Part shown: positions 1 to 64,000 of the stretch, in pieces
How the letters are laid out: each line of letters opens with the position of its first letter
How positions within the stretch are numbered: position 1 is the stretch's first letter
IMG/VR virus record: IMGVR_UViG_3300039286_000350
Span: 2,984-66,983 of that record
Length of the DNA: 64,000 bases
Origin: a virus
Strand: one strand, 5' to 3'
Position numbers and translations under genes: made by a program
Notes under the pieces: generated by a model
The model's database searches: none
What the model was told of the DNA's origin: nothing
What the model saw: the letters and a program-made list of their open reading frames with translations, nothing else

Positions 1-210
1 CCGGCCAGAGATCTGCTGAACATGAACCCCATGGGAAACAGCAGACCTGTGCAACAGGATGGTAGGGCAACTCAGGAACTCCTACCTTAGTTCCGTCCTT
101 CCCTCTAACGCCCGGACTGCGTTTCTCCCACGTCGAGTTGACATGTTACAAGGGAACAACGACCTGAATTGACTCTTCGCCCGATCCGTCGTCCGGTCGG
201 CATCGGGCTA

Positions 211-284
211 GGAGCACCGAAAGGGAATTGAACCCTCATCTGATGGTTGGAAGCCACCTGCACTATCCATTGTGCTACCGGTGC
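211..284 (-). tRNA. tRNA-Gly(TCC)
   Basis: Cloverleaf; anticodon arm GGTGG-CT TCC AA-CCATC; T loop TTCAATT. Confidence 0.92.
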
Positions 285-456
285 ATGAAGTTTGGAGACC
301 TCTACTGGATCCTTCGGTTTCTCCAACGGTGCCCAGGGTCGAGGAAGAACTCACTGAGTCGGGGAGGAGAGGGACCCAGTAAGCTGCTTGATCCAGCCCG
401 TTAGAGTAATACCGATATGAGTCCCACAGTAGAAGATCTCGTTCAGGATCTTTTAG

Positions 457-531
457 AGCCTCCGGCAGGATTTGAACCCGCGGCCAGTGGGGTAGAAACC
501 CACCGCTCTATCCAGACTGAGCTACGGAGGC
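457..531 (-). tRNA. tRNA-Arg(TCT)
   Basis: GCCTCCG acceptor; GTGGG-TT TCT AC-CCCAC. Confidence 0.93.
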
Positions 532-600
532 AGGTGGAGAGCAGCCGTGTGGGCATCCCAGCTCAGCCACGACAGCCTCAATCCAGGTCCCTACTCTCCA

Positions 601-674
601 GAGCCTCTGGGTGGATTCGAACCACCGACCATGACCTTCGGAAGGTCACACTCTGTCCACTGAGTTACAGAGGC
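601..674 (-). tRNA. tRNA-Arg(CCG)
   Basis: TGACC-TT CCG AA-GGTCA; GGTTCGAATCC. Confidence 0.93.
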
Positions 675-824
675 TTAATACGGGGCCGGGACCACGACGC
701 GGAGTGCCTGCCGTAAAGTCCCGGCTCCTACCCTAACCCCTTTCACTGCACTCCCTTATCCGGGGTGCGGTGCAGCTACTTGGTGACCCTCCGCAACACT
801 CCGCTTTAGCTCGGGTCCTGGGCA

Positions 825-899
825 GCACCTCCGGCTGGATTCGAACCAGCGACATCCGGTTTCGTAGACCGGCACTCTGTCCTGCTGAGTTACGGAGGT
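825..899 (-). tRNA. tRNA-Arg(ACG)
   Basis: CCGGT-CT ACG AA-ACCGG. Confidence 0.93.
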
Positions 900-903
900 A
901 AGT

Positions 904-1109
904 TCGTCTGGCAGATTACGGGTTCTTGACAGCGCACCCTAGTGGGTGATATCAAGTCAGGTTCTGATGTAACTGATCTGCTCCTCCACCATTCAGTGCG
1001 AAAGGAGCCATCCAATCGCAGGTGGTGTGCTTTGGCGAGTGGTCTGCAGACCACAGTGCCCGTAGAGCGGGTAAGGCTTTCCGCACCGGCCGCTTTACAC
1101 TACAGACGA
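904..1109 (-). ncRNA. Candidate structured ncRNA, unknown family
   Basis: Spacer closed by TCGTCTG/CAGACGA; internal hairpins; 16-bp palindrome GTGGTCTGCAGACCAC. Confidence 0.4.
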
Positions 1110-1110
1110 G

Positions 1111-1182
1111 CTGCTCCCCAGGGATTCGAACCCCGACCTTCATGGTCCAGAACCATGCGTCCTACCGTTAGACTAGAGAGCA
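1111..1182 (-). tRNA. tRNA-Gln(CTG)
   Basis: U1-A72; CATGG-TT CTG GA-CCATG. Confidence 0.93.
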
Positions 1183-1215
1183 ATGAAGGGACGTTGGATT
1201 AACCTACCAGGACAC

Positions 1216-1370
1216 GCAGTTAGCATACTAAGGTGGATCACACCGGTTCGGGTTCTTTGCGTCAAACAGGATAGCCCGGGCCTGACCGCCAGATTCACCT
1301 TTGATCCGCCGTTTCCGCATCGTGCGCCCGAAAGCGTGTTTTTGTACTCCGGCTGGGTTTCACCAACTGC
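1216..1370 (-). ncRNA. Candidate structured ncRNA, unknown family
   Basis: Terminal helix GCAGTTGG/CTAACTGC; internal AAGGTGAATC/GATCCACCTT; GAAA-capped hairpins. Confidence 0.45.
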
Positions 1371-1391
1371 CACTCCAGGGCAACGCCCCAG

Positions 1392-1466
1392 TAGCCCCTG
1401 CGGGATTTGAACCCACGCTTGACGGCTGAGAACCGCCTGTCCTAGGCCTGACTAGACGAAGGGGCC
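1392..1466 (-). tRNA. tRNA-Glu(CTC)
   Basis: GGCGG-TT CTC AG-CCGTC. Confidence 0.92.
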
Positions 1467-1585
1467 AAGTTGAAGGACAGCTAGCTTGGTGACATCGTGG
1501 TACAGTCGCCCACATTTCGCCTGATTCGGCGGTCACTTCAGCCCAGTCCACCCTGATCATGGGGCAGCCAGTTGTCGCTGTCCAG

Positions 1586-1659
1586 TGGTGCCTCTTGGGA
1601 TCGAACCAAGGACCTTCCCCTTATCAGAGGGATGCACACACCTGCCGTGCTCAGGCACC
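1586..1659 (-). tRNA. tRNA-Ile(GAT)
   Basis: TCCCT-CT GAT AA-GGGGA; acceptor GGTGCCT/AGGCACC. Confidence 0.9.
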
Positions 1660-1810
1660 AAATTCGGGTGAAGGCCACGTGATAGCTGGAATATAGCCAC
1701 CTTCACCCGGGGATTCCGTCTTTTTTGCTGGACACCTGCTAGATCTCACTACTCTACAGTAGCCACCAGGGCTTTTCTCGCAGGATTAAGCCGAGACCAC
1801 ATCCAGCAAA

Positions 1811-1883
1811 TGCTTCTCCCAGGATTCGAACCTGGACCGCGATCCTTTTCAGGGATCCGCTCTACCGTTGGAGCTAGAGAAGC
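1811..1883 (-). tRNA. tRNA-Phe(GAA)
   Basis: GATCC-CT GAA AA-GGATC. Confidence 0.93.
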
Positions 1884-2061
1884 AAGATGAAACCGCGAGG
1901 CCCACTCTAATGACATTTTCTGCACCGTCACAATGGACGAGCTTGCCTGAGTCAGCCATATTTGGGGCTCTGCCACTGGACTCCTCGAGGTAGCTACCCA
2001 GCGGGGCACTTTTGACCGTGAGCATTAGCCTAGGGCAGCACTCACGTCGTGGTCTCAGGGC

Positions 2062-2205
2062 TTATTTATGACTACCATCACGGATCTTATCCGCAACGAT
2101 GTCCAGCCCGACTGCATCGGCTACAGCAGCAGCTGCCTTAGCCGGGACGCCTTTGACGTTGATAATCGTCTTTCCGGACTCAGTTTTGAGAATTAGTGTG
2201 AACAT
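2062..2205 (-). CDS. Small hypothetical protein (47 aa, MFTLILKTESGKTIINVKGV...)
   Basis: ATG to TAA reading frame with purine-rich upstream sequence, inside the tRNA array; below the ORF-track cutoff. Confidence 0.55.
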   Translation of the reverse strand: MFTLILKTESGKTIINVKGVPAKAAAAVADAVGLDIVADKIRDGSHK

Positions 2206-2239
2206 GCTTCTTTATCGACCTCCGTCACAAGAAGCTTAG

Positions 2240-2312
2240 TGGAGAAGGACGGGATCGAACCGTCAACCTCCTGCTTGCAAGGCAGGTGCTCTTCCGATTG
2301 AGCTACTCCCCC
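2240..2312 (-). tRNA. tRNA-Ala(TGC)
   Basis: G3-U70; CCTGC-CT TGC AA-GCAGG. Confidence 0.94.
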
Positions 2313-2317
2313 ATTAA

Positions 2318-2381
2318 CCGGTGTTTTACCAATTAAACTACGATGCCGAAGCATCGACAGGACTTGAACCTGCATCTCCGG
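2318..2381 (-). ncRNA. Circularly permuted tRNA-like unit B (T arm before D arm; acceptor stem capped by UUCG)
   Basis: CCGG-AGAT-GCAGG TTCAAGT CCTGT-CGATGC TTCG GCATCG-TA-GTTT AATTGGTA AAAC-A-CCGG. Confidence 0.75.
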
Positions 2382-2384
2382 AGT

Positions 2385-2457
2385 TTCGGCGCTCTAGCCA
2401 GCTGAGCTACAGCAGCTACGTTGGCTGCTAGTGGGATTCGAACCCACGACCTCCGAA
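2385..2457 (-). ncRNA. Circularly permuted tRNA-like unit A
   Basis: TTCGG-AGGTC-GTGGG TTCGAAT CCCAC-TAGCAGC-[CAACGTA]-GCTGCTG-TA-GCTC AGCTGGCTA GAGC-G-CCGAA. Confidence 0.78.
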
Positions 2458-2467
2458 GTCGTTGAGG

Positions 2468-2556
2468 CGGAAGGCCGAGGAGTCGAACCCCCACCGGCGA
2501 TCGCCGGTGACCGGTTTTCAAGACCGGAGAGCAGACCAACCTGCTCTGGACCTTCC
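2468..2556 (-). tRNA. tRNA-Ser(TGA) with 8/4 acceptor/T-stem fold
   Basis: Acceptor GGAAGGTC/GGCCTTCC (8 bp); T stem GGGG/CCTC (4 bp); 6-bp D stem; long variable arm; loop CT TGA AA; G73. Confidence 0.85.
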
Positions 2557-2565
2557 GTGAAGTTT

Positions 2566-2644
2566 GTGGGAGTCGGGAATCGAACCCGAGCCACCCATTG
2601 CCTTATGCAAGGCGGGTATGCTACCAACGAACACCGCTTCCCAC
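2566..2644 (-). pseudogene. Aberrant tRNA-like element with expanded anticodon arm
   Basis: Good T arm TCGGG TTCGATT CCCGA and D arm; bulged acceptor; anticodon region CCCGCCTTGCATAAGGCAATGGG has no 7-nt loop. Confidence 0.55.
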
Positions 2645-2699
2645 GCCCGTACCACGTTGCAACGTGTCGCCCGCTAAGGCAGTTAGGGCTTTGGCCAAG

Positions 2700-2786
2700 C
2701 GGATGGAGTAGGATTCGAACCTACGGATCCAACAAAGGATCGGCGAGTTAGCAACCCGCTGCATTCGGCCTCTCTGCCATCCATCC
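2700..2786 (-). tRNA. tRNA-Ser(GCT)
   Basis: Canonical 7/5 fold, long variable arm; GCGGG-TT GCT AA-CTCGC. Confidence 0.93.
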
Positions 2787-2947
2787 GTGCACCTGCGTCC
2801 GTTCGGGCTCCGTGGGATATCCCTTGGTTCCTACTTGAGACGCAGGATCTACCTCATCAGCCTAGGGGTAAGGGTTCCCTAGGAGCATCCGTTCGCCGGG
2901 GCAGACTTACTATCTGCACTGATAAGAAGAGCTATCCTAGGTACTAG

Positions 2948-3032
2948 GCCCCCGCTCTACCATTGAGCTACACGCCGTGTAGGCGATCACCTTGGCCGGC
3001 GTGGCCGGGCTCGAACCGGCAACAGTCGAGGC
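2948..3032 (-). ncRNA. Circularly permuted tRNA-like unit C (Pro-type acceptor, encoded NCCA)
   Basis: GCCTC..GCCGG TTCGAGC CCGGC-CACGCCG-G-CCA-[15 nt]-CGGCGTG-TA-GCTC AATGGTA GAGC-G-GGGGC. Confidence 0.8.
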
Positions 3033-3084
3033 TGTTCCCCAGGATTTCAAGGAGGGCGTATCTAGAATCCGCCAGTCCCTAAAG

Positions 3085-3156
3085 CTGCACACCCAGGATT
3101 CGAACCTGGAACCGTCTCCTTAACAGGGAGCTGCACTGCCGTTGTGCTAGTGTGCA
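3085..3156 (-). tRNA. tRNA-Asn(GTT)
   Basis: U1-A72; loop CT GTT AA. Confidence 0.9.
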
Positions 3157-3278
3157 ATGTTCTGGGCACGGAGGAGGCCATTGGAGCCGCTGGCAAACGA
3201 GTCAGTACCTCTGTCCTAGCTGCATGAACGCATCACCAGCAGTGCCAACCTGTGGCCGTTCACTGGAGCCGCCCAGAG

Positions 3279-3362
3279 TGCCTTCAACAGGAGTCGAACC
3301 TGTACGCTCTTTCGAGCACTGGTCCCTCAGACCAGGGTGTCTACCAATTCCACCATGAAGGC
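3279..3362 (-). tRNA. tRNA-Leu(GAG)
   Basis: CTGGT-CT GAG GG-ACCAG; long variable arm. Confidence 0.93.
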
Positions 3363-3514
3363 AAATGTTTGCGTCAGTATTGTCCGTTTCTAGGTAGGCA
3401 ATACACTACGATCAAGATCGTCCACGCTCGGAGATGAGTTAATATCCCACCACCCCGCTTGTACGCGGATTTCACGGGTACCGAGTACGATTCTCAAACG
3501 CGTATCCGACGCAG

Positions 3515-3595
3515 TGTGGGATGATGGACTCGAACCACTCCCCGAAGGACCTGGTTTACAGCCAGGCTACAGGTTCCAACCTGCTTACATCCCAC
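3515..3595 (-). tRNA. tRNA-Tyr(GTA) with 8/4 fold and elongated D arm
   Basis: Acceptor GTGGGATG/CATCCCAC; T stem GTGG/CCAT; CCTGG-CT GTA AA-CCAGG; A73. Confidence 0.8.
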
Positions 3596-3718
3596 AAGTT
3601 TTCAGTGGACGCCCTTATGGTCGGGTCTGTTTGATGAAATGAACTTATCCCTTACCGCGACCACGCGAAGGGTCCACCGTTAAGAACTGGCCCAATCTAG
3701 GGAGGATCAGGGCCAGAG

Positions 3719-4106
3719 TGGAGGCGGTGGGAGTCGAACCCACGTGCACGGACCGGATTGCCATCAGAGTTCTAGCAGCTTGTCATCGTGGGATCAGAAC
3801 CAGGAGGGCTACGGTGACTACCCTCTCTGCCCTGGCTTACTACGCACAGGTGCACCACCCCGTTATTACGTCCGGGGGCAGACGTACATGTACCTCAATC
3901 GGTTCCCCACTTCTGTTGCCCCGTGTGAGGAGACGGCGCAGCAGCTGTTAGGCTACTGCGAGTGCGCCCGAGTTGGCGAAGGCCTCAGCCTCTGCCAGCC
4001 CGTCCGCAACGTATGCATCGCCTTGTATAGGCTTGAGCCTTTAGGTCTGCTCATACCGCTGCACTGATGGGTCTCCATTGACCATGTCGAAGCCAATTTC
4101 GCCCCC
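3719..4106 (-). ncRNA. ssrA: tmRNA; predicted tag (A)GDAYVADGLAEAEAFANSGALAVA at 3948-4022
   Basis: 5' GGGGGCGAAATTGGCTTCGAC; 3' GTGGGTTCGACTCCCACCGCCTCCA; G3-U70; internal reading frame ending LAVA-TAA. Confidence 0.93.
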
Positions 4107-4201
4107 ATGTTTACGGGTTACCCCTTCCCGTCCCTGGTGAGACTCACCTCGCCAGCAAAGCTGACGCCAGGCCCTCTAACCAATACGTGCTGCATGTACA
4201 G

Positions 4202-4275
4202 TCGGCGTGGTAGGATTCGAACCTACGATTACATGGTCCCAAACCATGGGTGTTACCAGGCTACACTACACGCCG
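4202..4275 (-). tRNA. tRNA-Pro(TGG)
   Basis: C1-G72; CATGG-TT TGG GA-CCATG. Confidence 0.93.
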
Positions 4276-4308
4276 AGAACGCCGGTTTTGCTCTCCCAGA
4301 TCCGGTAA

Positions 4309-4470
4309 CTGGGAACCACCCGGTCCGATTGTCGCGACCGCACAAACCAGGACACGAGGAGCTTGCTCCACGTGGCTTGTGGTTAATCAAGTGGTCGGGG
4401 CTAAGGAGGGCAGTATCCGGATGTCCGACCATGCTAGCCTTATTACCCCTCGCAATCAAAGCGATCCCAG
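4309..4470 (-). ncRNA. Candidate structured ncRNA, unknown family
   Basis: Closed by CTGGGATCGC/GTGGTTCCCAG; internal TGGTCGG/CCGACCA and other helices. Confidence 0.4.
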
Positions 4471-4501
4471 TGTACTACTGTATCATCTCACTGATCACTA
4501 G

Positions 4502-4574
4502 TACCCATCCAGGGACTCGAACCCCGAACCTACGGCTTGTAAAACCGTTGCTCTCCCAATTGAGCTAGACGGGC
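4502..4574 (-). tRNA. tRNA-Val(TAC)
   Basis: ACGGT-TT TAC AA-GCCGT. Confidence 0.92.
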
Positions 4575-4577
4575 AAG

Positions 4578-5150
4578 TTGTGTCGGGTAGTGGCCTCCGG
4601 TGCGGATCAGCACCCTATCTACCTCCGAGCAGTGGAGTAACCACCGGCCCGACACGTGCTGGCCTAGCCTGACCATAGCCAGCTCGATATGCCCTTCATC
4701 AGGAAGGTATGTGTTTTTGAGTGGTATCTCCACAGCCCAGCAGAATCTAGCTCCCTGGGCAATGCTGACCGGCGTAGATCGGCCTTCTTGCGAAGTTGGC
4801 CCGTGGTTTAACCTGCTTACCGAGCAGCAGGATCAGTCGTGGACGCCACAACGCCCCACTGACATGTCGCTTTTCAGGTCTCATGTGGTTACCTGCGGCT
4901 TTCACGGGTTGCTGCATGTCACCATGCATACTTTCGCCCGAGTCGACTACCGGCGGATCGAAGTGGTGGACGCCGCCTTCTGGCTGCGGATGGATAGTCC
5001 GCACCAGCCAGTCTTATTCTCCGCTGTGGGAATCCCTTCCCGCACGGTCTTGTCGCCACCCTCTAGCGTTATTCCCGTACTACCTGGTCGACCCTTAAAC
5101 GGGTTGAGAGGCCTCCGGGGACTACTATGGGCCGTGGCAAGCGCCCTGGT
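4578..5150 (-). ncRNA. Large structured ncRNA, probably ROOL-like
   Basis: ~570 nt between two tRNAs with many helices; motifs GAGAATAAG..GGTGCGGACTATCC..GAAAGTATGCATGGTGACATGCAGCAACCC..GAGAC..GTCCAC match my recollection of the ROOL consensus (not searched). Confidence 0.55.
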
Positions 5151-5154
5151 ACAG

Positions 5155-5241
5155 TGCCTCCGACAGGAATCGAACCTGTACACGCCTTTCGGCGCACTAG
5201 GGCCTAAGCCTAGCGTGTCTGCCTAATTCCACCACAGAGGC
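5155..5241 (-). tRNA. tRNA-Leu(TAG)
   Basis: CTAGG-CT TAG GC-CCTAG; long variable arm. Confidence 0.93.
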
Positions 5242-5381
5242 AAGGGATCATCGCTGCGGTTCTAACCCGCACCTTCTCCGTTCCCGGGCTGCTCTACATG
5301 AGCTTACGATGAGATCTTGGGAAGCCAATGTGCATTGACCTCCTCACCGAACCGTTTCCAGCACAGTTGTGTCGTTCGGTA

Positions 5382-5455
5382 TGCCTGTCCCTGGGATCGA
5401 ACCAGGACTGCCCGGATTTTAAGTCCGGTGCCTCTACCGATTGGGCTAGACAGGC
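5382..5455 (-). tRNA. tRNA-Leu(TAA), short variable arm
   Basis: CCGGA-CT TAA AA-TCCGG; variable region GCAGT; A73. Confidence 0.85.
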
Positions 5456-5459
5456 GAAG

Positions 5460-5765
5460 ATTCCAGGGTCTAGGACTTTCGCTGGGCAGCGTATCGCTCA
5501 TCGTTCAGCATGAGCCGAGCCACGGGAGGCCACCTGGTTGGCCAAGTGCACATGGGAGTAGTTCGTTCGGGCTACTGTTACCTCTGGGACGCTCCCCAGA
5601 CCCATGGCGAAGTTTTGAGTGGAAGGCCCTCTCCCTGGTCGCCGCCTCTACAGAGAGTCAACATCACCGATCCCTACGACCGGCTAGCACGGTATGGTTA
5701 CCGCTGATGAAGAGAGGTTGGTACCCTTCCATCCCCGGATTGAATATGTCTGGCTCCGGGAGGCC
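5460..5765 (-). ncRNA. Candidate ~300 nt multi-hairpin ncRNA
   Basis: Hairpins CTGGG/CCCAG, GTAG/CTAC, GGCCA/TGGCC, GCTCAT/ATGAGC; no convincing ORF. Confidence 0.4.
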
Positions 5766-5770
5766 AGTAG

Positions 5771-5857
5771 TGCCCAAAGTAGGAGTCGAACCTACACGCC
5801 CCTTTCGGGGACACCGGGTTTTGAGTCCGGCGCGTCTACCAGTTCCGCCATTCGGGC
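5771..5857 (-). tRNA. tRNA-Leu(CAA)
   Basis: Loop CT CAA AA; long variable arm. Confidence 0.92.
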
Positions 5858-5910
5858 TATTCAGTTGTTACTATTCTATCGGCCCCACTTCAGGTAACTT
5901 GAGTGGGAAG

Positions 5911-5983
5911 TGCTCCCGCCAGGGTTCGAACCTGGGACCGTCGGATTAAGAGTCCGCTACTCTACCAGCTGAGTTACGAGAGC
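5911..5983 (-). tRNA. tRNA-Lys(CTT)
   Basis: Loop CT CTT AA. Confidence 0.93.
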
Positions 5984-5993
5984 ATATGTGAAG

Positions 5994-6075
5994 AGGGCCA
6001 GCGGGATTCGAACCCGCTCCCGGTCACATCATGAACAGACCGGTTAGCCTACGGTTGGACGCCCAACCTGGACCC
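5994..6075 (-). pseudogene. Non-canonical tRNA-like element
   Basis: T arm GCGGG TTCGAAT CCCGC; bulged acceptor GGGTCCA/TGGCCC; hairpins GGTTGG/CCAACC and CCGGTC/GACCGG with a 12-nt loop. Confidence 0.5.
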
Positions 6076-6089
6076 ATGTAGTTTTTAGG

Positions 6090-6163
6090 AGCCGGATACA
6101 GGAATCGAACCCGCGGCCTTCGCTTTACAAGAGCGCTGCTCTACCAACGTGAGCTAATCCGGC
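6090..6163 (-). tRNA. tRNA-Thr(TGT)
   Basis: Loop CT TGT AA. Confidence 0.93.
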
Positions 6164-6175
6164 TTGTACCGAGCC

Positions 6176-6203
6176 AATAAAAAGGCTCCCTTCTTTGGGA
6201 GCC
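6176..6203 (-). terminator. Intrinsic terminator
   Basis: GGCTCCC AAAGAA GGGAGCC TTTTTATT. Confidence 0.75.
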
Positions 6204-6394
6204 CGGTCCAGCTACGTTGGGAAGGGCTCCCTAACTCGTCATTTGTCCTGGCTCCTGATCAAAGGACAGGACTCGACTAATCCTCGCCCAATTTGGCTTG
6301 GAGGCCGATTCCGTCTTATGACAATACAAGTGTTTCATGCTGTAAGTATCCGTACCTGAAACTCCAGGTCAGTTTAATTTGAAAAATAGAGGAT

Positions 6395-6418
6395 GTGGTG
6401 GGCCTATTATAACACCAC
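6395..6418 (-). promoter_or_regulatory. Extended -10 promoter (TG-T-TATAAT) inside an inverted repeat
   Basis: GTGGTG-TTATAATAGGCC-CACCAC. Confidence 0.55.
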
Positions 6419-6550
6419 TCATTACTAAGCAGGGGCCAGGCTGTCCTCTGGCAACCTCTTCCGTCTAGGGAAGAATTGAGGCTGGACTAAAATGATGTTA
6501 GTGGGTGGCCGTCCATTTCATCCCCGCAGCCAATTGGGGAACCTCGTGAA

Positions 6551-6634
6551 GTGCCAGTCCAGGGACTCGAACCCCGGTCAGTTCCCCTCAGAGTTCCGTC
6601 GTCACCATCTGTCTAACCGCCTGGTGAGGTTGGC
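6551..6634 (-). pseudogene. Degenerate tRNA remnant
   Basis: T arm CGGGG TTCGAGT CCCTG; mismatched acceptor; no paired anticodon stem. Confidence 0.45.
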
Positions 6635-6649
6635 CCTCGGCGTGACAGT

Positions 6650-6826
6650 GGAGCGCCCGGCATTCTCTCCGGTTCGCTGCAATCCAGCGTAACTGGCATG
6701 TTGGGCCAGCTCCAATGCGACTCACAGGTAATCCCATGGACGGAGGGCACTGGCCCATCCGGCACGATGCAGGAAGTCTCGATACGCCGAAGCGTGGGAC
6801 CTCTCGACGCTTAATGCCGGGAGAAC
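6650..6826 (-). ncRNA. Candidate ~175 nt structured ncRNA at the head of the RNA island
   Basis: CCCGGCATT/AATGCCGGG long-range helix; ACGC TTCG GCGT; GGGCCAG/CTGGCCC. Confidence 0.55.
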
Positions 6827-6929
6827 TTTGACTTGGATCGTCTCTACGGTGGGAAGTTCAGTCTTGAGGAACTTCCTTGGTCTCCGTTCTCAAGTACATT
6901 ATCGACAGCACCACAAAGAACTTTAGTCT

Positions 6930-8399
6930 CTAAACTCCTACCTTGGTTCCCCTGTTAGCTTCGAAGTCATCAAACACTTCATTTACCGACTGTCTGTCAC
7001 TATGCTCTTCCTCAAAAGACCGAAGGCTAGCAAACTTGGAAGCCCTAATCCTACCGATGTAATCCCGTCTAGAAGATAGCTTGGAGGCAACCTCAGCAGC
7101 AGTCAAAGACGTATAATCAGCAAGCATTAGGTGTGATGCCGCATCGGCACCTAAGTCATCTAGAGGCCACAACATCAAGTCCGCAAATTCCCTCAGAAGC
7201 GCTTCTGCCAGGGCTGCTGGATACACCGCAAACGGTAGTATACTGCCCAAGAAGGAGGCCCAACTCCAGTGGCTGATGAATAGAGGGGTCGGTTCAGGCA
7301 AGACAGCAGCAATGTTCTGTGATCCCCAGTCTTTCCATCCTAAAGCCTGAGACATTGTATACAATCTTATTTTTGACCCAACTGTCCAGACCAAAGCATA
7401 AAAGAAGGGGTCTGTGGACAAGGCGCCACCAAGTTCCCAAGTCGCCACAGTCGTGTATTCATCAGGTGTAAACTGCAACCCTTCGAATTCATCTATGGCG
7501 AAGAACAGACTTTCTCTCGTAGCAGTCGCTCCAGAGAAGATGGACCTGATTTCAAATGGGGTAAGAGTAGAAGCCTGAGCTACGCCGCAGAACGTTCGAG
7601 TTGTGCCTCGGGCACATGGTCCAGTATCAGAATTAGAAGCATTAGAGGCGCCAGACCAACCTGACTCTCCAGAAGCTAGCTGACTTGGATTAGGGAAATA
7701 AGTTCCGAGGGTCGAGGCTCTCTCGAACATCACCCCGGTGAACTGGAAGGTAACCGTAGTCGCTCCAGTCTGTTCAATGCATAAGCGCTGAGCTTCGAGG
7801 TTAGCCGCCGTCCAGGTTACATTCAGGCGTTTCCATTCTCCAACTGTGGTTGCATTCACACTTGCAGCCTGAACTTCACCATTGGTTGATTTCCTAATAA
7901 CCAATCGGGCACCCGCTCCGGTTGAGGCCGTAAGCCGAACAAACACAGAGGCCGTGTAAGTCCTACCAACAACGAGACCCTCACCACCAATAGGCAGTGC
8001 GAACATCACGCGGTCAGGGTTACCATTTCCAGATGCTTGAATCGCTGTCACCACACCAGCCAATTCAGCGGGGAGCACACCTTCTGGAGCAACTTTCGTT
8101 GGTCCGGATTCTAGACCACTCCCCGTCCAACCAGTCGTGTCATTGGCAGCTGTGGGATTCGTAACAAGATTGGTTCGCGTGCTCCAAGCGGTATCAATAT
8201 AATCGCTGTCACCATCAAAAGCAGCAGTGGCCAGTCCAGGGGTAATCCCAACGTCAAGAGCGGCGTCACCTTTCAGCGAGGCATCTGCAACTGTTACGCT
8301 ACCCTGATTTTTCAGTGAGCTCGACACAGTCGAGGGGAGCAGCGCGTAAAGAGGAGAGGCGCCAAGTAACGCAGATGTTAGAAGAGTTGGGTTCCTCAC
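6930..8399 (-). CDS. LamG/concanavalin-like protein with inserted carbohydrate-binding domain
   Basis: AFDGDSDYI and FAVYPAAL LamG-like motifs; NLVTNP..GW CBM-like motif. Confidence 0.65.
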   Translation of the reverse strand: MRNPTLLTSALLGASPLYALLPSTVSSSLKNQGSVTVADASLKGDAALDVGITPGLATAAFDGDSDYIDTAWSTRTNLVTNPTAANDTTGWTGSGLESGPTKVAPEGVLPAELAGVVTAIQASGNGNPDRVMFALPIGGEGLVVGRTYTASVFVRLTASTGAGARLVIRKSTNGEVQAASVNATTVGEWKRLNVTWTAANLEAQRLCIEQTGATTVTFQFTGVMFERASTLGTYFPNPSQLASGESGWSGASNASNSDTGPCARGTTRTFCGVAQASTLTPFEIRSIFSGATATRESLFFAIDEFEGLQFTPDEYTTVATWELGGALSTDPFFYALVWTVGSKIRLYTMSQALGWKDWGSQNIAAVLPEPTPLFISHWSWASFLGSILPFAVYPAALAEALLREFADLMLWPLDDLGADAASHLMLADYTSLTAAEVASKLSSRRDYIGRIRASKFASLRSFEEEHSDRQSVNEVFDDFEANRGTKVGV

Positions 8400-8449
8400 A
8401 ACTATGATACGTAACAGACCAGCGCCTTATCAACAGCAGGGTTGAAATC

Positions 8450-9100
8450 TCACCCACTCAGATATTTCTTCCCTTTATTCGACACTGACTTAGCGACAGT
8501 AGATCCGTACAACTCATGGATCAACTCAGGACGGCCTGAGTTGATAGCGATTTTGTCCAGCAAAGTCAGCGTCACGTGTTTCAACTGTCGTCCGTCCTCA
8601 GTGATCCCACCCGCGATGCGGCGGATGCGTGACTCATCAATCTGCAGGGCAGTCCCAGTTGCAGAAGAGCCGTGTGCTCGGATAAGCTCATCAACGTAAG
8701 CGATCAGAGGACCGGCAGGGAGTTTCTCTTTCAGACGTGAAGCGATTGAGTCATCATAACCCTCACGCAACTTTTCATTGATCCTATACTTCTCTCTTTT
8801 CCGCTCCCATTGTTCTGGAGTCATTCCCTCTTGCCAAGCTCTGCGCCGGTCTCTTTCGCAGTCCTTACACTTGGAAGAGGGGTAATACTTTATTTCCCCA
8901 TCAGCTAAACAGTGCTTTTTCAGCACGAAGTTCCCAGCCACAGGAAGCCAGCGGTCGCAAGGACCGTTGCACTTCTTTCGGAGGACGTCGGGAGCTCCAT
9001 CATCACTGAGCTCTCGTTCGCGTCTCTCCCTTGCCGTACGTTTCTTCGACTCCGAGATCTTCGCCCGTAGCTCGGGTGTCATTTGGGGAGGGACGCCCAT
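8450..9100 (-). CDS. Putative DNA-binding protein (NUMOD3-like N-terminus, Cys cluster, C-terminal HTH-like region)
   Basis: TPELRAKISESKK; KKCNGPC..SKCKDC; helix pattern ALQIDESRIRRI. Confidence 0.55.
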   Translation of the reverse strand: MGVPPQMTPELRAKISESKKRTARERRERELSDDGAPDVLRKKCNGPCDRWLPVAGNFVLKKHCLADGEIKYYPSSKCKDCERDRRRAWQEGMTPEQWERKREKYRINEKLREGYDDSIASRLKEKLPAGPLIAYVDELIRAHGSSATGTALQIDESRIRRIAGGITEDGRQLKHVTLTLLDKIAINSGRPELIHELYGSTVAKSVSNKGKKYLSG

Positions 9101-9164
9101 GCCTAAATTGATCCTCGACAGCAGGCATCGCGCTCAACGAGAATACAACTTTTAGCAGGAGTTC

Positions 9165-9737
9165 CTACTCAGAGAACGTGAGAGCCGAGCCAACGGGTAC
9201 ATCGAACTCATGTTCGAGAACCTGCCGGCCATTGAGAAAGCTCAACTCCATTAGGAAGATGAAACCCTCGACTTTGGCACCAGCTGCAGTGGCTAGCCGG
9301 GCTGTAGCGGCAGCAGTTCCACCTGTAGCTAGCAGATCATCATGGATAAGAACAGAGGAACCTGGTGGGATGGCTTCTTGAGGGATCTCTAGGCCATCTT
9401 CTCCGTACTCCAGCTCATACTTGACATCATAAATAGGTCCGGGGACCTTGCCTGGCTTCCGTACAAGGACGAGGCCCATATCACCACCAAGGGCTATGGC
9501 GGAGCCGAGGAGCAAACCTCGGGCCTCCGGTACCAGAAGGTACTTCGCGTCAACATCAGAATCTCGAAAGGCCTCTACTCCAGTCCATTCCAAGAGGCGA
9601 CAAGCAGCTTGGAGAGCGCCAGCATCAGCGTATACCAGGGACGCATCTATAAAGTTGATTCCCTCTTTAGGCCAGTCCTTGTAGGTCCGGATCTTTTCCC
9701 GAACAATTTGTTCTACAACTTCGTATTTACTCGCCAA
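9165..9737 (-). CDS. apt: Adenine phosphoribosyltransferase
   Basis: DWPKEGINFID, PEARG, RKPGKVPG, YELEYG, VLIHDDLLATGGT. Confidence 0.93.
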   Translation of the reverse strand: MASKYEVVEQIVREKIRTYKDWPKEGINFIDASLVYADAGALQAACRLLEWTGVEAFRDSDVDAKYLLVPEARGLLLGSAIALGGDMGLVLVRKPGKVPGPIYDVKYELEYGEDGLEIPQEAIPPGSSVLIHDDLLATGGTAAATARLATAAGAKVEGFIFLMELSFLNGRQVLEHEFDVPVGSALTFSE

Positions 9738-10164
9738 GGATCTCGTCTATCTTGTCGTTGACCTCTTTGATGAGCTTGCCAAGGAGTACTGTTCCGATGG
9801 TCCTCAGGTAGACAAATTCAGGTGGCTTACTGTCAGAGGAGTATGTCTTCCCAGGGTCTACTTTGACGTTGTACCAAACCAGCGTCGGAACTGAATACAC
9901 CAAGAATCGGTTCCGTGGCATGCTGTGTTGGTCAGTTGCATCCAAAGCCACCTGCACTACGAACAGTGGTATCTGATCCTCGAACTCCGTTACCAGTTCG
10001 TCGTACACGGGCAACATGAGAGGTGAGTGGGCATCTTCGTCAGTCACGAAGGCGAAGAAACAACCCAATGGGTACTTAGCTGCAAGCTCAGGAATATCAG
10101 ATGGGTTAGTCAGCTGTCTGTTGGCAAGGCCAACGACGCCCTCTTTCTCATCATTCTCAGGCAT
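9727..10164 (-). CDS. Thioredoxin-fold protein lacking CxxC
   Basis: FLVYSVPTLVWY cis-Pro motif; packed between neighbours. Confidence 0.55.
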   Translation of the reverse strand: MPENDEKEGVVGLANRQLTNPSDIPELAAKYPLGCFFAFVTDEDAHSPLMLPVYDELVTEFEDQIPLFVVQVALDATDQHSMPRNRFLVYSVPTLVWYNVKVDPGKTYSSDSKPPEFVYLRTIGTVLLGKLIKEVNDKIDEILGE

Positions 10165-10357
10165 TAGGATTTCCTACCGTGCGGGCGATGTGGTCCACAA
10201 AGTCCCGGTCCTCAGGGGATAGATCCTTGCGTATCCCCTGACATTCTTTGCAGGTACAAGCAGGATCATAGTGAGAATCACCTTCGAACACAAGGGAAAT
10301 GATTCCCTTGAGGCGATCCCTCTCTAGATCTGCAAGCTCTCCAGTTGATGACTCCAT
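10157..10357 (-). CDS. Hypothetical protein
   Basis: Overlaps the next gene; CxCxxC. Confidence 0.6.
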   Translation of the reverse strand: MESSTGELADLERDRLKGIISLVFEGDSHYDPACTCKECQGIRKDLSPEDRDFVDHIARTVGNPNA

Positions 10358-10364
10358 AATATTC

Positions 10365-11825
10365 TCACATATCCAGTAGTGCTGCAGAAGCGGTCTGTGT
10401 AGTCTGTGGATCAGCGACCGACCGTTTCAGAGAAGCTATCTGTCCGTGTCTAAAGTTCTCCCTCGCATAGAAATGCTCTCCAAGTTCTCCATTCCTATTC
10501 TTTAGAACACCCATCTTGATCTCATCAGGGTTCTGAGGCACGCGTAGTAGCCAGATGGCCTTGTCAGCAGACTTCTCAGCCTCAGATGACTCAGCAAAGC
10601 ATGCGAGAGTATAGAAGCCCTCCCTCAAGGCCTCGTGGTAGGACGTTCGGTTGACCTGATAACCCGCCTCAACGGACAATCCTCGACCATCCCCAAAGTC
10701 CATGGCATGCCCCTTGACGTCACGCAACAAGTCGTCAAGTTCTTCTCGACGGTTGACACGTGGTCGTGTCGATCCCATGAGACCCAGATAATCAATGATC
10801 CCAAAGTCAAGGGGTACTATCTGGTCGTAGGCGGCAAATTTGTTGAATATCATGTCAGGGGTTGCTCGTCGTGGAAACTTGAACACGAAGAACTTCCCGT
10901 ACTCAGGGTTTGTAGCTATATCACGAAGTACCTCTTTGTACAGCTTTTCATCGTCCTCGTCTAGTTCTCCAGAGTCTATTTTGGTCGTCTCCAACGGATG
11001 AGGAAACTTAGGGTCACAGGAGTGCAGAGCCACCATCCGGTTGCGATAGTCAGTATAATCCATCTCACCAGTAGCAACTGCCACATTGTGGCCTTTCCGC
11101 CAAGCTTCGTAACCATCGTTAAGCATCAAGAAGCTCTTGCCCTCATGTGCGTATGCTGTGACCAAGTATAGCTCGCCGGCGCGGATTCCACTCAGGACGG
11201 CCATGGCATCAGGCATTGACAGAGGGACACCCCTGTACTCAGCCTGTTTGGCAGTCATATAATCAAGGAGAGCCTGGTCTGTGGAACCAGTGATCTCCGC
11301 ATCATGAAGAGTCCCACCCGAAGTCAGCTGATCGAACTCAAGTCGTGCCTGAGCAATTACAGTCCACGCTGCCTCAGCTCCAGTCATGTTCTTGCCATTG
11401 TTGCTGAATCCGTCACGCATCGACTCGGCAGCCCTAGCTAGAACCTGCCCAGTCCAAGCCTGTTGCCAAGCTAGATCAAATTGGTGAAGGAACCAACGAC
11501 GTTCTGCTTCGTCAGGAGTCGAGTAAGGCGGTTGGGTTAGGGAGTCGAACAGGGACAGATAACGATCATGCTTCGATACATCTGGCTCATTCTGCTGGAG
11601 GATCGAGGCTAGCGCCTGTCGGGTAAGGCAGCCACGAGCGACATTGTAGTACGCCGAAGCAGCTGAGAATAGGGACGCTAGCTCACCCCTAAGTCGTGTC
11701 GAGTACTTGACGACTACCTGTTCGAGTAGGTCGGAGTCTACCAGACAGGCTGCAACAACATAATGTTGCAACTCGTCAATGGAGTAGACACGCTCCTGCT
11801 CAGTCTGTGCCGGCGTATCCGTCAT
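10365..11825 (-). CDS. dnaB: DnaB-like replicative helicase
   Basis: GELYLVTAYAHEGKS Walker A; GIIDYLGLM; ESSEAEKSADKAIWL; KNRNG. Confidence 0.9.
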   Translation of the reverse strand: MTDTPAQTEQERVYSIDELQHYVVAACLVDSDLLEQVVVKYSTRLRGELASLFSAASAYYNVARGCLTRQALASILQQNEPDVSKHDRYLSLFDSLTQPPYSTPDEAERRWFLHQFDLAWQQAWTGQVLARAAESMRDGFSNNGKNMTGAEAAWTVIAQARLEFDQLTSGGTLHDAEITGSTDQALLDYMTAKQAEYRGVPLSMPDAMAVLSGIRAGELYLVTAYAHEGKSFLMLNDGYEAWRKGHNVAVATGEMDYTDYRNRMVALHSCDPKFPHPLETTKIDSGELDEDDEKLYKEVLRDIATNPEYGKFFVFKFPRRATPDMIFNKFAAYDQIVPLDFGIIDYLGLMGSTRPRVNRREELDDLLRDVKGHAMDFGDGRGLSVEAGYQVNRTSYHEALREGFYTLACFAESSEAEKSADKAIWLLRVPQNPDEIKMGVLKNRNGELGEHFYARENFRHGQIASLKRSVADPQTTQTASAALLDM

Positions 11826-12159
11826 CGGACTCTATTACGCCAAGGTTCTTTAGGTGCGCAAGACCTAGAGACAGGTCACGCGCAAGACAAGCATTGCCAC
11901 AACCGCAGTAGATGTGAGGTTGAGGGCCGGGCGCCTCACAGCACTCCGGGTAGCGCGGGTGTGATGAAGGAATAGGGGTACTGAGTACGCCGCCATTGTA
12001 CCCAACGTACTGGAAGGACTCAGCATGGACAGGTACGCCGCACCAACGGCATACCGGATCATCATTCCTCCAAAGATCCAAGAGAGCTTGGTCTGACGAT
12101 GTGTTGAGAGTGACACCATCGATCGGGGTCAGAGAAGAACGCTGGACATCACTGCCCAA
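11800..12159 (-). CDS. Hypothetical Cys-rich protein
   Basis: CRWCG..CC..CGCGNAC; start uncertain. Confidence 0.55.
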   Translation of the reverse strand: MGSDVQRSSLTPIDGVTLNTSSDQALLDLWRNDDPVCRWCGVPVHAESFQYVGYNGGVLSTPIPSSHPRYPECCEAPGPQPHIYCGCGNACLARDLSLGLAHLKNLGVIESDDGYAGTD

Positions 12160-12430
12160 GGCCAGAATCCTCCGAAGGGAACTTGAGACGTAGTTCCTCT
12201 GCTAGATCATCAAATGAAACATCTCGCCCCTCAAACTTCATACTCAGAACGGTGCCACGCTCAGATACAATCTGGACTAGTTGTCTGAGTTGGGTCGCCT
12301 CTGCGCGAATATCCTCCGGGAGGTCTTTGCGCTTGAGCAGTTGGAGGAGCGACTCCTTCGAGACCTTGGCTGATTGAGTTGCCCGATAAAGCTCGGTTCG
12401 TGCCTCTCTATCAGGGTCAGTCGATGACAT
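12149..12430 (-). CDS. Hypothetical protein
   Basis: Tight operon packing. Confidence 0.6.
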   Translation of the reverse strand: MSSTDPDREARTELYRATQSAKVSKESLLQLLKRKDLPEDIRAEATQLRQLVQIVSERGTVLSMKFEGRDVSFDDLAEELRLKFPSEDSGLGQ

Positions 12431-12851
12431 GAGTCCCTTCTGGTACTTTCAGAAGGGCACCTAGGTCAGCAAGAGTCCGCACTGAGGATCCGAGACCCCG
12501 AAAATCATCATCAGATAGTCTCTGGTGGAGAGTCCAAAAAGAATCTCCTTCTCCCGTCCTGTCTCTTGTGAAACGAGCGATCAGTGGTATACCCTCAACC
12601 TCAAAAGTCCACGCCCAGTTATTCTTTCCTTCTATCGTCTCCACTTTCTCGCAGACCAACTTGTCCGGTGTAAGACGAACATGCAGAAGGCGCTCAACAA
12701 GTGCACGAACCTCAATACTGGAAATCCTTACGCGTTCCTCACGTTGCTCTTCATTGCGTACACGCTCCTCATTTTCCTTGGCAATTGATAGCGTGTACGC
12801 CTCTTCGGCCTTCTGTCGAATCGAAGTCATAGTCTTTATTACTGCCAGCAA
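12417..12851 (-). CDS. Hypothetical protein
   Basis: Tight operon packing. Confidence 0.6.
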   Translation of the reverse strand: MLAVIKTMTSIRQKAEEAYTLSIAKENEERVRNEEQREERVRISSIEVRALVERLLHVRLTPDKLVCEKVETIEGKNNWAWTFEVEGIPLIARFTRDRTGEGDSFWTLHQRLSDDDFRGLGSSVRTLADLGALLKVPEGTHVID

Positions 12852-12860
12852 ACCAGTCCT

Positions 12861-13292
12861 TCAAGCCCCTGCCTGCACGTACTTCTCGTAGTACTTGGCA
12901 AAGTCCTCAGGAGGAATGCATGTTCGGCATAAGACTCCGTATGATTTACGCCTGGTTGTGTCATGAGTCCCAAACAGATACATCTCACCGATCTCAGGTT
13001 CGCGTCCACAGTCTTCGCAAACCATCTTAGTGATGCCACGCCTCTTCTGCCTTAGCTTACGTTTTCCTTGGTACGACAATCTAAAGCACCGTACAAACTC
13101 AGGATCAAGGTCCAGAAGTTTTACTAGGCGATCTACTGTAGCTTGAGTAGCATTCCTCCCTGTCCGCCACTCATAAATTGTATGTTGAACGCCTGCATCC
13201 TCTATACCAAGCCATTTGCGCTGAACGCCAGGATGGGTCTCGCCATAAGTATCAACGAGCCATTTATAAAGCTTTGGGCCATCGTACATCAT
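12861..13292 (-). CDS. HTH-like plus zinc-ribbon protein
   Basis: TIYEWRTGRN; CEDC..CRTC. Confidence 0.6.
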   Translation of the reverse strand: MMYDGPKLYKWLVDTYGETHPGVQRKWLGIEDAGVQHTIYEWRTGRNATQATVDRLVKLLDLDPEFVRCFRLSYQGKRKLRQKRRGITKMVCEDCGREPEIGEMYLFGTHDTTRRKSYGVLCRTCIPPEDFAKYYEKYVQAGA

Positions 13293-13735
13293 TACTCAAG
13301 AATGGTCACGTTCACTTGGTCCATGGGCTTCTTTCGGCCAAGCCTGATCGTCATCCAAGTTCCTGAGCGAGGGGATTGGTTCTCGGGTTTGAGAGGGAAC
13401 GCCTCTAGGACATCGCCGTGATATACTAGCAGGTGGTTCCGTTCGCGGTAAGGGTGGCGTCCGTTCGGCATGTGGATGATCTCATCCATGAATTGCTGGA
13501 TCCGTTCCCAGCTGTGGTCGTGCGGTGCCGCAGGGACAACTAGTCGGTGATGAACCTTGCCTCCTCGTTTCTTCGAGGGGAACAGATTAAGGAGCCGAAC
13601 CATGCAGAAAGTGTCTACGCCTTCTGCTCCTCCAGTAGTAATCTCTGTCGGATTATCAAGAGATTCCAGTCTAGCCTCAACCTCTGGAAGGTGGTCTTCG
13701 CGAAGGCCCGTAGTTCCCGACATCGAATAGCGCAT
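13292..13735 (-). CDS. SLOG-superfamily (YspA/DprA-like) protein
   Basis: TTGGAEGVD, RERNHLLV, RSGTWMTIRLG. Confidence 0.75.
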   Translation of the reverse strand: MRYSMSGTTGLREDHLPEVEARLESLDNPTEITTGGAEGVDTFCMVRLLNLFPSKKRGGKVHHRLVVPAAPHDHSWERIQQFMDEIIHMPNGRHPYRERNHLLVYHGDVLEAFPLKPENQSPRSGTWMTIRLGRKKPMDQVNVTILE

Positions 13736-13747
13736 GCTACAACAGGG

Positions 13748-14218
13748 TTACTCCCGAGGTGGCTCCCAGCGAGCCTTTGTTGGTGCTCTTCCACCAAGAG
13801 CAGCGGCGTGAGGATCGTTATAGTCGCCCGGCTTCTCAACATCTCGTTCGTACTCGCCGTAACCGATGACCCAACGTCCCTTGATTGCACCTTTCCAGCC
13901 GTCGATAACCTTGGGCTTGAGGAGCAATTGGATGTCCTCGTTGTGGGCACCAATGAGTTTTCGATCAACTATCTCAACCTCGAGACGCCATGCGTCATGA
14001 TCAATGACAGCTATATGGGCGCCATGAGCTGGAGCATCTTGCTTGGCAACAGTCATATGGAACATCGTTGAGCCATCCCTCATGTGTGACTCTATAGACT
14101 CCGTGTCCAGAGTCAGTTCCTGGATCCCATGAGTGATCGCAGTTCTGATGGTGCCAGTCGCTCCTCCGAGTTCGGCGTCCATTCTCATCAACATCTCATC
14201 TCTTTGCTCGTCGGCCAT
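13748..14218 (-). CDS. Hypothetical protein
   Basis: ATG after GAGGTAGGA. Confidence 0.6.
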   Translation of the reverse strand: MADEQRDEMLMRMDAELGGATGTIRTAITHGIQELTLDTESIESHMRDGSTMFHMTVAKQDAPAHGAHIAVIDHDAWRLEVEIVDRKLIGAHNEDIQLLLKPKVIDGWKGAIKGRWVIGYGEYERDVEKPGDYNDPHAAALGGRAPTKARWEPPRE

Positions 14219-14225
14219 ATTAGTC

Positions 14226-14591
14226 CTACCTCTCATGGATAGGCAATCCATCCTTGGTGTTCCTAGCATCCAACGGGTAACGTGTGCGGTTCTGCTCTAT
14301 CTTGTCGCTCATTACTTGCCCCAGGTCAATGCCTAGAACTCGGGCTAGCTCGAACAAGTAGATCCCTACATCGGCAACCTCTTCCTTTATTCCAGTAAAA
14401 TGCTCGGCGACGTGCTCACTAGTTGCCTCAGGGTCAGGCCATTGGAAATGCTCTAGCAACTCACCAGCCTCTACTGCCACCGACACAGCTAGGTTTTGTG
14501 GAGTGTGGAATCGGTCCCATTGTCGTTCCTTGCAAAACTGCTCAAGCTGGTCAGATAAATCTTTAATCGTGGTTTCATCGGGACTTGCCAT
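14226..14591 (-). CDS. MazG-like nucleotide pyrophosphohydrolase
   Basis: ERQWDRFHTPQNLAVSVAVEAGELLEHFQW, EEVADV, NRTRYP. Confidence 0.88.
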   Translation of the reverse strand: MASPDETTIKDLSDQLEQFCKERQWDRFHTPQNLAVSVAVEAGELLEHFQWPDPEATSEHVAEHFTGIKEEVADVGIYLFELARVLGIDLGQVMSDKIEQNRTRYPLDARNTKDGLPIHER

Positions 14592-14928
14592 GCATGCGCT
14601 CCCGTTGTTGGTTCTTCTCCATCTTATCAGATACGGCTGCAGCAATGTTATAATTCATGAAGGCTGACAAATCAAGCACGCGGATGAGAACATCGGCCAG
14701 CTCCTCAGCCATATGGTCATGTTGGTCGCGGCGATGATCCTCCAAGGCCTCGCTGACCTCAGAGTGGATCAGGCACAGTTTCTCGCTGATAAAGGCACCA
14801 ACCTCTTTTGGCGTAGGAGGCGGTACGCGAAGTAGTCCCGACTCAGGATCTAGAAGGATCTCATCCCAAAACCCCTTTTCCTTTGCTGTCTGATGAATCT
14901 GTAGGGCAAGGAAGTTTAGATCAGTCAC
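14575..14928 (-). CDS. Second MazG-like NTP pyrophosphohydrolase
   Basis: EKGFWD, LIHSEVSEALE, EELADVLIRVLDL, RMHGK. Confidence 0.85.
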   Translation of the reverse strand: MTDLNFLALQIHQTAKEKGFWDEILLDPESGLLRVPPPTPKEVGAFISEKLCLIHSEVSEALEDHRRDQHDHMAEELADVLIRVLDLSAFMNYNIAAAVSDKMEKNQQRERMHGKSR

Positions 14929-15106
14929 GTTTCTCTCCAGTTCCTTCACAGTCAGGGCAGGGTCCAATGGGAAACTGGTACCGAAGATCCAGCATCCCAT
15001 CTCGTCGGCGTCTCCATTCGCTACCCCAACCACCGCATGAAGGACAAGGGTCCTTTCGCTTTGGAGCTGGGTGGTACCAGGACTTAGGTCTTGTCAACTG
15101 TTGCAT
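14921..15106 (-). CDS. Small DnaJ-type zinc-finger protein
   Basis: CPSCGGWG and CPDCEGTG. Confidence 0.65.
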   Translation of the reverse strand: MQQLTRPKSWYHPAPKRKDPCPSCGGWGSEWRRRRDGMLDLRYQFPIGPCPDCEGTGEKRD

Positions 15107-15602
15107 CCTCAAGTAGCTCATGAAGGTCGTTCTTGATAGAAGCGACATCCGTGGTTGAGCCACTCAGGACACGGTCAGTTGAGAAAATCATTTGTTTTGG
15201 GTCGTTCCTGACAATCTCACGAGGGCTCTTTACCTCGACAACGAAGCCACCAGAGAAGTCGTAGTGCGACACTTGTACCTGCCAACCGCGAATGGAGGGC
15301 CAAACCAAGAGGATCAAAGAATGGAGTAAGCGACAGCCGTTCTCAAGTCTTTCAGGAAGTCGAGGGTCAGACGAGCGAGGTCTATGAACGAGTTTCCGAT
15401 CACGCCAGTCTATGTCAACATCGTCCATCTCTTTCTCAGCGGCAATTACCTTCTTCGTGTGTCGAGCAATAGCCTCTGCAGCCCCGTCCCAACCATCGAC
15501 AGGCCAGGCGTTCATTAGACCCATCCAACGATCAAGCAAAGTGTGGATGGAAGACGCCGGTTTAGTTCTCTGTTCCAAGGCGATCCCAGATGTAGATATC
15601 AA
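15084..15602 (-). CDS. Hypothetical protein
   Basis: Operon packing; start uncertain. Confidence 0.55.
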   Translation of the reverse strand: MISTSGIALEQRTKPASSIHTLLDRWMGLMNAWPVDGWDGAAEAIARHTKKVIAAEKEMDDVDIDWRDRKLVHRPRSSDPRLPERLENGCRLLHSLILLVWPSIRGWQVQVSHYDFSGGFVVEVKSPREIVRNDPKQMIFSTDRVLSGSTTDVASIKNDLHELLEDATVDKT

Positions 15603-16011
15603 CAGCCTCTTTTAGAAGTACGATCATTGAGTCCTTCGAAAGCTCCACTACAGTTTCCTTCAGGCCTGCCTCAGTCTCAGCTTCTGGAAGGTCATCAGCA
15701 AAGAAACCAACGACTATCTTTACAGCAGCACGGCGGTTATCACCTAGAGCAGGGAAGGCGCCCGCGAGAAACTCAACGTTTGGTACAGCGGGGCCAGCGT
15801 GGTACGCGCCATGCCAGGATGCTAGCATGGCTAGGTCATGTTCGTCAAGCTCCTGAATGGCATTCCCATAGTAAGCCTCCAAGGACTCGTCGGGGATCGT
15901 GTCGACCCAGGTGGTAAGGGCCTCATGGTACAGCTGGCTTCGTCCCTCTCGGGTAAGCGAAGCCGAGATTACTAGGAGAGCCTCGATTGGATCTACGAAG
16001 CAAAGGCTCAT
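15562..16011 (-). CDS. Hypothetical protein
   Basis: ATGA overlap with upstream gene. Confidence 0.6.
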   Translation of the reverse strand: MSLCFVDPIEALLVISASLTREGRSQLYHEALTTWVDTIPDESLEAYYGNAIQELDEHDLAMLASWHGAYHAGPAVPNVEFLAGAFPALGDNRRAAVKIVVGFFADDLPEAETEAGLKETVVELSKDSMIVLLKEAVDIYIWDRLGTEN

Positions 16012-16361
16012 GGTTCCTGAGTCCTCGCGTACAGCCTAGCTCTTGCAGTTGGGTCCACTGTGTCTACGGCATTCAAGGTTGCTCGGTGCGCCCGCAACGT
16101 ATCCGCCACCTCCCAACCAGTGAAATCAAGTTGTTTCCACCCCTCTGTGGTATCAACAGCTTCTCCTAGAGCACAGCGTGAACAGTCTCGATTAGGAAGT
16201 TCCCACGGATTTCCCATCTCAGTGTGGCCATTGTTGCAGATGAACCAGGTATAAGGTTCACGTGCAGTATCTAGATAGCCAAGGGTTCGCCCATGCACCG
16301 GATAAGCAGCATTCCTAAGCTTCCGCTTAGGCTTCTTTGTTGACCAGAAGGGGAATCTCAT
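16008..16361 (-). CDS. Hypothetical protein with Cys/His motif
   Basis: GGAGG RBS; CNNGH..CSRC. Confidence 0.6.
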   Translation of the reverse strand: MRFPFWSTKKPKRKLRNAAYPVHGRTLGYLDTAREPYTWFICNNGHTEMGNPWELPNRDCSRCALGEAVDTTEGWKQLDFTGWEVADTLRAHRATLNAVDTVDPTARARLYARTQEP

Positions 16362-16411
16362 GCTAGTAATCCCTCCACAAAGGAATTACTTCATGGTATA
16401 GATTCCTGTAC

Positions 16412-16651
16412 CTAGGCTACGTCAACAGTGATGACAAAATCGTCGTCATCTTTTGAGGCACCAATTGGCAACGGTTCACCTGGCTCGAAATCGATCACGG
16501 TAACATTCTCAAAGCCAGCGGAGCGGAGGCCCACTGCAACCATCTCACGTACCTTTTCCATCTCCTCAAGGGTCATCGTTATCTTCCTTTCGTGCATTGT
16601 AAGGTAGGTATGTGTCTCGCTCGCCCCATCTCGCTGGAATGAGCGAACCAT
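16412..16651 (-). CDS. Hypothetical protein
   Basis: Real start probably internal (MTLEEM). Confidence 0.5.
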   Translation of the reverse strand: MVRSFQRDGASETHTYLTMHERKITMTLEEMEKVREMVAVGLRSAGFENVTVIDFEPGEPLPIGASKDDDDFVITVDVA

Positions 16652-16850
16652 CTTCAGTCAAAATCCAATCAGAACTCTTCAGAGAATATGAGTTCTTGAT
16701 TGAGCAAACCAGTGGTTGGTCCTCTCTACCACCAACTACTATCATGGGTCCAACAAAATGCAGTCCCAAAGTCTCAACACGCAGCTTAGTAATCAACTGA
16801 GCGTCGTTTAGTTCGCTGTCCTCAAGGAATTTTATCTTAGGCATATTCAT
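16566..16850 (-). CDS. Hypothetical protein
   Basis: ATGA overlap. Confidence 0.55.
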   Translation of the reverse strand: MNMPKIKFLEDSELNDAQLITKLRVETLGLHFVGPMIVVGGREDQPLVCSIKNSYSLKSSDWILTEDGSLIPARWGERDTYLPYNARKEDNDDP

Positions 16851-17104
16851 GACGAATGTAGATATTCTTCCAGGCCTCGGCGATATCGAGCATAGCCACT
16901 CCGATAGTTGCCAATCTCTGTCTCTACAGCCTGGAGAGCCTCATCCGCATCTCTTATAGCCTCCAGCAAATGCGTTGGATCAGGCTTTGGAGGCGGCAGT
17001 TTCTTGTCATGCTCATCCTGTTTCTCAGCCAGAATGTGATCAAGTATCTTCCCCTCGATCCAATTCGAGAGACCACCTCTTCCAAGCTGGAAGTTGAGCG
17101 TCAT
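16847..17104 (-). CDS. Hypothetical protein
   Basis: Start MTLNF with ATGA overlap. Confidence 0.55.
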   Translation of the reverse strand: MTLNFQLGRGGLSNWIEGKILDHILAEKQDEHDKKLPPPKPDPTHLLEAIRDADEALQAVETEIGNYRSGYARYRRGLEEYLHSS

Positions 17105-17266
17105 TGTCCTGTATACCCGAGGGGCTTCCAAGCTCCAGTCTGCCACCAGTACTTCACGCGTCGCCACATTTCTGGCCCCTTGCTCATCATCTCTATTGTG
17201 TTGTCAGATGCCATCGCTTCGGAGAGGAGCCACAGGTAACGTGTGCGAAGTGCAGAATCCATCACG

Positions 17267-17294
17267 AAAAGAGCCCCATCTTTCAGGGGCTCTG
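17267..17294 (-). terminator. Intrinsic terminator
   Basis: AGAGCCCC TGAAAGAT GGGGCTCT TTT. Confidence 0.7.
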
Positions 17295-17398
17295 TTTCTT
17301 GCTTTGGAGGAGTGAGGTGAGGGGACCGGATGAGCCGGAGGAGGCTCGTTGATCAGGGTTCCAGTGACCTTTCCTTGTAAGAGTACTATCGGTCTCCA

Positions 17399-17632
17399 TT
17401 ACAAGGACTTTAGTGGGGTAAAGGTCAGGGTGCGGTTGTGCTTATAGAGTCCCATCGCGGTTGCAGCAGAACGAACTGCCCGTTTGGCCCGTATTGGACC
17501 CGTATCACAAACACCAAGGGTTAACCAAGGGATGGTGATGATACCGGGTACTTCATTAGAAGGTAGGTTAACCTTGCCCTTCTGGCTACCTTGGACTCGG
17601 AAGATGTAGAGTTTGGGGGTCTTGTCAGCCAC
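17399..17632 (-). CDS. Hypothetical protein
   Basis: Operon packing. Confidence 0.55.
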   Translation of the reverse strand: MADKTPKLYIFRVQGSQKGKVNLPSNEVPGIITIPWLTLGVCDTGPIRAKRAVRSAATAMGLYKHNRTLTFTPLKSL

Positions 17633-18092
17633 TAAGCAAAGCAGTCTTTGTGTAAGGACGAAGCATTGAGGCTAGCTCCATCAAATCATATACAATGGTC
17701 CGGGATGGCATCACAAGACGGGTCTGGATCTCAACGTCGACTCGACGTTTATAATCAGGATGGACGCCAATGAGAATTAGCTTGCCTGAATTTTGCCACA
17801 TGCCAAGCTCGTATAGAGTGATCGGGCACAACGTCTCCTTCGGGAACCAGAAAGATATCACGTCACAACGATGGAGCCACCTGAACTCCCATTCAATCTG
17901 CTCAACTGACATGCTAGGATCTCTGACATCGAAGTGATCGCGTCGTGGGTTCGCGATGGTTAGGTCATCATCTTCGTCCTTGAGTGCAGCAATGACATCA
18001 GCTTGCCAGTCAGGGCAGTCGGTGATTCCGCCGGCTAGAAACACGGACTCACGCGCCACCTGGCCTTGCTGTTCTGGGGTGATTACGTTCAT
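17625..18092 (-). CDS. Nucleoside 2-deoxyribosyltransferase-like protein
   Basis: SVFLAGGI..DWQ, ANPRR, QIEWE, FWFP..CPITLYELG. Confidence 0.85.
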   Translation of the reverse strand: MNVITPEQQGQVARESVFLAGGITDCPDWQADVIAALKDEDDDLTIANPRRDHFDVRDPSMSVEQIEWEFRWLHRCDVISFWFPKETLCPITLYELGMWQNSGKLILIGVHPDYKRRVDVEIQTRLVMPSRTIVYDLMELASMLRPYTKTALLSG

Positions 18093-18439
18093 GAACTTTG
18101 TATCCCTATGACCTTGGCTGCTGCAATCATACCACGAGCTGTAGGCGGTATGATGACAGGGAAGCCCTCATTGTGGAGGATGGCAGAGGCTACATTGCAG
18201 ACCCATTCGACCTGGATCTCACGGTAGCGCTGCTTCCAGTAGCCATCTGATTCTTTCGCTTCCTTAGTTGCGTCATGTTCAGCAGCCAGTAGTTCTCGTA
18301 GGCCCATAGCTGTGAGACCACGACAGGCGTTGAAGCCATCAATGGACCCCTCAAGCTTGTCGGAGCCCTCCTTGAAGTCTTTGACGACAGAGCGGAGGCC
18401 CATCTCAATGATCTGTTCGAGGGCATCTTCTAGATTCAT
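18089..18439 (-). CDS. Hypothetical protein
   Basis: ATGA overlap. Confidence 0.6.
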   Translation of the reverse strand: MNLEDALEQIIEMGLRSVVKDFKEGSDKLEGSIDGFNACRGLTAMGLRELLAAEHDATKEAKESDGYWKQRYREIQVEWVCNVASAILHNEGFPVIIPPTARGMIAAAKVIGIQSS

Positions 18440-18442
18440 AGT

Positions 18443-18643
18443 CTACGGACCATCGTGTGCTCTTTTCAGGTCTTCTGCTGCCAAAACCTTCCTGCTCCAG
18501 CGGCGGCCAGAGCGCTCTACTCTTGCTTTAGCCTTTTCCAGAACAGCTCTCAGTTCATCGTCTGACGAGTTGAAATCAGAGCCGTACCTCTGTAGAAGCA
18601 TAGAACGGAGGTCAGCAACCTCACGATCAGGATCCCAAGTCAT
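18443..18643 (-). CDS. Hypothetical protein
   Basis: TAATG overlap. Confidence 0.55.
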   Translation of the reverse strand: MTWDPDREVADLRSMLLQRYGSDFNSSDDELRAVLEKAKARVERSGRRWSRKVLAAEDLKRAHDGP

Positions 18644-18780
18644 TAAGATCCTTTTCGGAAAAGCTTCCAGCGGCCCATAAACTTGCAGCCGGGACAGTGG
18701 TCAGGGAGGGGAAGATTAGTCTTATACCCACACGTGCGGCATTCGTGAATCTCTCCATGCTTGTCGGTGACGCCGGTCAC
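18643..18780 (-). CDS. Rubredoxin-like micro zinc-finger protein (45 aa)
   Basis: HECRTCGY..DHCPGC; fills the gap exactly. Confidence 0.6.
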   Translation of the reverse strand: MTGVTDKHGEIHECRTCGYKTNLPLPDHCPGCKFMGRWKLFRKGS

Positions 18781-19142
18781 GACTGCTCATCCAGTTTGTC
18801 CTTCATCAGAAGCATGGCAGCAAGGAAGAGCTTAGTGTTGGTTGCCACTAATATAGAGACAACCACTTTCCTCAGTGTGAGTCCGGCAGAGCTACTCGGT
18901 GGAATGCCAATCTGGTCAAGAGATACACTAAACGCCTCGTCAGAGCTCTCAGCCGTCTGATTAATAGTCCCCAGCAACTCATCACGGTTGAACCCAAAGC
19001 GCTCTGCAATGAGCTCAATGATTGATTCTAGATCCATCACGTCATCACCTTCGACGATGCCAATCTCTATAGCACGGTTCAGAGCATCAGTAAGGGTGCC
19101 AGGCTCAAAGATTAGGTCAGTCATCGGCGGACGGGTTCCCAA
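18777..19142 (-). CDS. Hypothetical protein
   Basis: Operon packing. Confidence 0.55.
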   Translation of the reverse strand: MGTRPPMTDLIFEPGTLTDALNRAIEIGIVEGDDVMDLESIIELIAERFGFNRDELLGTINQTAESSDEAFSVSLDQIGIPPSSSAGLTLRKVVVSILVATNTKLFLAAMLLMKDKLDEQS

Positions 19143-19372
19143 TCTCGAGCAATCAGGTGGTTGCGAATGTAGTCAGAGGCTGCAAGTCGGTCGGGGAACT
19201 GCATGGCATAAGTGACACTCGTGGTGGACAATGGGCCGTTTCCGTCGTCGGGCTTCTGGAAGTAGAACTCGAAGGTCGTTCTTCTATCTCGACCACGTCT
19301 GGTCTTGCAACAAAGTAGGACGAAACGTCCCTTTTCCGCTTTCTCACGGATCTTCCAGGATTCGTCACTCAT
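19121..19372 (-). CDS. Hypothetical protein
   Basis: ATGA overlap. Confidence 0.55.
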   Translation of the reverse strand: MSDESWKIREKAEKGRFVLLCCKTRRGRDRRTTFEFYFQKPDDGNGPLSTTSVTYAMQFPDRLAASDYIRNHLIARDWEPVRR

Positions 19373-19623
19373 ATCCAGTCCTTGGATCTGGCATTCCTAA
19401 GTTCATTCCAGAGAATGTATCCGATTAGGCCAAGCGTGGCTCCAATCACAACGAGAGACATGCCATAGAATAGGTAAGCCCAGGGGAAGCCGACAAACCT
19501 AGCGATCACATTGAGGAGAAAGGCAACGCCAGAGAAGGCGAGGATAATCCCCATCTTGAGCACGATCAAGGCCGCGTCGTGCTTGTAAGGTGGAAGTGAG
19601 TCGATCCACTCAAGTAGTCTCAT
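19369..19623 (-). CDS. Small membrane protein (2 TM)
   Basis: Two hydrophobic segments. Confidence 0.6.
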   Translation of the reverse strand: MRLLEWIDSLPPYKHDAALIVLKMGIILAFSGVAFLLNVIARFVGFPWAYLFYGMSLVVIGATLGLIGYILWNELRNARSKDWI

Positions 19624-19799
19624 GTGTTCTCATTCAAATGGTCAAAGGTCGCTTCAGTCTTCGATTCGCCCTTGCGGGCAGAGCAATTGCCGTCGCAGTC
19701 ACATTCGGATCCACCAAGCATTCCAGGAGGTGGGAGCTGCTTGCCCGCGCAGAGGTCATGCATTCCTCGCTGACAGGCTTGGCAAGTGTAGCGCAGCAT
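19620..19799 (-). CDS. Cys-rich micro-protein (59 aa)
   Basis: CQAC..HDLC..CDC..C; TAATG and ATGA overlaps. Confidence 0.6.
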   Translation of the reverse strand: MLRYTCQACQRGMHDLCAGKQLPPPGMLGGSECDCDGNCSARKGESKTEATFDHLNENT

Positions 19800-19913
19800 T
19801 AGTCGGTCACTTCTTTAAGCTCTCGTTCAAGACGTTTGATTCTATCGTTGTAAAGCACCTTGTTGCAAGTCAGGGTGCGTTTACGGCCCAGCTTAGCAAG
19901 CTCTAGCTCCTGC

Positions 19914-20120
19914 TCAATTATCTTTTTGGTTCGCCACCGATCGGTCGTGGTGCTCATTGCTCACCACTTTCCTTATCGCCCAGTGAATTACCCATGCAAG
20001 TGGTACTCCTAGAACAACCAGGTCTACATACCAGACTCCATAGATTATAGGCAATGCCAAGACGCCCCACATAAGCAACCCGACAATCACCAATACGCCA
20101 TAAGCGAAGAATCGGCTCAT
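19914..20120 (-). CDS. Small membrane protein
   Basis: Hydrophobic; ATGA overlap. Confidence 0.55.
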   Translation of the reverse strand: MSRFFAYGVLVIVGLLMWGVLALPIIYGVWYVDLVVLGVPLAWVIHWAIRKVVSNEHHDRSVANQKDN

Positions 20121-20440
20121 GACCGCCTTGCATTCAGTACGCCGAAGAAACCGCGAAATCCACCAAGCCTGAACGCGTCTCTAAGAGGACAGTGAGGGTT
20201 GTACGCGCCATTCAAATTCAACGAATCACGGAGGACAGGCTCTGATATTGAGAAGACCTCCACTGTTAGGTCACCATCCCTCATTTCTTCTAGAGCATTT
20301 CTGTAGTGACGCCGTGCCTCATCTTCGTCTTCTTCCGGGCGTCCAAGTTCCCAGCTCATCTGCCGGCCACGTTGGAACGCCTCCTCAAACAGGTCAGGGT
20401 TGGCAAGCAACTCAGCAGCGTGTTCGTGTGGCTGGCTCAT
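20117..20440 (-). CDS. Hypothetical protein
   Basis: ATGA overlap. Confidence 0.55.
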   Translation of the reverse strand: MSQPHEHAAELLANPDLFEEAFQRGRQMSWELGRPEEDEDEARRHYRNALEEMRDGDLTVEVFSISEPVLRDSLNLNGAYNPHCPLRDAFRLGGFRGFFGVLNARRS

Positions 20441-20622
20441 GGTCTATAACCTGGGAGTCGCCAGACTATCTCTAGAGGGCCAATGTCGATGCCGAAGAGC
20501 GTCCGGTTTGACGGATCCGACCAGAAGCCAAAGGTCCACTTGAGCCACTTCCAGTCAATGTCAGGTCTCCATCTACTCGGCATCATGCCATAGGTCCTTT
20601 GTGAGCCAAATGCCAACGCCAA
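20437..20622 (-). CDS. Hypothetical protein
   Basis: Operon packing. Confidence 0.45.
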   Translation of the reverse strand: MALAFGSQRTYGMMPSRWRPDIDWKWLKWTFGFWSDPSNRTLFGIDIGPLEIVWRLPGYRP

Positions 20623-20911
20623 AGAGCTTAGGGTTCATGATCGAGCTAGTTATGTGCCAATCGCGAGGCCAGGACAGGGAGGGCTCGATAGTGGTGCGGC
20701 CGATCTGGATGCGGAGGCCCCAGCCTCTCATTTCTCCAACCCGAAAGTCTTGGCCATCTCTTTGCCAAGGCGTTTCATCTCTTCGATCTCCTCTTTCTGC
20801 CAGTAAAACGCCTTCAGAGGAAATCGTGTCCTGAACCATTGTGGGACAAGGTTGAAGAGCCAATCGAGCTTAGCTGGTACGATCATAAGTCTAGGGTGAG
20901 AACTAGTCCCA

Positions 20912-21022
20912 TCACTTTGCAATCCATTCATGACCACAAGTTAGGCATTGCCAATACAACGTCGCCTTTCGGGTGTCGTTGCCGCGGCAACTAGGACAAA
21001 CCACATTTAGTGCAAGTACCAT
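20912..21022 (-). CDS. Micro zinc-ribbon protein (36 aa)
   Basis: CPSC..WQCLTCGHEW; TGATG overlap. Confidence 0.6.
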   Translation of the reverse strand: MVLALNVVCPSCRGNDTRKATLYWQCLTCGHEWIAK

Positions 21023-21366
21023 CAGACCCTCACGTCCTGGCGGTCGGCAATCTCTAGGAGAGCGTCCACGTCTGTGTGAGAATTGTAGACAGCGACACCC
21101 CGATATTTGAAATCCTCTCGGGCCTCATGCTCAATCGCAGTGAGAACTGCCTTGAGCGCTGTAGAGACGATCTCACTCTTGACCATATGACGAGACAGTA
21201 GCCACTTGCGGCCATGCTGTTTTCCCCACACTCCAGTGTCAGAGTCAGGAGCTGTGAACTGAACCTGCAGAACTGGTAGACCGGTCGTGTCGAGGCGGAG
21301 GACGATGGCCCAGTCCTTGTACTCGATCTCATCAAGGATCTCTTGTATGTCATTGTCTGTGAGCAT
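21022..21366 (-). CDS. Conserved phage hypothetical protein
   Basis: QHGRKWLLS..SEIV.TALKAV..EHEAREDFKY pattern familiar from phage genomes. Confidence 0.65.
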   Translation of the reverse strand: MLTDNDIQEILDEIEYKDWAIVLRLDTTGLPVLQVQFTAPDSDTGVWGKQHGRKWLLSRHMVKSEIVSTALKAVLTAIEHEAREDFKYRGVAVYNSHTDVDALLEIADRQDVRV

Positions 21367-21629
21367 CAGTCAGACGGTGGTACTTGGTCGTCGGGTTCTA
21401 GCCTGTTCTGATACGCCTTGACAGAATAACGGGGCCAGAAGCCGGGGAGACGTTCTACTTTGAGGTGGTAACTCGGTATTGTAGGGGAATGTCTGTGGGC
21501 GATGTTCAGTGCTCTGGACTCGAACCAATAAGTTCCGAGGTCCTCAACCTCCTCGTCCGTTCTGACGACACGGTTTCCGAAGTAGTTGTCTCCTGGATAC
21601 CGCCTACAGTCGATGACGATCGCGGTCAT
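21366..21629 (-). CDS. Hypothetical protein
   Basis: Start/stop overlaps. Confidence 0.55.
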   Translation of the reverse strand: MTAIVIDCRRYPGDNYFGNRVVRTDEEVEDLGTYWFESRALNIAHRHSPTIPSYHLKVERLPGFWPRYSVKAYQNRLEPDDQVPPSD

Positions 21630-21919
21630 GTAGCCACCTTGGGTATGATCAATCCGATTGGTGGGTCTTGTACTTCTCCGAGAATCACTCTATGAAGAGC
21701 ACCAGTCTCCGCCCAGACCACGAACTCCAGATGGTCAGGTGCCTCACCAATCACGTAAGGGACGGAAGGTTTGACATTGATTATAAGCCAAGGATTTGTC
21801 TTTGTGAGCTTAACAGTGAACTCCCACTGCAATCCAAGGTCGATCTTCTCCAGCTGCATCCACACCTCGACGGCATGAATAGCATCATCAATCGATATCT
21901 TCTCAGGCAGAACGGTCAT
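21626..21919 (-). CDS. Hypothetical protein
   Basis: ATGA overlap. Confidence 0.55.
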   Translation of the reverse strand: MTVLPEKISIDDAIHAVEVWMQLEKIDLGLQWEFTVKLTKTNPWLIINVKPSVPYVIGEAPDHLEFVVWAETGALHRVILGEVQDPPIGLIIPKVAT

Positions 21920-22245
21920 TGCTTCACCGCTTTTAGTGCAGCCTCAATCTCGTGACGAACCTCGACAATGTCCCCTTCAGAGCACGTCTCTGACAGGGCG
22001 AGGGCGCCAGCTCGACACGCCTCATCTGAGAGGAGGGCGGACGGGGAAGTTATAAGCCCACGGCTGAGAAGGTTGCGCACGGTTGAGAGCATCGTCTCAC
22101 GGTTCTCTGCTGGCAGCTCCTCGAAGGTGATTCGGCTTGCCTTCTGCGTCTCCCAACCCTCTTGCGCGGCTTGCACCTCATACTCATCATGGAAGGCACG
22201 AGCAAGGTCTTCGACCAGTTTGTCGCGGTCTGGGAGAGCAGTCAT
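21916..22245 (-). CDS. RyR-domain-like small protein
   Basis: LARAFHDEY..W..FEELPAENRE. Confidence 0.5.
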   Translation of the reverse strand: MTALPDRDKLVEDLARAFHDEYEVQAAQEGWETQKASRITFEELPAENRETMLSTVRNLLSRGLITSPSALLSDEACRAGALALSETCSEGDIVEVRHEIEAALKAVKQ

Positions 22246-22646
22246 TTATCGTCTTCCTCGCGTCTCTTTATCTCTGCCTTCGCCATGTCAACGCAAGCTT
22301 GGGAAGAGCGGTGCATTGCAGAGTCAGGTCGAGCCTTGTCTCGGTTCCGTTCGGCCTCGATCACTAGCTCCTCTGGGTTGGCATGTCCTTGACACCACGC
22401 AAAGTTGATCTTGTAGTTCTCGATGGCCGCCCCTATCTCATGGGTTAGAGCAGCACCAGAAGGTGAGAAGGGCATGATCGCAGCGTAGCAGTTGTTGCAG
22501 ACGATCGTGTCAGTGCTGGGATCATAGGTGCCATCCCCTGCCGGCGGTTCGTGCTCCGATGCAGGTTTACCATGGAGACAACCAGGGTAAATGTTAGCAC
22601 GACACTTGATGAGCGTTATAGTGGAATCAGACATGTTCTGGACCAA
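22242..22646 (-). CDS. Hypothetical protein with Cys motifs
   Basis: Operon packing. Confidence 0.55.
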   Translation of the reverse strand: MVQNMSDSTITLIKCRANIYPGCLHGKPASEHEPPAGDGTYDPSTDTIVCNNCYAAIMPFSPSGAALTHEIGAAIENYKINFAWCQGHANPEELVIEAERNRDKARPDSAMHRSSQACVDMAKAEIKRREEDDK

Positions 22647-22863
22647 CCGTATGTCGGGGGTTTACCTTGACTATCCTACCGTCGAGTGTCTCTATATACT
22701 CCCCCGGACAATTGGGACAAGTCATCTTGCCACGGATTCCACCAAGTCTGAGGCGTCCACCGCCCATCTCATGGCCTCCGAACATGTTGCCGCAGACGGG
22801 ACACGGAAGCCAGAAGTAGCCGTTGGCCTTCGCGTAGAGATAGCTGTACCAGCGAAGCTGCAT
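22627..22863 (-). CDS. Small zinc-ribbon protein
   Basis: CPVCG..CPNC; TAATG overlap. Confidence 0.55.
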   Translation of the reverse strand: MQLRWYSYLYAKANGYFWLPCPVCGNMFGGHEMGGGRLRLGGIRGKMTCPNCPGEYIETLDGRIVKVNPRHTVGPEHV

Positions 22864-22973
22864 TATTGCCGGTGGCCTCTCAATGGCGTTCCACACTTCT
22901 CACATTTCGTGTTCGCCGTTGCGTACTGCATGGGAAGGTCTTGTGATCCTTTACAGCGGTCGCAGAGATGCAT
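22863..22973 (-). CDS. Micro zinc-finger protein (36 aa)
   Basis: CDRC..CEKCG. Confidence 0.5.
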   Translation of the reverse strand: MHLCDRCKGSQDLPMQYATANTKCEKCGTPLRGHRQ

Positions 22974-23013
22974 GTTAGAGGCTGTGCCAGTGTAGCCTGG
23001 GCGGGGATCCACC

Positions 23014-23220
23014 CTAGTAATACATCTTGATGTCTAGGTCCCCACTTATCTGCATCAACTCCAGCATCTTGTCCAGCTTCGCGCGGGCCTGCTCTGGAGT
23101 CTCACCGAAGACGGCCACACGGAAGAACGGGGAGATCACGTCTAGGTCCTTTCGGACCGTGACACTTCCACCGTCGGTCTTCGTGCTGATCTCAAACTCA
23201 TGTAGTGTGATGGTGGGCAT
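23014..23220 (-). CDS. Hypothetical protein
   Basis: Strong RBS GAGGAGGTG. Confidence 0.65.
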   Translation of the reverse strand: MPTITLHEFEISTKTDGGSVTVRKDLDVISPFFRVAVFGETPEQARAKLDKMLELMQISGDLDIKMYY

Positions 23221-23283
23221 GGTTCACCTCCTCTCTTTCACTACTTATATCGGGTTTGACACAAGCAGTGAATGTGAGAGTGG

Positions 23284-23553
23284 TCACGTTCTTCGTTCCC
23301 TTACTGCTGCAACTGTGCCGCCAAACCATCTATCAGCACCAGGAACGCCCTTGCAAGCCTCTTCGAACACATCGGCCGCATGGTTAGCCCAGAACAACGG
23401 CTTTCCCTTCATGTTCTCATCCGTAAGCTGAGACCGCATGAACGATAGTAGAGCCATCCTCAACCCTACCTTCTGGTCTTCGCTCAAAAGGAGCTCGCCG
23501 ATTAGGAAAGGAGCAGAGTTAACTCTCTTCCTTTCAGGTTTAGTGGTCGCCAT
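23284..23553 (-). CDS. Hypothetical protein
   Basis: TAATG overlap. Confidence 0.55.
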   Translation of the reverse strand: MATTKPERKRVNSAPFLIGELLLSEDQKVGLRMALLSFMRSQLTDENMKGKPLFWANHAADVFEEACKGVPGADRWFGGTVAAVRERRT

Positions 23554-23825
23554 TACTCAGTGCGATTGGTGTGAGACGTCCAGGCGAGACCAACTACTGG
23601 CGCCCCTTCTCTGCACTCCGGTTTGTCGTTGCAATAACGGACGTTTGCAGTGATGAACTTGCTATCAGCGGACTTGACCGAGTAAACGGAGATGTCAGCG
23701 TCATCGCGCTCAGCACCGCAGACGTGGCATTTCCACGTTAGGTTAAGAGGCATCGGGAGGCTTGAGCTTACCACAATGGGTGCACACTGAGTATCCGTTG
23801 CCTTGGACGGAAGGAGTATCCTCAA
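23553..23825 (-). CDS. Small zinc-binding protein
   Basis: WKCHVCG..YCND..C; start uncertain. Confidence 0.5.
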   Translation of the reverse strand: MRILLPSKATDTQCAPIVVSSSLPMPLNLTWKCHVCGAERDDADISVYSVKSADSKFITANVRYCNDKPECREGAPVVGLAWTSHTNRTE

Positions 23826-24036
23826 TCTTTACGAAATTGTGAGAGCACGCATCTTGGATGACGTGATGGTAACGGGCTAGTAGCTTCTCCGTCAGAGACT
23901 TCAGGCGTTTATTGACCTCCTTGCGGGACTGAGGAGGCAGTTTCTCGATCAGCTGAGGGAGGCGGTCGACCATACGCTCAAGGTACTTTGCCGCCTTGAC
24001 AATGGCGCGCGCGTCGTGTCGGGGGTCCTTGTTCAT
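23743..24036 (-). CDS. Hypothetical protein
   Basis: ATGA overlap; CSH..CTHCG. Confidence 0.5.
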   Translation of the reverse strand: MNKDPRHDARAIVKAAKYLERMVDRLPQLIEKLPPQSRKEVNKRLKSLTEKLLARYHHVIQDACSHNFVKIEDTPSVQGNGYSVCTHCGKLKPPDAS

Positions 24037-24167
24037 GCTCTCTTCCTGTGGCAGCTACAGATACACATCACTTTGATTCTCTTGTCTGCGTCGTCCCAAA
24101 TGTAACCATAGCCAGGACAAAGTCCGTGCCGTGTGATCTGGCAGAAGTTCCCTGCTTCCTGGGTCAT
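24033..24167 (-). CDS. Cys/His micro-protein (44 aa)
   Basis: C..HGLC..CICSCH. Confidence 0.5.
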   Translation of the reverse strand: MTQEAGNFCQITRHGLCPGYGYIWDDADKRIKVMCICSCHRKRA

Positions 24168-24639
24168 AACCCACTCTTCCTTAGCGCTCTGTTAAACGCC
24201 AAAATGAATAGGAGAATGGCAGGACACAGGAACCACAAGGAAATCAGACCACCTGCGGTGAGCACACAGATTATTACCATCAGTATTCCAGCGGTGAGGT
24301 ACAGTCTCATGTGTACGACCTTAGTGCCTGTCCGAACGCAAGACATGTTATAGACACTGCAACAAAGTAGATAACCTGGTGGTCTCTTGGGTTGGTGCCA
24401 AGTTTGGACACCGCGCCAAGATGCAACCTGATAGCGAAGTAGGTCCAGGGTAGAGACAATATGGCGAAGAAGATGGCGACGTCCATACTCAGTAAGCAGG
24501 GCAGAGAATGGTTGAGAGAAGCAAGGCCACGAAGATGACAACGAAGACGGAGGCTACAGAGATGACAATGCAGCGCTCAACGTCTGGGCGAATTGCTGGA
24601 TCTAGCGCCCGCTTCCTATGATCTGGATGCATGGCCTTC

Positions 24640-25101
24640 CTACTCCTCAGGGTCTGGAAGTTCACGGTACGACGAGTCGAGGAGTTCGATAGCGTGGTAG
24701 CACTGAAACTCCGGATCCTCTGAGGTGAATACTCGATAGGGAGTTCCAAGGCCAACGCTCTTAAACTGCCCAGCTGTGAGGTCAAAGATATGGGTTAGCG
24801 AGAAGGACGTGATGAAGTGATGAGGCCAAACTTCGGAGTCGTCGTTCTTGAATGCTCCCGAGAAGAGGTGGAAGTGGCATTTGGGTGTTGAGGACCACTT
24901 CAGGTAAGCCATCAAGAGTGCATGCGAGAGGACGCACAACCCAGACGGGTATACTGGGTCTAGTTTCCTGATGGTAGAAGAGAAAATGCGCATCGTGGAC
25001 CGCATCTCTTGGATCACTGCATCGTCAACGTCGAAGCGAGAAGGTGGGAGGTCTAGCTCCGGGTTGACGTGGAGAGATTGTAGGTCAGTCGGAATAGTCA
25101 C
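24640..25101 (-). CDS. Hypothetical protein (papain-like C-H-D pattern possible)
   Basis: SGLC..PHHF..IFDLTAGQF. Confidence 0.55.
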   Translation of the reverse strand: MTIPTDLQSLHVNPELDLPPSRFDVDDAVIQEMRSTMRIFSSTIRKLDPVYPSGLCVLSHALLMAYLKWSSTPKCHFHLFSGAFKNDDSEVWPHHFITSFSLTHIFDLTAGQFKSVGLGTPYRVFTSEDPEFQCYHAIELLDSSYRELPDPEE

Positions 25102-25292
25102 GAAGTATCTGCCCCACGTTCATCTGTGGCGATATTAGCAGCGTTGTTAAGAGAAGTAGCCAACTCGCGAGCCTCGGCAGGAGTGTAACCCTCCAAATAC
25201 GCCTCCTCGCCCCATGCTGCCTCAATCTCCTCAACCCAAACTCGACCACCCTGAGTTGAGATCTGAATGTTTCTAATCTTCTGGACCTCCAT
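25098..25292 (-). CDS. Hypothetical protein
   Basis: GTGA overlap. Confidence 0.55.
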   Translation of the reverse strand: MEVQKIRNIQISTQGGRVWVEEIEAAWGEEAYLEGYTPAEARELATSLNNAANIATDERGADTS

Positions 25293-25301
25293 ATGAATCT
25301 C

Positions 25302-25685
25302 TTACTCAAGGTATCGCTTGTTGCACTGGATGCGCACTTGTAAATAAAGCTCTTGAATGGTCGTGCGAGCGACGAGAGCAGGGATTACTTCCACTTTGAT
25401 CCGCTCGGCGAAGAGTTGCTGAGCTCTCGTGGTATACCCGTTTTCACGAAGCATCTTGCAGAGTGAGACGAAGAGCCCTGGCGATGCCACGGGTAGTTCT
25501 TTGGCTGCCTGCTTTGCATTCGCACGGAAGTCTTCTAGCTCAGCCTGGGTCAGTGCGGGAGCCGAGTCCTTGTCTGAGTCACTGCCGAAAACGTCGTCAA
25601 AGGATGTGCCAGTGATCATAGCAACGCAGATCACGAGGGTAAAGCAAGCGACGCACACGGAGAAGAATAGGCTGTCAGAGTCCAT
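25302..25685 (-). CDS. Membrane-anchored hypothetical protein
   Basis: N-terminal hydrophobic helix. Confidence 0.55.
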   Translation of the reverse strand: MDSDSLFFSVCVACFTLVICVAMITGTSFDDVFGSDSDKDSAPALTQAELEDFRANAKQAAKELPVASPGLFVSLCKMLRENGYTTRAQQLFAERIKVEVIPALVARTTIQELYLQVRIQCNKRYLE

Positions 25686-25714
25686 GGGTGTCCTACCTGA
25701 CTGGGGAGTGGGTT

Positions 25715-27424
25715 CTAACCAACGAGGGCGTAGTCATGGGATCCATATCCGTAGTGGGTCAGTGCTTCCTGCTCTTCGGGGGTGAGTATTTTGAAGAAAT
25801 CCTCCTCGTCACCGAAGATATCTGCAGATTCTTCCGCTCGTTCCCTGAGGACGTGCCATTGTGCCTCCTCGACGGTCATTTTGCAGAGCAGGTGGTACCA
25901 GATGACGGTAGTTTGTTCGTGGGTTGGAACACCTTTCTGCCGGCGGCGGTTACGTCCCCATAGTTGCTCGACCTTCTTGGGGTTGTAGAGGGTGTTAAAC
26001 GCGATGCCATAGTGGGCGGTCTGCAGGTTTAGTGCGTATCCAGCCTTGCTAGTAATGAGTAGGATGCGAGGTCCATCCTTACGCTCGAATTCGAGTCTTG
26101 CCCTAGTGTTTTCCAGTTCGTCGTGGTTGCCATCAATGCGAGCCCATGAGATGCCATACTCATCGAGACGGTCTGCGACATCATTGAGTGGCTGATGAAA
26201 GCGAGAGAAGACGATGATCTTCTCAGCACCTAGCTCTCCGGTAATCAGTTCCATACATTTGGTAAGCTTGACACTCTCTTTCCGTTTCTGGTTCGGAAGT
26301 GAGGTCATGCCATCGCAGCAACGTAGCTGATACAGGTGTTTTAGGGCGTACTCAACCTCTTTGGTGTGAGGTGCATCATAGCCTTTGGATTGTTTGAAGA
26401 AGTCGTAGACTAGGTTACCGTTGCTGATCTCGATATAACGCTCACGTTGAACTTTGGAGAGGTCTAGCCAGATGGGTTCGACTTCGAGTGGTGGGAGGTG
26501 CTTGGCGACGACCTCCCAAGGGTGGCGGATCCACCAAGGTCTGATTGCGGTCTTGAGAGCGGGAAGGTTGTCCTTGTTCGCACCGAGTATTTTCTCGACC
26601 TGGATGCGTTTGACCTTCATCCTCTTCTCACCTGGATCCCAATAGCGTGAGCGCACTTTCATGCGTTTGACCTCGCAGTGCATCATTTTGTAGCGCTCAG
26701 GTGAGGTGCCTAGCGGTGATTCCTTGCCGTGAATGGTCCAGAACAAGGAGAACAAATCCATGGGCCCGGTCTCTAGCGGAGTGGCTGAGAGACCCCAGAT
26801 GTACTCGACAGGATTGACATTGGCATGCTTGAGCATCATTTCAGAGAGGCGGAAGAATTCAACCTGCTCTCCTCGGGTTGGTGCGCAGAGAGCGCGGAGA
26901 CGTGGTGCGATAGATTTGGGTTCGGTCTTCGGGGTCTTGATGAACGAGACCTCGTCCAGGATGATCAAATCGAACTTGTTGAGAAGGGTTCCGATATCAG
27001 CCGCGGCAGTCTGATAGGAGCATGTCATCATGTCCGGTAGATAGTCAGACTCTAGGCGTCGGAGCCTCTTCTTTTTCTCGCCACGATGGGGCTCGATGCT
27101 GATTCCGGTGGTCCATTCATCGACCTCTTCGACCCACTGATCTACGTCAGTGCCAAGTGAGACTACTAGGACATGCTCAATCTTGCCCAGTTCAATTAGC
27201 TTGAGTGCCCCAAGTATAGCGATGAGCTTCTTGCCGGCGGCAGGGTACTCAGCGATGACACACCGCTTGCGCATGATCGCAAAGGCGGCATCGACTTTCT
27301 GATAGTCATAGGGCTCACAACCCTCGGGAGGATCAAGTGCCTCTACAGTGAGTTTTGGGTCTTTTACAGCGAGGAATTCCTCAACCGTGGGCTGACCGTC
27401 AAGAGTCAGGACTGGCATCAGCAA
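25715..27424 (-). CDS. SNF2-family helicase-like ATPase
   Basis: LIILDEVSFIK, GLSATPLE, KIIVFS, GYALNLQTA, EQLWGRNRR. Confidence 0.85.
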   Translation of the reverse strand: MLMPVLTLDGQPTVEEFLAVKDPKLTVEALDPPEGCEPYDYQKVDAAFAIMRKRCVIAEYPAAGKKLIAILGALKLIELGKIEHVLVVSLGTDVDQWVEEVDEWTTGISIEPHRGEKKKRLRRLESDYLPDMMTCSYQTAAADIGTLLNKFDLIILDEVSFIKTPKTEPKSIAPRLRALCAPTRGEQVEFFRLSEMMLKHANVNPVEYIWGLSATPLETGPMDLFSLFWTIHGKESPLGTSPERYKMMHCEVKRMKVRSRYWDPGEKRMKVKRIQVEKILGANKDNLPALKTAIRPWWIRHPWEVVAKHLPPLEVEPIWLDLSKVQRERYIEISNGNLVYDFFKQSKGYDAPHTKEVEYALKHLYQLRCCDGMTSLPNQKRKESVKLTKCMELITGELGAEKIIVFSRFHQPLNDVADRLDEYGISWARIDGNHDELENTRARLEFERKDGPRILLITSKAGYALNLQTAHYGIAFNTLYNPKKVEQLWGRNRRRQKGVPTHEQTTVIWYHLLCKMTVEEAQWHVLRERAEESADIFGDEEDFFKILTPEEQEALTHYGYGSHDYALVG

Positions 27425-27608
27425 AGATCTGGTCGGCTACTTCTCGGCCATCTTGGTCACTGATGCCGCTCAGGGCTACGTGCTGCGCAAAGTCGAACTT
27501 GTAAACGTCACCTGTGTTTGGATCAAGGAGCTCGGCGGAGGCTGGGCCTGTCCGACGAAGGGTTCCGACTAGGATATCCTTCCAGGTAGGAATCTCGTCA
27601 GATGGCAT
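27399..27608 (-). CDS. Hypothetical protein
   Basis: Operon packing. Confidence 0.55.
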   Translation of the reverse strand: MPSDEIPTWKDILVGTLRRTGPASAELLDPNTGDVYKFDFAQHVALSGISDQDGREVADQIFADASPDS

Positions 27609-27628
27609 TTGACTTATGTTTGGCAGTG

Positions 27629-28183
27629 TCAGTGGTCTTCAAGTTTTCCTTCACCACGAAGGGTTGGGATGTCAGCTAGTGAGTCTATAGAATACCACTC
27701 CCAGGTCTCCATCTCATCCCACTCAGGGGAACCACGTTTTGCCTCGGCCAACTTGCGAAGCCTGCGTGAGCCATAAATCCGTTCGTATTCCGACGTGACA
27801 GCGAAGGCGTAGTCGCGTCGTTTGAGTCGGTTGCCGTGGTCATTAGACTCAACGTTGGATGTGATTCTGTTCAGTTTGAACACAAGACCGCCGACTCTGA
27901 ACTCGAACGTGTCCACGGCCAGGTGAGTAGCACCCTTAAACTCAGCCTTCGGGGTCGGCCACATTTCGTAGCCCATGAATTCTCCGAGGGCTCGTTCAGC
28001 GTTCTTCCGTTCCTCGAATTCCTTCTTTTTGCGAGCCTCTTTCTCTTTGTCTCGTTTCTCTGCCTCTTCGAGATGGAGACCCTCAGCAGCAATGCGTATT
28101 TTACGCTCTAGCTCATCCTCGCCAGACTCGACGGGGAGCTTAGAAGGAAGAGAGTGGGATGTATCGGGGAAGGTTTGCATCAT
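27629..28183 (-). CDS. Hypothetical protein
   Basis: ATGA overlap. Confidence 0.6.
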   Translation of the reverse strand: MMQTFPDTSHSLPSKLPVESGEDELERKIRIAAEGLHLEEAEKRDKEKEARKKKEFEERKNAERALGEFMGYEMWPTPKAEFKGATHLAVDTFEFRVGGLVFKLNRITSNVESNDHGNRLKRRDYAFAVTSEYERIYGSRRLRKLAEAKRGSPEWDEMETWEWYSIDSLADIPTLRGEGKLEDH

Positions 28184-28374
28184 TCCTCACGAGCAAGGTC
28201 CATTGGGGTCACGATCGGTGGGACGGATTTGGGTGGACCAGTGGGTCGGTATTTGCTGCAATCGCAATCATGGTGATGGCAGGGGGTTGCATTGCTGAGC
28301 TTGTTCGGAGCGGGGAAGTGTTCCGATTTCAGGTGCCCACAGTAGCAGAGTGGCTCAAGGTCCAGTTCTGGCAC
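28180..28374 (-). CDS. Small Cys/His-rich protein
   Basis: CYCGH..H..C..DCDC.KY. Confidence 0.6.
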   Translation of the reverse strand: MPELDLEPLCYCGHLKSEHFPAPNKLSNATPCHHHDCDCSKYRPTGPPKSVPPIVTPMDLAREE

Positions 28375-28376
28375 GT

Positions 28377-28565
28377 TCAGCGTACTTCACTTTCATGCCG
28401 GAAGCGACTACACTTCTGACAGGTATTCCTATGCTTCCCGTTTATACAACGGCAAAAGCGACACACCCAATCGCCAGGCATGGATCCCATGATACCAGCC
28501 ATCAAGCCACTTCCACCGCAACTAGGAGCACAATGTACGAGACGTAGGCCAACGCCAGCCACCAC
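28377..28565 (-). CDS. RanBP2-type zinc-finger micro-protein
   Basis: GDWVCRFC..N..R..CQKC. Confidence 0.5.
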   Translation of the reverse strand: MVAGVGLRLVHCAPSCGGSGLMAGIMGSMPGDWVCRFCRCINGKHRNTCQKCSRFRHESEVR

Positions 28566-28602
28566 ATGAGATGATATACTCAGAGTAGGTTAGGAGCTTG
28601 AA

Positions 28603-31600
28603 CTACGACGAGGGGCTGTCGGCAGCGCCCGTTGCTGAATTCAGGAAGGACAGGTTAGCCTCATTCTCCTTAGCAACACGCTCGATCTGGGCTGCAGAGT
28701 CTAGCAGTGGCTCCCCCAAGGTTAGTTGCAGAAGGCGTGGGGCAGAGATCTCAGTTGTGATGGACTGGATGCGGAGGAGTTTGTCTTCTCCCCTGAACCG
28801 GAACGGTACTAGGTCACCAACGTCAGTGTCAACTGGGATGTCTTCGACGTCTACGGCAGAAATAGTGAAGGTTTCGGCAGGCCAAGCTGAGATCTCGACC
28901 AGTTGCTGGCCTAGCTCGTTAGCACGATGGGTTGACTGGATATTGGAGTCGCGGTAGACTCCATATCTGATTCCGTAGACATCCTCGCTTGTTCCACCTG
29001 TTGCTGCATCCCAGTCAGGGTCAGAAGGTGGGCGACCGAACTCGTCGTGGCGGTAGAACAAGTCAGAAGGAAGGCGCCCTTGCCGGTCTTTTGCAGATCG
29101 TAGCTCCGCAACCAATTGAGTTCGGTCAGATCCGTAGCCCAGCAAGATGAGGCGGTTGACGACCTGGTTTGGCTCCTTAGATACTTTGTTCGCGACAATG
29201 TTCTTGCCGTAACGTAGGTCGAGCCCGTTCGGGATCTTGGAGTGGTCAATGCCACGAGATCTATAGTGCAGGACCTTCTTAGGTGAGGTGTCGTAGTCGA
29301 GATCTACCTCTCCAAAGGTCTGGTTTCGGATGGTACCGATAGCATTGAGGACCGTTGCAAAGTCAGCATTGTATTCGAGGACGTTGTGGGGGTCGCGTCT
29401 GATGCCATAAGGACGGATGGTGCCCGAGATCAGTCGTAGTTTGAATGGGGTGGGGAACTGGTTGCTGAACCAGGCTGGGAGTTTGAGCGACTGGGCGGAG
29501 AAATCTTGAGCGGCTGGGAGTTTGTAGCCGATGATCTCCTTGCAAGACGCGTTGTCAACAACCAGGTGCTTGAATTCAGAAGGTCCTTCGGCTTCTTCTG
29601 GGTTCCAGCGGATCATTGAGAACACTGCGGTTTGGGTGTCTGCGCGAGGGGTCCAGTCAATGGTTATTTTGCCAACTGAGGACTGAACGGTGGCTGCTTT
29701 GATCGTAGCATCCTGGAAGTATGATTTTTCGTTGATGTATGGAGACAACGATCCAAAGATGACCTGGAACTGGTCTAGGTTGATGCCAAATTCAGCGTTA
29801 GCTATCTTGGCTTCCAGCGTTATACGATATGTATGCCCTGCCCGGAAGAGGTTGGTGAACGCATAGCTGATTCCAGCACCTAGGTTTTTGTATTTAACGT
29901 CAAATGAACCGGTACCAGAGATTTGACCTGAGGTAATCCGAGTCAAGGTTGCTGCGATGCGGATTGCATTGTTTGGGTTGGTGACTACAGCGGAGGTCCA
30001 CCCGTTCGTGTTGGTCTCAGCACCAGTATTGGAGATTAGCTCATTCCCGAACGCGTAGGTTCCGACAGAGTCGTCAATGACCGGGGACCAGAGCTGCTCC
30101 TCGGGAACAGCCTCCGCTTGGATTGGCAGGTCATCAGATAGGCAAGTGAGTTCGACTACAGCTTCTTCTGGGATGCCATAGTATAGTAGCTCACAAGTAG
30201 TGCCAGACGTGATCCAGGTGAACTCATCTTCGGCAGCAGAGGTCTGTCGGTACGGGCCGGTTGCGCCTGCTGATATTGGCGGGTCGGCTAGTTTGGTCCA
30301 ACCGACACCGTCATAGGTTAGAGCGGACTCATCTACTAGCTCATCTCGATCATCGGGGGTTAGACCGGCCGTGTCAGGGATCTGTTGGTACTCCCAGCCT
30401 GTATCCTTTGTTTCATCAGTTCGGTAGAGCTCAAGGCGTTCGACCCTTACTCGGCCTTCGGGTAGATCAAGCGAGCCGGTAGGTACGGTTCCGAGCATCT
30501 CGAAGAAGATCGCGGCAGTGGCTGCTCGGGCCGGGACTTCGGCTGGGAATGAGACAGCGCCGGCTTGGGGTTGTTCTTCGACAATATCGAGCGCACGGTC
30601 GGCATAGGATTCAGAAAGAAATGCTGAGTCCTTGTCATAGAATCGGAGGCCATAGCGTAATTTGTAGCCGTTGTCATCGGCATAAGTGGATCGGAAGATG
30701 AACGAGAGCAGCAAGCGATCTCCACCAGAGCATGCGAAGCGCCAAGGAGCGCCAGTCTCTACAGCAGGCATCTCGGTTGTGGTGCCTGCCAGGTGTCGGA
30801 GCAGTCCTGCTGACAGCTCAAGCACAATATTCGGGCTATTCAGCTTTGTTCGTAGATCTGACGGTGCTGTGAGTTTGGTCGATGCAGACCAGGGAGTCCA
30901 GCGATCATTCTCACCATCGATCCGAGCTCGGACTGCATAGTAGGCCACTGAGGGGTTGGGATACAAGTCATGCCAGGTATCTACGTTGGCTGAGATATTG
31001 GCAATGACGTCAGCATTGGTTGGGGTTGTAGCATCGCGGCGGCGAGAGATCTGCCAGCGGTCAACTGATCGGTTGGTGAGTCCAGTTTGGGGAAGAGTGA
31101 CCATCACGATCTCTCTTACTAGATCCACCTCAACGGCAGGTTCTGGAGGAGCAAGCAGATAAGCTGTGTATGTATCTTCCGGGGCTGTGGTGAATGAGAC
31201 GGCTGGGGTGGGGATTGCTTGGTCTGCAAATTCCTCGTACACCGACAGCACTCGGACGAAGTAGGTTTCCTGAGGTAGGAGGGACAGCTTGTATTCGTCG
31301 TCAGATGTTGACGGCAAACGGTCCCAATCAAGGCCATCAGATGATATCTCAACCACGTGGTAGTCGGCGCCTCGCGCAGCGTCCCATTTCACAAGTGCCG
31401 ACTTGTCTGTGATCTCTGACACCTCAACGTTCGTTGCCTCATACCCGTAGAAGATGCGAAGGGTTGGGGTGGGGTCGTTGAGGATCTCAGTTGCGGTGTC
31501 TTGTGAATCAAGGAGAATCTGAGCTGGTGAGCCATCGGTGAAATCAGGTATCCCAGTCGCCGAGAGTGCGAAGCCCTTGTGAAGATCACCATCCTCATCA

Positions 31601-31710
31601 TGAACGGTTTGAGCCCAGGCCGATACGTCAAGGTCAACGCGTCGTTGAGTATACAGGTGAGGCTGGGTGGTCCCTTTGCCGTCACCTTTGAAGAGAAGTA
31701 GCAGGCTCAT
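28603..31710 (-). CDS. Tail tip protein: FN3, CBM and C-terminal half of a Tal/prophage-endopeptidase fold
   Basis: FN3 (ALVKWDA..YFVRVLS); LRYGKNI..VNRLILLG; DVGDLV..LRIQSIT. Confidence 0.75.
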   Translation of the reverse strand: MSLLLLFKGDGKGTTQPHLYTQRRVDLDVSAWAQTVHDEDGDLHKGFALSATGIPDFTDGSPAQILLDSQDTATEILNDPTPTLRIFYGYEATNVEVSEITDKSALVKWDAARGADYHVVEISSDGLDWDRLPSTSDDEYKLSLLPQETYFVRVLSVYEEFADQAIPTPAVSFTTAPEDTYTAYLLAPPEPAVEVDLVREIVMVTLPQTGLTNRSVDRWQISRRRDATTPTNADVIANISANVDTWHDLYPNPSVAYYAVRARIDGENDRWTPWSASTKLTAPSDLRTKLNSPNIVLELSAGLLRHLAGTTTEMPAVETGAPWRFACSGGDRLLLSFIFRSTYADDNGYKLRYGLRFYDKDSAFLSESYADRALDIVEEQPQAGAVSFPAEVPARAATAAIFFEMLGTVPTGSLDLPEGRVRVERLELYRTDETKDTGWEYQQIPDTAGLTPDDRDELVDESALTYDGVGWTKLADPPISAGATGPYRQTSAAEDEFTWITSGTTCELLYYGIPEEAVVELTCLSDDLPIQAEAVPEEQLWSPVIDDSVGTYAFGNELISNTGAETNTNGWTSAVVTNPNNAIRIAATLTRITSGQISGTGSFDVKYKNLGAGISYAFTNLFRAGHTYRITLEAKIANAEFGINLDQFQVIFGSLSPYINEKSYFQDATIKAATVQSSVGKITIDWTPRADTQTAVFSMIRWNPEEAEGPSEFKHLVVDNASCKEIIGYKLPAAQDFSAQSLKLPAWFSNQFPTPFKLRLISGTIRPYGIRRDPHNVLEYNADFATVLNAIGTIRNQTFGEVDLDYDTSPKKVLHYRSRGIDHSKIPNGLDLRYGKNIVANKVSKEPNQVVNRLILLGYGSDRTQLVAELRSAKDRQGRLPSDLFYRHDEFGRPPSDPDWDAATGGTSEDVYGIRYGVYRDSNIQSTHRANELGQQLVEISAWPAETFTISAVDVEDIPVDTDVGDLVPFRFRGEDKLLRIQSITTEISAPRLLQLTLGEPLLDSAAQIERVAKENEANLSFLNSATGAADSPSS

Positions 31711-32378
31711 CCGACGCCCATGAGTAGCTTGCGGCGGCCGGTTGCACTTTGTTCAGCGGTGAGTTTACCTGAAACCAGATTGACCATGTTTGGGTTGGAA
31801 CCATTGCCGCCCATTCCGACGTAACCTTCTTTGAAGGTAGAATCAGACGCTGTCGAACCCATCTGGACGATGGTTCCTTCTCCTTCTCGTCTCCACGCTT
31901 GGAGCGATCCATTCATGTTGGTCAAGTAGAAGCTAAAGTTTTCCAAGGAGACGAACGTGGGTTCGGTTTCCATCAAGACTGTGCCGCCACCTTCGAACCA
32001 GCGAGTGAGTACGAATTTGAGGACAGTGGTGCTGGATACAGTGATCCACTGCAATTGGTAACCAGACACTTTGGCGCCCATTTCAGAGAAGAGCCAGATG
32101 CCGGTGCGACGATCGGCATTATTTAGTGCGCCGGTGGTCTTGGTAATGCCCACGCCTGCGAAGCCACCCGTTATTTGTGCTACATTATAATAGGCACCAG
32201 ATCTCACTGAGGGCTCTGCAGTTTCGGTGTACGTGGTAGGACTCCATCCGGTGGTTTCAGACCAGCTGCCATCGTTGACCGTAGCCCAAGGCATTTTGGT
32301 CATCTGGGCAGGAATCGATGCATGTTTGAGCGAGTCAGTGACAGACATCGCTGCAAGCTGTTCAGGTATCGTTGCCAT
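31707..32378 (-). CDS. Virion protein, lectin-like jelly roll
   Basis: DSTFKEGYVGM motif; tail module context. Confidence 0.6.
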   Translation of the reverse strand: MATIPEQLAAMSVTDSLKHASIPAQMTKMPWATVNDGSWSETTGWSPTTYTETAEPSVRSGAYYNVAQITGGFAGVGITKTTGALNNADRRTGIWLFSEMGAKVSGYQLQWITVSSTTVLKFVLTRWFEGGGTVLMETEPTFVSLENFSFYLTNMNGSLQAWRREGEGTIVQMGSTASDSTFKEGYVGMGGNGSNPNMVNLVSGKLTAEQSATGRRKLLMGVG

Positions 32379-32381
32379 TAA

Positions 32382-33173
32382 TCAGGCAGGTGTTTTGAAG
32401 CCACCAACGAACACGTCGACTTTGGAGCCGGTGGTTTCACACTTGACTTTGATCGGGACGTTGCCGGCCGTTTTGAAGATACCAAATGAATTAGTTTGCT
32501 GCCAGCCACCACCCTTGAATTCGGCGTAGCCAATGACCCGGGCGGTTGCTTCTTCGAGTATTTCGACCCTAGTTGCAACGGTAGCGTGGGCGTTGATGAC
32601 CAAGATGTCTGTTACGACGAAGATCAGGCCAGATCCCGGGGTTGCAATTATTGTGGTCGAAGTGTTGTTTTCGAGGGTCAGCCTACCCTCGACCCGAGAG
32701 TCAAGTGGGAACGGGGTTAGCAGCTGACGACCGAACTTGTCCATCATGACATCAGCACGGTCGTTCTGGGCAACAGCGGCGGGCATTTCGGTGCGGGCCC
32801 GGCCACCAGTCTTGATTGGGTTACCTGAGTCGGCACCGTCGTGGGCAATAGTTCCTCCGACGACATCGACGTCCCCGATGTTGTTGGTTCCAGCCGGAGT
32901 GGCTGGCAATGAGCTGACAGCTACGGTTCCGTCAATTGTCAGCGGTCCGGAGGCGTCTTTGACTTTCAGTTCGCCTTCGAGAAGGGTTTTGATCTGGCCC
33001 AAGGTTGTTTGGGCTGTAGAGTCACCAGTTGGAAGTGGGCTCGCTGATGATACGTCGGTAGCGGAACCATCGGCGCCATGCTGCATCTTAACACGCTGAT
33101 GGTGTACGCCCCCAATTTCATCGGTGGCTACAGTTTTGCCTGAGCCTGGAGTTATTTCTACACCGTCAGCCAT
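32382..33173 (-). CDS. Virion-associated hypothetical protein
   Basis: GGAGG RBS; VATDEIGGVHHQRVK motif familiar from phage tail modules. Confidence 0.65.
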   Translation of the reverse strand: MADGVEITPGSGKTVATDEIGGVHHQRVKMQHGADGSATDVSSASPLPTGDSTAQTTLGQIKTLLEGELKVKDASGPLTIDGTVAVSSLPATPAGTNNIGDVDVVGGTIAHDGADSGNPIKTGGRARTEMPAAVAQNDRADVMMDKFGRQLLTPFPLDSRVEGRLTLENNTSTTIIATPGSGLIFVVTDILVINAHATVATRVEILEEATARVIGYAEFKGGGWQQTNSFGIFKTAGNVPIKVKCETTGSKVDVFVGGFKTPA

Positions 33174-33188
33174 AGTTCCTCCGAGTCA

Positions 33189-33599
33189 TTACATCAGTTG
33201 GGCATCTGAGAGCTTCAATGGGAGCGTCAACTCCTGAGTATCGAGTGCTTGCGGCGGCCAGTTGCCGTTGTCTTCCTCGTCGACCTCGAATACCGCGTAA
33301 GATAAGGTTGCCTCCGAGTACTGCTGAGTTACACGATGGAGGATGATGTTTAGTACATCGTCCTCATCTAGGTCCTCAGGAAAGTGAGCTAGAACAGTCA
33401 ACTCAGCCTTCAGAACGTGGGCACCTGGAGGCAGTACATCACCGGCTTCGGGTCTGATGGAGATCCAGATATATTTACCCTCGCCCATAGCCAAGCGGTC
33501 GGGTTCTTCGGACCCATATTCCCTTGCTGGATGCTCTTCGTCAACGTAGGCATCTAGAATGCCAGCAGTTCCTGATATCTTTGTTACAAATGCACCCAT
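33189..33599 (-). CDS. DNRLRE-like tail-associated domain protein
   Basis: TGATG-coupled start; DAYVDE..YG..L..AEL pattern. Confidence 0.5.
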   Translation of the reverse strand: MGAFVTKISGTAGILDAYVDEEHPAREYGSEEPDRLAMGEGKYIWISIRPEAGDVLPPGAHVLKAELTVLAHFPEDLDEDDVLNIILHRVTQQYSEATLSYAVFEVDEEDNGNWPPQALDTQELTLPLKLSDAQLM

Positions 33600-36500
33600 C
33601 AGTCGTAGTCCTCCGCTCGATGTTGGAAGGAGGCAGTTTGGAGATGTGGGTAGGTTAGGAACCGGGGTCCGGGTCGCCGGGTCCATCCGGTTCCCCAATC
33701 AATCACTTGAAGGGCAGGGAACACGGACGGATCGTTAGGCCAACGCAGCTCCTCAATGGTGGTCCCAGGGGGCGCACCTACAGGCCAGTGGTAGTTTGAC
33801 AATCCTTTTTCAGTGTACTGGGCGGTATAAGAGGGTGATGGAATCTTGTAAGGCAGTGGCATGGCCATTACCAGGGCACGTCCGTCCCATCTCTTGTAGC
33901 AGAGAACGAAGCATTGTGAACCAGTCTGGTCAACCATTCTGGTTAGGATCAATCCGCCGTGCATTTGGTGAGACAGGTGGTCTGCAGGGACGAGAACCTC
34001 CGACGCTCCGGGCACCGTCCAGTAGAATTTGAGTACTTGTGGGCCGGTGCCGTTGATGTGGTGGAAGATGAACGGGTACCACTTTCCGGCCTCCATCTCA
34101 GCAGTCCATTTTGCAGTTGTCACAACTGATGCGGCAAAGTTGTCGTAGACCTTCTGGCCTCGGAACCAGATCCGCATTCCATCGTCAGTTTCCGTTTTGA
34201 ACGAGTAGACACCTGAAACGTCAGCCTTAATCGCACCATAGACGACGCGGGTTACAGTTTCAGCATTCTCGCCTGAGAAGAAGACGGCGGGAGGGGTTGC
34301 TGACCAGTTAATCGGCCCAGCTACAGGTCCGTCCTTCGCAAAGACACAGAACGTTTTGCGGATGCCACCAGGTTTTTCGTCGTTGAAGGCATGGTACCCG
34401 ACAAATCCAGTTGCTAGGTTACGCGTGGTACCGTGAGGTGGGACAGTCTCATGTGGTAGGCCACTGAACTGAGCTGCTTGCTCAGGGCTGACACCAACGA
34501 GCTCAGCGATGTACGGAATAGGTGAGGCTGGTAGGGTATCACCGATCTGGCTCTGGTCCGGAACCTCAGTGATCAGATCAAGACGTGGGAGTGAGTCACG
34601 GACGAAGCGGCGGTTCTGAACGCGAACGGACTGGTCGCCGGCGAGTACGTGGTCAACGATCTCAGTTGCGGTTAGTCCTGCAAACTGCGAGCGTCCCGGC
34701 TTGTACTGGGTTAGTGAGTCCGACAGCTCTTGAGATGCATGAACTGCCACACCCTCAAGTGCACCAACCTCCTCAGTGTCAAGGTTCTGGATCCTGAATG
34801 TTAGAACATTTCCCTTTGGGTCGGTGTACCGCATATAAATGTTGTCGCGTACGCGATTGACCTTATTATAAGGACCTACACCCTCCTCTTCGTGCTCTGC
34901 TTCCCAAGCTGCTTGTAGCTCCCGCAAGGTGCCGTGGGTTCCATCTGGTGACACTACAAACACATCCCATGGGATTGAGAAGTTCAGTGAGGTTAGGCTG
35001 GTCAGGTCACGGGTTAGTTTGAGGCCGGTGGTCACGTCATTAGCCATTGCTATGCGCTCTAACTCGCCATTCTTCTTAAGCAGAAGCTCGACCACTCCGC
35101 CACCCTCGATAGCGACAGGTGCTAGCTCTAGTGGGACACGCTCAAGTTGAGTTCCTACTGTCTCACCTTGTAGACCGGTCTCGGCACTGATTGACCACTG
35201 CACGTCAGCCACCTTGACTCGGTTCTGCACGTTGAGGAATGACTCATAAGGAGTATTTGCATCAGCAAGCTTTAGATAGGTTGTTAGCAACCCTCCTTGA
35301 CCTGAGGCCGGAAGAGGATATGGGCCGAGGTCAGCAACTTGTAGTGATGACACCAATGCACCGGTGGAGTCGTAGATCTTGAGGAACCAGCGATCTTCGC
35401 CACCCACGTTTGGAATAGAGGCCACGACGTAGACGTTGCCGCCCTCATCTGTTTGAACAGAGCCCAGTTTGCAGCCCAGTGAGGTGTTACCAGTTGTGTT
35501 TTCAGCTACGGTTGCACTGAACACGGTTGCAAAGGAAGACTTCGACACCACGAACAGCTGTATTTTCTGCGGTTTCGAGTTAGTCGCGTACGATGGGTTA
35601 GCTCTGCAGTACGCTAGGTTAGTTGTTGTAAGAGCCATGTAAGGACGTCGGTGGCTGTTACAGGCATAACCAAAGTTGGTCTGGTCACTTAGTGGGTATT
35701 CAGTGGCTCCTATTTCGGTCGTTGACCATAGACCAGCTGCATATTCAGTTCCGGTTACATCCTCTGGTGCAGTTGCGAAGGTAAGAGCGTACAGTTTGCG
35801 GTGGCCATTTATAGTACCCTGGAAGAACGCTCTGCGGTCAGAGTCTACATAGCGGAAGTTTAAGGCAGCACTTGGTGCAATGCCACTTTTCAGGTCTTTG
35901 ATCACCTGACCACGGCTGTCATAGAACGTGAACCAGACCGTGGTGGAACGAAGGGTTGAGACAATGAAAGCAGTCTCCGACCCATCAATCGTCATCGGGA
36001 ATATCTGGGTTGAGAACTGAGTGCCATTGTTAACGAGTAGCGGTTGGGACCATCTCAGTTCCAGTAGTTGTGGGTCCACCAAGTAGCCAGTTCCTGCGAC
36101 GTCAACGAAGAAGATTCCATGATCCAAGGAGAAAGGCACGTTGGCAGCGTCTATGCTAACGTTTTTGAGGAACACGTCACCAACGTGGCCGCCGGTCTGT
36201 TTGTCGAGCACTGAAATGTTTGTGCCGGATGTGTGAAGAGATGGCCACATTATGTAGTCATCTACGACAACCGGAGAGAACATGACGTCGACGGGTTGTT
36301 TGTCATTGCGGAGGGTAAACTCGACAGGGCGGTGACCTGGCGCTCTTGTATTCAGAGCACGGAGACCGGGGGTTGCTTCTTCGCCACCCGATCCCGGCAT
36401 GATGATTTCGCCAATCGAGAAGTCGACAACGGACGGGTACCAGTGCTCGTTAACACCAATTCCTGCGTAAGGACTCAGCAGTGTTGTTCCAATGAAGTTT

Positions 36501-38020
36501 TCGAAGTAACTCAGTACCAGTTCGGTGGGAGAGCTTTCGTTCTGTCGTACGTAGGCGAACACTTCACCGCCCAGTTGGACTAGATAGATGGTGCCACCTA
36601 TATCATCGGGGTCTATGAGCACCCCTTCGATTTCTTCTCCGATTCCTTCGGTTTCGAATTTGTTGACACCTGCAACCCACAGCTCTAGGCGCAACCTATA
36701 TTCATGGTTAAGTGGGCTGGTCGGTTCAGCGATGAGACGCCAGCCTGTTTTGGCAGCTGTAGCCATCCAGGACCAGATCTCAAAGCTACCAGACAGAGCT
36801 TGGGGCGCGAGACGTAGGGTTAGTCCAACGGCGGAGTTTTCACCGAGTGTTCCACCCGTCCATCTCGCGGCGGCTGTAGAAGGGGAAGTGGGTTCCATAT
36901 AGTAACCCCATGCAAATTCTACGAAGCCTATTTCTGTAGCCCATGATGCTTTCACCCAGGGCGGTTCAATAGGTCCAAAGTAGCCAGGTTGTAGGGTATC
37001 GATTAGTGGAAGAGCTACGAGCTGGTCCTCTACAGTTTCGGAGTTTAGGTCCGAGTTAGAACCGGATGGGAACCACACCCAGTCTCCATCAAGAGCTGCG
37101 GGGCGGCCATGCTGTATCTCTTGGGCATTATAACCGGGAGGGAGCGTTTCGAAGGAGTAAGTCTTGAGACGTGCGGGGTCGAGCGTGGCAATGTGGTTAG
37201 ACTCCCCGGTTATGCCTGAGAGATAAACTGTAACCACGGGAGCATCCGATTCTCCAAGCCAGCGAAGAGTACCGAAACGACTGACTTTACAGTTGGCGGC
37301 TGAGATAACTGGACCAACCACTTGGAAGGCTGGTTTCGATGGATCTTCGAACCAGAGACGTACCTCCGTGGTAGCACTACGCTTCACATATAGCTCTGCG
37401 TATTGCGGATAACCACCTTGGAATGTATCAGTTGTGAATACAGGGACGCCACCAATCAATACTTGCAAGCGGGGAGGCTTGGGAACATTATCTGGGTTGA
37501 CTAGCGCCAACTCAACAGATTGGTTAGTCCCGTCACCCACATCGTGGAAGACGAAGCCCTGTTCAGGAGCAAAGATCTCGGTTGCATCCGTTCCGATAAA
37601 GATCCTAGTGGTTCGTGCCACTGACGCGGCGGCAGATTCTGAGATCGCGCGGCTAGTATCCTTCTTTTGGGCAGGTCTTATGCACAGGGAGTAGGGGGAC
37701 CCGATGTACCCATGGCGAGTCATTCCACGTGCCACTGATATTGTTGCATCGCCGTCGTGGGTAACTGATTTGTATTCGCTCAAGTCGCCGGCCGCGTGAG
37801 TTATAACATCATCGCCTGCAAAGGTGGGTTTGCCTTCTGGTGAAAACCCAGTTGGTAGACTTGGTGAGAAGTCATGATTTTCGAGGAAGGTTGCACCAAT
37901 CTCAGGCCAAACAGGTATCCTCGAGTTGCATAAGGGGGAGCCATACGGGCCTGACCAATCATCTGGTAGCGGGGCTCCTGTAAGCTCGGGGAGGGGTGGT
38001 GAAAGTAGTGGCAGAGGCAT
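33599..38020 (-). CDS. Large minor tail protein: beta-propeller, N-terminal half of Tal fold, PA14 domain
   Basis: PA14 (GVYSFKTETDDGMRIW..WYP..YWTVPG); LTRDLTSLTSLNFSIP; DWGTGW. Confidence 0.8.
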   Translation of the reverse strand: MPLPLLSPPLPELTGAPLPDDWSGPYGSPLCNSRIPVWPEIGATFLENHDFSPSLPTGFSPEGKPTFAGDDVITHAAGDLSEYKSVTHDGDATISVARGMTRHGYIGSPYSLCIRPAQKKDTSRAISESAAASVARTTRIFIGTDATEIFAPEQGFVFHDVGDGTNQSVELALVNPDNVPKPPRLQVLIGGVPVFTTDTFQGGYPQYAELYVKRSATTEVRLWFEDPSKPAFQVVGPVISAANCKVSRFGTLRWLGESDAPVVTVYLSGITGESNHIATLDPARLKTYSFETLPPGYNAQEIQHGRPAALDGDWVWFPSGSNSDLNSETVEDQLVALPLIDTLQPGYFGPIEPPWVKASWATEIGFVEFAWGYYMEPTSPSTAAARWTGGTLGENSAVGLTLRLAPQALSGSFEIWSWMATAAKTGWRLIAEPTSPLNHEYRLRLELWVAGVNKFETEGIGEEIEGVLIDPDDIGGTIYLVQLGGEVFAYVRQNESSPTELVLSYFENFIGTTLLSPYAGIGVNEHWYPSVVDFSIGEIIMPGSGGEEATPGLRALNTRAPGHRPVEFTLRNDKQPVDVMFSPVVVDDYIMWPSLHTSGTNISVLDKQTGGHVGDVFLKNVSIDAANVPFSLDHGIFFVDVAGTGYLVDPQLLELRWSQPLLVNNGTQFSTQIFPMTIDGSETAFIVSTLRSTTVWFTFYDSRGQVIKDLKSGIAPSAALNFRYVDSDRRAFFQGTINGHRKLYALTFATAPEDVTGTEYAAGLWSTTEIGATEYPLSDQTNFGYACNSHRRPYMALTTTNLAYCRANPSYATNSKPQKIQLFVVSKSSFATVFSATVAENTTGNTSLGCKLGSVQTDEGGNVYVVASIPNVGGEDRWFLKIYDSTGALVSSLQVADLGPYPLPASGQGGLLTTYLKLADANTPYESFLNVQNRVKVADVQWSISAETGLQGETVGTQLERVPLELAPVAIEGGGVVELLLKKNGELERIAMANDVTTGLKLTRDLTSLTSLNFSIPWDVFVVSPDGTHGTLRELQAAWEAEHEEEGVGPYNKVNRVRDNIYMRYTDPKGNVLTFRIQNLDTEEVGALEGVAVHASQELSDSLTQYKPGRSQFAGLTATEIVDHVLAGDQSVRVQNRRFVRDSLPRLDLITEVPDQSQIGDTLPASPIPYIAELVGVSPEQAAQFSGLPHETVPPHGTTRNLATGFVGYHAFNDEKPGGIRKTFCVFAKDGPVAGPINWSATPPAVFFSGENAETVTRVVYGAIKADVSGVYSFKTETDDGMRIWFRGQKVYDNFAASVVTTAKWTAEMEAGKWYPFIFHHINGTGPQVLKFYWTVPGASEVLVPADHLSHQMHGGLILTRMVDQTGSQCFVLCYKRWDGRALVMAMPLPYKIPSPSYTAQYTEKGLSNYHWPVGAPPGTTIEELRWPNDPSVFPALQVIDWGTGWTRRPGPRFLTYPHLQTASFQHRAEDYD

Positions 38021-38973
38021 TAGACGTCAGAGGTTAGAATCAGTTGCATTCGATGCTCATCAGTATGAACATTCTCGTCAATCACTGGACGGATCCAGAA
38101 CGGAAAGGATGAGCCAGAAGAAAGGGCAGGAGCACGTACCACAACAGGTTTGATCTTTGCGGAGGACCACGCAGTTGTATCGGGGTCAGAGGAAACTTCG
38201 ATCCAGGGACGTGGGCCATCAAGCATTGGTCCCTGCATCTGAGCCCTGATATTTTCAAGGGTTTCGGCACTTTTGTTCCTGCACCACACGCGGATGGGTG
38301 AGCCATAGAGCAATGACTCAACTGCATAGTCCTCCTTGGCAACAAACGGGACAGACTTCCCAGGTCCAGCGTAGATCCGGTCTAGATGGAAGGTTTGGGC
38401 TGTTGTGTGGTTATCAAGAGCGGCAAGGACAAAGGACAGGCGGGGCCTATAAGTTGTGACACCGCCAGTCCTCGTTACTTTGGCATTTGGGTAGCCAACG
38501 TAAGCCGTCTCTTCTATCCGCAACGTGCCTTCTTTTGGGACAATGACTGGCACGCCTGTCACAGTGGTTCCATTAACAACCAAATCGAGACGCCATGACA
38601 TGTCAACTGAGGCCAGATTGATTACATCAATCCCAACGCAGTGGTCACGCCTCGGGCGGACTGAGAAGTCAGCACCACCGGTTGGTCTGACTAATGGTTT
38701 CGTGCCTTCTTTTGGAGTCACCAGATAGGAGCTTCGCCCGAAAGTTGACTCAGCTGTGCTATGGGTTACCGTACCAGTCGCTGTATCCTGCAAGAGCACC
38801 ACTTCGGTATCTGCTGATCCGTTCGGAAAGACGTTCCCAAGGACGGATGGGTTGCGCGTGGATAGGGCAACCAGCATTGGGTTGCTCCACTCCATCTGAG
38901 ACAGAAGAGAGGTTAGTTGTGAGTCTCGGTAGAGCTCAAGGCGATCGGTTGTTGATCCAAGGGTTACGGGCAT
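38020..38973 (-). CDS. Minor tail protein
   Basis: Coupled between tail genes. Confidence 0.6.
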   Translation of the reverse strand: MPVTLGSTTDRLELYRDSQLTSLLSQMEWSNPMLVALSTRNPSVLGNVFPNGSADTEVVLLQDTATGTVTHSTAESTFGRSSYLVTPKEGTKPLVRPTGGADFSVRPRRDHCVGIDVINLASVDMSWRLDLVVNGTTVTGVPVIVPKEGTLRIEETAYVGYPNAKVTRTGGVTTYRPRLSFVLAALDNHTTAQTFHLDRIYAGPGKSVPFVAKEDYAVESLLYGSPIRVWCRNKSAETLENIRAQMQGPMLDGPRPWIEVSSDPDTTAWSSAKIKPVVVRAPALSSGSSFPFWIRPVIDENVHTDEHRMQLILTSDV

Positions 38974-39716
38974 TAAGTCTTAATTATGTAGGCTAGTGCC
39001 ACATAGGGTGGGATATTATTGTGGGCTTGTCCGCCACCTGCCGTAGTCGAATCCGAAGATGTTCCTGCAGACAACCATTCAAGTCCGGTCCCTCTATAGG
39101 CCAGGGCGGCTACTCCACCTGGAGCATTTGAGACATTGAAGGTATGGGCGTGAGGATGGCTGTGGGTTGGCATCTCGGAAGTAGTCAGTAGGTGGGTTGC
39201 CTCACCACCGGTTGAACCTACTATCTTAGTCCCAGACTTACCAATCGGGAACTTATCGGTCATGGGAGGTAGGTTGAAGGTTGTTGAGCCGTCACCTTTA
39301 CCAAATTTGGTTCCGATTACACCAAACAGTTTCGCGTAGGTTGCACGGGAAACAGCGGAGCCATCAGCAAGTAGCCAGCCTGTTGGTGGAGTGGTGTCAC
39401 CACCCCAAGGCATAGTGGCCCCTATCGGGAAGTTCCCGAGCCAATACCCAGGGGACACTCGCCAGGTTCGGGATAGTTCGGAAGCCGTGAAAATGATGTC
39501 ATAGCGGCGGCCGATCGTTAGCCAGAATTCCCAATAACCATCAGCACCAGTGGTGAAGGGGTTTGCTTTCGCAGATCCTGTTTCAGTCTGAAATATCTCG
39601 GCGGTCAGTCCACCCTGAACGCCAGCTTCATCAACATCACGAACGGTTAGGGTTGCGCCGTTTAGAGGTTCTCCGACTGGATCAAAGACCGTATCTGCGT
39701 ATTGCTCTCTGTACAT
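38973..39716 (-). CDS. Tail collar domain protein
   Basis: PIGATMPWGG..GWLLADGSAVSRATYAKLFGVIG..GDGSTTFNLP. Confidence 0.88.
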   Translation of the reverse strand: MYREQYADTVFDPVGEPLNGATLTVRDVDEAGVQGGLTAEIFQTETGSAKANPFTTGADGYWEFWLTIGRRYDIIFTASELSRTWRVSPGYWLGNFPIGATMPWGGDTTPPTGWLLADGSAVSRATYAKLFGVIGTKFGKGDGSTTFNLPPMTDKFPIGKSGTKIVGSTGGEATHLLTTSEMPTHSHPHAHTFNVSNAPGGVAALAYRGTGLEWLSAGTSSDSTTAGGGQAHNNIPPYVALAYIIKT

Positions 39717-39724
39717 TAGACTCC

Positions 39725-40573
39725 TCAGCTATGCAGCAGGTCATATTCGAACGTTGCTTGGCCAATCTTTGGGTGCACATAGGTTACTTTGGACCCACCC
39801 ATGGCAACTCTTGCAAATCCATCAGTCCTGAATGCGCCAGGTCCGCCAAAATCGTAGAACCTGATCACATCTTCGAGACTAGTTGACATTGCTCGCTGCA
39901 CGTGACAGGTCAGGCTCTCCGAGTTCACAATCAGGGAGTCTCCATTTGCTAGGGATCCGGATCCAGTGACACCGCGCCAGCATATCTGGAAGTCGTCGAC
40001 CTGCAGCAAGACAACTCGGTCAACTTTCGAGCCAGAAGCTGCATTGATCTCACCACTAACAATCAGAGTCACAAGCGGGCGGCAGTCATCAGATGAACCA
40101 TTTGGTATTTCTTCGCCAATCTGGGTCGTTTGGACCGTGGGCGCAGGCTCACGCCAATAAGGCTCAAAGTTCTCGAAAGAGATGCTGATCGGATGGAACG
40201 GTCTCTTTAGAAGACCAGGTCCGGCCTCAACCAATGACATTGAAGAATATCGGCACATCCGGAAGCGGTCGGGCTGGTCTCCTGAAACAACAAGCTTACG
40301 ATATCCCTTTCGGGGCGAAATCACACGCTTGAGCTCATCAAGTCGAGCAAGCCAGTTCTCGTGAGTCATGTCTTCCCACGAGTCGGTGTCTGCAGACAAA
40401 GTGCCTTGCAAAACCGTTGAACCAGGGTCGGAAGCGCCTGGGGTAACATCAGCCTTCCGTCTATTGGAAAGGATCACCGTGTCCGTAGCATAGTTGGGCA
40501 TGGAACGGCCGTCAAACTCGCGGACCGACAGTCCCAAAGATGCCAACTCTATGTCGTCAAATCGAAAGTTCAT
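39725..40573 (-). CDS. Distal tail protein (Dit)
   Basis: Directly after the tape measure gene; ISFENFEPYW. Confidence 0.75.
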   Translation of the reverse strand: MNFRFDDIELASLGLSVREFDGRSMPNYATDTVILSNRRKADVTPGASDPGSTVLQGTLSADTDSWEDMTHENWLARLDELKRVISPRKGYRKLVVSGDQPDRFRMCRYSSMSLVEAGPGLLKRPFHPISISFENFEPYWREPAPTVQTTQIGEEIPNGSSDDCRPLVTLIVSGEINAASGSKVDRVVLLQVDDFQICWRGVTGSGSLANGDSLIVNSESLTCHVQRAMSTSLEDVIRFYDFGGPGAFRTDGFARVAMGGSKVTYVHPKIGQATFEYDLLHS

Positions 40574-43500
40574 CCTACTGGGAACCTCGCGGGCTGTCCG
40601 ATAGCTGTTGAACCGCTAAGACGTACTCGCTTAGCAACCTCAAGTGAGGTCTTCTCAACCAACGCCATCTCGGCCTCTTTCGAGAGGCCGCTCGCCTCAA
40701 CCTCGATCATGAATCTGTGGAGCATTTCCGGAGTTTGGAATCCGGTGCCAGCACCTACAGATCCCGGTGATGAGAATGCTACCGGACTCATGGTTGGAGG
40801 CGTATGCATATTTAGCATATCAAAGAAATTGCGACCCCAAGCAGAGACGGAGGCAGGTTTGTTGACGTACTCACCAGAAATCAGGGTGTGATCTGACTCC
40901 TGATTGTAATATCCAGGCACATACCCACCACTGTGTTTTTTTGCCTTTTTTACCTTTTTTGCCCCCACCTTGGGCTTTCTGACCTCCGCCGACTGCGGCC
41001 TGCGGAGCAGGTTGTCCAGTAGCTGCTGCGTTGGCTCCAGCCAAGAATGCTTGCATCGCCTGCACACCAGCCTGGATGAACAGATTTGGGTTGTCGAGCA
41101 GACCACTAACTAGTTCTTCGGCGGCATCCTGACCCACCTTACGTTGGAGCGTACCACCGCCGAGCAGGTAATCCCAGATTTGCTTAGGTTTGACACCCAA
41201 CGCTTTGGCAGCCTGTTTGATGATGTCATCCATCATTGCTGTGCTCTGGTTGGTCAACGTGACCATTGCTTCTGCAAATCTAGCCTGAGCTGTTTCTATG
41301 GCTTGGTCATATTTCTGGTTAGCGGCGTCTATCGCTTGGTCATAACGTTCGTTGATTGCTTCCCGTGTAGTTTCAAAGTCTTTGTTGATCTTTTCGATCG
41401 TGTCTTCGTAGGTATAGCGACGCTCGGCCTCTGCATTAGCTCTAAGCTGATCAGCAAGTTGCTGCTGGAGTGATTCTATCTGATCTATGTCCTCATCAGA
41501 AAGGAATTCCTGAGCGAGTAGTTTACCGAGAGAACGTCTAGTCAGGGCAACCTCACGACGCCTCTGCTCTCGTTCTGCAGCTCGCGTTATGTCACGCTCA
41601 GCGTCTTCTAGAAGTTTGAGCTTCTCATCATGTGCCTTTTCAAGTGCGTTAAGCTCGTTTTCTTTACCTTTTTCAAGAGTGTCGATCTCTGTTTGTCGAG
41701 CTCGTTCGATCGAAGATATTTCGTCGTTTAGCTGGCGTTCAAGCTCTGCCTTGGCCTGTTCATACATGCGATTGACTGCATCAATTGCGGCCTGAGCTGT
41801 CGCAAGGACATTATGTTTAACCTGCTCAACAGCTCCTTTGAAGTTAGAACCTGTCTTTCGAGCCAGCTTCTGGATAAAGGCCATCTGTGCACCTAGATCC
41901 TTGAGCTCTCGGATCGATAGATTAACCTGTTGTTTAGCGAAGAGGAACTGGCGCCCGAAGTCCTTGATGGTGCGAGACCAGTAGCTAATCTGGCCCAGGA
42001 AACCTTCGACCTTCGAGTAATCCAGCTTGTCAAGTCCCTGCAAGGCATCGAACGTAGCTGTAACCGGGCTGGTTGACGAGGAGGACAAGCCTGAGCCAGC
42101 TTCAAGGTAAGAATTGAACGCTTCATAGATTTCAGTGCTCGAAGAGACGATGGTCTCAACGATACCTTTGAGGGTCTGACGAGCTCCTTTGAGGGCCTCT
42201 TTCGCAGCGTCGCGCATCTTAACGAAAGCGTCCTTAGCCTCTTCGTACTGTTTCTTTAGGAAAGCTTTCTGCTCTTTAGCAGACTTCTTGTTGAACTTGG
42301 CGAGATCCTTGTCAGAAGCTTCCCTTTCGAAGTCTTTCTGGACCGACTCCAGGGTTGGGGCTTTGCGATGGGCTAGGCCGCGGAAGGTTTTGATGGCGGC
42401 TACAACCTGACTAATGCCGCGGATATTCTCCTTTGTAAACTCAAGAGATTTCCCTGTGAATTTCACCAGGTCTTGGAAAGCTCCTTTGAAGTTCTGTTTG
42501 ATCTTCTTCTGGATGCGCCTGAATTCCTCGACAAGGGCTTTGATCTCCTTATCGGTGATCGATTTAACTAGCCCAATGAGCGTTTTGCCAAGGGATTCGA
42601 AGCGTCCTTTAAACTGCTTTTCAATCCGCTCGATCAGCTTGTCAAGTTCGTCTTGCAGTCGGTCCTTCGATTTCTGGACCTGGTTTCTAGGTTTCTGTCC
42701 AGGGGAGTAACTAGCGCCACCAGATGTACCTTTCGCAAATCGAGCAAATGGTCGACCAAGGGTTGAGGCCATAGCACGGCCACCCTTTGCCATTTTGCTA
42801 AACCTTGCGTATGCGCGACGTGCGGCAGATTCACGTACATCTTGGCGCGGTATGCCGGGCCTCTCCCACTCGCTCATGAACAAGGAGGCTGCAGCCTCTG
42901 GGCTAGCAGATGCGTTCAATCGGTTCCTCAAACTTGCTGCAAGGTGCTTAAGCATGAACACAACCTGGCCAGAGGCATTCGTCCAAGGAAGCTTTCGCTT
43001 CGCCATGAATTCTTTCAGGTTTGCAAGGGAAACGGGTGGAGTTGTGAAACCAAACAGACCGCCACCGCCATATCCTTGAGCGCTCGGGTCCAAGGTAGAC
43101 TCAGCGTAAGCGTTTCCAATGATCCCAGAGGCACCAACTAGGTTAAGCCTGTTTTTACGCAAGGTACTGTAAATCTGCGCTTCAACGTTACCACCTGAAC
43201 CGCCCATGACCGGAAGTCCACCGGTTTTGGCAGCTTGTTTCTGTACGAACTTGTTAGCAGCTGCACCAACTTTCTGGACTGCAGCTTGAGCAACAGCAGC
43301 AGCAGCGCCGCCGGCGGCTTTGATTTTCGGAATCTTGATCTTAGGGACAGAGCCAGCGACACCACCAAGCGCGCCACCTGCAAAGCCGGCAAGTCTCTTT
43401 ACAGCCTGTGTGACGGCAAGGTGAATATGGTCTGCGTGTCCTGCCCACACACTGGAGTAAGTACTTGGTGAAACCAAGCTTCCATCAGCAACAGAGAGGT

Positions 43501-46500
43501 TGGGGTTGTGAATGCCCTCTGCAAGGACTCGGTAGATTCCAGTCTTCTTGAGCCACTCAGAGGCCTTGTACATTTCCTCAGTAGGACCACCCGTATCAGT
43601 TGCCTCGCCACCATAATGGTACGAGCCAGCAACGTGACTACCTCCCGTTGTGGACGTAACAGATAGTCCAGGGAACGCGCCAAGCATAGCTGCGGTGACC
43701 TTCTTGATTCCGGAGTGGAGGCCTGATGGACTGACTCCGCGCCAAGCAGAGGTAAACTTTCGTTTACCGGCTTCGCCTCCACGGCCCCCTTTCGCATACG
43801 GGAAGTAGTTCGGGGTCTGCACTGATCCAAGGGCCATGTCCACAATGCCGGGGATACCTGACATCTGCTCAATGAAGCCCTCTTGGTGTGGAGTTATTAC
43901 AGCCTCATTCTTACCAAGCATGGCAGGAACGACATCACGGAGGGTGCCGATCATGTCCCCCATGATTCGACCACCTTCGGCGAAGAAGTTGGTCAAGGGG
44001 TGACCTAGCATCAGTTTTGAGAGACGGCCGCCTCTGGCTGCACCAACTTTCTGGTTTTTCACTTCACGTTGGTGCTGTTTTCCTGCTTTAGTGGAAAGAT
44101 CAGTACTCATATTTGGCATTTTGAAGTCAACGCCAAACGCTTTGAGAATACTAGAAGTCTGACCGAGGATCGATCCGAAGGACGATGAAGTCGTGTCCTT
44201 CATGTCACTCATGTTGTCGAACCACTTGCCCGCCATCTTGGAGGCGGCATCAACAACGTTGTCCTTGGTCTTATCAGACTTCTTGGTTGCAGAATCTTTC
44301 GTCTTGTCGAAATGGAAGTCAGCCGAATCTGAGATCTTCTTGAAGTTGACCTGACCAGCATGGGCCATTTTGGCCGTCTTATCTTCGGTGGCCTGTTTTG
44401 CTTCCTCCAGCTTTTTCTTTATCTGGTCGCGTGTGCGCTCCGATTCACGGACAGCTGCATCAGCTGCTCTCTTCGCATGCTTTTTGATCGTAGCCTCATA
44501 TGCGGAGAATACCTGATTGACCAAGGCAGCTATTTCAGAAAGAGAACCTTTGATCGTAGAAGATAGGGAGCCAACAGATCCCGCAAGGTTCCTCAGCCCA
44601 GGGCCCACACCGATGCCACTCTGTATTTGGCCACCTGCAGCGTACCCTTCTGGACCTCCTTTACCACCGCCGCCTAGCCGGCGGCGCAGGGCGTAGATTG
44701 CTCCGTGGCCACCTGCAGCCTGAACCTCCTTCTTAGTGATCATGTGCTCACCAGGAGTGGCTCGAATAACCACCGAGTCTGCATTTCCTCGGCCAGGTAT
44801 TGGTCCACCCTGAGCAAATAGGCCACCCACCGCGCCAGCTGCATCACTCAAGGCCCCACCAACTGCTCCGACACCGGGAATTGACTCTAGAGCGTCACCC
44901 ACACCGTCCTTTATGCCCTTAGCGATTTCCTTGCCGATGTCCTTGGCAGCCTCATATATCTTGCTTGGGATTTCCTTGAGGTATTGAAGTATATCCTCCC
45001 CAATCCCCTTTATAGCGCGCCCGACTGCCGGGGCGCCATTCTTGACAGCTCTAATAACAGCTGCAACAGCGCCCTTGGCCCACCGCCAGAACTTGGATGG
45101 TAGAGACTTGACGAAGTCAAGTGCCCCACTCAAGAAGGCTTCAACTGACTTGCGTCCACCACCCTTCGAGGAAGTAAAGAACTTGATGACCTTGGATACA
45201 GCCTCCTTCACAAAGTGGAGGAGTTTCCCAGGTAGACTTCGGAAGAAGTCTCTGGCGTTGATGACAAAATTGTAGACAGCGACAGCTGCCTTTGCCAGGC
45301 CCGTCGCAAGCATCACAGCAAGGTCCTTAAGGAATCCTAGGATGATGACTTTCGACTTGATTACGAAGAACAGCCATGCTTTTATAGAAGTTCCAATTAC
45401 ATAACCAATTATGTAAGGTATTTTCTTAATAGCCTCCAGTATGAGGCCAGGAAGAGCCTTGAAAGCATTGACAACAGTGTTCAACACACCAGGGATCTTG
45501 CCAAACGCATCCTTGATCGTGTTGAACAGCTGTGGGAGCTTCTTAGCTTGGTCAACAAGAAAAGTGATGATGTTAAGGAGGAATTTGATTGCGATAGCCA
45601 GAGCCTGGAAAGCATAAGCTACCGCCCTTATAGCTACTGCAATAGGAGCGAAGATAGCGATTAGGACGCCAAATCCTACAACCTGCGCAAACAGCTTGAT
45701 CGCTGGTCCGATCTTCTCAGCAACAAAGGAAATTGCATCGCCAAGCTTCTCGAAAGCAGAACCAGCTCCCTCAGCTACCTCTTCGGCATGACCACCAGTT
45801 ATCGATTCAACGAGGTCAACGAAGGCAACCTTGATTTCATCAAAGCCATCAATGAGCGGCTGGATACCCCACTCTAGAAGATCTACGATGACGCCGCGGA
45901 TGTTACCGAAGTTGGTCGCTAGAGCAACAACAGACCCTACAACAGCTGCAACAACAGCAACGACGATTGCTCCGACACCAGTCAAGGAAACACCAGCAGC
46001 TGTTAGACCAGTTATCTCACCAGCAAACGCTGCAATAGCTGCAACGGCTCCACGGAGGATGAGACCAAGTCTAGACAGACTAGTAATGGGTGATTTTATT
46101 ACTTTGACTGTTTTGCCAAACAGGCCAGAGACCCAAGCGACTATTTTACCAAGTTTGAACCATTTGCTACCAGCTTTATCAGCAGCTACCCCGCCGCCGA
46201 GGATGGCTCGTTCAGCAGCTACACCGCCGCCAAGGAGGGCCAACTGCTCAGCATTCTGGAATCCCCCACCAACTGTTTTGGCTTTCCTTGCTGCTTTGCC
46301 TGATCTGAACCCAGCTACCAACGGTACATTTCCAACACTCTGAGCAGCTGTTCCAAAGAGGGCCACACCCACACCAGCTGATCTAGACGCCACTGCTACT
46401 TTCCTGAAATAGTTGTACATATCGCTCAGAGCAGACGTCATGAGCGTTAGCAGTTGAGTGTCAAAGAACACGCGCAGGATAGTCTGGAAAGCGATGAAGT

Positions 46501-48559
46501 TAGCAACCACTAGTTGGATCGGATGAGGCAGAAGCTCAAAGGCTCCAAGGAGTTCCCGTAGGAACACCAAGAACAGATGGACGGGTCCTTGTGCATCGCC
46601 CATTATTGTGATGATCGCTGTAAGTTTCTCAATCAGGATTTCATTAATAACAGGGCCAATGCTGTCCTGTATGATTCCAAACAGCTCGATCAGTTTCGGA
46701 AGGAGGGTTGAGTTCAGACCTTTCAGCGCATTGATCAGGTTGCCTCGACCCTGTTTGGCCACCTCGAACATTCCCTCAGCGACTATCTGGAGGGTTTCAC
46801 CAAGGAGCTCAGCGACTGGTGCCATTTCCTCGAAGAATTCTTGGATACCTTTCTGACCAGCGATCGAGTTAATCGAGTCAGCGAGGTCCTCAAACCAGTT
46901 GGTCAGTTCAGCAATCAGTGAGTTGCCACTAGGAAGAGCGGCTTTGAATATGCCACCAAGCACCCGCCCCATCTGCCACAACAGTTCGATTACACCATTG
47001 AAGGACCGCGAAGAGTCCTCAGCAAATTTCTGGAGCTCGCCTGACTTGGACAGGTCTGTCATCCAGTTGTCGAACCGGTCTGTAAGTTCGACCAGTTTTG
47101 TTAGGAGACCATCCCCCGCTTCTTCTGAGGCTCGGAACCAGGTGAATATTGCGTGGCCAACGTTACCAATTATTTCACCAAGTTTGTCAGCTGCCTTCCA
47201 TGCATTGTCAAAGACTTCCTGTAGTTTCCCGTTCCGCTCCGATCTGAGAGTCAGTTTAGAGAAACGATCAAAGACATCAGAGATGGCGTTGGTGAATCGT
47301 TTGACGTTGGGAAGAGTGGCAACAAAAATGGCTCGGAAGGAGTCCACCAAGCCAAGTGCAGAAGGCCCCAAGGTACGGACCATGTAGCCGCCCAATTTGA
47401 TAACCTGCTGGAAGAACCCCTGGAAGCGGCTAGTGCCAACTAGGTCCTTGAACTGCTCAGAGAGGTTGGCAACCTCGATTGCTGATTCCTTTAGGCCTCC
47501 TTTGACATTGTTCAAGGTAGCAAAAGCGGTCGTTAGTAAGTTACCCCATACCCGGGCAGCTGGTTTAGAAAGGTATTCGTTGAACTTGAGGAGTTCACGG
47601 TTAGCGGCTAGCTGTATCGGGACAAACAGTTTCTGTGTCCCAGATAGTTTTTCATACGCTTTCTGGGCGGAGGCCATCGCCGCTGGATCCGAAGACCGAG
47701 ACGCTTTAAGGAAGGCAGTTGCTACTTTGTTGGCTTCGGTAACATTCGATTTTATGACCAAAGCTAGTGGTACGAATGCAGTTGCAAGAACGGCCAAGGA
47801 GGCGTGGAGAGTGGTCGCTGCAGGCGCCGCAGTCAGGAAGGCTCCGCCCAAGTTACCTATCTCGCCTACGACAGAGGTTAGCGGTGCAAGTAGCTGAACG
47901 AGGGTTCCTGAAAGGGCGAATAGTGCCGTGTCTGCCTGCCCAAGAAGGGCAATCATCGGAGGCAGTTTGGCAAACATCAGGGTCAGTTTGAGCCTGACGA
48001 TGTCAAAGATCAGGCCAGCTGAACCTATTGAAGATCTAGTTTTCTCGGATACCGTAAACTCTATGCGGCGGCCATCAAGAGCATCCACTTTCTGCTCAAG
48101 CAACTCTAGCTCAACTAGCGTACCAGCAGCGTCTAGATCAGAACTAATCCTTATATGACGTCCATCAACTCTTGAGATCGATCGGTCGAGAGCAAGTAGT
48201 TTGCCCTCCATGTCACCAAGCAATTCCGTGGTAACATGGATGTCTTTCCCATCCATACGGTCGATACGTTTCTCAAGATCATCAAGGTCTTTGAGAGTTT
48301 TCTTTTCGACCTGGAGGGAAACTTTCCCTTCTTTGCCGAGACGTTCGGTCGTACGACGGCTACGGTCGAGGGCATCTGTAAGTTTGTCAACTTCCTTGAC
48401 TGTTTTGCTATACTCGCTGCGCATGCCCTTGTTCGCTCGCGCAGCAGCTGCGGCTGTACGATCCTGCCGCTTTTCAATCTCATCAAACGCTTTCTCAAGC
48501 TCGCGTTGGCGGCTTGAGATGGTTACATGAGCTTTGGCTAGCTCGCGGTCAACAGCCAA
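40570..48559 (-). other. Tape measure region; the short ORF at 40570-41106 overlaps the TMP end and is uncertain
   Basis: The 40570-41106 frame reads like the usual TMP C-terminal tail (see finding). Confidence 0.4.
40871..48559 (-). CDS. Tape measure protein (2562 aa) with peptidase-like and phage tail lysozyme domains
   Basis: Very long helical Ala/Gly-rich ORF after the tail chaperones; FAQGG repeats; SYHY..ATD..HIH; GNAYAES..ERPG. Confidence 0.92.
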   Translation of the reverse strand: MAVDRELAKAHVTISSRQRELEKAFDEIEKRQDRTAAAAARANKGMRSEYSKTVKEVDKLTDALDRSRRTTERLGKEGKVSLQVEKKTLKDLDDLEKRIDRMDGKDIHVTTELLGDMEGKLLALDRSISRVDGRHIRISSDLDAAGTLVELELLEQKVDALDGRRIEFTVSEKTRSSIGSAGLIFDIVRLKLTLMFAKLPPMIALLGQADTALFALSGTLVQLLAPLTSVVGEIGNLGGAFLTAAPAATTLHASLAVLATAFVPLALVIKSNVTEANKVATAFLKASRSSDPAAMASAQKAYEKLSGTQKLFVPIQLAANRELLKFNEYLSKPAARVWGNLLTTAFATLNNVKGGLKESAIEVANLSEQFKDLVGTSRFQGFFQQVIKLGGYMVRTLGPSALGLVDSFRAIFVATLPNVKRFTNAISDVFDRFSKLTLRSERNGKLQEVFDNAWKAADKLGEIIGNVGHAIFTWFRASEEAGDGLLTKLVELTDRFDNWMTDLSKSGELQKFAEDSSRSFNGVIELLWQMGRVLGGIFKAALPSGNSLIAELTNWFEDLADSINSIAGQKGIQEFFEEMAPVAELLGETLQIVAEGMFEVAKQGRGNLINALKGLNSTLLPKLIELFGIIQDSIGPVINEILIEKLTAIITIMGDAQGPVHLFLVFLRELLGAFELLPHPIQLVVANFIAFQTILRVFFDTQLLTLMTSALSDMYNYFRKVAVASRSAGVGVALFGTAAQSVGNVPLVAGFRSGKAARKAKTVGGGFQNAEQLALLGGGVAAERAILGGGVAADKAGSKWFKLGKIVAWVSGLFGKTVKVIKSPITSLSRLGLILRGAVAAIAAFAGEITGLTAAGVSLTGVGAIVVAVVAAVVGSVVALATNFGNIRGVIVDLLEWGIQPLIDGFDEIKVAFVDLVESITGGHAEEVAEGAGSAFEKLGDAISFVAEKIGPAIKLFAQVVGFGVLIAIFAPIAVAIRAVAYAFQALAIAIKFLLNIITFLVDQAKKLPQLFNTIKDAFGKIPGVLNTVVNAFKALPGLILEAIKKIPYIIGYVIGTSIKAWLFFVIKSKVIILGFLKDLAVMLATGLAKAAVAVYNFVINARDFFRSLPGKLLHFVKEAVSKVIKFFTSSKGGGRKSVEAFLSGALDFVKSLPSKFWRWAKGAVAAVIRAVKNGAPAVGRAIKGIGEDILQYLKEIPSKIYEAAKDIGKEIAKGIKDGVGDALESIPGVGAVGGALSDAAGAVGGLFAQGGPIPGRGNADSVVIRATPGEHMITKKEVQAAGGHGAIYALRRRLGGGGKGGPEGYAAGGQIQSGIGVGPGLRNLAGSVGSLSSTIKGSLSEIAALVNQVFSAYEATIKKHAKRAADAAVRESERTRDQIKKKLEEAKQATEDKTAKMAHAGQVNFKKISDSADFHFDKTKDSATKKSDKTKDNVVDAASKMAGKWFDNMSDMKDTTSSSFGSILGQTSSILKAFGVDFKMPNMSTDLSTKAGKQHQREVKNQKVGAARGGRLSKLMLGHPLTNFFAEGGRIMGDMIGTLRDVVPAMLGKNEAVITPHQEGFIEQMSGIPGIVDMALGSVQTPNYFPYAKGGRGGEAGKRKFTSAWRGVSPSGLHSGIKKVTAAMLGAFPGLSVTSTTGGSHVAGSYHYGGEATDTGGPTEEMYKASEWLKKTGIYRVLAEGIHNPNLSVADGSLVSPSTYSSVWAGHADHIHLAVTQAVKRLAGFAGGALGGVAGSVPKIKIPKIKAAGGAAAAVAQAAVQKVGAAANKFVQKQAAKTGGLPVMGGSGGNVEAQIYSTLRKNRLNLVGASGIIGNAYAESTLDPSAQGYGGGGLFGFTTPPVSLANLKEFMAKRKLPWTNASGQVVFMLKHLAASLRNRLNASASPEAAASLFMSEWERPGIPRQDVRESAARRAYARFSKMAKGGRAMASTLGRPFARFAKGTSGGASYSPGQKPRNQVQKSKDRLQDELDKLIERIEKQFKGRFESLGKTLIGLVKSITDKEIKALVEEFRRIQKKIKQNFKGAFQDLVKFTGKSLEFTKENIRGISQVVAAIKTFRGLAHRKAPTLESVQKDFEREASDKDLAKFNKKSAKEQKAFLKKQYEEAKDAFVKMRDAAKEALKGARQTLKGIVETIVSSSTEIYEAFNSYLEAGSGLSSSSTSPVTATFDALQGLDKLDYSKVEGFLGQISYWSRTIKDFGRQFLFAKQQVNLSIRELKDLGAQMAFIQKLARKTGSNFKGAVEQVKHNVLATAQAAIDAVNRMYEQAKAELERQLNDEISSIERARQTEIDTLEKGKENELNALEKAHDEKLKLLEDAERDITRAAEREQRRREVALTRRSLGKLLAQEFLSDEDIDQIESLQQQLADQLRANAEAERRYTYEDTIEKINKDFETTREAINERYDQAIDAANQKYDQAIETAQARFAEAMVTLTNQSTAMMDDIIKQAAKALGVKPKQIWDYLLGGGTLQRKVGQDAAEELVSGLLDNPNLFIQAGVQAMQAFLAGANAAATGQPAPQAAVGGGQKAQGGGKKGKKGKKTQWWVCAWILQSGVRSHPDFW

Positions 48560-48562
48560 GGG

Positions 48563-49728
48563 CTAAGAGCCTCCCATTCGGCCAAGAGTTGACAACAACC
48601 GTTCGTAGGATCCCGGAGGATTCATCTCCTCTGGTGGAACGGCTGGCGTGACCTTTCGCTCCGACACATCCGGCAAATCTGCCGTGTCTGCCTCGAAGTG
48701 AAGGCTCCTGACCTCCTTGGGTTCTGGCTCTTTTCGTGGGTCCTTCACACCCGGTGGAAGGATTATCTCCTTCTGGGGTTTTGAAGGTGCTTCGGCAGGC
48801 AAGCGTGGGCCTGCCTCGGCCTCGTCTGATATCAGCTGTATTTTGGAAGCAGCTGCGGCTCCCTTCTCTGACTGAGCAGAGAACATGGAGATAAAACGGG
48901 TTGCGGCCTCTAGCAGTTTGGCCTGCTCTAGGAAGCGGGCACGAAGGCGTGCATTGATGTGCCGAACGGCCTGAGATAGTCGGTCTAGTGTTCGATCTAG
49001 TATATAGTCGTCGGTCCATCCGTACTCCGATGCAACAAGGTCGAACGCAAGCGCCCAACCTTCCTCGTTTAGGCGCTCTCTGTATTCGGTGTCTCCTCGT
49101 CTTTCTGCGTCGGAAACAGTTTCATCAATGCTTTTCCCAATTGCTGCATCCTTGGGGCCTCATTTGCGTAAGCTTGGTGGAAGACGCGGATCACATCCTC
49201 GGCCTCTGGGTTATCCATGTAAGTAAGAAGCTTTGCTTCCTCTTCGTCGGTCAGCTTGGTGATTGGGTTGAGGAGCGTGTTCACCAGGTTGACGAACTCA
49301 TGCTCAGAGTGTGGAACCGTGATTACCAGTTGAGCAAAGGCGGCAATCATCGAAGCCTCACGCTGTTCTTCGGTCCGAGCTTCCATAATAGGAGCCAGGA
49401 TCGAATATACATCCAGCGGTCGGGTAGATCCCGTCAAGACTCGTCCGATCTGCAGCAGCTGGCGGATCTTTACTGGGCGGATCTTGCACTCAACCCCAGG
49501 CTCCCCATTACGGTACTCAGGGTTTACATCGGACTCAGCAACGATGACCGTGCCACCTGCAGACACCTCAGGTAGTATTGGGTCAAGTTCGGTTACTGCT
49601 GGTGTCTCTGCTGGGGTCTCCTCAGCGTCTGGTGCCTCGGCTGTTGCTTTGGGCTTCTCCTCTGAGGAAGCGGGGTCTTTCGCAGCTGGTTTCGGAGGGG
49701 CTTTCGTAGCCCCGTCGGATGCGCTCAT
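48563..49728 (-). CDS. Tail assembly chaperone G (49069-49728) and frameshifted GT (ends 48563)
   Basis: G GGA AAA slippery site at 49132-49138; -1 frame open through AFDLVASEYGWTDDYIL into the 48563-48886 ORF. Confidence 0.85.
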
Positions 49729-49802
49729 TTAGCGTCATTCTCCTTCTGGGTTATGGTTGAGTGGATCGGATGCGCGCAGTCGTGGCTGTCACTCATCCTT
49801 GC

Positions 49803-50381
49803 TTAGATCACCGCACCGGAGATCAAGCGACCTACACGCTTTTTGCCGTCGGCATGTGCCGTTCCTTTCTCGTCTTTGAGAGACGATAGGGCACGACCCG
49901 CGTAAGTGACCTCCATTCCGGTCTTGTACGCCGGACCGGCGAAAGTCATCGGGCCAAACTGGACCTTGTACAAGACAATGTCCAAACGACGGACCACACC
50001 TTCACTGTCCTTCGACGGCACCCTAACGAGTACCGGTTTAGGTTCAGTGTTCATATGATCCTCATGCCACAGGTCAAACCCGAATTTCGTGGATGAACCT
50101 GTTCCTGAGGAGCTGATAGATTTACCAGTGACTGCGGCCAATACCGGGAACGAGATGTACCCGGAGGTTACAGTCAAGGTGGCGAAGTTCAGCCAGTACC
50201 AGCTGGACAGGATAGAGTCATCACCCTCGTTGTCGAACTGCCCAACGTCGGGATCGACAGCTGCAGAACGGACGCCAAAGACGTCAGTACCTACAGTCTG
50301 TGCAGCGTCCTCGGCGGATGTGGCACCGTCAAGGATTGAAACGTGGGAGGCTGAGAAGCCCTCCATAATGTTGGTCGGCAT
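49803..50381 (-). CDS. Major tail protein
   Basis: Position upstream of the chaperones; size; tail-tube-like beta-rich sequence. Confidence 0.75.
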   Translation of the reverse strand: MPTNIMEGFSASHVSILDGATSAEDAAQTVGTDVFGVRSAAVDPDVGQFDNEGDDSILSSWYWLNFATLTVTSGYISFPVLAAVTGKSISSSGTGSSTKFGFDLWHEDHMNTEPKPVLVRVPSKDSEGVVRRLDIVLYKVQFGPMTFAGPAYKTGMEVTYAGRALSSLKDEKGTAHADGKKRVGRLISGAVI

Positions 50382-50974
50382 TAGTTTTCACCTCCTTCCG
50401 AGCCGCCATTTTGCCCGTTATCGAACCAAGGCTTGCCTGATTCTTGACGGACCCAGGGCTCTATAGCCTCAGTCTTAACAAACTCTCCTGCAGTCGAGTA
50501 CAAGTGCATTGTTACTTTCTTCGTCTCACGCTTGCACTGTGGGCAAGAGAACTCGATCAAGTTGTTTGAATCAGTCGTGGGCAGGGGCTCCTGGATTATC
50601 ATCTTTCCAAATAGGCGACGACCATCTACAGGGCAGCGCATGTCCACTATTCTAACACGAGGTTGCTTGTCATCGTATCCAAGCAGGGAAGCGATCAAGG
50701 CCTCAAACCTAGGTGACGACAAAGTCTGGTCCTTCAAGGATTCACGTCGTCCATCGCATGTCCACTCTCGAATGTACCAAAGCCCAGCATCTCTTCGTAG
50801 CATGAACATGTGATCGCATCCCTCAAGGGAAAACCCTATAGAAGCGAACGGCGACTTTGAAGGCATGATGTGCACCCCGTGGGCTCCAGGGAGACGGCCT
50901 CGGACACGCATTACCACAGCATCAGTTAGATCCTGAGTTGCACTCACTTCCTGTGGAGTCTGCGCCTCAGCCAC
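50381..50974 (-). CDS. Protein with C-terminal Com-like zinc ribbon
   Basis: DMRCPVDGRRLFG..IEFSCPQCKR; GTG start overlaps the upstream stop. Confidence 0.55.
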   Translation of the reverse strand: MAEAQTPQEVSATQDLTDAVVMRVRGRLPGAHGVHIMPSKSPFASIGFSLEGCDHMFMLRRDAGLWYIREWTCDGRRESLKDQTLSSPRFEALIASLLGYDDKQPRVRIVDMRCPVDGRRLFGKMIIQEPLPTTDSNNLIEFSCPQCKRETKKVTMHLYSTAGEFVKTEAIEPWVRQESGKPWFDNGQNGGSEGGEN

Positions 50975-52106
50975 GTCCAAGAGGCACTCCCTGGTAAGCT
51001 GCGAGAACATGATCGAGAACATCTTGAGCATGACGATCCCAATCACATAGGAAGGGCATCTGCCCAATTGCATTCTCTGCTTTCCGGGCCTTCATCGAAG
51101 GCGACGACTCAACAAAATCAACGAGGGTCCGTATTACGTCGTCCTGGTCGTATGCCAACCACTCACCGTAACGTTCGGCGTCGGCACCATGCCAAGTTCC
51201 CCAATGCTTTACCGGCTCCCAATGTGATGGAATTACCCATCCTTTGTCAACGGCATGGTAAGCGGCGGCTCCCATCTGGTCTGGGGCTATAAGAATACCG
51301 CCCGTCGCCATAAACTCGGCGCCTGGGAGGTAAAAACCCTCGCCTCTATAAGGAGCGAACAACGCATGCTTGTCATAATAAAAGTCGCGTACTTCCTCAC
51401 GTGATTTCCATCCGAAGAACTCAACAAAGATATTGCTAAACTGTTCCGGCAGAGTACGAAACTGCGGGAGTTCATAAAACGTCGTCGCGATATGCAACTC
51501 GACGTCAGGATTATCACCGTAAGCCTCAGCGAAGGCTTCGACGGCAATATCAATGCCCTTTCGATAAGTGAGTGCGCCGAACATGCAAAGTTTCAGCGGC
51601 TTAGCATCCCACTCACGGGGACGGGCGGACCAGAAGGTGGTGTCCACGCCCTCGGGCGAGTAGGAGCAAGGTATGTCAGGGGCTAGCTCCTTGAACAAGG
51701 CGATGTTGTCCTTACATGGGACTATGATCTCGTCAACCGCGCTTAGTGAGCGTCCGAAGTCGGTGGGAGGAATTCTAGTCGTCTCCCAGGTAGTTATTCC
51801 GATCGTGTGCGCCGCAATTCGCTCTAGGCGCATAGGATTTGCGACTATGATTCCGACCTCAGCTTCGTAATCCCATGGTTCTACAAGCGTAGCAAGGAAC
51901 TCTGGTGGAAGCGGTGGCTCACAAAAATAGGGATAGCTGTTGACATCAGCGCCGAGACGGAGCATCGCCAAAACCAGTTCCACAAAGTGCGTTCCATAAC
52001 CAGTGGCACGGTTAGAAGGTCCCTTCGCCGGCACACGTATATGAACGGATGCATCGTGAGGGTTTGCGTTCATGATCTGTGCCGCGAAATCAGGTGCTGG
52101 CGTCAC
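50967..52106 (-). CDS. GT-B (GT4-like) glycosyltransferase
   Basis: TWETTRIP, EGVDT, RKGIDIAVEAFAEA, PYRGEGFYLPGAEFMATG. Confidence 0.88.
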   Translation of the reverse strand: MTPAPDFAAQIMNANPHDASVHIRVPAKGPSNRATGYGTHFVELVLAMLRLGADVNSYPYFCEPPLPPEFLATLVEPWDYEAEVGIIVANPMRLERIAAHTIGITTWETTRIPPTDFGRSLSAVDEIIVPCKDNIALFKELAPDIPCSYSPEGVDTTFWSARPREWDAKPLKLCMFGALTYRKGIDIAVEAFAEAYGDNPDVELHIATTFYELPQFRTLPEQFSNIFVEFFGWKSREEVRDFYYDKHALFAPYRGEGFYLPGAEFMATGGILIAPDQMGAAAYHAVDKGWVIPSHWEPVKHWGTWHGADAERYGEWLAYDQDDVIRTLVDFVESSPSMKARKAENAIGQMPFLCDWDRHAQDVLDHVLAAYQGVPLGRG

Positions 52107-52114
52107 TTGCGCTC

Positions 52115-52579
52115 CTATCTTTCGGCGTAAAGAGTTACATTGTAAGGAATAGCTAGGTACGGAAGGTCTTGGTCTCTGTCAAATGTTTCTAGCGGCTGCG
52201 CTTGACGATCAGATTGCATCGTCTCAGCACCAGATGTCAATGGATCAGCTGCTTGCAGATGAGCATCAACGTTCCCAAACATGGCCCAGGCGCGGTCGAT
52301 CCCGTCCTCCGTTGCAGGAGGTTTACCATCTACCCTGGTATGATCTGCGTAAAGGCAGGCACTGACAATTGATCCCTGAGCATGAACAGAGGGATTTATA
52401 CCAGGTCCTGCTTTGAGCACAACAGCTCGAAGGCCAGTTCCGGAAAGTTTCAGGGGCAAGGCATCGCGAAAGATAAGCCTGCCATAATCAGTGTTAGTGT
52501 CAGCAATCTTTGCTTGCTCATCAGTTGGGAGAGCCAGCAAGAACTGCACGACGGCCAGATGTGGAGGAACATAAGTCAT
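52115..52579 (-). CDS. Tail terminator/completion protein (putative)
   Basis: Synteny and size. Confidence 0.6.
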   Translation of the reverse strand: MTYVPPHLAVVQFLLALPTDEQAKIADTNTDYGRLIFRDALPLKLSGTGLRAVVLKAGPGINPSVHAQGSIVSACLYADHTRVDGKPPATEDGIDRAWAMFGNVDAHLQAADPLTSGAETMQSDRQAQPLETFDRDQDLPYLAIPYNVTLYAER

Positions 52580-53223
52580 ATTAGCGCTTTTTCAAACTCC
52601 TCCTTGAGGATCTCCTCATAAACACCTGAGTCGAACAGGTCATCAAGTGCTGGGGTGAGGAACGGCCGAGCCTTACCTTTGACGAAAACGCCCCACACTG
52701 GTCTTTTACGACCGCGTGGGATGAGCCATCTCTTCCCAACGTGTTTCGTGCCTGTCGGAACCGCATCTCTTGGGGGTATCCTCCAACCCCATTGACGAAG
52801 TGCCTGGTAATACAAGTCTTCGGCAACATGGAAAGGGACAAAGTGACCTTGGAATCCGAGCTCAACATAGATGGAGTAAGCAGCATCCGCGACAACGATG
52901 CATGTGACCGTTGACGTCGCAGCATCATGCTCGGCATCTTCCTTATGGATAGTGCCTGCCATCCTGCCTGTGTTAACAGTGGCATTCTGAACCGCTTTGG
53001 CCTCGACATACAGGCCCATCCGATTGAAAGCTCGTACAGAAGCCGCGATGAACCGCTCTTTAGCGATCTGGACTTCAGCGTCGAACTTCTCCTTTTCCCA
53101 CTCAATCTCAACAAGCACATCAAGTGGTCTCCGGTGCTGATAGAAACAGCCTAGATCCTCTATATTCTCCAGATCCACCGTCGAAGAAGGTCTCCACTTC
53201 TTCGACCTTGTAATTGGTGCCAT
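52576..53223 (-). CDS. HK97 gp10-like tail completion protein
   Basis: NATVNTGRMAGTI, YSIYVELG, KARPFLTPA. Confidence 0.8.
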   Translation of the reverse strand: MAPITRSKKWRPSSTVDLENIEDLGCFYQHRRPLDVLVEIEWEKEKFDAEVQIAKERFIAASVRAFNRMGLYVEAKAVQNATVNTGRMAGTIHKEDAEHDAATSTVTCIVVADAAYSIYVELGFQGHFVPFHVAEDLYYQALRQWGWRIPPRDAVPTGTKHVGKRWLIPRGRKRPVWGVFVKGKARPFLTPALDDLFDSGVYEEILKEEFEKALI

Positions 53224-53485
53224 TGACTACCACCAAGTCGTCCTCGTCAGGGACATTGGTAGGATCCTCGGGATGTATCTTTAGCTGATGAACAAGCACC
53301 ATCATATAGGTGGTTCCGTTCGGACCCTCTACCGCTTTGCGACGTTTGAACACAGAGAGGTCGCAGGGCTCGCCCTCAAGCACTTTGTCTTCGTCAAATT
53401 TAGGCAGACGAGTGGTTGCGTCAAGTCCAGTCTGATCACGCCGGACAAAGGTCATAGTGTCGAGCCACATGGCCTTGTCAGACAT
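53120..53485 (-). CDS. Head-to-tail stopper (putative)
   Basis: Synteny; DLVVVNGTNYKV. Confidence 0.65.
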   Translation of the reverse strand: MSDKAMWLDTMTFVRRDQTGLDATTRLPKFDEDKVLEGEPCDLSVFKRRKAVEGPNGTTYMMVLVHQLKIHPEDPTNVPDEDDLVVVNGTNYKVEEVETFFDGGSGEYRGSRLFLSAPETT

Positions 53486-54285
53486 TACTGGCCTGCAAAG
53501 TATGGAGGTATGCGATCTCTTCTGACGTAATCCGTGGCAGGTTTCGACCCGCCACCAGGCGCCTCGTCATACTTATCGCCCTCACTAGCAACGACAATCT
53601 TGTCAGTGTGCGTGGACTGGTTGTATTTTCCTCTCCAGTCCATTAGGATCTGCTCATCCTCAAGAGACAGCAGTGGATTGCGGTTCAAACTCAAGTCTAG
53701 GACAACCTCATCGCCCGCAACTGTAAATCTGGGTTGACCACGAGCCTGGGCTATGCGTATATTTTCGTCGTCAGCAAGTATCCTGTTCACCGCATAATTC
53801 ATAGCAACACGGCGCACATCAGGAGGAACTGTAGTTGATGACCAGCCCTCTGATGGGCTAATGAACTTGGTCACGAAATCTTCAGCCTTCGGAATGACCG
53901 TGCTCCTGGCATAAGTCTCACTTACATCCTGTAGTTTCTTGAACTGTGGGTGAGTATCCTTTAGCTGGCGCACTGTAAACCATGCTTCAGGAAGTTGTTC
54001 AAATGCGTCACCCTCAACAAAGAAACTGCCACTCTCGGCCAACTCAATTGCGCCAATGGTTTCCCATCTATAATCCCAACCATCGGCTTGAGTTGCCTCC
54101 ACAAGAGTAGAGAAAATGCCAGTCGACTCATGAGTTATGCCAGATCCTTCGGGCCATTTCCTTTCAATCTGCACCCCATCTGGGGGAGTAATTATCAGAA
54201 TGATCTCATCGGGGTCTGCCAGATTCTCAACCGCATTCCGTACTTCGAACCTAAGTTTTGTTATATCTCCTCTGTCAATACTCAT
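53485..54285 (-). CDS. Head-to-tail adaptor with N-terminal Ig-like domain (putative)
   Basis: VPPDVRRVA adaptor-like motif; synteny. Confidence 0.6.
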   Translation of the reverse strand: MSIDRGDITKLRFEVRNAVENLADPDEIILIITPPDGVQIERKWPEGSGITHESTGIFSTLVEATQADGWDYRWETIGAIELAESGSFFVEGDAFEQLPEAWFTVRQLKDTHPQFKKLQDVSETYARSTVIPKAEDFVTKFISPSEGWSSTTVPPDVRRVAMNYAVNRILADDENIRIAQARGQPRFTVAGDEVVLDLSLNRNPLLSLEDEQILMDWRGKYNQSTHTDKIVVASEGDKYDEAPGGGSKPATDYVRRDRIPPYFAGQ

Positions 54286-55883
54286 GACAAGTTCTCCTCA
54301 GAGACTACCGCTGAACCTACAGCAGCTGATGAGACTTTAGCAGTCGCCAGCAGCTCCTCCGTCGCTGACGCCGAACCCACACCACTAAGGCGTTTTGCTG
54401 TGGCTTTGAGGGAGGCAGATGATTCAAGCACCGCAGTGCTAATTCGGCGGCGTACAGGGGTCACAACCATAGTCGTTTCGACCGTTAAAGAAGCTTGCGC
54501 AAATCTGATTGCAGCACACTCAGCATCCAATCCAGCCGACGCTGAAAGCTGTGAACGTCCAAAACGCCGGGCAACCCCCTGGGCAGACATGTAGCCAGTC
54601 GCTTCCATGTGCCCAGCTGCCCGCAAGATTCTACCAGCTGTCGCATCCATCGATGCAGAACCAGACAAATCAGCAGAGCTGAACTGACGTCGTACCGACG
54701 TTGCATTAAGCGTGGCCGATGCACTGAGAGAGGAACCCGCAAACGCGCGGCGAGTCCCAGAAGCTGTCAGAGACGCAGTGGTCGCTAGTGAAGCAGAACC
54801 TCCGGCTTTTCGCGAAGCGCTAGCTGTCAGCGTGGCCGAGGCACTGAGGGTAGATTCACCTCTCTGACGGGAGCGGAGCCAACCTTCCACATTGGTGCCA
54901 ATTGTCGAGTTGGCGCCTGCAAACCACAGCGCACCGCCCTGGGCTTTGCAGTCTTGTAGCGAGATATAGTCACACTCAACTACACCAGAAGTCTTTTCCA
55001 AGGTTGTTTTGCTACCACCGGTCTGCGATTTCACCGTCATCAGTTTCCCGGCCGATCCTTTAACATTGAAATCAGTTACTTTCAATGTTCGCGTTGCAGA
55101 TAGCTGAAGAGTACGGGCATTGTTAGCGTCGAGGAAGTTAATGGTATTGACGGTTGCATTAGTATGTGTCAACATTAGCGAGCCGGTGCTGCCGTTAACT
55201 TCGTAGGTGACCGTGCCAATCGTGTTCGTCCCGAACGTTATTGTTCGGGTCGATGCACTAGCGGAAGTCACTTTGATTGTCGCTTTGGCCCCTTCTTCAA
55301 ATGTGAGTCCGCCTTCGGCTGCAAGCTCCATCAGCACGCCGCTGGTACCAAATACATTCCAGACCGTGTTACCGTTTTTGATCGAGGTCGGATTGGCAGA
55401 GACCTTTTGGAATCTTTCGAGCGTAATTTCAGTGCAGGCGGATGCATCAAGGTGAAATGCATTCAGACCTTCTAGGACTCCTTTGAGTTTAAGGTTGTCT
55501 TCTAGCTTAAGGTTACACTGACTGATGATTACTTTCCCAAGTTCCTTACCAGCTGTCGTAAGGAACATTGTTGGATTAGTGCCACCAGCATTAAATCCAA
55601 TGTTGGAGCTGGACGAGCCAACTACGTAAGTCATCCCCGGTACAAATTTACAGGAGCCGCCTTCGTTACCACCTATTGTGAGGCTGATTCCTGAGTTGTG
55701 CGTAAATGTTTTTGTATAGTTAGTAAAGTCGATTGATTTGCAATTACCTCCTTCGGTCAACGTTAGGTTCCCGGATTCGGCAGTTGCCACTACATCATCA
55801 GCAGCCGTAGGCACAACGCCCTCGACCCAAGACGTTGTGTCTTTCCAATTCCCACCAGCTTTGCTGATAGTCCTTACAGCCAT
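54282..55883 (-). CDS. Virion fibre-like protein with ~20-aa C-terminal repeats
   Basis: About 8 imperfect xLSASAxLxA..RR repeats. Confidence 0.6.
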   Translation of the reverse strand: MAVRTISKAGGNWKDTTSWVEGVVPTAADDVVATAESGNLTLTEGGNCKSIDFTNYTKTFTHNSGISLTIGGNEGGSCKFVPGMTYVVGSSSSNIGFNAGGTNPTMFLTTAGKELGKVIISQCNLKLEDNLKLKGVLEGLNAFHLDASACTEITLERFQKVSANPTSIKNGNTVWNVFGTSGVLMELAAEGGLTFEEGAKATIKVTSASASTRTITFGTNTIGTVTYEVNGSTGSLMLTHTNATVNTINFLDANNARTLQLSATRTLKVTDFNVKGSAGKLMTVKSQTGGSKTTLEKTSGVVECDYISLQDCKAQGGALWFAGANSTIGTNVEGWLRSRQRGESTLSASATLTASASRKAGGSASLATTASLTASGTRRAFAGSSLSASATLNATSVRRQFSSADLSGSASMDATAGRILRAAGHMEATGYMSAQGVARRFGRSQLSASAGLDAECAAIRFAQASLTVETTMVVTPVRRRISTAVLESSASLKATAKRLSGVGSASATEELLATAKVSSAAVGSAVVSEENLS

Positions 55884-55888
55884 CTTCG

Positions 55889-56296
55889 TCAGTCAATGCT
55901 GAAGACTAGTTTCCCTTTTTCAACGACAAACTGGTCACCTGCTTCGATGGTCTTTTCGGCATTCCAAGGGGCATGCCAGAGCTGGTTTCCTTCACCCACG
56001 TTAGGTGAATCCAGCAACACTACGTGTGTTACTTTGCTGCCGTAGTTCGCTGTCGCAACAGGAAAGACAATGTCTTCCGAATTACTTGTGCTACCGGCTC
56101 CTTCAGTGGCTGCCGTTGCCGATAGTTTCTTCCTTTCGTAAGCCGTCCCCGAGGCAGAAACCTCAGTTCCTGGACCAGCCTCACCAGGGTCGGCCGTGAA
56201 GAGAGCAACGTAAACAGTGGGTTTCGTGTATGAAGTAGTTCCCAGAATGTGATCTAGGAGACGCTTCTCCGCGTAATCAGAAAGGTTTCCTGCCAT
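55889..56296 (-). CDS. Conserved virion protein
   Basis: LSDYAE..LLDHILG..YVALFTADPG..GTEVS..Y.R. Confidence 0.7.
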   Translation of the reverse strand: MAGNLSDYAEKRLLDHILGTTSYTKPTVYVALFTADPGEAGPGTEVSASGTAYERKKLSATAATEGAGSTSNSEDIVFPVATANYGSKVTHVVLLDSPNVGEGNQLWHAPWNAEKTIEAGDQFVVEKGKLVFSID

Positions 56297-56353
56297 GGGT
56301 TTAGTTCCTCCTTCTAGGATGCAGGATCACGACAAAGCCTTAACACTTTCAAA

Positions 56354-57007
56354 TCAAAGAACAACCTCGTCCCAGGCAAGCTCGAAGACCAATCGCTCAT
56401 GGCCATTAGGTGAGACACCTATGTTCGGAGAAAGTCTAGTTGCAAGCGCTAGATACTCACCAGGTGCGAGAACAGGCATGTCCATCCATTCAGTGCGATC
56501 GTATTCCAATACAGGATATCGACTTGGAGCGAACTGCATGCCGGTTGTAGCCTTATGTTGCCACACCCTCAGTATCTGTCCCAGGGTCGATTCAGCACCG
56601 TATCTTATATCAGCAACAGAGTTCGACATTGTGCTCTTAAGCTTCGGTATATTCGATTTTGTAATCGAAGTCCCACCAGTTATCACCGACGATCGAGCTA
56701 GCACAAGCTCAATGTCGGCACCAGCAGTTCCATCGGATTGCATCCCAACCGACACCTTATTCACGACGATTGCGGTACCAGCTGTAGCGCCGGTTGCCAA
56801 TCCAATCATCAGAGGTCGTTTGTTGTGGGAGGTCAATCCTCCAGTAGGCCAGGCAGCTCCAGCAAATCTGTAGCTGGCAGAGATAGCCCACGGCACAGAA
56901 GGGACTACGTGAGGCTCTTTAACCTCAACACCTGCTGGTTCCTTTAGTGAAGCCCTAGTTAGAGGGCCAGAGGGGCCAGCTGGTCGAGTAACATAAGCAT
57001 CGCTCAA
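56354..57007 (-). CDS. Virion hypothetical protein (possible paralog of 57004-57624)
   Basis: Ends LAPGEYLAL..FELAWDEV. Confidence 0.6.
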   Translation of the reverse strand: MSDAYVTRPAGPSGPLTRASLKEPAGVEVKEPHVVPSVPWAISASYRFAGAAWPTGGLTSHNKRPLMIGLATGATAGTAIVVNKVSVGMQSDGTAGADIELVLARSSVITGGTSITKSNIPKLKSTMSNSVADIRYGAESTLGQILRVWQHKATTGMQFAPSRYPVLEYDRTEWMDMPVLAPGEYLALATRLSPNIGVSPNGHERLVFELAWDEVVL

Positions 57008-57624
57008 AGCGAAACCTCATGCCACTCGAAACCAAGTTGCCAGATCTCTGTAGCAGAACCAGCGGCTTCCTGGTAAAGAACCAGAGCCTCACCTGACAAA
57101 AGAATGAACGGCTCTGCAGCCTGTGAAAACGCATCCTCGAAGTAGGTGATGTTTCCAGTGGTCGACGGTTTAACCTGTAAAGGAATCGAAGCATTTAGCT
57201 CGCCTGCAGACATAGTCACTCCAGAGGGAGTTTTGAAGAAGCGAGCTTCGGAGTTGGCTGAGCGGGTATCCTTCTTTCCAATTGTAGTCAGGTAACCCGC
57301 GGTTGCGGCTAGTGCCGTAGACCGAGTCATCCGAATCGTATTCGTGGTTGCGGCGCTCTGATTATACCAGCCGCAAATGACTTTCCGTACTACAATGTCA
57401 CCTTTAGCTGAGGTAGGGCGCAGTAGAGCAGCTAGAATCCCATTGGTTCCAAGGCCAGTTTTACCAATGAACGATTCAGACATGAAGTACGAACCGAGCA
57501 CTGTCCATGGAACATCAGTGACAGTATACTCCTCGTGTACTTCATTCCCCCCAATGACCTTCCGAGCTGTTCGGATCCTTTCGCCGGTCTGGCCAGCTGC
57601 GACCTGTACAAAGCTCTCTGCCAT
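57004..57624 (-). CDS. Virion hypothetical protein
   Basis: Ends LLSGEALVL..LGFEWHEV. Confidence 0.6.
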   Translation of the reverse strand: MAESFVQVAAGQTGERIRTARKVIGGNEVHEEYTVTDVPWTVLGSYFMSESFIGKTGLGTNGILAALLRPTSAKGDIVVRKVICGWYNQSAATTNTIRMTRSTALAATAGYLTTIGKKDTRSANSEARFFKTPSGVTMSAGELNASIPLQVKPSTTGNITYFEDAFSQAAEPFILLSGEALVLYQEAAGSATEIWQLGFEWHEVSL

Positions 57625-57651
57625 TTGTCTCAGCGGCTAGTGCCGCGAGGA

Positions 57652-57966
57652 TCAACCTGTTGGTGGATCAGCTGTGTCGGCGGTCGTCTCTTTGTCGCTG
57701 GCCTGCTCAGTGAGGGCTTTAACTAGGATCAACTGGGCTTTCGTGTTCTTGTTGATAGCCTCAAGCAAATCCTGTGCATTCTCGCCTCCACCCAACAGAT
57801 CAATGATCGTGTCGAGACGGACGATGACAGCTGATCGAAAGAAGTTGCTGTCGTCACGGGCAGTCTGCGGATCCTTCTCAGGAACCCTATCAAGAAGGGA
57901 GCCCTCACCCGTTGCTGTCTGGGACTCCCTCTTGATCTGAATGCCGTCCTCTGTGGTCTCGCCCAT
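57652..57966 (-). CDS. Hypothetical protein
   Basis: AAGGAG RBS. Confidence 0.6.
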   Translation of the reverse strand: MGETTEDGIQIKRESQTATGEGSLLDRVPEKDPQTARDDSNFFRSAVIVRLDTIIDLLGGGENAQDLLEAINKNTKAQLILVKALTEQASDKETTADTADPPTG

Positions 57967-58028
57967 CTTGGTTCTCCTTCTCGTCCAGTGGTTGGACGCG
58001 TTAGCTGTCGTGCAGTCTACCGCGTTTT

Positions 58029-58250
58029 CTACGTAGTGACGGTTCTACCGTCCTGATGAGAGGATGGCCCGGCCGGGCCATGATTTGCAAGGCGCTCGAC
58101 CGGGGCATTTCTCTCGGGTGCTGGGACCTCGTTCGGTGATTCATCTTCCAGCGAGCCCATGGACCCTCGCCCCTTGAGGGGCGTAGCAGGCTTTGTCGCT
58201 CCGCTCGCCATAGGCGTTGGGAATTTGTCCTTTGGGAGTGACTTGGCCAT
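58029..58250 (-). CDS. Small low-complexity protein downstream of capsid
   Basis: ATG 4 nt after the capsid stop. Confidence 0.55.
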   Translation of the reverse strand: MAKSLPKDKFPTPMASGATKPATPLKGRGSMGSLEDESPNEVPAPERNAPVERLANHGPAGPSSHQDGRTVTT

Positions 58251-58254
58251 TTGC

Positions 58255-59250
58255 TTAGATCGTTGGGCTGGTGTACGTTGCGTTGTTGGTGATCTGCATG
58301 AGAACACCATTTCCACGCTGACGTACACCCACACCAAATTTCCGGTAGTAGAAGGAGTCAGCGAGCGGGTACTCAGGGTTGGATCCGCGCTGCAGGATCA
58401 GGCCCTGAGCAGCACTGTTGGTGGACTCTCGGAAGGCGATGGGACGCTGGGCGCCATTGCCTTGGGCCGAGAACTCGAACATGTACCCCGAGGGGATCCA
58501 GTCCTCCACCAAAATCGCGGCCCTTCCGTAAGAGCCAATGTAGGGGTCACCAACCAGGTTGATCCATTTGATGTCATGGACCCGGTCCTTCGCAGGCACG
58601 AAGTTAGTGAATCCTTCGATGGTGCGTTGCTGGGCCTTGTTGATCATGAGGATGATGTCCGTGATGAAGCCATGCTCCGTCAGGTCATCCTCAAGCAGGT
58701 CCAGGTCACCTGATTTCAGGTTTACTTCGTCAGAAACCAGGTAATGCGAGTGAGATCCCGTGAAAGTTGTGTTCTTCACAGGAGGAGGGATGGTTCCATC
58801 CGCGTTGTAAAACGCGGGGGACGTTACCCCCTTGAGGGTCAAGCCCTCCTTGGTGAGAGCAGCACGGACTACTTGCTTAAGAATCAAGCGAGTGTCAGCC
58901 TGCAAAGCACCAGAGTGCCTGGCGTCGAGCTCCGCAGAAGTCGACTCCAGGATACGTGCCCAGGTGTAGGCGATCCTCAGGTCGAAGTCCTTGATGCCGA
59001 CGGACAACTCCAGGTACGTCAGGTCCTGAGAGTCAGGCAGGGTGAAGTCGCCATACTCCTCAAATTCCATGGCGCCCTGAATCACGGAGAACGTCTTGTC
59101 TTCCGTCCTGAACGTCAGGAGATCAACCAGGCCGTGGGACGTTGCGTTGTAGTCCTCCAGAGAGTCCTGGTAGTCATTCCAGAGCTCATTGGGATCAACG
59201 TAATCGTTGGTCCACAGCTGGTTCTTGGAGTCCATGATACGTTTAGCCAC
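58255..59250 (-). CDS. Major capsid protein
   Basis: Size (331 aa), AGGAGG RBS, synteny after scaffold and decoration genes; C-terminal GVGVRQRGNG. Confidence 0.8.
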   Translation of the reverse strand: MAKRIMDSKNQLWTNDYVDPNELWNDYQDSLEDYNATSHGLVDLLTFRTEDKTFSVIQGAMEFEEYGDFTLPDSQDLTYLELSVGIKDFDLRIAYTWARILESTSAELDARHSGALQADTRLILKQVVRAALTKEGLTLKGVTSPAFYNADGTIPPPVKNTTFTGSHSHYLVSDEVNLKSGDLDLLEDDLTEHGFITDIILMINKAQQRTIEGFTNFVPAKDRVHDIKWINLVGDPYIGSYGRAAILVEDWIPSGYMFEFSAQGNGAQRPIAFRESTNSAAQGLILQRGSNPEYPLADSFYYRKFGVGVRQRGNGVLMQITNNATYTSPTI

Positions 59251-59333
59251 GGACGTTTCCTCCTAGAATTAGCTGTTTGCGGTCTAGCGTCATAGCGCTC
59301 TGGGATGATGCAGGATCGTGGTTCTCGTGGGGG

Positions 59334-59672
59334 TTATACCGCAGCGTCTAGATTCCCAGTAAGGATAACAGCAGTCGACGCATCCTCAGACTTGACGACA
59401 GCAACGACTGGGTTTGATCCCGCCGTGCCAAGCACTCCGTCTGACTGGCCGCGGAGTTTGTCGCCCGCAGTGAAACCAGAGAGACCTGAGACGGTCCCGC
59501 CGCGCATCACTGGTGCCCGCTCGCCCTGGGCGATGGGCTGTGGTACGATTCCTACTGGTTTCGCACCCGTTTTGGCTGCCTTGCCGGTCGAGTTGATCGT
59601 GACAACACGATTTTCCTCGATTGCTTCTGCCGCGACTAGGCGCCAGTTGTAATCATTGTTTGACATGCCCAT
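59334..59672 (-). CDS. Capsid decoration/cement protein (DUF2190-like)
   Basis: AEAIEENRVV..PVGIV..GERAPVMRGG. Confidence 0.7.
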   Translation of the reverse strand: MGMSNNDYNWRLVAAEAIEENRVVTINSTGKAAKTGAKPVGIVPQPIAQGERAPVMRGGTVSGLSGFTAGDKLRGQSDGVLGTAGSNPVVAVVKSEDASTAVILTGNLDAAV

Positions 59673-59766
59673 TTTTAGGCATACCTCCTTGACTGCCCCT
59701 TGTCTGGCAGTCGGCTTTGTTTACAAGGAACAGGACTGTGCCCTGTCTTCTTTCGAAGCTTGGTGG

Positions 59767-60834
59767 TCATCGGCGTGCTCCCACAGGAGGCCTTTCGCGG
59801 TCAGATCCGCCGCGGTCGCCATAGTCAAAGCGGTCGCGCAGCTCCTCCTTACGCGCCTTATCTAGACCAGGACCCGTCGATTTATCGCGAGTTGGCGGGG
59901 ATGTCTCCTCGTCCTCAGCGCCGCGGCGTCCAGGGACGGGTTCATCCTCCGGAGTAGGGTCTTTAGGTCCGCGCCAACCCTCGGCGCGGAGGTCTTTGAT
60001 AACTTTCTTTCGGAGTTTGCTGTAGGCCGTCTGCGCCTGCTCAATCATCTCGTCGACGTCGTCCTCGCTTGTGTCATCTCCTACGACAACCATCTCAACA
60101 ATCATCTTTGATTTGTCGACGTCAAGCAAAGCTTCGCGACGGTACAAATCAACTTCCTGCTTTCGGCGGCGTTTCTCACGACGCTCCTCGCGAGCTTTCT
60201 GTCTGTCCTCGCGATCAGTTGCTATAGGCTCCTCTGGCTCGGGAGGTGGGGGAGGGGTCTGTTCGCCTGCCTCCTCAGCTTTATCTTTAGCCTCCTCCGC
60301 GATCTCGGCAGCAGCCTCCCGTACTCTACGCTCGGCCTGGCGCTGTGAAATAGCGCCCTCTTTCAGCTGTTTGGAGATCTCATCGAAGCGGTCATCAAAC
60401 TCGTCCTGCATTTCGTCGCGGATCTCTTTCATCTCCGCACCAGCCGCTTTCGCGGCATCACTTGCAGCACGACGAATTACCTGTTTGATCTCCGGAAGGG
60501 TGAGCAACTCCTCCAAGAACTGCTGGGTTTGCTCATCGTCGGCTTCCGGCTCCTCCTCAGCAGAAGGCTCGTCGCCCGGTTTTGGCTGCTCCTCAGGCGG
60601 AGTCTCTGCGGGAGTCTCCTCGTCGCCCGGTTTTGGCTGCTCCTCAGGCGGAGTCTCTGCGGGAGTCTCCTCGTCCTCTGGGTCTGCACCTCCTGCGATT
60701 GGGTACATCCCGTGCTTACGTTTGTACTCCTCCCGTGCTCTCTCGCGCTCCGCAGGATTATCGGAGAACAAGTCCGGGCGCTCAGTGGCGTCTCGCATAC
60801 TCCCTCTCATTCGTGTCAAGGGAGGCACCGCCAC
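59767..60834 (-). CDS. Head scaffolding protein
   Basis: Acidic, coiled-coil, upstream of capsid. Confidence 0.7.
   Translation of the reverse strand: MAVPPLTRMRGSMRDATERPDLFSDNPAERERAREEYKRKHGMYPIAGGADPEDEETPAETPPEEQPKPGDEETPAETPPEEQPKPGDEPSAEEEPEADDEQTQQFLEELLTLPEIKQVIRRAASDAAKAAGAEMKEIRDEMQDEFDDRFDEISKQLKEGAISQRQAERRVREAAAEIAEEAKDKAEEAGEQTPPPPPEPEEPIATDREDRQKAREERREKRRRKQEVDLYRREALLDVDKSKMIVEMVVVGDDTSEDDVDEMIEQAQTAYSKLRKKVIKDLRAEGWRGPKDPTPEDEPVPGRRGAEDEETSPPTRDKSTGPGLDKARKEELRDRFDYGDRGGSDRERPPVGARR
60568..60675. repeat. 51-bp exact tandem repeat (2.1 copies; EETPAETPPEEQPKPGD)
   Basis: Direct read: units start at 60568 and 60619. Confidence 0.95.
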
Positions 60835-61061
60835 TAAGAAAACAGATGGTGCGTCTTACAACAGTGATGAGGAGCCTCCGGTTCTAGAACGACATGACAA
60901 AACGCCCTGAATGGGCGTCTGATCGAGCTCAACCGTCGTTCTAGACTACCAGGAGACGGGCAACCGTACTGGCTGCGGCTTCTGAATGTGATACGACCTC
61001 AGAAACGATAGTGCAACAGCCAGACCAAGAATTACACTGCGACTATCTCAACAAGACGGAG

Positions 61062-61328
61062 CTAACCGGACTCAAGGGGTGTTCTGGCAAGTTCCTCCAG
61101 ATACAAGATTGCCTCTTTGTCCAAGGTTGACAGCTCATCCACGGCATCTGCCAAGGAAAGCATTCTGCGGCTCCCACCTTCGAGGTCCGCAGCAACTCTA
61201 AAACCGTAACCAATGGACTGCAGTTCGAGTGCAGTTAAGGAATCCACCGAGACACCTCGGGCATCTGCAACTTCGCGCAGAACCGTTCTGATATCATCGT
61301 TCAGACTGTCAGCAGGTCTTGTGGACAT
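61062..61328 (-). CDS. Hypothetical protein
   Basis: Operon packing. Confidence 0.55.
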   Translation of the reverse strand: MSTRPADSLNDDIRTVLREVADARGVSVDSLTALELQSIGYGFRVAADLEGGSRRMLSLADAVDELSTLDKEAILYLEELARTPLESG

Positions 61329-61330
61329 AG

Positions 61331-62209
61331 TCAGTCTTTCCTTTTACCCTTGTTTCGAGCAAAGTTGTACGCTCTGGTCATCCCTGTAGCTAGCCGCTCC
61401 AGATCCTCTGGAGCATCAGACTCACCTGCATCGGGGCCCTTGTAAAAGTTTGGGAAGCGCCAGCCAGTCTTAGGAATATAATCTAGATGACGCAACAAAG
61501 GCTTTATAGCCGCAAAGCTTGGGTGCACCGCATGTGGTGATCTAGGACCTCCGCCAAGCAGCGCTGGGTACTCATAGAACTTCCCATCTGCTTGTACAAT
61601 TGTATACGGAACCGACACCTTCATCGGCTTACCCGATTCCTCAAGTGGATGACGTTCCTGGAACCCAACCACTCGACCAACAACCATCGGGGTTGGATCA
61701 TCGTCGTCTCTGTATACAGCTACATCCGTTCCTACTGGAACAGCCCACAGAGGAATTGGTTCACCATCGTGCCATTTATCTCTGATATCACGAACTGCCT
61801 TGTGCGAAAGTCCGCGGCGTTTGAACACACCAGTGTCCTTGTAATGCTGGACAACCGCCTCATCAGGAAGAGCCTGGCGGGCCTGGGCAATAGCGAGAGC
61901 AGTCAACTCCTCCTCTGAGTGAGTTTTGGATTGCATAGACTTCATGAAACGAGTATCACTCAGAGGAGGAAGGCGTTTAGCGAGCGAAGAAGGAATCTCA
62001 GGTAGATCCTTTCTAGGCAGCCGTGGTTTGGCCGCAGCTCGTTTCGCCTGCTTTGAAGGCCCCTTGTTGCCGGCGCCTGGTTTCGCTTTGTCAAGCCCAG
62101 GAGGCACTCGGCCGGTCTTCTTGAAGAGTTCATAGGCGGCCTGCCCCATGCGGCTTTTTATCTTCCTCGCTAGTGCAGCTTTCTGTCTTGCCTCGTCACT
62201 GTATCCCAT
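61331..62209 (-). CDS. Hypothetical head-module protein
   Basis: 292-aa ORF; TG-C-TATAAT immediately upstream. Confidence 0.65.
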   Translation of the reverse strand: MGYSDEARQKAALARKIKSRMGQAAYELFKKTGRVPPGLDKAKPGAGNKGPSKQAKRAAAKPRLPRKDLPEIPSSLAKRLPPLSDTRFMKSMQSKTHSEEELTALAIAQARQALPDEAVVQHYKDTGVFKRRGLSHKAVRDIRDKWHDGEPIPLWAVPVGTDVAVYRDDDDPTPMVVGRVVGFQERHPLEESGKPMKVSVPYTIVQADGKFYEYPALLGGGPRSPHAVHPSFAAIKPLLRHLDYIPKTGWRFPNFYKGPDAGESDAPEDLERLATGMTRAYNFARNKGKRKD

Positions 62210-62236
62210 GGTGATCTATTATAGCAGACTCTCCAA

Positions 62237-63178
62237 CTAACGTATACCCGCTAGGGCTAGAGTCTCCAACCTATTGGTCTTGGTAATCTTGATCTGATCC
62301 ATGTCTATGGCGTCAAATATCTCAAGGGTGACGGGTATGATCCTGCAACGACAATTTGGATGAAGGGGCGGATGAGCAAGTTCACCTTTATACGGTTTGA
62401 GCTTGATCCCAATAGATTTCCAAGGGAAATCCTTATCCATGTCAACAATCGTTCCATGGAGCTTTGCACATGAGAAGCAACAGGAACCGATTGCGCTCCA
62501 CCACATCTTCTGGACTTTGATGCCTTCCTTCTGAGCTCCTTCATAAGACTGCTGCCGAGCCTGATTAGACGCTGCAACGACGGAGAAACGTATGTTGGCG
62601 AGCATGTGGGCTCTTGCGCGAGCGACAGCAGAGGATTTCCCTTGAGCAATCTTCTTGGTCGAGGTTGCTCTAGCTGCAAGCTCTCGATAAGACTCGCCGC
62701 GAAGTAGCCCTTCACGTATATTGCGCAACATGTCCGGGGACCATTGTTTGTTCCATTCCTTGATCCTGGAGACAGCGTCGTCAATGGTCCTCTCCAGAAG
62801 CCGGGGATCCGGCGTCCCGAAGATGGGCGGATCCAACCCCAACGCTTTCGCCTCTTTCGCCACCTGCGTGATGACAAGGTCACGAATGTTATCAGCTGCG
62901 TTGGCCATGGCATGAGCAACAGCCGTGTTGAGAGTTGCCGCACGGGCCTCGATAAACTTCGAGAGGGCTGACATGCGTGAAGCTTCAAAGTACTCTGCAG
63001 GGGAGAGTGCACCTTGGATCCCATCAGTAGTAGGGAAGAGTCCTTCAAAGTACTTGAGGATGTCGGCATGAGCGGTGGCATAGAATTCAAGGAGTTCTCG
63101 CTGTGCAAGAGATGCCAGTTGCAGCCGCTCTTTCTCGTGGACCGGAATGACCCTTAAGAGATCATCTAGCGCCGCCAC
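62237..63178 (-). CDS. MuF/gp7-like head morphogenesis (minor capsid) protein
   Basis: CCFSCAKLHG..HPPLHPNCRCRI. Confidence 0.88.
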   Translation of the reverse strand: MAALDDLLRVIPVHEKERLQLASLAQRELLEFYATAHADILKYFEGLFPTTDGIQGALSPAEYFEASRMSALSKFIEARAATLNTAVAHAMANAADNIRDLVITQVAKEAKALGLDPPIFGTPDPRLLERTIDDAVSRIKEWNKQWSPDMLRNIREGLLRGESYRELAARATSTKKIAQGKSSAVARARAHMLANIRFSVVAASNQARQQSYEGAQKEGIKVQKMWWSAIGSCCFSCAKLHGTIVDMDKDFPWKSIGIKLKPYKGELAHPPLHPNCRCRIIPVTLEIFDAIDMDQIKITKTNRLETLALAGIR

Positions 63179-63181
63179 AAG

Positions 63182-64000
63182 TTAGGCCGCTGGTTCTGGT
63201 GCTCTTCGTACTGGGAAGGCAGGGAGGCCGTTTCCATTCAGTTCTGAAGGGGATAGCGGAGATTCAAGAGAGAGCTGCGCCGCTTTCGCGATCTCGTCCT
63301 GCAGTCGATCTTGCTCCGTCTCAGGATCAATGCCAGGAATCCTCTCCTGTGCCGTCCTAGTCGAGAGAATCTGTTTGCCACCAGTTGCTAGTGACATATC
63401 GCTAATGATCTCACCAATGGCCTGTGGCATCATATTACACCAGTCATAGTCAAAGGCCCAGGTGTCATACTTGTATTCCGCACCATATTGCTTGCCCTTG
63501 ATAACCATCTCATCAAAGATGAGAGCGAGCATGTACGTAGCAGATAGGGCATCAGCGTATGGGTTGTGTGCACGATTTGTGACTGCCTGGAGAGGACCAT
63601 ACCGAATCAGCAAGGCCAATCCAGACGGCGTAGCGCCAAAGCCGGACTCAGCTTCACCCTCTGCAATCGGCGGTATGTGCGCATCTAGATGTAACTCTCG
63701 GTCAAGGGCATCAGTCACAAATTGCATGACCGCTGTATCAGTGTTCATTGTAAGAACAGTGGCCGAAGAATTCTCGCCGCCATAGATCACGTCATCGAAG
63801 TCAGTTCGTAGGGCGCCATCTTCCTTCCGAACACCCGACAAGAACAGTTTGGCATGGGCGTTGATTCTGGCTACACGTTCCGCGTAATAGAACATCTCGT
63901 TGTACTTCTCTGTCTTTGGGATTAGCGTTCCAACATCATCATCACCATAGCGAGTGTTCCAAATATACTTGTTCCGGCCGTGGACAATAGGGATAACAGG
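63182..64000 (-). CDS. Portal protein (SPP1 gp6-like), 5' part outside the window
   Basis: Synteny upstream of MuF; LSTRTAQERIPGIDPETEQDRL C-terminus. Confidence 0.75.
   Translation of the reverse strand, partial: PVIPIVHGRNKYIWNTRYGDDDVGTLIPKTEKYNEMFYYAERVARINAHAKLFLSGVRKEDGALRTDFDDVIYGGENSSATVLTMNTDTAVMQFVTDALDRELHLDAHIPPIAEGEAESGFGATPSGLALLIRYGPLQAVTNRAHNPYADALSATYMLALIFDEMVIKGKQYGAEYKYDTWAFDYDWCNMMPQAIGEIISDMSLATGGKQILSTRTAQERIPGIDPETEQDRLQDEIAKAAQLSLESPLSPSELNGNGLPAFPVRRAPEPAA

What the first reader, a model, noticed from the sequence alone, without database searches (positions are those of the whole stretch)
2318..2457. Tandem pair of circularly permuted, anticodon-less tRNA mimics
Seen: two units, each ordered 3' half then 5' half (variable region, T arm, acceptor 3' strand, short loop, acceptor 5' strand, D arm), with RNA ends where the anticodon loop should be. 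Acceptor strands pair within each unit (TAGCAGC/GCTGCTG; CGATGC/GCATCG) and so do the anticodon-stem remnants (TTCGG/CCGAA; CCGG/CCGG), which argues against chance fragments. Unit B is capped by a C(UUCG)G tetraloop, and the units are 3 nt apart. Established: permuted tRNA genes occur in Cyanidioschyzon and some archaea, and bacterial YrlA Y RNAs have a closed acceptor arm with D and T arms. These units lack an obvious long Ro60-binding stem and no Ro60 gene is in the window. Inference: a possibly undescribed class of phage tRNA-elbow decoys with no anticodon loop to cleave, for example against tRNA-targeting defence or tRNA-binding proteins.
Basis: partly seen in the sequence, partly recalled or inferred. 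Interest (0 to 1): 0.85.

Follow-up and report, generated by a model that had tools for sequence, protein, structure and literature searches.

The report
Phage tRNA-shaped Y-like RNAs, no Ro60
A soil phage's tRNA gene cluster holds three small RNAs built like tRNAs turned inside out with no anticodon loop; they belong to the known class of Y-RNA-like (YrlA-type) tRNA mimics, but the phage's complete 155-kb genome has no gene for the Ro60-type protein that usually partners such RNAs.

Summary
On the minus strand, units A (2385-2457) and B (2318-2381) each run closing strand, variable loop, T arm, closed acceptor hairpin, D arm, closing strand. Each unit is a self-consistent tRNA body minus the anticodon loop. 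ARAGORN calls all three re-permuted units as tRNAs and none of six chimeras. The 15:48 tertiary pair fits within each unit.

This is the layout of the tRNA-like domain of YrlA-type Y RNAs, known in bacteria and phages since 2014. This scan has met the class many times on other DNA. A, B and C score 33-40 bits against Rfam YrlA, the same range as modules I found beside Ro60-type genes in other phages.

Two things are unusual. The rebuilt 154,963-bp genome has no Ro60-type gene (TROVE or DUF2828/DUF7788). A and B are minimal, with no long stem and no Ro60 motif, and sit almost flush between two tRNAs.

Unit C has a positional orthologue in the closest relative: 15 compensatory pair changes, none broken, and a conserved internal loop. 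A and B are absent from two syntenic relatives. No intact tRNA sits in that slot in the closest one, and none was called there in the second.

Verdict: a new variant of a known kind, of moderate interest.

The parts
2385..2457 (-). Unit A, a permuted anticodon-less tRNA body. Parts: closing strand 2453-2457, variable loop 2448-2452, T arm 2431-2447, acceptor 3' strand 2424-2430, 7-nt loop 2417-2423, acceptor 5' strand 2410-2416, U8-A9 2408-2409, D arm 2391-2407, G26 2390, closing strand 2385-2389.
   Evidence: Read directly. Rfam YrlA 39.5 bits over model positions 18-91. The re-permuted form is called a tRNA. G15:C48 pair.
2318..2381 (-). Unit B, a permuted anticodon-less tRNA body. Parts: closing strand 2378-2381, variable loop 2374-2377, T arm 2357-2373, 6-bp acceptor 2351-2356 / 2341-2346 capped by the UUCG tetraloop 2347-2350, U8-A9 2339-2340, D arm 2323-2338, A26 2322, closing strand 2318-2321.
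   Evidence: Rfam YrlA 33.4 bits. The re-permuted form is called a tRNA. A15:U48 pair.
2934..3045 (-). Unit C, a permuted tRNA body on a long interrupted stem. Parts: outer stem 5' strand and GAACA loop 3033-3045, closing strand 3028-3032, variable loop 3021-3027, T arm 3004-3020, acceptor 3' strand 2997-3003, G-CCA 2993-2996, 15-nt spacer 2978-2992, acceptor 5' strand 2971-2977, D arm 2954-2968, closing strand 2948-2952, CUAGUA loop and outer stem 3' strand 2934-2947.
   Evidence: Rfam YrlA 36.3 bits. The acceptor stem is identical to that of tRNA-Pro(UGG). A positional orthologue in relative L188 shows 15 compensatory changes, 0 broken pairs and conserved internal loops.
2469..2556 (-). tRNA-Ser(UGA) directly upstream of unit A. 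Processing of its 3' end would free the 5' side of the A-B RNA (inferred).
   Evidence: Rfam tRNA-Sec model 54.3 bits, anticodon loop CUUGAAA. ARAGORN calls the orthologue in the relative as tRNA-Ser(tga).
2239..2312 (-). tRNA-Ala(UGC), 5 nt downstream of unit B. RNase P cleavage at its 5' end would free the 3' side of the A-B RNA (inferred).
   Evidence: ARAGORN and Rfam, 70.5 bits.

Best explanation
A, B and C are non-decoding tRNA mimics of the YrlA / Y-RNA-like kind. Each is a complete tRNA body (acceptor stem, D arm, T arm, variable loop, anticodon-stem remnant). The acceptor end is closed by a loop, and the RNA ends lie where the anticodon loop would be.

Shown:
- The fold elements are present.
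- The two halves of each unit fit each other.
- The class recurs in many phages, with covariation.
- Unit C is conserved in a relative.
- The complete genome has no Ro60-type gene.

Inferred:
- The units are co-transcribed with the tRNA operon. The enzymes that mature the flanking tRNAs (RNase P, 3' processing) cut them free.
- They fold into the tRNA L-shape and are handled by host tRNA enzymes.
- C (7-bp acceptor, encoded G-CCA, spacer) and perhaps A (7-bp acceptor) are nicked by RNase P and end in CCA, as shown for Mycobacterium smegmatis YrlA. B (6 bp, UUCG cap) stays closed.
- They act by offering a tRNA elbow and acceptor to a host protein without entering translation.
- C also recruits a partner through its stem and its conserved internal loop (5' GAACA, 3' YUAGUA).
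- Because the phage has no Ro60-type gene, the partner is host-encoded. I put host Rsr/Ro60 with PNPase at about one in three. Another tRNA-binding protein is somewhat more likely.
For: - Anatomy.
- Frequency above chance.
- Self-consistency of each unit's halves.
- YrlA is the best non-tRNA Rfam match for all three units (39.5, 36.3 and 33.4 bits). Modules 0.5-1.5 kb from TROVE genes in other phages score 35.8-49.9 bits.
- In an unselected pattern scan, 11 of 67 loci had 7/7 acceptor pairing, against about 0.07 expected.
- The Levitt pair covaries in 20 of 20 modules. Chen et al. single this feature out for YrlA.
- Four of about 22 modules (winC, L036a, L091, L015) encode N-CCA right after the acceptor 3' strand, against about 0.3 expected. 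[quoted passage not shown]
- C against its orthologue C': 28 pairs, of which 15 changed on both sides, 4 on one side, 9 are unchanged and 0 are broken. The internal loops are conserved.
- A metatranscriptome from another study holds identical pieces of the RNA island only (2458-2713 and the tmRNA body) and nothing from the adjacent coding region. The first piece ends 1 nt before A's closing helix.
Against: - None of the three units reaches Rfam's YrlA threshold of 69 bits.
- A and C lack the GNCGAAN0-1G motif. B has only GCCGAAAC upstream. The motif occurs at chance frequency in the island.
- A and B have no long 5'/3' stem.
- The complete genome has no Ro60-type gene, whereas 8 of 15 other module-bearing viral records have one.
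- A and B are missing from two syntenic relatives, so they are recent or dispensable.
- There is no direct evidence that A, B or C exist as discrete RNAs, or that anything binds them.
- Run X1 covers the whole genome at flat depth, so it says nothing about expression.
Confidence: 0.6

Rival explanations
1. A and B (and perhaps C) form a class of their own: Ro60-independent tRNA-elbow or acceptor decoys. They soak up a host defence protein or tRNA-targeting toxin, and share only the fold with Y RNAs.
For: - The complete 154,963-bp genome has no TROVE, DUF2828, DUF7788 or vWA gene.
- A and B lack the stem and the Ro60 motif.
- A complete 46-kb phage genome (G006, locus L044) carries a similar short-stemmed module between tRNAs and also has no Ro60-type gene.
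- The modules sit in a tRNA array. On my own knowledge, such arrays have been linked to counter-defence.
Against: - Without an anticodon loop they cannot mimic the substrate of anticodon nucleases.
- Their core cannot be told apart from Ro60-linked modules by score or by conserved positions.
- A and B are absent from the two closest syntenic arrays.
- No candidate target is known, and a host Ro60 is not excluded.
Confidence: 0.25
2. A and B are evolutionary debris: leftovers of tandem duplications and deletions among tRNA genes, transcribed at most as passengers. Only C is functional.
For: - A and B are not conserved in two syntenic relatives.
- tRNA arrays rearrange often.
- Rfam can read a weak chimeric tRNA across the A/B junction.
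Against: - Three deletions, each exactly at an anticodon loop, would be needed.
- All helices are perfect: 7/7 and 6/6 acceptor pairs, T and D stems, closing helices.
- The Levitt pair matches within each unit.
- B's acceptor is capped by a UUCG tetraloop.
- No half resembles any array tRNA beyond the generic consensus.
- The same minimal layout recurs in unrelated phages (L044, L064).
Confidence: 0.1
3. True circularly permuted tRNA genes, as in Cyanidioschyzon or Thermofilum. The transcripts would be circularised and re-cut to give decoding tRNAs.
For: The gene order is 3' half then 5' half. Unit C encodes G-CCA plus a spacer, like permuted tRNA genes.
Against: - No anticodon-loop nucleotides exist. 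A and B are 3 nt apart, and the ends abut neighbouring tRNAs.
- The genome has no RtcB. Its only ligase-type gene is a 645-aa ATP-dependent DNA ligase (DNA_ligase_A_M 94 bits) with a weaker secondary RNA_ligase-domain hit of 32.8 bits. No dedicated RNA ligase was found.
- The array together with tRNA-Cys already covers all 20 amino acids.
Confidence: 0.02

Closest known systems
YrlA, the tRNA-like Y RNA of bacteria and mycobacteriophages (Rfam RF02553; Chen et al. 2014, PMC4201824)
   Same: - Order (V)-T arm-closed acceptor-like stem-D arm, with the RNA ends on the anticodon side.
- Conserved tRNA tertiary positions and the covarying 15:48 pair.
- Tandem copies.
- For unit C, a 7-bp acceptor with CCA, like M. 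smegmatis YrlA, which RNase P cuts and which gains CCA.
   Different: - No Ro60 gene within 4 kb, or anywhere in the genome.
- No GNCGAAN0-1G motif.
- A and B have no V arm and no long stem.
- Scores are below Rfam's threshold.
- The units are embedded almost flush between tRNAs.
Phage Ro60-type proteins with Y-like RNAs: Thermus phage phiLo Ro60 with Yrl1/Yrl2 (PMC12135203), and Bas63 gp130, a Ro60-like counter to the ppl defence that sits upstream of tRNA genes (PMC11482910)
   Same: Small structured RNAs in or beside a phage tRNA cluster, often in tandem. In my IMG/VR sample the same module lies beside TROVE or DUF2828/DUF7788 genes.
   Different: This phage has no such protein. The phiLo Yrls are described as stem-bulge-stem RNAs with a CGAA motif, which is not found here.
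   Same: The 3' half lies upstream of the 5' half, and the acceptor strands are joined by a spacer.
   Different: Those genes keep the whole anticodon loop and mature into decoding tRNAs through a splicing endonuclease and a ligase. Here the loop is absent and no such enzymes are encoded.
Tandem double tRNA-mimic RNA of about 370 nt next to a DUF7873 protein
   Same: Two permuted tRNA-like modules in tandem without Ro60, sometimes inside phage tRNA clusters.
   Different: A plus B span only 140 nt between two tRNAs. No DUF7873 hit appeared among the ORFs scanned or in the gene tables. The scan's sequence look-up found no look-alike.

Membership tests
YrlA (Rfam RF02553; Chen et al. 2014) | tRNA-like domain in the order T arm, closed acceptor-like stem, D arm, with the ends on the anticodon side | tested here: met
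   Read directly for A, B and C. The re-permuted units are called tRNAs by ARAGORN.
YrlA (Rfam RF02553; Chen et al. 2014) | tRNA tertiary positions, including a covarying 15:48 Levitt pair | tested here: met
   A has G:C, B has A:U, C has A:U. The pair covaries in 20 of 20 modules across phages.
YrlA (Rfam RF02553; Chen et al. 2014) | Score at or above Rfam's gathering threshold (69 bits) | tested here: not met
   A 39.5, C 36.3 and B 33.4 bits. Modules beside TROVE genes in other phages also fail, at 35.8-49.9 bits, so the threshold does not discriminate here.
YrlA (Rfam RF02553; Chen et al. 2014) | GNCGAAN0-1G motif near the 5' end (the putative Ro60 site) | tested here: not met
   Absent upstream of A and C. 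B has GCCGAAAC, which lacks the final G. Across the island there are 6 matches against 4.8 expected.
YrlA (Rfam RF02553; Chen et al. 2014) | Long stem formed by the 5' and 3' ends | tested here: inconclusive
   C has an 8-bp outer stem, an internal loop and a 5-bp helix, all covarying with the relative. A and B have only 5-bp and 4-bp closing helices.
YrlA (Rfam RF02553; Chen et al. 2014) | Encoded within about 4 kb of a Ro60 (TROVE) gene on the same strand | tested here: not met
   - No TROVE, DUF2828, DUF7788 or VWA_2 in the 108-kb record.
- None in the gene tables of the other 47 kb.
- No hit of two home-made HMMs on the 602 ORFs of the 154,963-bp genome. The positive control worked.
YrlA (Rfam RF02553; Chen et al. 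2014) | Bound by Rsr/Ro60 in vivo | not testable with these tools
   Needs immunoprecipitation or a gel-shift assay. The host is unknown. An Rpf-like domain hints at Actinobacteria.
Circularly permuted tRNA genes | A full tRNA sequence, anticodon loop included, is recoverable after joining the ends | tested here: not met
   No loop nucleotides exist. There are 3 nt between A and B, 10 nt to tRNA-Ser and 5 nt to tRNA-Ala.
Circularly permuted tRNA genes | Machinery for circularisation (splicing endonuclease, RtcB-type ligase) | tested here: not met
   No RtcB in the record or in the gene tables of the remaining 47 kb. The only ligase-type gene is an ATP-dependent DNA ligase with a secondary RNA_ligase-domain hit of 32.8 bits. 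No splicing-endonuclease search was run.
Two-piece (permuted) tmRNA | Match to the permuted tmRNA model, with a tag reading frame | tested here: not met
   tmRNA_permuted scores 13.4 bits against a threshold of 47. The phage has an ordinary one-piece tmRNA at 3716-4106.
DUF7873-linked double tRNA-mimic RNA (earlier notes of this scan) | An RNA of about 370 nt encoded next to a DUF7873 protein of about 245 aa | tested here: not met
   No DUF7873 hit among about 55 ORFs scanned with Pfam or in the precomputed gene tables. A plus B span 140 nt. Caveat: I had neither the accession nor a positive control for this family.

The most novel reading that the evidence does not exclude
Some phages carry 'orphan' minimal tRNA bodies that work without any Ro60-type protein. 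They have no anticodon loop, no V arm, no long stem and no Ro60 motif. They would be cut out of tRNA operons by the tRNA-processing enzymes, and would act as sponges or adaptors for a host tRNA-binding factor, for instance an acceptor-end-targeting toxin, a tRNA-modifying or tRNA-processing enzyme, or an RNA-decay enzyme. That would make the YrlA-type tRNA module a free-standing functional unit that phages deploy on its own.
Probability: 0.25. Interest if true: 0.7.

Novelty: new variant of a known kind. Interest (0 to 1): 0.45.

Why it matters
Y-RNA-like tRNA mimics have been sought almost only next to Ro60 genes. Chen et al. 2014 searched only genomes that encode a TROVE protein. Here three such modules sit in a complete phage genome with no Ro60-type gene, and two of them are stripped to the bare tRNA body.

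If they are expressed and bind a host factor, the tRNA-like module has a function of its own. It would then be testable which host protein a phage targets with a tRNA look-alike that cannot be decoded or cut in the anticodon loop.

There are also practical points:
- Rfam's YrlA threshold misses the phage members of this class.
- Pfam TROVE alone misses the DUF2828/DUF7788 branch of Ro60-type proteins.
- Gene finders can misread such modules. Here Rfam's tRNA model called a chimeric tRNA at 31 bits across the A/B junction.

Tried and rejected
- **Known phages.** Megablast of 1800-3200 and tblastn of one protein against GenBank phages gave no match.
- **IMG/VR relatives by protein.** The head-of-array protein and DnaB found none. 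Relatives came only from the large protein collection.
- **Parent contig.** One exact-pattern scan of the metagenome collection found nothing. Whole-record search does not cover Logan contigs. I therefore walked the 60.6-kb contig gene by gene.
- **Head-of-array protein as Ro60.** The 489-aa protein (6930-8399) is not a divergent Ro60: no PHROG or PDB match, hhalign probability 0.1% against the phage TROVE profile, and the protein atlas places it with ConA-like lectin / Laminin_G proteins.
- **RNA enzymes.** No RtcB, CCA-adding enzyme or VWA_2. The one DNA ligase has only a weak RNA-ligase domain hit.
- **Handle motifs.** UCAGCA and GNCGAAN0-1G occur at chance frequency in the island.
- **Alignment and model.** The MAFFT alignment of modules (A1) misaligns the acceptor hairpins, so I scored the structure directly. 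I did not build a covariance model of my own, because it would restate the criteria used to find the modules.
- **Alternative fold.** The MFE fold pairs CUUCGGAG with CUCCGGAG across unit A. I rejected it in favour of the tRNA-like fold, because it destroys the D arm and the re-permuted unit is a canonical cloverleaf.
- **Expression.** Run X1 covers the genome at flat depth and may be the source sample. It is uninformative.
- **Recent rearrangement.** Derivation from neighbouring tRNAs is rejected: no half resembles an array tRNA beyond consensus, except that C's acceptor equals that of tRNA-Pro.

Full report
**What is there**

The window lies in an IMG/VR viral record of 108,108 bp. Its first 6.2 kb are part of a 9-kb minus-strand array of 29 tRNAs and a tmRNA.

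- Unit A (2385-2457): closing helix UUCGG/CCGAA, variable loop AGGUC, a canonical T arm, a 7-bp acceptor stem closed by a 7-nt loop, U8-A9, a canonical D arm and G26.
- Unit B (2318-2381): closing helix CCGG/CCGG, a T arm, a 6-bp acceptor capped by UUCG, and a D arm.
- They are 3 nt apart. They lie 10 nt after tRNA-Ser(UGA) and 5 nt before tRNA-Ala.

- Its 7-bp acceptor is identical to that of the phage's tRNA-Pro.
- The acceptor 3' strand is followed by G-CCA and a 15-nt spacer.
- The flanks form a long interrupted stem.

**Is it more than chance?**

- A strict detector (T arm, fully paired acceptor hairpin, D arm) finds three modules in the real genome. It finds 0.15 in shuffled genomes, and 0.085 when every real T arm is kept and the sequence after it is shuffled.
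- I joined each 5' half to each 3' half through a neutral 7-nt loop. ARAGORN calls all three self-combinations as tRNAs and none of the six cross-combinations.
- The tertiary 15:48 pair fits within each unit: G:C in A, A:U in B and C.
- Rfam's weak 'tRNA' at 2349-2416 joins A's 5' half to B's 3' half. Its acceptor strands mismatch, and it puts G15 opposite U48.
- No half resembles an array tRNA beyond the generic consensus. The units are therefore not a recent rearrangement of their neighbours.

**What class is it?**

The best non-tRNA Rfam match for all three units is YrlA, at 39.5, 36.3 and 33.4 bits against a threshold of 69.

Chen et al. 2014 (PMC4201824) define YrlA by three things: a tRNA-like domain in this same order, a GNCGAAN0-1G motif near the 5' end, and a position within about 4 kb of a Ro60 (TROVE) gene. 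They found it in 254 bacteria and 22 phages. They also showed that M. smegmatis YrlA, which has a 7-bp acceptor, is cut by RNase P and receives CCA.

A pattern scan of IMG/VR that did not select for pairing returned 67 loci. Eleven of them (nine distinct) have 7/7 acceptor pairing, against about 0.07 expected, and all of these lie in gaps between called tRNAs. A general detector found about 20 distinct modules, often in tandem pairs. In all 20 the 15:48 pair covaries.

Four of about 22 modules (winC, L036a, L091, L015) encode N-CCA right after the acceptor 3' strand, against about 0.3 expected.

Modules in L070, L046 and L063 lie 0.5-1.5 kb from a TROVE ORF on the same strand. The TROVE-linked modules, including L036 whose distance was not determined, score only 35.8-49.9 bits against Rfam YrlA. 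So Rfam's threshold does not separate A, B and C from Ro60-linked phage modules.

**The Ro60 question**

Earlier notes of this scan pointed to a divergent Ro60-like family in Felix O1-type phages. I checked the cited preprint. Bas63 gp130 is structurally Ro60-like, counters the ppl defence, and sits upstream of tRNA genes.

In my sample the 'TROVE-negative' record of L015 has a 483-aa DUF2828+DUF7788 protein directly upstream of its module. The same family occurs in G011, G012 and G014. A TROVE-type HMM that I built detects three of four of these proteins, so the two families belong together.

The tally is that 8 of 15 other module-bearing records have a Ro60-type gene. Most of the rest are small fragments. 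One complete 46-kb genome (G006, locus L044) has none, and its module is short-stemmed and wedged between tRNAs like unit A.

**This phage's complete genome**

The IMG/VR record is incomplete. The identical DnaB is on record on a 154,964-bp contig. I walked a 60.6-kb contig of the same phage. Joined to the record, it gives 154,963 bp.
- No TROVE, DUF2828, DUF7788, VWA_2, RtcB or CCA-adding enzyme was found. This holds for six-frame family searches of the record and for the precomputed gene tables of the other 47 kb.
- Neither home-made HMM hits any of the 602 ORFs, with best E values of 0.3-0.9.
- The protein at the head of the array is a ConA-like lectin, not Ro60-like.
- The whole genome has exactly three modules.
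- An Rpf-type transglycosylase-like domain hints at an actinobacterial host. That host association is my own knowledge and was not tested.

**Relatives**

The closest relative is L188 (DnaB 69% identical, on a 155.6-kb contig). Its array has nearly the same tRNA order, with one extra tRNA-Val.
- In the slot of unit C it has a module whose outer stem, closing helix, T stem and acceptor stem all differ in sequence yet pair. Of 28 pairs, 15 changed on both sides, 4 on one side, 9 are unchanged and none is broken.
- The internal-loop sequences are conserved: GAACA 5/5 and YUAGUA 5/6. The register of the outer stems was chosen by me.
- In the slot of A and B it has a 211-nt sequence with no T arm and no tRNA.

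A second relative, L198 (55% identical), has a stem-closed RNA with T-arm-like hairpins in C's slot. It has no A or B, and ARAGORN calls no tRNA in the Ser-to-Ala slot.

C is therefore under selection as a structured RNA with a conserved loop that could bind a protein. A and B are specific to this phage.

**Expression**

Two soil metatranscriptome runs hold the stretch.
- X1 covers the whole genome at flat depth and is uninformative.
- X2, from another study, holds only two identical pieces, both inside the RNA island (2458-2713 and the tmRNA body). It holds nothing from the adjacent coding region. The first piece ends 1 nt before A's closing helix.

This is weak support for stable RNA from the island. 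It is not evidence for A, B or C themselves.

**Reading**

The units are YrlA-type tRNA mimics, a known kind.

Three features are new here:
- The complete genome has no Ro60-type gene.
- A and B have a minimal form.
- Three modules with three kinds of acceptor closure sit in one array.

The mechanism is inferred:
- The units are released by the processing of the flanking tRNAs and fold into an L-shape.
- C (and perhaps A) is nicked by RNase P and ends in CCA.
- They engage a host protein.
- Host Rsr/Ro60 is possible. However, the usual motif is absent, so I rate another partner as somewhat more likely.

The scan has found this class before on other DNA, including Ro60-less tandem modules linked to a DUF7873 protein. 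I found no DUF7873 here.

Noticed in passing
window 2566-2640 (-); relative L188 about 18268-18342 (+): A tRNA-like RNA in normal order (acceptor GUGGGA.../...UCCCAC, D arm, T arm). In place of the anticodon arm it has a longer hairpin with no 7-nt anticodon loop. ARAGORN and Rfam tRNA miss it. It is conserved in the relative, and the identical X2 metatranscriptome contig covers it. The real tRNA-Cys(GCA) lies elsewhere. This is a second kind of anticodon-less tRNA mimic in the same array.
   Followed up: partly
window 2787-2930 (-): A stem-closed spacer RNA directly after unit C. A roughly 12-bp outer stem encloses two hairpins and a loop carrying GGCGAACG, which matches GNCGAANG. The layout resembles Y RNA / YrlB, but the motif is at chance frequency in the island.
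   Followed up: partly
window 2469-2556 (-): tRNA-Ser(UGA), hit by Rfam's tRNA-Sec model at 54 bits and missed by ARAGORN here. ARAGORN calls its orthologue in the relative as tRNA-Ser(tga).
   Followed up: partly
whole record G000; loci L191, L193-L196: The IMG/VR record (108 kb, labelled 'provirus', 87% complete) is about 70% of a 154,963-bp genome with its own replisome. No host genes or integrase were seen among the ORFs scanned, so the provirus label looks doubtful. The missing 47 kb carries a primase, an endolysin-type peptidase, an Rpf-like transglycosylase, NAMPT, NUDIX, an IF-2B-like gene, a second PolA-like gene and tRNA-Cys.
   Followed up: yes
L015:5638-7089 (-); G011:16044-17483; L186; L187: Proteins of about 480-515 aa with DUF2828+DUF7788 sit beside permuted tRNA-like modules in several phages (directly upstream in L015). 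A TROVE-type HMM detects them, so they form a divergent Ro60-type branch that PF05731 alone misses. Their modules share a 5' UCAGCA element about 33 nt upstream of the T arm.
   Followed up: partly
run X2, record 9, laid at window 2389-2453: A 211-nt soil metatranscriptome contig at depth 37 matches only A's D arm and T arm, with a different 15-nt hairpin between them. It is another permuted module from some other organism, present as RNA.
   Followed up: no
L198:15086-15198 (+): In a more distant relative, the slot of unit C holds a stem-closed RNA (9-bp outer stem) with two T-arm-like hairpins and no D arm. It may be a degenerate or YrlB-like cousin of the module.
   Followed up: no
L197:18252-19820 (+): A more distant relative (DnaB 55% identical), with different synteny, encodes a CCA-adding enzyme (PolyA_pol plus HD). 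This phage has none.
   Followed up: no

What the first reader, a model, noticed from the sequence alone, without database searches (positions are those of the whole stretch)
2948..3032. Third permuted tRNA gene, with Pro-type acceptor and an encoded NCCA
Seen: the 3' half ends CACGCCG-G-CCA, followed by a 15-nt linker with a small hairpin, then the 5' half CGGCGTG-TA-GCTC..GAGC. The 7-bp acceptor is identical to that of tRNA-Pro at 4202-4275. A 5-bp anticodon stem (GGGGC/GCCTC) can form across the ends. The canonical tRNAs I checked here do not encode CCA. This matches the layout of a permuted pre-tRNA that is circularised at the anticodon loop and reopened at the acceptor. Alternatively, cleavage alone would give a chargeable two-piece tRNA without an anticodon (inference).
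Basis: partly seen in the sequence, partly recalled or inferred. Interest (0 to 1): 0.85.

Follow-up and report, generated by a model that had tools for sequence, protein, structure and literature searches.

The report
Anticodon-less tRNA mimic in phage tRNA array
The flagged stretch is a real tRNA look-alike with its halves in swapped order and no anticodon loop, most likely not a decoding tRNA but a phage copy of the YrlA-type "tRNA mimic" RNAs, here with a built-in CCA end and no known partner protein in sight.

Summary
Observation confirmed. On the minus strand, 3045-2934 encodes, in order: closing-stem strand, T arm, 7-nt acceptor 3' strand, G, CCA, 15-nt linker, acceptor 5' strand, D arm, closing-stem strand. 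It has no anticodon loop. Rfam's YrlA model matches the core (36.3 bits, below the 69-bit cut-off), and two sister modules lie at 2318-2460.

The permuted-pre-tRNA reading is poorly supported. There is no bulge-helix-bulge motif, and the 108-kb record holds no RtcB, RNA ligase or splicing endonuclease.

It matches the published behaviour of Mycobacterium smegmatis YrlA. I also found a phage-wide pattern: of 63 distinct closed-acceptor modules beside DUF7873 genes, 42 carry N-CCA at tRNA positions 73-76 (chance 1/64).

Full YrlA membership is not shown. The Ro60-binding motif is absent from the stem, and the record holds no TROVE, DUF2828 or DUF7873 gene. About 47 kb of the apparent parent contig is unseen, so a partner cannot be excluded.

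I found no sequence homologue of this unit, and no RNA ends could be read. The scan has noted this kind of RNA many times on other DNA. Verdict: a new variant of a known kind, of moderate interest.

The parts
2934..3045 (-). Whole element (unit 3): a stem-closed, circularly permuted tRNA-like module without an anticodon loop
   Evidence: Sequence; fold; Rfam YrlA local hit at 2953-3025, 36.3 bits
3038..3045 (-). Closing stem, 5' strand AUCCUGGG. It pairs with 2934-2941. It is followed by GA, then AC (pairs with GU at 2943-2944), then A.
   Evidence: RNAfold MFE and centroid. Predicted only; there are no homologues to test covariation.
3028..3032 (-). GCCUC, equivalent to the anticodon-stem 3' strand (tRNA positions 39-43). 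It pairs with GGGGC at 2948-2952.
   Evidence: Sequence; fold; ARAGORN cloverleaf of the in-silico re-permuted sequence
3021..3027 (-). Variable region GACUGUU. Its last U can form the A15:U48 Levitt pair.
   Evidence: Alignment to the YrlA model. The 15:48 pair covaries in 61 of 63 related modules.
3004..3020 (-). T arm GCCGG-UUCGAGC-CCGGC
2993..3003 (-). Acceptor 3' strand CACGCCG, G73, and encoded CCA (2995-2993)
   Evidence: Sequence. N-CCA at this position occurs in 42 of 63 related phage modules.
2978..2992 (-). 15-nt capping linker with a 4-bp mini-hairpin. By inference it serves both as the 3' trailer after CCA and as the 5' leader for RNase P.
   Evidence: Fold. Loop lengths in the related class range from 5 to 78 nt, median 13.
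2971..2977 (-). Acceptor 5' strand CGGCGUG. The predicted RNase P site lies between 2978 and 2977.
   Evidence: 7/7 pairs with 2997-3003; identical to the tRNA-Pro(UGG) acceptor. The cleavage site is inferred from M. smegmatis YrlA (PMC4201824).
2953..2970 (-). U8-A9, D arm GCUC-AAUGGUA-GAGC (with G18 and G19), and G26
2948..2952 (-). GGGGC, equivalent to the anticodon-stem 5' strand (tRNA positions 27-31)
2934..2947 (-). CUA-GU-A followed by the closing-stem 3' strand CCUAGGAU. The first 7 nt (CUAGUAC) look like an anticodon loop, but they lie inside the closing helix.
2381..2460 (-). Sister module, unit 1: T arm, 7-bp closed acceptor stem (UAGCAGC/GCUGCUG, loop CAACGUA, no CCA), D arm
   Evidence: YrlA model 39.5 bits; parser. 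Other metatranscriptome contigs carry the same T and D arms with different closed hairpins.
2318..2384 (-). Sister module, unit 2: T arm, 6-bp acceptor stem capped by UUCG, D arm
   Evidence: YrlA model 33.4 bits over the full model length; fold
4201..4275 (-). Canonical tRNA-Pro(UGG), which shares the identical 7-bp acceptor stem but has A73 and no encoded CCA
3066..3073 (-). GGCGGAUU, one mismatch from the YrlA 5' motif GNCGAAN0-1G. It lies in a separate hairpin about 20 nt upstream of the closing stem. Its relevance is unresolved.
   Evidence: Sequence; Rfam consensus positions 3-10; fold

Best explanation
Unit 3 is a non-decoding tRNA mimic with the YrlA architecture: T arm, loop-capped acceptor stem, D arm, and RNA ends that pair where the anticodon arm would be. 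It lies inside the phage's 30-tRNA plus tmRNA array, with no promoter or terminator of its own.

Shown:
- the parts and their order;
- the tRNA elbow nucleotides (U8, A14, A15:U48, G18G19, T-loop UUCGAGC);
- two sister modules in the same array;
- the same design in other phages' tRNA arrays.

Inferred mechanism:
1. Processing of the flanking tRNA-Asn and tRNA-Ser releases the spacer RNA, which folds into an L shape.
2. Because the acceptor stem has the full 7 bp plus N-CCA, RNase P cuts between 2978 and 2977.
3. By textbook knowledge the encoded CCA blocks RNase Z, so 3'-exonucleases trim the 15-nt linker back to CCA.
4. The result is a nicked, two-piece, anticodon-less tRNA look-alike. It is held together by the 7-bp acceptor stem and the roughly 15-bp closing stem, and it has a free CCA-3'OH.

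Such an RNA cannot decode. It most likely acts as a tRNA-shaped ligand, either a tether or a decoy, for a protein that recognises the acceptor/T-arm/elbow half of tRNA. Candidates are a partner protein not present in the 108 kb seen here, or host enzymes.
For: - Sequence anatomy.
- Rfam RF02553 alignment of T arm, acceptor stem and D arm: 36.3, 39.5 and 33.4 bits for the three units, against 20.4 bits for a tRNA junction.
- Closing stem.
[quoted passage not shown] M. smegmatis YrlA, the one with a 7-bp stem, is cut by RNase P and receives CCA in vivo (PMC4201824).
- Class-level evidence computed here: 53 of 59 phage DUF7873 loci carry closed modules on the gene's strand. There are 63 distinct modules. 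Of these, 42 have N-CCA at positions 73-76, 28 of those 42 have U at -1, 61 of 63 have GG in the D loop, and 61 of 63 have a covarying A15:U48 or G15:C48 pair.
- Further CCA-bearing modules lie in tRNA arrays of other phages. G098 is a complete 125-kb genome whose module also has G73-CCA and A at -1, and it has no TROVE, DUF2828 or DUF7873 gene.
- 30 of the 31 canonical tRNA/tmRNA genes of this phage lack CCA, so the CCA in unit 3 is not array background.
Against: - No sequence homologue of unit 3 was found, so its own stems have no covariation support.
- No RNA ends are available. Only assembled contigs could be laid on the region, and the second study's contigs do not cover unit 3.
- The match to the YrlA model is local and below the gathering score.
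- The MFE is not better than shuffles (z = -0.61).
- N(-1) is A rather than the commoner U.
- One CCA in three sister units could be chance (about 5%).
- The function of the tRNA-like domain is unknown even for the studied YrlA RNAs.
Confidence: 0.6

Rival explanations
1. It is a true Y RNA. The closing stem binds a Ro60-type ring protein (TROVE, or the DUF2828 type seen in other phages), encoded by the host or in the unseen part of the phage. The tRNA-like head then tethers a second factor, as proposed for YrlA.
For: - The architecture is the same as YrlA.
- Phage G005 has two such modules about 1.3 kb from a TROVE gene.
- G001, G002 and G025 have modules together with DUF2828 genes.
- The protein next to the array sits on a 154,964-nt contig in the protein index, so about 47 kb appears to be missing from the record.
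- GGCGGAUU at 3073-3066 is one mismatch from the Ro-binding motif.
- The closing stem is followed by GA-ACAGC, 5 of the 7 bases of the ACAGCAA tag.
Against: - The 108 kb holds no TROVE, DUF2828 or DUF7873 gene.
- The GNCGAA motif is not in the closing stem.
- The tag is incomplete (the invariant AA/GA is missing) and is not enriched in the array.
- The gene just upstream of the array is a lectin-like protein, not a ring protein.
- The complete phage G098 carries a near-identical design without any of the three proteins.
Confidence: 0.15
2. It is a processing signal only. The tRNA shape recruits RNase P (and 3' trimming) to cut the long Asn-Ser spacer and release or destabilise neighbouring spacer RNAs, as with mascRNA-type tRNA-like elements. 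The mimic itself would have no further role.
For: It is embedded in a polycistronic array without a promoter or terminator of its own. The 297-nt spacer holds several other hairpins. The 7-bp stem plus CCA makes a good RNase P substrate (PMC4201824).
Against: A processing signal alone would not need the complete elbow (G18G19, Levitt pair) or a long closing stem. The flanking tRNAs already supply cleavage sites. Units 1 and 2 have capped stems that are poor RNase P substrates.
Confidence: 0.08
3. It is an inert leftover of a tandem tRNA duplication: the 3' half of one copy, a spacer, and the 5' half of the next copy.
For: The acceptor is identical to that of tRNA-Pro in the same array. The 7 nt after GGGGC look like an anticodon loop. 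Chen et al. warn that tRNA dimers mimic YrlA hits (PMC4201824).
Against: - The D and T arms differ from those of tRNA-Pro and from every other tRNA of the array.
- All four stems are intact.
- A further 10 pairs outside the tRNA part close the molecule.
- Three such units occur here, and dozens occur in other phages with conserved N-CCA.
Confidence: 0.08
4. It is a genuine circularly permuted tRNA gene. The ends would be cut and ligated to make an anticodon loop, and the acceptor then opened, giving a decoding tRNA.
For: The order of parts fits. In-silico re-permutation, using the 7 natural bases after GGGGC, gives a cloverleaf that ARAGORN accepts, with loop CUAGUAC (U33, A37). Wang et al. 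raise this possibility for YrlA-like RNAs (10.1101/312249).
Against: - There is no bulge-helix-bulge motif, and the would-be cut sites lie in or beside helices.
- The record holds no splicing endonuclease, RtcB or RNA ligase, and no such pathway is known in bacteria.
- The product would combine a Pro-type acceptor, G73 and an AGU anticodon.
- Units 1 and 2 cannot give a proper loop.
Confidence: 0.04

Closest known systems
YrlA (Y RNA-like A), Rfam RF02553: the bacterial and mycobacteriophage Y RNAs that partner Ro60/Rsr (Chen et al. 2014, PMC4201824; Wang et al. 2018, 10.1101/312249). The M. smegmatis YrlA is the closest member.
   Same: - Order of parts: T arm, loop-capped acceptor stem, D arm.
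- tRNA elbow nucleotides and the Levitt pair.
- RNA ends paired in place of the anticodon arm.
- Like M. smegmatis YrlA, a full 7-bp acceptor stem. That RNA is cut by RNase P and ends in CCA.
   Different: - The CCA is encoded, not added.
- There is no GNCGAAN0-1G motif in the closing stem.
- No TROVE gene lies within 4 kb or anywhere in the 108-kb record.
- The score is 36 bits against a 69-bit gathering cut-off, and only model positions 26-82 align.
- It sits inside a phage tRNA/tmRNA array.
Closed-acceptor tRNA mimics downstream of DUF7873 (PF25283) genes in phages. I found no paper on these; earlier notes of this scan describe them, and I re-derived them here.
   Same: 5-bp T stem, 7-bp acceptor stem, N73-CCA directly after it, a short single-stranded linker, U8-R9, and a D arm with GG. 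The T stem GCCGG/CCGGC is the same as in one DUF7873 locus (L331).
   Different: The record has no DUF7873 gene, and none lies upstream of the unit. The conserved non-tRNA parts of that roughly 370-nt RNA are absent (nhmmer hits only the tRNA-like parts). The linker is longer and not A-rich, and N(-1) is A.
Circularly permuted tRNA genes of Cyanidioschyzon merolae and other algae (Soma et al. 2007, as cited in 10.1101/312249)
   Same: The 3' half is encoded upstream of the 5' half, and the acceptor ends are joined by a short linker that must be opened.
   Different: Those genes carry a bulge-helix-bulge at the leader/trailer junction and use the eukaryal/archaeal splicing endonuclease and ligase to form a real anticodon loop. 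None of these features is found here.
Two-piece (circularly permuted) tmRNA, Rfam RF04321
   Same: T arm, acceptor 3' strand, CCA, an intervening segment and the acceptor 5' strand are encoded in that order, and the RNA is opened by processing.
   Different: Unit 3 has a full D arm and no G3:U70 pair. There is no tag reading frame with a typical ending downstream. ARAGORN and Rfam report no permuted tmRNA here. The phage already has a one-piece tmRNA at 3718-4106.

Membership tests
YrlA (RF02553) | tRNA-like domain in the order T arm, closed acceptor stem-loop, D arm, with tRNA elbow nucleotides | tested here: met
   cmscan alignment to model positions 26-82, 36.3 bits, E about 1e-7 per genome. 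U8, A14, A15:U48, G18G19 and T-loop UUCGAGC are visible in the sequence.
YrlA (RF02553) | Score at or above Rfam's gathering cut-off (69 bits) over the whole model | tested here: not met
   36.3 bits in a local match only
YrlA (RF02553) | Long stem formed by the 5' and 3' ends | tested here: inconclusive
   A 5+2+8-bp interrupted stem is predicted. No homologues exist to test covariation, and the z-score is -0.61.
YrlA (RF02553) | GNCGAAN0-1G (Ro60-binding) motif near the 5' end | tested here: not met
   The motif is absent from the closing stem (regex). The nearest sequence, GGCGGAUU at 3073-3066, lies in a separate upstream hairpin.
YrlA (RF02553) | Encoded within about 4 kb of a Ro60/TROVE gene on the same strand | tested here: not met
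   No PF05731 match in the 108-kb record. The neighbours are tRNAs and a lectin-like ORF. About 47 kb of the apparent parent contig is unseen.
YrlA (RF02553) | Bound by Ro60/Rsr | not testable with these tools
   Needs immunoprecipitation
Circularly permuted tRNA gene | 3' half upstream of the 5' half, joined through the acceptor ends | tested here: met
Circularly permuted tRNA gene | Bulge-helix-bulge motif where leader and trailer pair | tested here: not met
   The fold shows a 1x3 internal loop, 2 bp, a 2x1 loop and 8 bp.
Circularly permuted tRNA gene | Splicing endonuclease and RNA ligase available | tested here: not met
   No PF01974 or PF01139 match. The PF09414 hit is an ATP-dependent DNA ligase. 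The host is unknown.
Circularly permuted tRNA gene | Joined product is a plausible decoding tRNA | tested here: inconclusive
   ARAGORN accepts the re-permuted sequence as tRNA(AGU) with a Pro-type acceptor and G73. By my knowledge this combination is not expected for a bacterial tRNA.
DUF7873-linked tRNA-mimic RNA (undescribed class) | Closed 7-bp acceptor stem followed by N-CCA and a short linker | tested here: met
   42 of 63 distinct modules have N-CCA. Unit 3 passes the same parser.
DUF7873-linked tRNA-mimic RNA (undescribed class) | Lies just downstream of a DUF7873 gene | tested here: not met
   No PF25283 match in the record. The G031 locus served as positive control.
DUF7873-linked tRNA-mimic RNA (undescribed class) | Shares the non-tRNA parts of the roughly 370-nt RNA | tested here: not met
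   An nhmmer profile of three such RNAs matches only the tRNA-like parts of the array.
DUF2828-linked 'ACAGCAA'-tagged phage RNAs (undescribed class) | Closing stem followed by NN-ACAGC(A/G)A, with a DUF2828 gene in the genome | tested here: not met
   Unit 3 has GA-ACAGC-CU (5 of 7). The tag is not enriched in the array. No PF11443 match. Positive controls were G001, G002 and G025.
Two-piece permuted tmRNA | G3:U70 pair, reduced D arm, tag reading frame, detection by ARAGORN or RF04321 | tested here: not met
   G3:C70 and a full D arm. ARAGORN reports only the one-piece tmRNA. No RF04321 hit at the unit.

The most novel reading that the evidence does not exclude
This phage, and others such as the complete genome G098, make a Ro60-independent, two-piece, anticodon-less tRNA mimic with a genuine CCA-3'OH end. 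The mimic acts on host machinery that reads the acceptor end of tRNA. It could be a decoy for defence toxins that modify or cut tRNA 3' ends, a sponge for CCA-adding or processing enzymes, or a chargeable minimal tRNA borrowing the tRNA-Pro acceptor.
Probability: 0.12. Interest if true: 0.75.

Novelty: new variant of a known kind. Interest (0 to 1): 0.42.

Why it matters
tRNA mimics of the YrlA type have been studied only as partners of Ro60, and the job of their tRNA-like head is still unknown.

This unit has a full-length acceptor stem and an encoded CCA, yet sits in a phage whose own tRNA genes lack CCA and, as far as the record goes, has no Ro60-type gene. The same N-CCA occurs in two thirds of 63 related phage modules. 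Together these facts suggest that exposing a tRNA-like 3' end is part of the function.

That idea can be tested directly with an RNase P assay, 3'-end mapping and charging assays. It also bears on why phages pack non-decoding RNAs into their tRNA arrays.

This single instance adds little beyond what the class already shows. It has no homologues and no expression data of its own.

Tried and rejected
**Searches for homologues of unit 3**
- Megablast and blastn against GenBank phages found nothing, or only D-arm matches to tRNA-Met.
- An exact 25-mer search found nothing in IMG/VR or in JGI metagenomes.
- A looser acceptor pattern in metagenomes returned 120 hits. All are GC-rich non-tRNA DNA, none with a T loop, so that scan was wasted.

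**Searches for relatives of the phage**
- The neighbouring 489-aa ORF has no relatives.
- The major capsid protein is only 30-36% identical to actinophage capsids and to two IMG/VR contigs.
- The phage's own contig is withheld from look-up, so the roughly 47 kb beyond the record could not be read.

**RNA evidence**
- Only assembled contigs were available. The source metatranscriptome covers the array at a flat depth.
- A second study holds exact copies of 2458-2713 and part of the tmRNA, but not unit 3.
- No ends or joints were informative.

**Partner and machinery searches in the record, all negative**
- TROVE, DUF2828, DUF7873, RtcB, CCA-adding enzyme, splicing endonuclease and integrase.
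- Pfam on 30 mid-size and 10 large ORFs.
- The two unexplained large ORFs near the array and in the tail region look like a lectin-like protein and a beta-helix protein.

**Readings considered and rejected**
- Permuted tmRNA: no G3:U70 pair and no detection by ARAGORN or Rfam.
- attP-type tRNA 3' fragment: the record has no integrase, and a 5' half follows the 3' half.
- Ordinary tandem-tRNA junction: the acceptor strands are fully complementary, and neither half has the rest of a tRNA.
- The weak RF00005 hit at 2893-2977 (20 bits) has no T arm and no pairing acceptor.

Full report
**Setting**

The window is bases 2984-66983 of a 108,108-base IMG/VR virus record labelled 'provirus', 87% complete. 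All genes run on the minus strand.

The record starts inside a 9-kb RNA island with 30 tRNA genes and a tmRNA gene, all on the minus strand. GC content is about 52%. The capsid protein is only about 36% identical to capsids of Gordonia, Mycobacterium and Microbacterium phages. No close relative exists in GenBank phages or IMG/VR.

The record has no integrase. The protein next to the array is on record on a 154,964-base contig. The 'provirus' record was therefore probably trimmed at the tRNAs, and about 47 kb is unseen. That contig is withheld from look-up.

**Observation**

Read on the minus strand, the finding is exactly as described:

| Part | Sequence | Coordinates |
|---|---|---|
| Anticodon-stem 3' strand equivalent | GCCUC | 3032-3028 |
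| Variable stretch | 7 nt | 3027-3021 |
| T arm | GCCGG-UUCGAGC-CCGGC | 3020-3004 |
| Acceptor 3' strand | CACGCCG | 3003-2997 |
| Position 73 | G | 2996 |
| 3' end | CCA | 2995-2993 |
| Linker with 4-bp mini-hairpin | 15 nt | 2992-2978 |
| Acceptor 5' strand | CGGCGUG | 2977-2971 |
| Positions 8-9 | UA | 2970-2969 |
| D arm | GCUC-AAUGGUA-GAGC | 2968-2954 |
| Position 26 | G | 2953 |
| Anticodon-stem 5' strand equivalent | GGGGC | 2952-2948 |

- The acceptor is identical, 7 of 7, to that of tRNA-Pro(UGG) at 4201-4275 and to no other gene of the array. The D and T arms match no particular tRNA.
- No tRNA gene in the window encodes CCA. In the whole record only tRNA-Ile(UAU) does.
The RNA ends are therefore closed by an interrupted helix of about 15 bp, and no anticodon loop exists.
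- The MFE is not better than shuffles (z = -0.61) and does not draw the cloverleaf arms. Thermodynamics alone says little.

**What it matches**

With relaxed thresholds, Rfam's YrlA (Y RNA-like) model aligns 2953-3025 over its T arm, acceptor stem-loop and D arm. The score is 36.3 bits, with E about 1e-7 for the genome.

Two more hits lie in tandem at 2381-2460 (39.5 bits) and 2296-2401 (33.4 bits). These are the 'first and second' permuted units. Unit 1 has a 7-bp stem capped by CAACGUA, and unit 2 has a 6-bp stem capped by UUCG.

A plain tRNA-tRNA junction in the same array scores 20.4 bits. All three units score below the 69-bit gathering cut-off, because the Ro60-binding stem of the model does not align.

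The tRNA tertiary set is present. Each unit has U8, A14, G18G19 and a T loop. The 15:48 Levitt pair covaries among the three units: A:U, G:C, A:U.

**What the literature says**

- Chen et al. 2014 (PMC4201824) describe YrlA as T arm, acceptor-like stem-loop and D arm mounted on a stem formed by the RNA ends. They found it next to Ro60 genes in more than 250 bacteria and in 22 phages.
- Wang et al. 2018 (10.1101/312249) solved the domain. [quoted passage not shown]
- M. smegmatis YrlA is the one with a 7-bp stem. It is cut by RNase P in vitro. In vivo it is cleaved, nibbled and given CCA.
- Chen et al. kept only hits within 4 kb of Ro60 and discarded hits overlapping tandem tRNAs. Ro60-less copies inside tRNA arrays would have escaped them.

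**Membership tests**

The YrlA 5' motif GNCGAAN0-1G is not in the closing stem. GGCGGAUU at 3073-3066, one mismatch from the motif, sits in a separate upstream hairpin.

The record has none of the following:
- TROVE;
- DUF2828, a Ro60-like phage family named in earlier scan notes;
- DUF7873;
- RtcB;
- CCA-adding enzyme;
- tRNA splicing endonuclease.

Its only ligase-type hit is an ATP-dependent DNA ligase. The ORF just upstream of the array is lectin-like.

The unit therefore works like YrlA in design, but membership in the Ro60-Y RNA family is not shown. The missing 47 kb and the unknown host leave that question open.

**The same design in other phages (computed here)**

A pattern scan, followed by YrlA-model searches of 99 phage records, separated true closed-acceptor modules from tRNA junctions. 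All modules examined lie in tRNA arrays on the tRNA strand. They fall into four contexts:

1. **Beside TROVE.** G005 has two modules with GAAA and UAAG caps and no CCA.
2. **With DUF2828.** G001, G002 and G025 encode DUF2828. Their modules, and many sister RNAs, carry the tag [stem]-NN-ACAGC(A/G)A.
3. **Downstream of DUF7873.** The G031 module lies 460 nt downstream of a DUF7873 gene.
4. **Orphans.** The complete 125-kb phage G098 has none of the three proteins. Its module reads AUUGCAC-G-CCA-UUUUA-GUGCGAU, which makes it the closest analogue of unit 3.

Unit 3 has GA-ACAGC-CU after its closing stem. That is only 5 of the 7 tag bases, and the tag is not enriched in this array. I do not file it under context 2.

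**The CCA**

I fetched 59 DUF7873 loci from IMG/VR. I then applied a strict parser requiring a 5-bp T stem with G53:C61, 7 of 7 acceptor pairs, and U8-R9.

- 53 of the 59 loci have at least one module. The parser found none on the opposite strand or in shuffles.
- Among 63 distinct modules, 42 have CCA directly after one 'discriminator' base. Chance is 1 in 64 per module.
- Of those 42, 28 have U and 10 have A at position -1. Loops run 5-78 nt, with a median of 13.
- Features the parser did not require also hold. GG is in the D loop in 61 of 63, and A15:U48 or G15:C48 in 61 of 63.
- On the phage's own genome the parser returns only unit 3 and unit 1.
- Unit 3 (G73, CCA, 19-nt loop, A at -1) lies inside this distribution. 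Its T stem GCCGG/CCGGC equals that of locus L331.

N-CCA in the capping loop is thus a selected feature of this class. Together with the M. smegmatis data, it argues that the loop is opened to expose a tRNA-like 3' end. In this phage 30 of 31 canonical genes lack CCA, and 24 of the 30 scored show C-U at ARAGORN's 3' end. The CCA of unit 3 is therefore not background.

By textbook knowledge of RNase Z in Bacillus subtilis, an encoded CCA blocks RNase Z. The linker would then be removed by RNase P on one side and by exonucleases on the other.

**The permuted-pre-tRNA reading**

I joined, in silico, the 5' half, the next seven natural bases (CUAGUAC) and the 3' half. ARAGORN accepts the resulting cloverleaf as tRNA(AGU).

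Several facts argue against this product being made:
- Those seven bases lie in the closing helix.
- There is no bulge-helix-bulge.
- The record holds no endonuclease or RNA ligase.
- No such pathway is known in bacteria.
- The product would combine a Pro-type acceptor with G73 and an A34 anticodon.
- Units 1 and 2 cannot give a proper loop.

I give this reading about 4%. ProRS charging of the nicked form is unlikely, because ProRS identity depends on A73 and on G35/G36 (my knowledge, not tested).

**RNA evidence**

One soil metatranscriptome holds the whole region at a flat depth and is probably the source sample. A second study holds exact 256-258-nt contigs over 2458-2713 and part of the tmRNA, but nothing over unit 3.

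Other contigs in these runs carry unit 1's T and D arms around different closed hairpins. This is covariation evidence for unit 1 only. Ends cannot be read from contigs.

**Verdict**

- The element is best read as a non-decoding tRNA mimic of YrlA design. It is probably opened by RNase P into a two-piece, CCA-ended form.
- The partner and the role are unknown.
- It is a new variant of a known kind.
- The scan has noted this kind of RNA many times on other DNA.
- The points particular to this instance are the orphan context, the encoded CCA in a CCA-less array, and the tRNA-Pro acceptor, which remains unexplained.

Noticed in passing
window 2469-2556 (-) and 3514-3595 (-): A tRNA with anticodon UGA (Ser) scores 54.3 bits with Rfam's tRNA-Sec model, above its cut-off, and ARAGORN misses it. 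The tRNA-Tyr also scores 35.7 bits with the Sec model. Both seem to have unusual arm lengths.
   Followed up: no
record 297-9146 (window up to 6163), all tRNA genes: In 24 of the 30 genes scored, the bases straddling ARAGORN's 3' end are C-T, so the discriminator is followed by C-U. Only tRNA-Ile(UAU), at record 430-503 and outside the window, encodes CCA. This uniform 3' context may be a shared processing signal.
   Followed up: partly
whole record: The protein at window 6930-8399 is on record on a 154,964-base contig, while the IMG/VR record is 108,108 bases and starts inside the tRNA array. There is no integrase. The 'provirus' label looks like a trimming artefact, and about 47 kb of the phage may be missing.
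   Followed up: partly
window 4575-5153 (-): A 579-nt gap without ORFs lies between tRNA-Val and tRNA-Leu. Rfam gives no ROOL or other hit there, even at E up to 10. By contrast, phage G002 (L034:5852-6477) has a clear ROOL RNA (323 bits) inside its tRNA array.
   Followed up: no
window 2458-2713 and 3787-4044: A soil metatranscriptome from a different study holds exact copies of just these two stretches: the Ser tRNA region and part of the tmRNA, at contig depths of 33-38. The phage, or a near-identical one, therefore occurs elsewhere, and these RNAs may be abundant.
   Followed up: partly
L158, L164, L136, L138, L143 (phages G002, G025, G001): Phages that encode a DUF2828 protein carry many small RNAs that begin with a stem strand followed by (U/A)ACAGC(A/G)A. 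Some of these RNAs have tRNA-mimic heads. All three records with the tag had DUF2828, and neither of the two without it did.
   Followed up: partly
L327-L385 (59 IMG/VR loci): DUF7873 genes in phage contigs are followed, on the gene's strand, by one or two closed-acceptor tRNA mimics in 53 of 59 loci. 42 of 63 distinct modules carry N-CCA in the capping loop. I found no paper mentioning DUF7873.
   Followed up: yes
window 6183-6204 (-): An 8-bp GC-rich hairpin followed by a T run, terminator-like, sits just upstream of the first tRNA of the array (tRNA-Thr, 6088-6163). The array may therefore start a new transcription unit.
   Followed up: no
window 3718-4106 (-): The phage tmRNA has a predicted 24-residue tag ending in LAVA. 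No SmpB gene was noticed in the ORFs scanned.
   Followed up: no
record 68-108 kb (L133-L135): The phage encodes its own replication and repair set: clamp loader, beta clamp, RecA, DnaB-like helicase, uracil-DNA glycosylase, pyrimidine-dimer glycosylase, AP endonuclease, and a 645-aa ATP-dependent DNA ligase with a weak ParB-like N-terminal match.
   Followed up: no

Follow-up and report, generated by a model that had tools for sequence, protein, structure and literature searches.

An 81-nt gene in the tRNA array of a phage probably encodes a working tyrosine tRNA that departs from the canonical cloverleaf in having 8 bp in the acceptor stem and 4 bp in the T stem (8/4). As judged by sequence comparison, the gene is a diverged member of a phage-borne family of 8/4 tRNA-Tyr genes. 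The window that we analysed comprises 64,000 nt (positions 2,984-66,983) of the IMG/VR record IMGVR_UViG_3300039286_000350, which is 108 kb long, is classed as a provirus and has a completeness estimate of 87%. The gene lies within a phage array of tRNA genes and a tmRNA (211..6163, minus strand; ARAGORN and Rfam), in which ARAGORN called 20 tRNA genes and the tmRNA, and to which Rfam added two tRNA-clan matches. The array extends upstream beyond the window, and the whole record holds about 29-30 tRNAs and the tmRNA according to ARAGORN, with the gene at 3595..3515 as its sole tRNA-Tyr.

The boundaries of the gene (3515..3595, minus strand; ARAGORN, ViennaRNA and covariance model) are exact, with G1 at 3595 and the discriminator A at 3515. 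CCA is not encoded (the downstream bases are CTGC), and the base at -1 is U, as in most tRNAs of the array. All parts are on the minus strand. The 5′ strand of the acceptor stem, GTGGGATG (positions 1-8; 3588..3595; fold and covariation), ends in G8, which forms the extra eighth pair, and is followed by a 3-nt linker, TAA (3585..3587; sequence and alignment), where most members of the family have AAA. The D arm (3569..3584; fold and alignment) consists of a 6-bp stem, GCAGGT/ACCTGT, whose first pair is G-U, and a UGGA tetraloop carrying the equivalents of G18 and G19. A single A separates it from the anticodon arm (3549..3567; fold and covariation), made of a 6-bp stem, GCCTGG/CCAGGT, and the loop CUGUAAA, with the anticodon GUA at 3559..3557 (sequence). 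The variable region of 10 nt (3539..3548; fold and covariation) forms a 2-bp mini arm, CC-UUCG-GG, followed by an unpaired G and an A that sits, also unpaired, at the equivalent of position 49. Then come the T arm (3524..3538; fold and covariation), with a 4-bp stem, GTGG/CCAT, and the loop TTCGAGT, and the 3′ strand of the acceptor stem, CATCCCAC, whose first C pairs with G8 and which, together with A73 at 3515, occupies 3515..3523 (fold and covariation). The gene thus carries the identity elements G1-C72, A73 and GUA as well as a mini variable arm capped by UUCG; an earlier note made from the letters of the window had read G1-C72, A73 and GUA as intact, and we read the same.

The minimum-free-energy structure computed by ViennaRNA is the 8/4 cloverleaf, at -33.7 kcal/mol, in agreement with the 8-bp acceptor, 4-bp T stem, long D hairpin and UUCG mini variable arm that the note had proposed. 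In this ensemble the G8-C pair has a probability of 0.975, the probability of the A-C pair that would extend the T stem to 5 bp is 0, and the 8/4 fold is better by 2.5 kcal/mol than the same fold without the G8-C pair. ARAGORN reported the gene as tRNA-Tyr(gta), but only in a forced 7/5 form that has a D stem of 3 bp and contains an A-C mismatch. RF00005, the general tRNA model, did not match the gene at its gathering score, or at E<=0.001 over the whole record, and the best Rfam match was to tRNA-Sec (RF01852; 35.7 bits, below the gathering score of 47). We rejected a selenocysteine identity on this score and on the anticodon, which is GUA and not UCA.

The family was collected by scanning with three patterns anchored in the loops. 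The first, which required a D loop TGGA at a fixed spacing from CTGTAAA and then GGTTCGA, was run against viral contigs, where, among the matches listed, 115 were scored and 7 of them had an 8/4 signature resembling the window gene. Among these same listed matches 107 of the 115 scored as 7/5, most of them belonging to the commonest type, which has C at position 8, a site of near-universal U8. A second, sharper pattern, the only one to require A at position 49, matched 37 viral contigs and, in prokaryotes (one genome for each of 185,579 species), only 3 contigs, all of them short contigs of metagenome-assembled genomes, one of which (7.5 kb) carries 14 tRNA genes. The third pattern, in which position 49 and the T stem were unconstrained, matched 41 viral and 79 metagenome stretches, the latter from marine, lake and brine samples. 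The two family-specific patterns (37 and 41 viral matches) took in mostly the same contigs, and some contigs occur in both the viral and the metagenome collections; duplicates and false matches were removed before counting. The final set comprises 86 distinct 8/4 Tyr sequences including the window gene, so that the search for homologs suggested in the note recovered 85 others. Because the D loop (TTGGA) and the anticodon and T loops were set by the patterns, constancy there, anticodon included, is by construction, and relatives bearing other anticodons were beyond their reach; positions 1, 8, 65, 72 and 73 were free in every pattern.

The window gene is the most diverged member of this family, its nearest relative being 83% identical. 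Its D stem has 6 bp and a UGGA loop, whereas the family mostly has 5 bp and a loop of 6-7 nt; the variable arm ranges from 2 to 4 bp across the family. Viral contigs gave zero matches to an exact 39-mer and to a pattern requiring the 10-mer AGCAGGTTGG, and among cultured phages blastn with the region and with a typical family member returned 7/5 tRNA-Tyr genes, through their 3′ part, and no 8/4 relative. The note had asked whether the same form is already catalogued in related phages: it proved to be common in contigs of uncultured phages, but turned up neither in the searches of cultured-phage records nor in the literature searched.

Covariation across the family decides between the two layouts. 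On an alignment of 32 family sequences (A1), 95.9% of the cells assigned to helices by the 8/4 structure are paired and 19 of its 25 pairs have changed on both sides; neither value was matched by any of 500 shuffles, and slid controls collapsed. The diagnostic pair 8-65 is GC in 20 of the 32 sequences, UA in 7, AU in 3 and CG in 2, and is unpaired in none, while the pair 49-65 of the 7/5 alternative is unpaired in 29. When all 86 sequences were considered, 8-65 was formed in every one (GC 54, UA 19, AU 9, CG 3, UG 1), and position 49 (A 75, C 9, G 1, U 1) was able to pair with 65 in 8. Pairs of the variable arm also covary (CG/AU at one; CG/UG/UA/AU at another), and the sixth pair of the anticodon stem is formed in all 32 aligned sequences (GU 28, AU 4). 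The 8/4 layout is thus maintained by compensatory changes across 86 distinct sequences. An alternative, that of a common 7/5 tRNA-Tyr in which A49 and C65 are mismatched and position 8 holds an unusual base, is suggested by the ARAGORN report and by the likeness of its 3′ two-thirds to 7/5 phage tRNA-Tyr genes. However, 8-65 changes among four Watson-Crick pair types without once being lost, the mostly adenine position 49 can seldom serve as the partner of 65, removal of the G8-C pair carries the energetic cost given above, and the Sec-type model fits the gene better than RF00005, which fails. We therefore regard a 7/5 tRNA as hardly credible; a 7/5 fold, which the note had named as the result that would speak against it, is contradicted both by the null probability of the A-C pair and by the covariation of 8-65. 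One further pair of alignment A1, 5-81, is non-standard in 16 of the 32 sequences, those of the GGGAACTG/CAGGTCCC group (A-G in the sequences checked), and the window gene does not have this non-standard pair.

Membership of the window gene in the family was assessed with a covariance model (R1) built from 45 other members, with the gene itself excluded. R1 matched the gene with 87 bits (E 5e-22) over model positions 1-81 and with zero non-standard pairs; the next-best match in the window was an 8/4 tRNA-Ser with 35.8 bits, and ordinary tRNAs reached at most 26 bits. Where the D and anticodon stems of the gene differ from the consensus of the family, the changes are compensatory. These results also bear on whether the gene is a decaying pseudogene, as might be supposed from its being missed by the general tRNA model and from its standing as the family's most divergent sequence. 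All its helices are intact, nothing non-standard appears against the family model, the differences in the two stems are compensatory, and it is the phage's only tRNA-Tyr; decay is accordingly highly improbable. The phage tRNA-Tyr is a real design, represented by a widespread family in uncultured phages, and not a damaged gene.

Although the patterns left these positions unconstrained, A73 is present in 85 of the 86 sequences and G1-C72 in 83, while the remaining acceptor pairs vary freely. One member of the family (L159:4006-4088, minus strand) combines the 8/4 body with C1-G72, a tyrosine identity pair of the archaeal, eukaryal or CPR type. Bacterial tyrosine identity resides in A73, G1-C72 and the anticodon (PMC9976931), and the C-terminal S4-like domain of bacterial TyrRS binds the long variable arm of tRNA-Tyr (PMC5370408). 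The variable arm of the family is present and covaries, but with only 2-4 bp it is much shorter than that of bacterial tRNA-Tyr, and recognition by the C-terminal domain is therefore not assured. We applied a scripted 8/4-versus-7/5 classifier to the tRNAs of the loci that carry the family. In almost all of these arrays ARAGORN finds no tRNA-Tyr besides the 8/4 one; among their other tRNAs a consistent 8/4 signature was seen only in some Ser(UGA/CGA) genes, which have G73 and long arms, and five further tRNAs scored as 8/4, mostly with an imperfect T stem. The 8/4 Ser(UGA/CGA) genes adjoin the 8/4 Tyr gene in five of the loci (L126, L138, L145, L151 and L152).

The window itself holds such a pair. 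An 8/4 tRNA-Ser(UGA) with G73 and a long variable arm (2469..2556, minus strand; Rfam, R1 and 10-mer scan) lies about 1 kb from the tRNA-Tyr in the same array and also carries AGCAGGTTGG. This tRNA-Ser was missed by ARAGORN and matched Rfam tRNA-Sec with 54.3 bits, exceeding the gathering score of 47, and pipelines would therefore take it for a selenocysteine tRNA. The note had inferred from the shared 10-mer that the two genes have a common origin and that the tRNA-Tyr arose by an anticodon switch. The sharing itself is real: the window has just two copies of AGCAGGTTGG, one per 8/4 tRNA, with a chance expectation of 0.22, and 2 of 100 shuffles reached two copies. Its AG and TTGG columns, however, are constant in the retrieved Tyr family (TTGG being fixed by all three patterns and AG by the third only), and within it the four stem bases CAGG alone are specific to the window gene. 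The pairing register of the 10-mer differs between the two tRNAs, and the tRNA-Tyr is no closer to the 8/4 tRNA-Ser (72% identity) than to the ordinary tRNA-Ser(GCU) (73%). Since the gene is, moreover, a full-length member of the Tyr family by R1, in which the D stem elsewhere is GTCG.../...CGGC, unlike that of the window gene, we rejected descent from the adjoining tRNA-Ser by anticodon switch as unsupported.

The same note had raised the prospect that the tRNA is charged with serine and mistranslates tyrosine codons, as a missense tRNA akin to the allo-tRNAs would. Allo-tRNAs have the same 8/4 scaffold, a long D stem and an anticodon stem of 6 bp, and many of them combine serine identity with non-serine anticodons (Mukai et al., PMC5389517); the tRNA-Ser with the common 10-mer is, besides, close at hand. 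Nevertheless, the A73 kept throughout the family stands against the G73 or U73 of Ser-type allo-tRNAs, and its arm of 2-4 bp against the long arms and G73 of the 8/4 Ser tRNAs resident in the same arrays; G1-C72 together with A73 fits bacterial tyrosine identity, and dozens of phage tRNA sets that are otherwise standard have no tRNA-Tyr but the 8/4 form. Charging by SerRS with insertion of serine at tyrosine codons is consequently very unlikely.

Going by the identity elements, the gene most likely yields a functional tRNA that the host TyrRS charges with tyrosine. Searches of the record found no encoded TyrRS, which makes the host enzyme the likely charging enzyme, and no encoded CCA-adding enzyme. 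The gene would be transcribed together with the rest of the array, host RNase P would trim the 5′ end of the transcript, next to the U at -1, and the host CCA-adding enzyme would complete the 3′ end. In the predicted structure the 8-bp acceptor stem stacks on the 4-bp T stem, keeping a 12-bp acceptor branch. A host TyrRS of the bacterial type would then attach tyrosine by way of A73, G1-C72, GUA and the small variable arm. EF-Tu recognizes the 12-bp acceptor branch, according to Mukai et al. 2017 (PMC5389517), and would be expected to accept the tRNA-Tyr because this branch is preserved. As the phage's sole tRNA-Tyr, the product would decode UAY codons.

Alternatively, the gene could specify a conserved tRNA-shaped RNA that acts outside decoding, for example as a decoy for a host nuclease or in some other non-translational role. 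There is precedent in irregular 8/4 tRNAs, some of which are charged yet unused in translation, or are inactive in Escherichia coli (PMC5389517). The family, however, fills the tyrosine slot of near-complete tRNA sets, nearly always with no second tRNA-Tyr beside it; the identity elements at the acceptor end are conserved where the patterns imposed nothing; and what an L shape requires is retained as well, namely the 12-bp branch, the T loop and the GG in the D loop. A role outside decoding is thus unlikely, although less so than the alternatives considered above, and we favour the working tyrosine tRNA.

Phages that carry the 8/4 Tyr family share almost no proteins with the window phage: tblastn of all its ORFs against the family-bearing loci retrieved gave two weak matches. 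Its major capsid protein has relatives at only 30-36% identity (about 36% to phages of Gordonia, Mycobacterium and Microbacterium). Of the proteins adjoining the array, a 489-aa ORF and DnaB had no relatives in viral contigs, and a search of 5.8 billion proteins with the 489-aa ORF returned the self match alone.

Other RNA elements of the record were also noted. The tmRNA (window 3716-4106, minus strand), directly upstream of the tRNA-Tyr gene, encodes the tag peptide GDAYVADGLAEAEAFANSGALAVA and barely reaches the Rfam gathering score (48 bits against 47). A tRNA-like element of 68 nt at 2349-2416 (minus strand) scores 31.2 bits with RF00005; its D and T arms are normal, but its anticodon arm is stunted and its 3′ end leads into a CGATGC-TTCG-GCATCG hairpin in place of the acceptor strand. 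A 74-nt tRNA at 5382-5455 (minus strand) bears the leucine anticodon UAA on a class I body, with a 5-nt variable loop and no long arm; it is the third-best match of the 8/4 Tyr covariance model in the window, at 26 bits, and short 'Leu(taa)' genes recur in the arrays of other phages. Upstream of the window, a 97-nt tRNA (L002:2407-2503) with the anticodon UUC (Glu) has about 24 nt inserted in its D loop; RF00005 matches it with 65.4 bits, yet ARAGORN did not call it.

With this family tyrosine joins the short list of amino acids that have natural 8/4 tRNAs, on the strength of covariation and beyond one odd gene. The existence of a covariation-backed 8/4 Tyr family means that the 7/5 rule has been broken repeatedly in phage tRNA sets, and since RF00005 fails and ARAGORN forces a 7/5 fold, inventories of phage tRNAs under-report or misfold its members. 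A natural tRNA-Tyr that places bacterial identity elements on another scaffold is a test case for what TyrRS, RNase P, EF-Tu and defence nucleases require, and may serve as a scaffold in tRNA engineering.

One possible reason for keeping this body plan lies in phage defence. The PtuAB proteins of Septu and of retron-Eco7 cut the variable arm of the host tRNA-Tyr, and the tRNA-Tyr of phage T5 is reported to resist PtuAB owing to its distinct variable loop (PMC13096335, PMC11555353). By analogy, the 8/4 tRNA-Tyr could be a counter-defence device, which its remodelled core and mini variable arm would turn into a poor substrate for tRNA-Tyr nucleases of the PtuAB type while the host TyrRS would still charge it. 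We put this forward tentatively, as a conjecture with well under an even chance behind it; if true, it would explain why very different phages keep the 8/4 plan for tyrosine in particular. Like the 8/4 form, the T5 tRNA-Tyr is phage-encoded and has a variable region unlike that of the host, but it is a 7/5 cloverleaf, and its likeness to the family is one of analogy only.

Among cultured phages, the 3′ two-thirds of the window gene (the anticodon arm, variable region, T arm and 3′ acceptor strand) match by blastn, at 77-79%, the 7/5 tRNA-Tyr genes of coliphage PJNS034, of T5-like phages (Epseptimavirus) and of mycobacteriophage PegLeg. All of them fold as 7/5 and have short variable arms and the same identity elements. 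That of PJNS034 even has the same acceptor, GTGGGAT/ATCCCAC, with a T stem of GGTGG/CCATC. In the 7/5 phage tRNA-Tyr genes, however, position 8 is U, 49 pairs with 65 and a D stem of 3-4 bp closes a large loop, where the window gene has G8, A49 and a long D hairpin; relative to PJNS034, the changes U8 to G and G49 to A thus move the partner of C65 from position 49 to position 8.

The 8/4 forms already described are the tRNA-Ser and tRNA-His of phages, the Cys and Sec forms, and the allo-tRNAs, according to Mukai et al. (2017, Nucleic Acids Res 45:2776, PMC5389517), who name Ser and His alone for phages; that 8/4 tRNAs are reported for Ser, His and allo-tRNAs, as the note had stated, accords with this source. 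A 2020 review lists nothing beyond the Ser, His, Cys, Sec and allo-tRNA forms, and the non-subscription literature that we searched yielded no natural 8/4 tRNA-Tyr, so that the family is apparently previously undescribed. The window gene shows the features by which Mukai et al. recognize (8/4) tRNAs, namely the 8+4 branch, a small loop on a lengthened D stem, and an anticodon stem of 6 bp. With the phage Ser and His tRNAs it has in common the 8+4 branch, the location in phage tRNA clusters and an anticodon that fits the presumed identity, as in an ordinary working isoacceptor, and it co-occurs with an 8/4 tRNA-Ser in one array; it differs from them in its tyrosine identity (A73, G1-C72, GUA) and in the mini variable hairpin, of 2-4 bp in the family. 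Bacterial tRNA-Sec (RF01852) is like it in its lengthened acceptor stem, in a D stem of 6 bp that closes a loop of 4 nt, and in an anticodon stem of 6 bp, but the Tyr gene has GUA and not UCA, lacks the long variable arm and is 8/4 in place of the usual bacterial 8/5. The allo-tRNAs (8/4 and 9/3; Clostridia, Proteobacteria and Acidobacteria) resemble it in the 8/4 branch, the long D stem with a tetraloop and the 6-bp anticodon stem. They are set apart by a long variable arm, mostly G73 or U73 (serine identity) and a mismatched anticodon; the window gene, with its variable region of 10 nt and A73, lacks both the long arm and the discriminator of Ser-type allo-tRNAs, and combines its mini arm with an anticodon that matches its identity.
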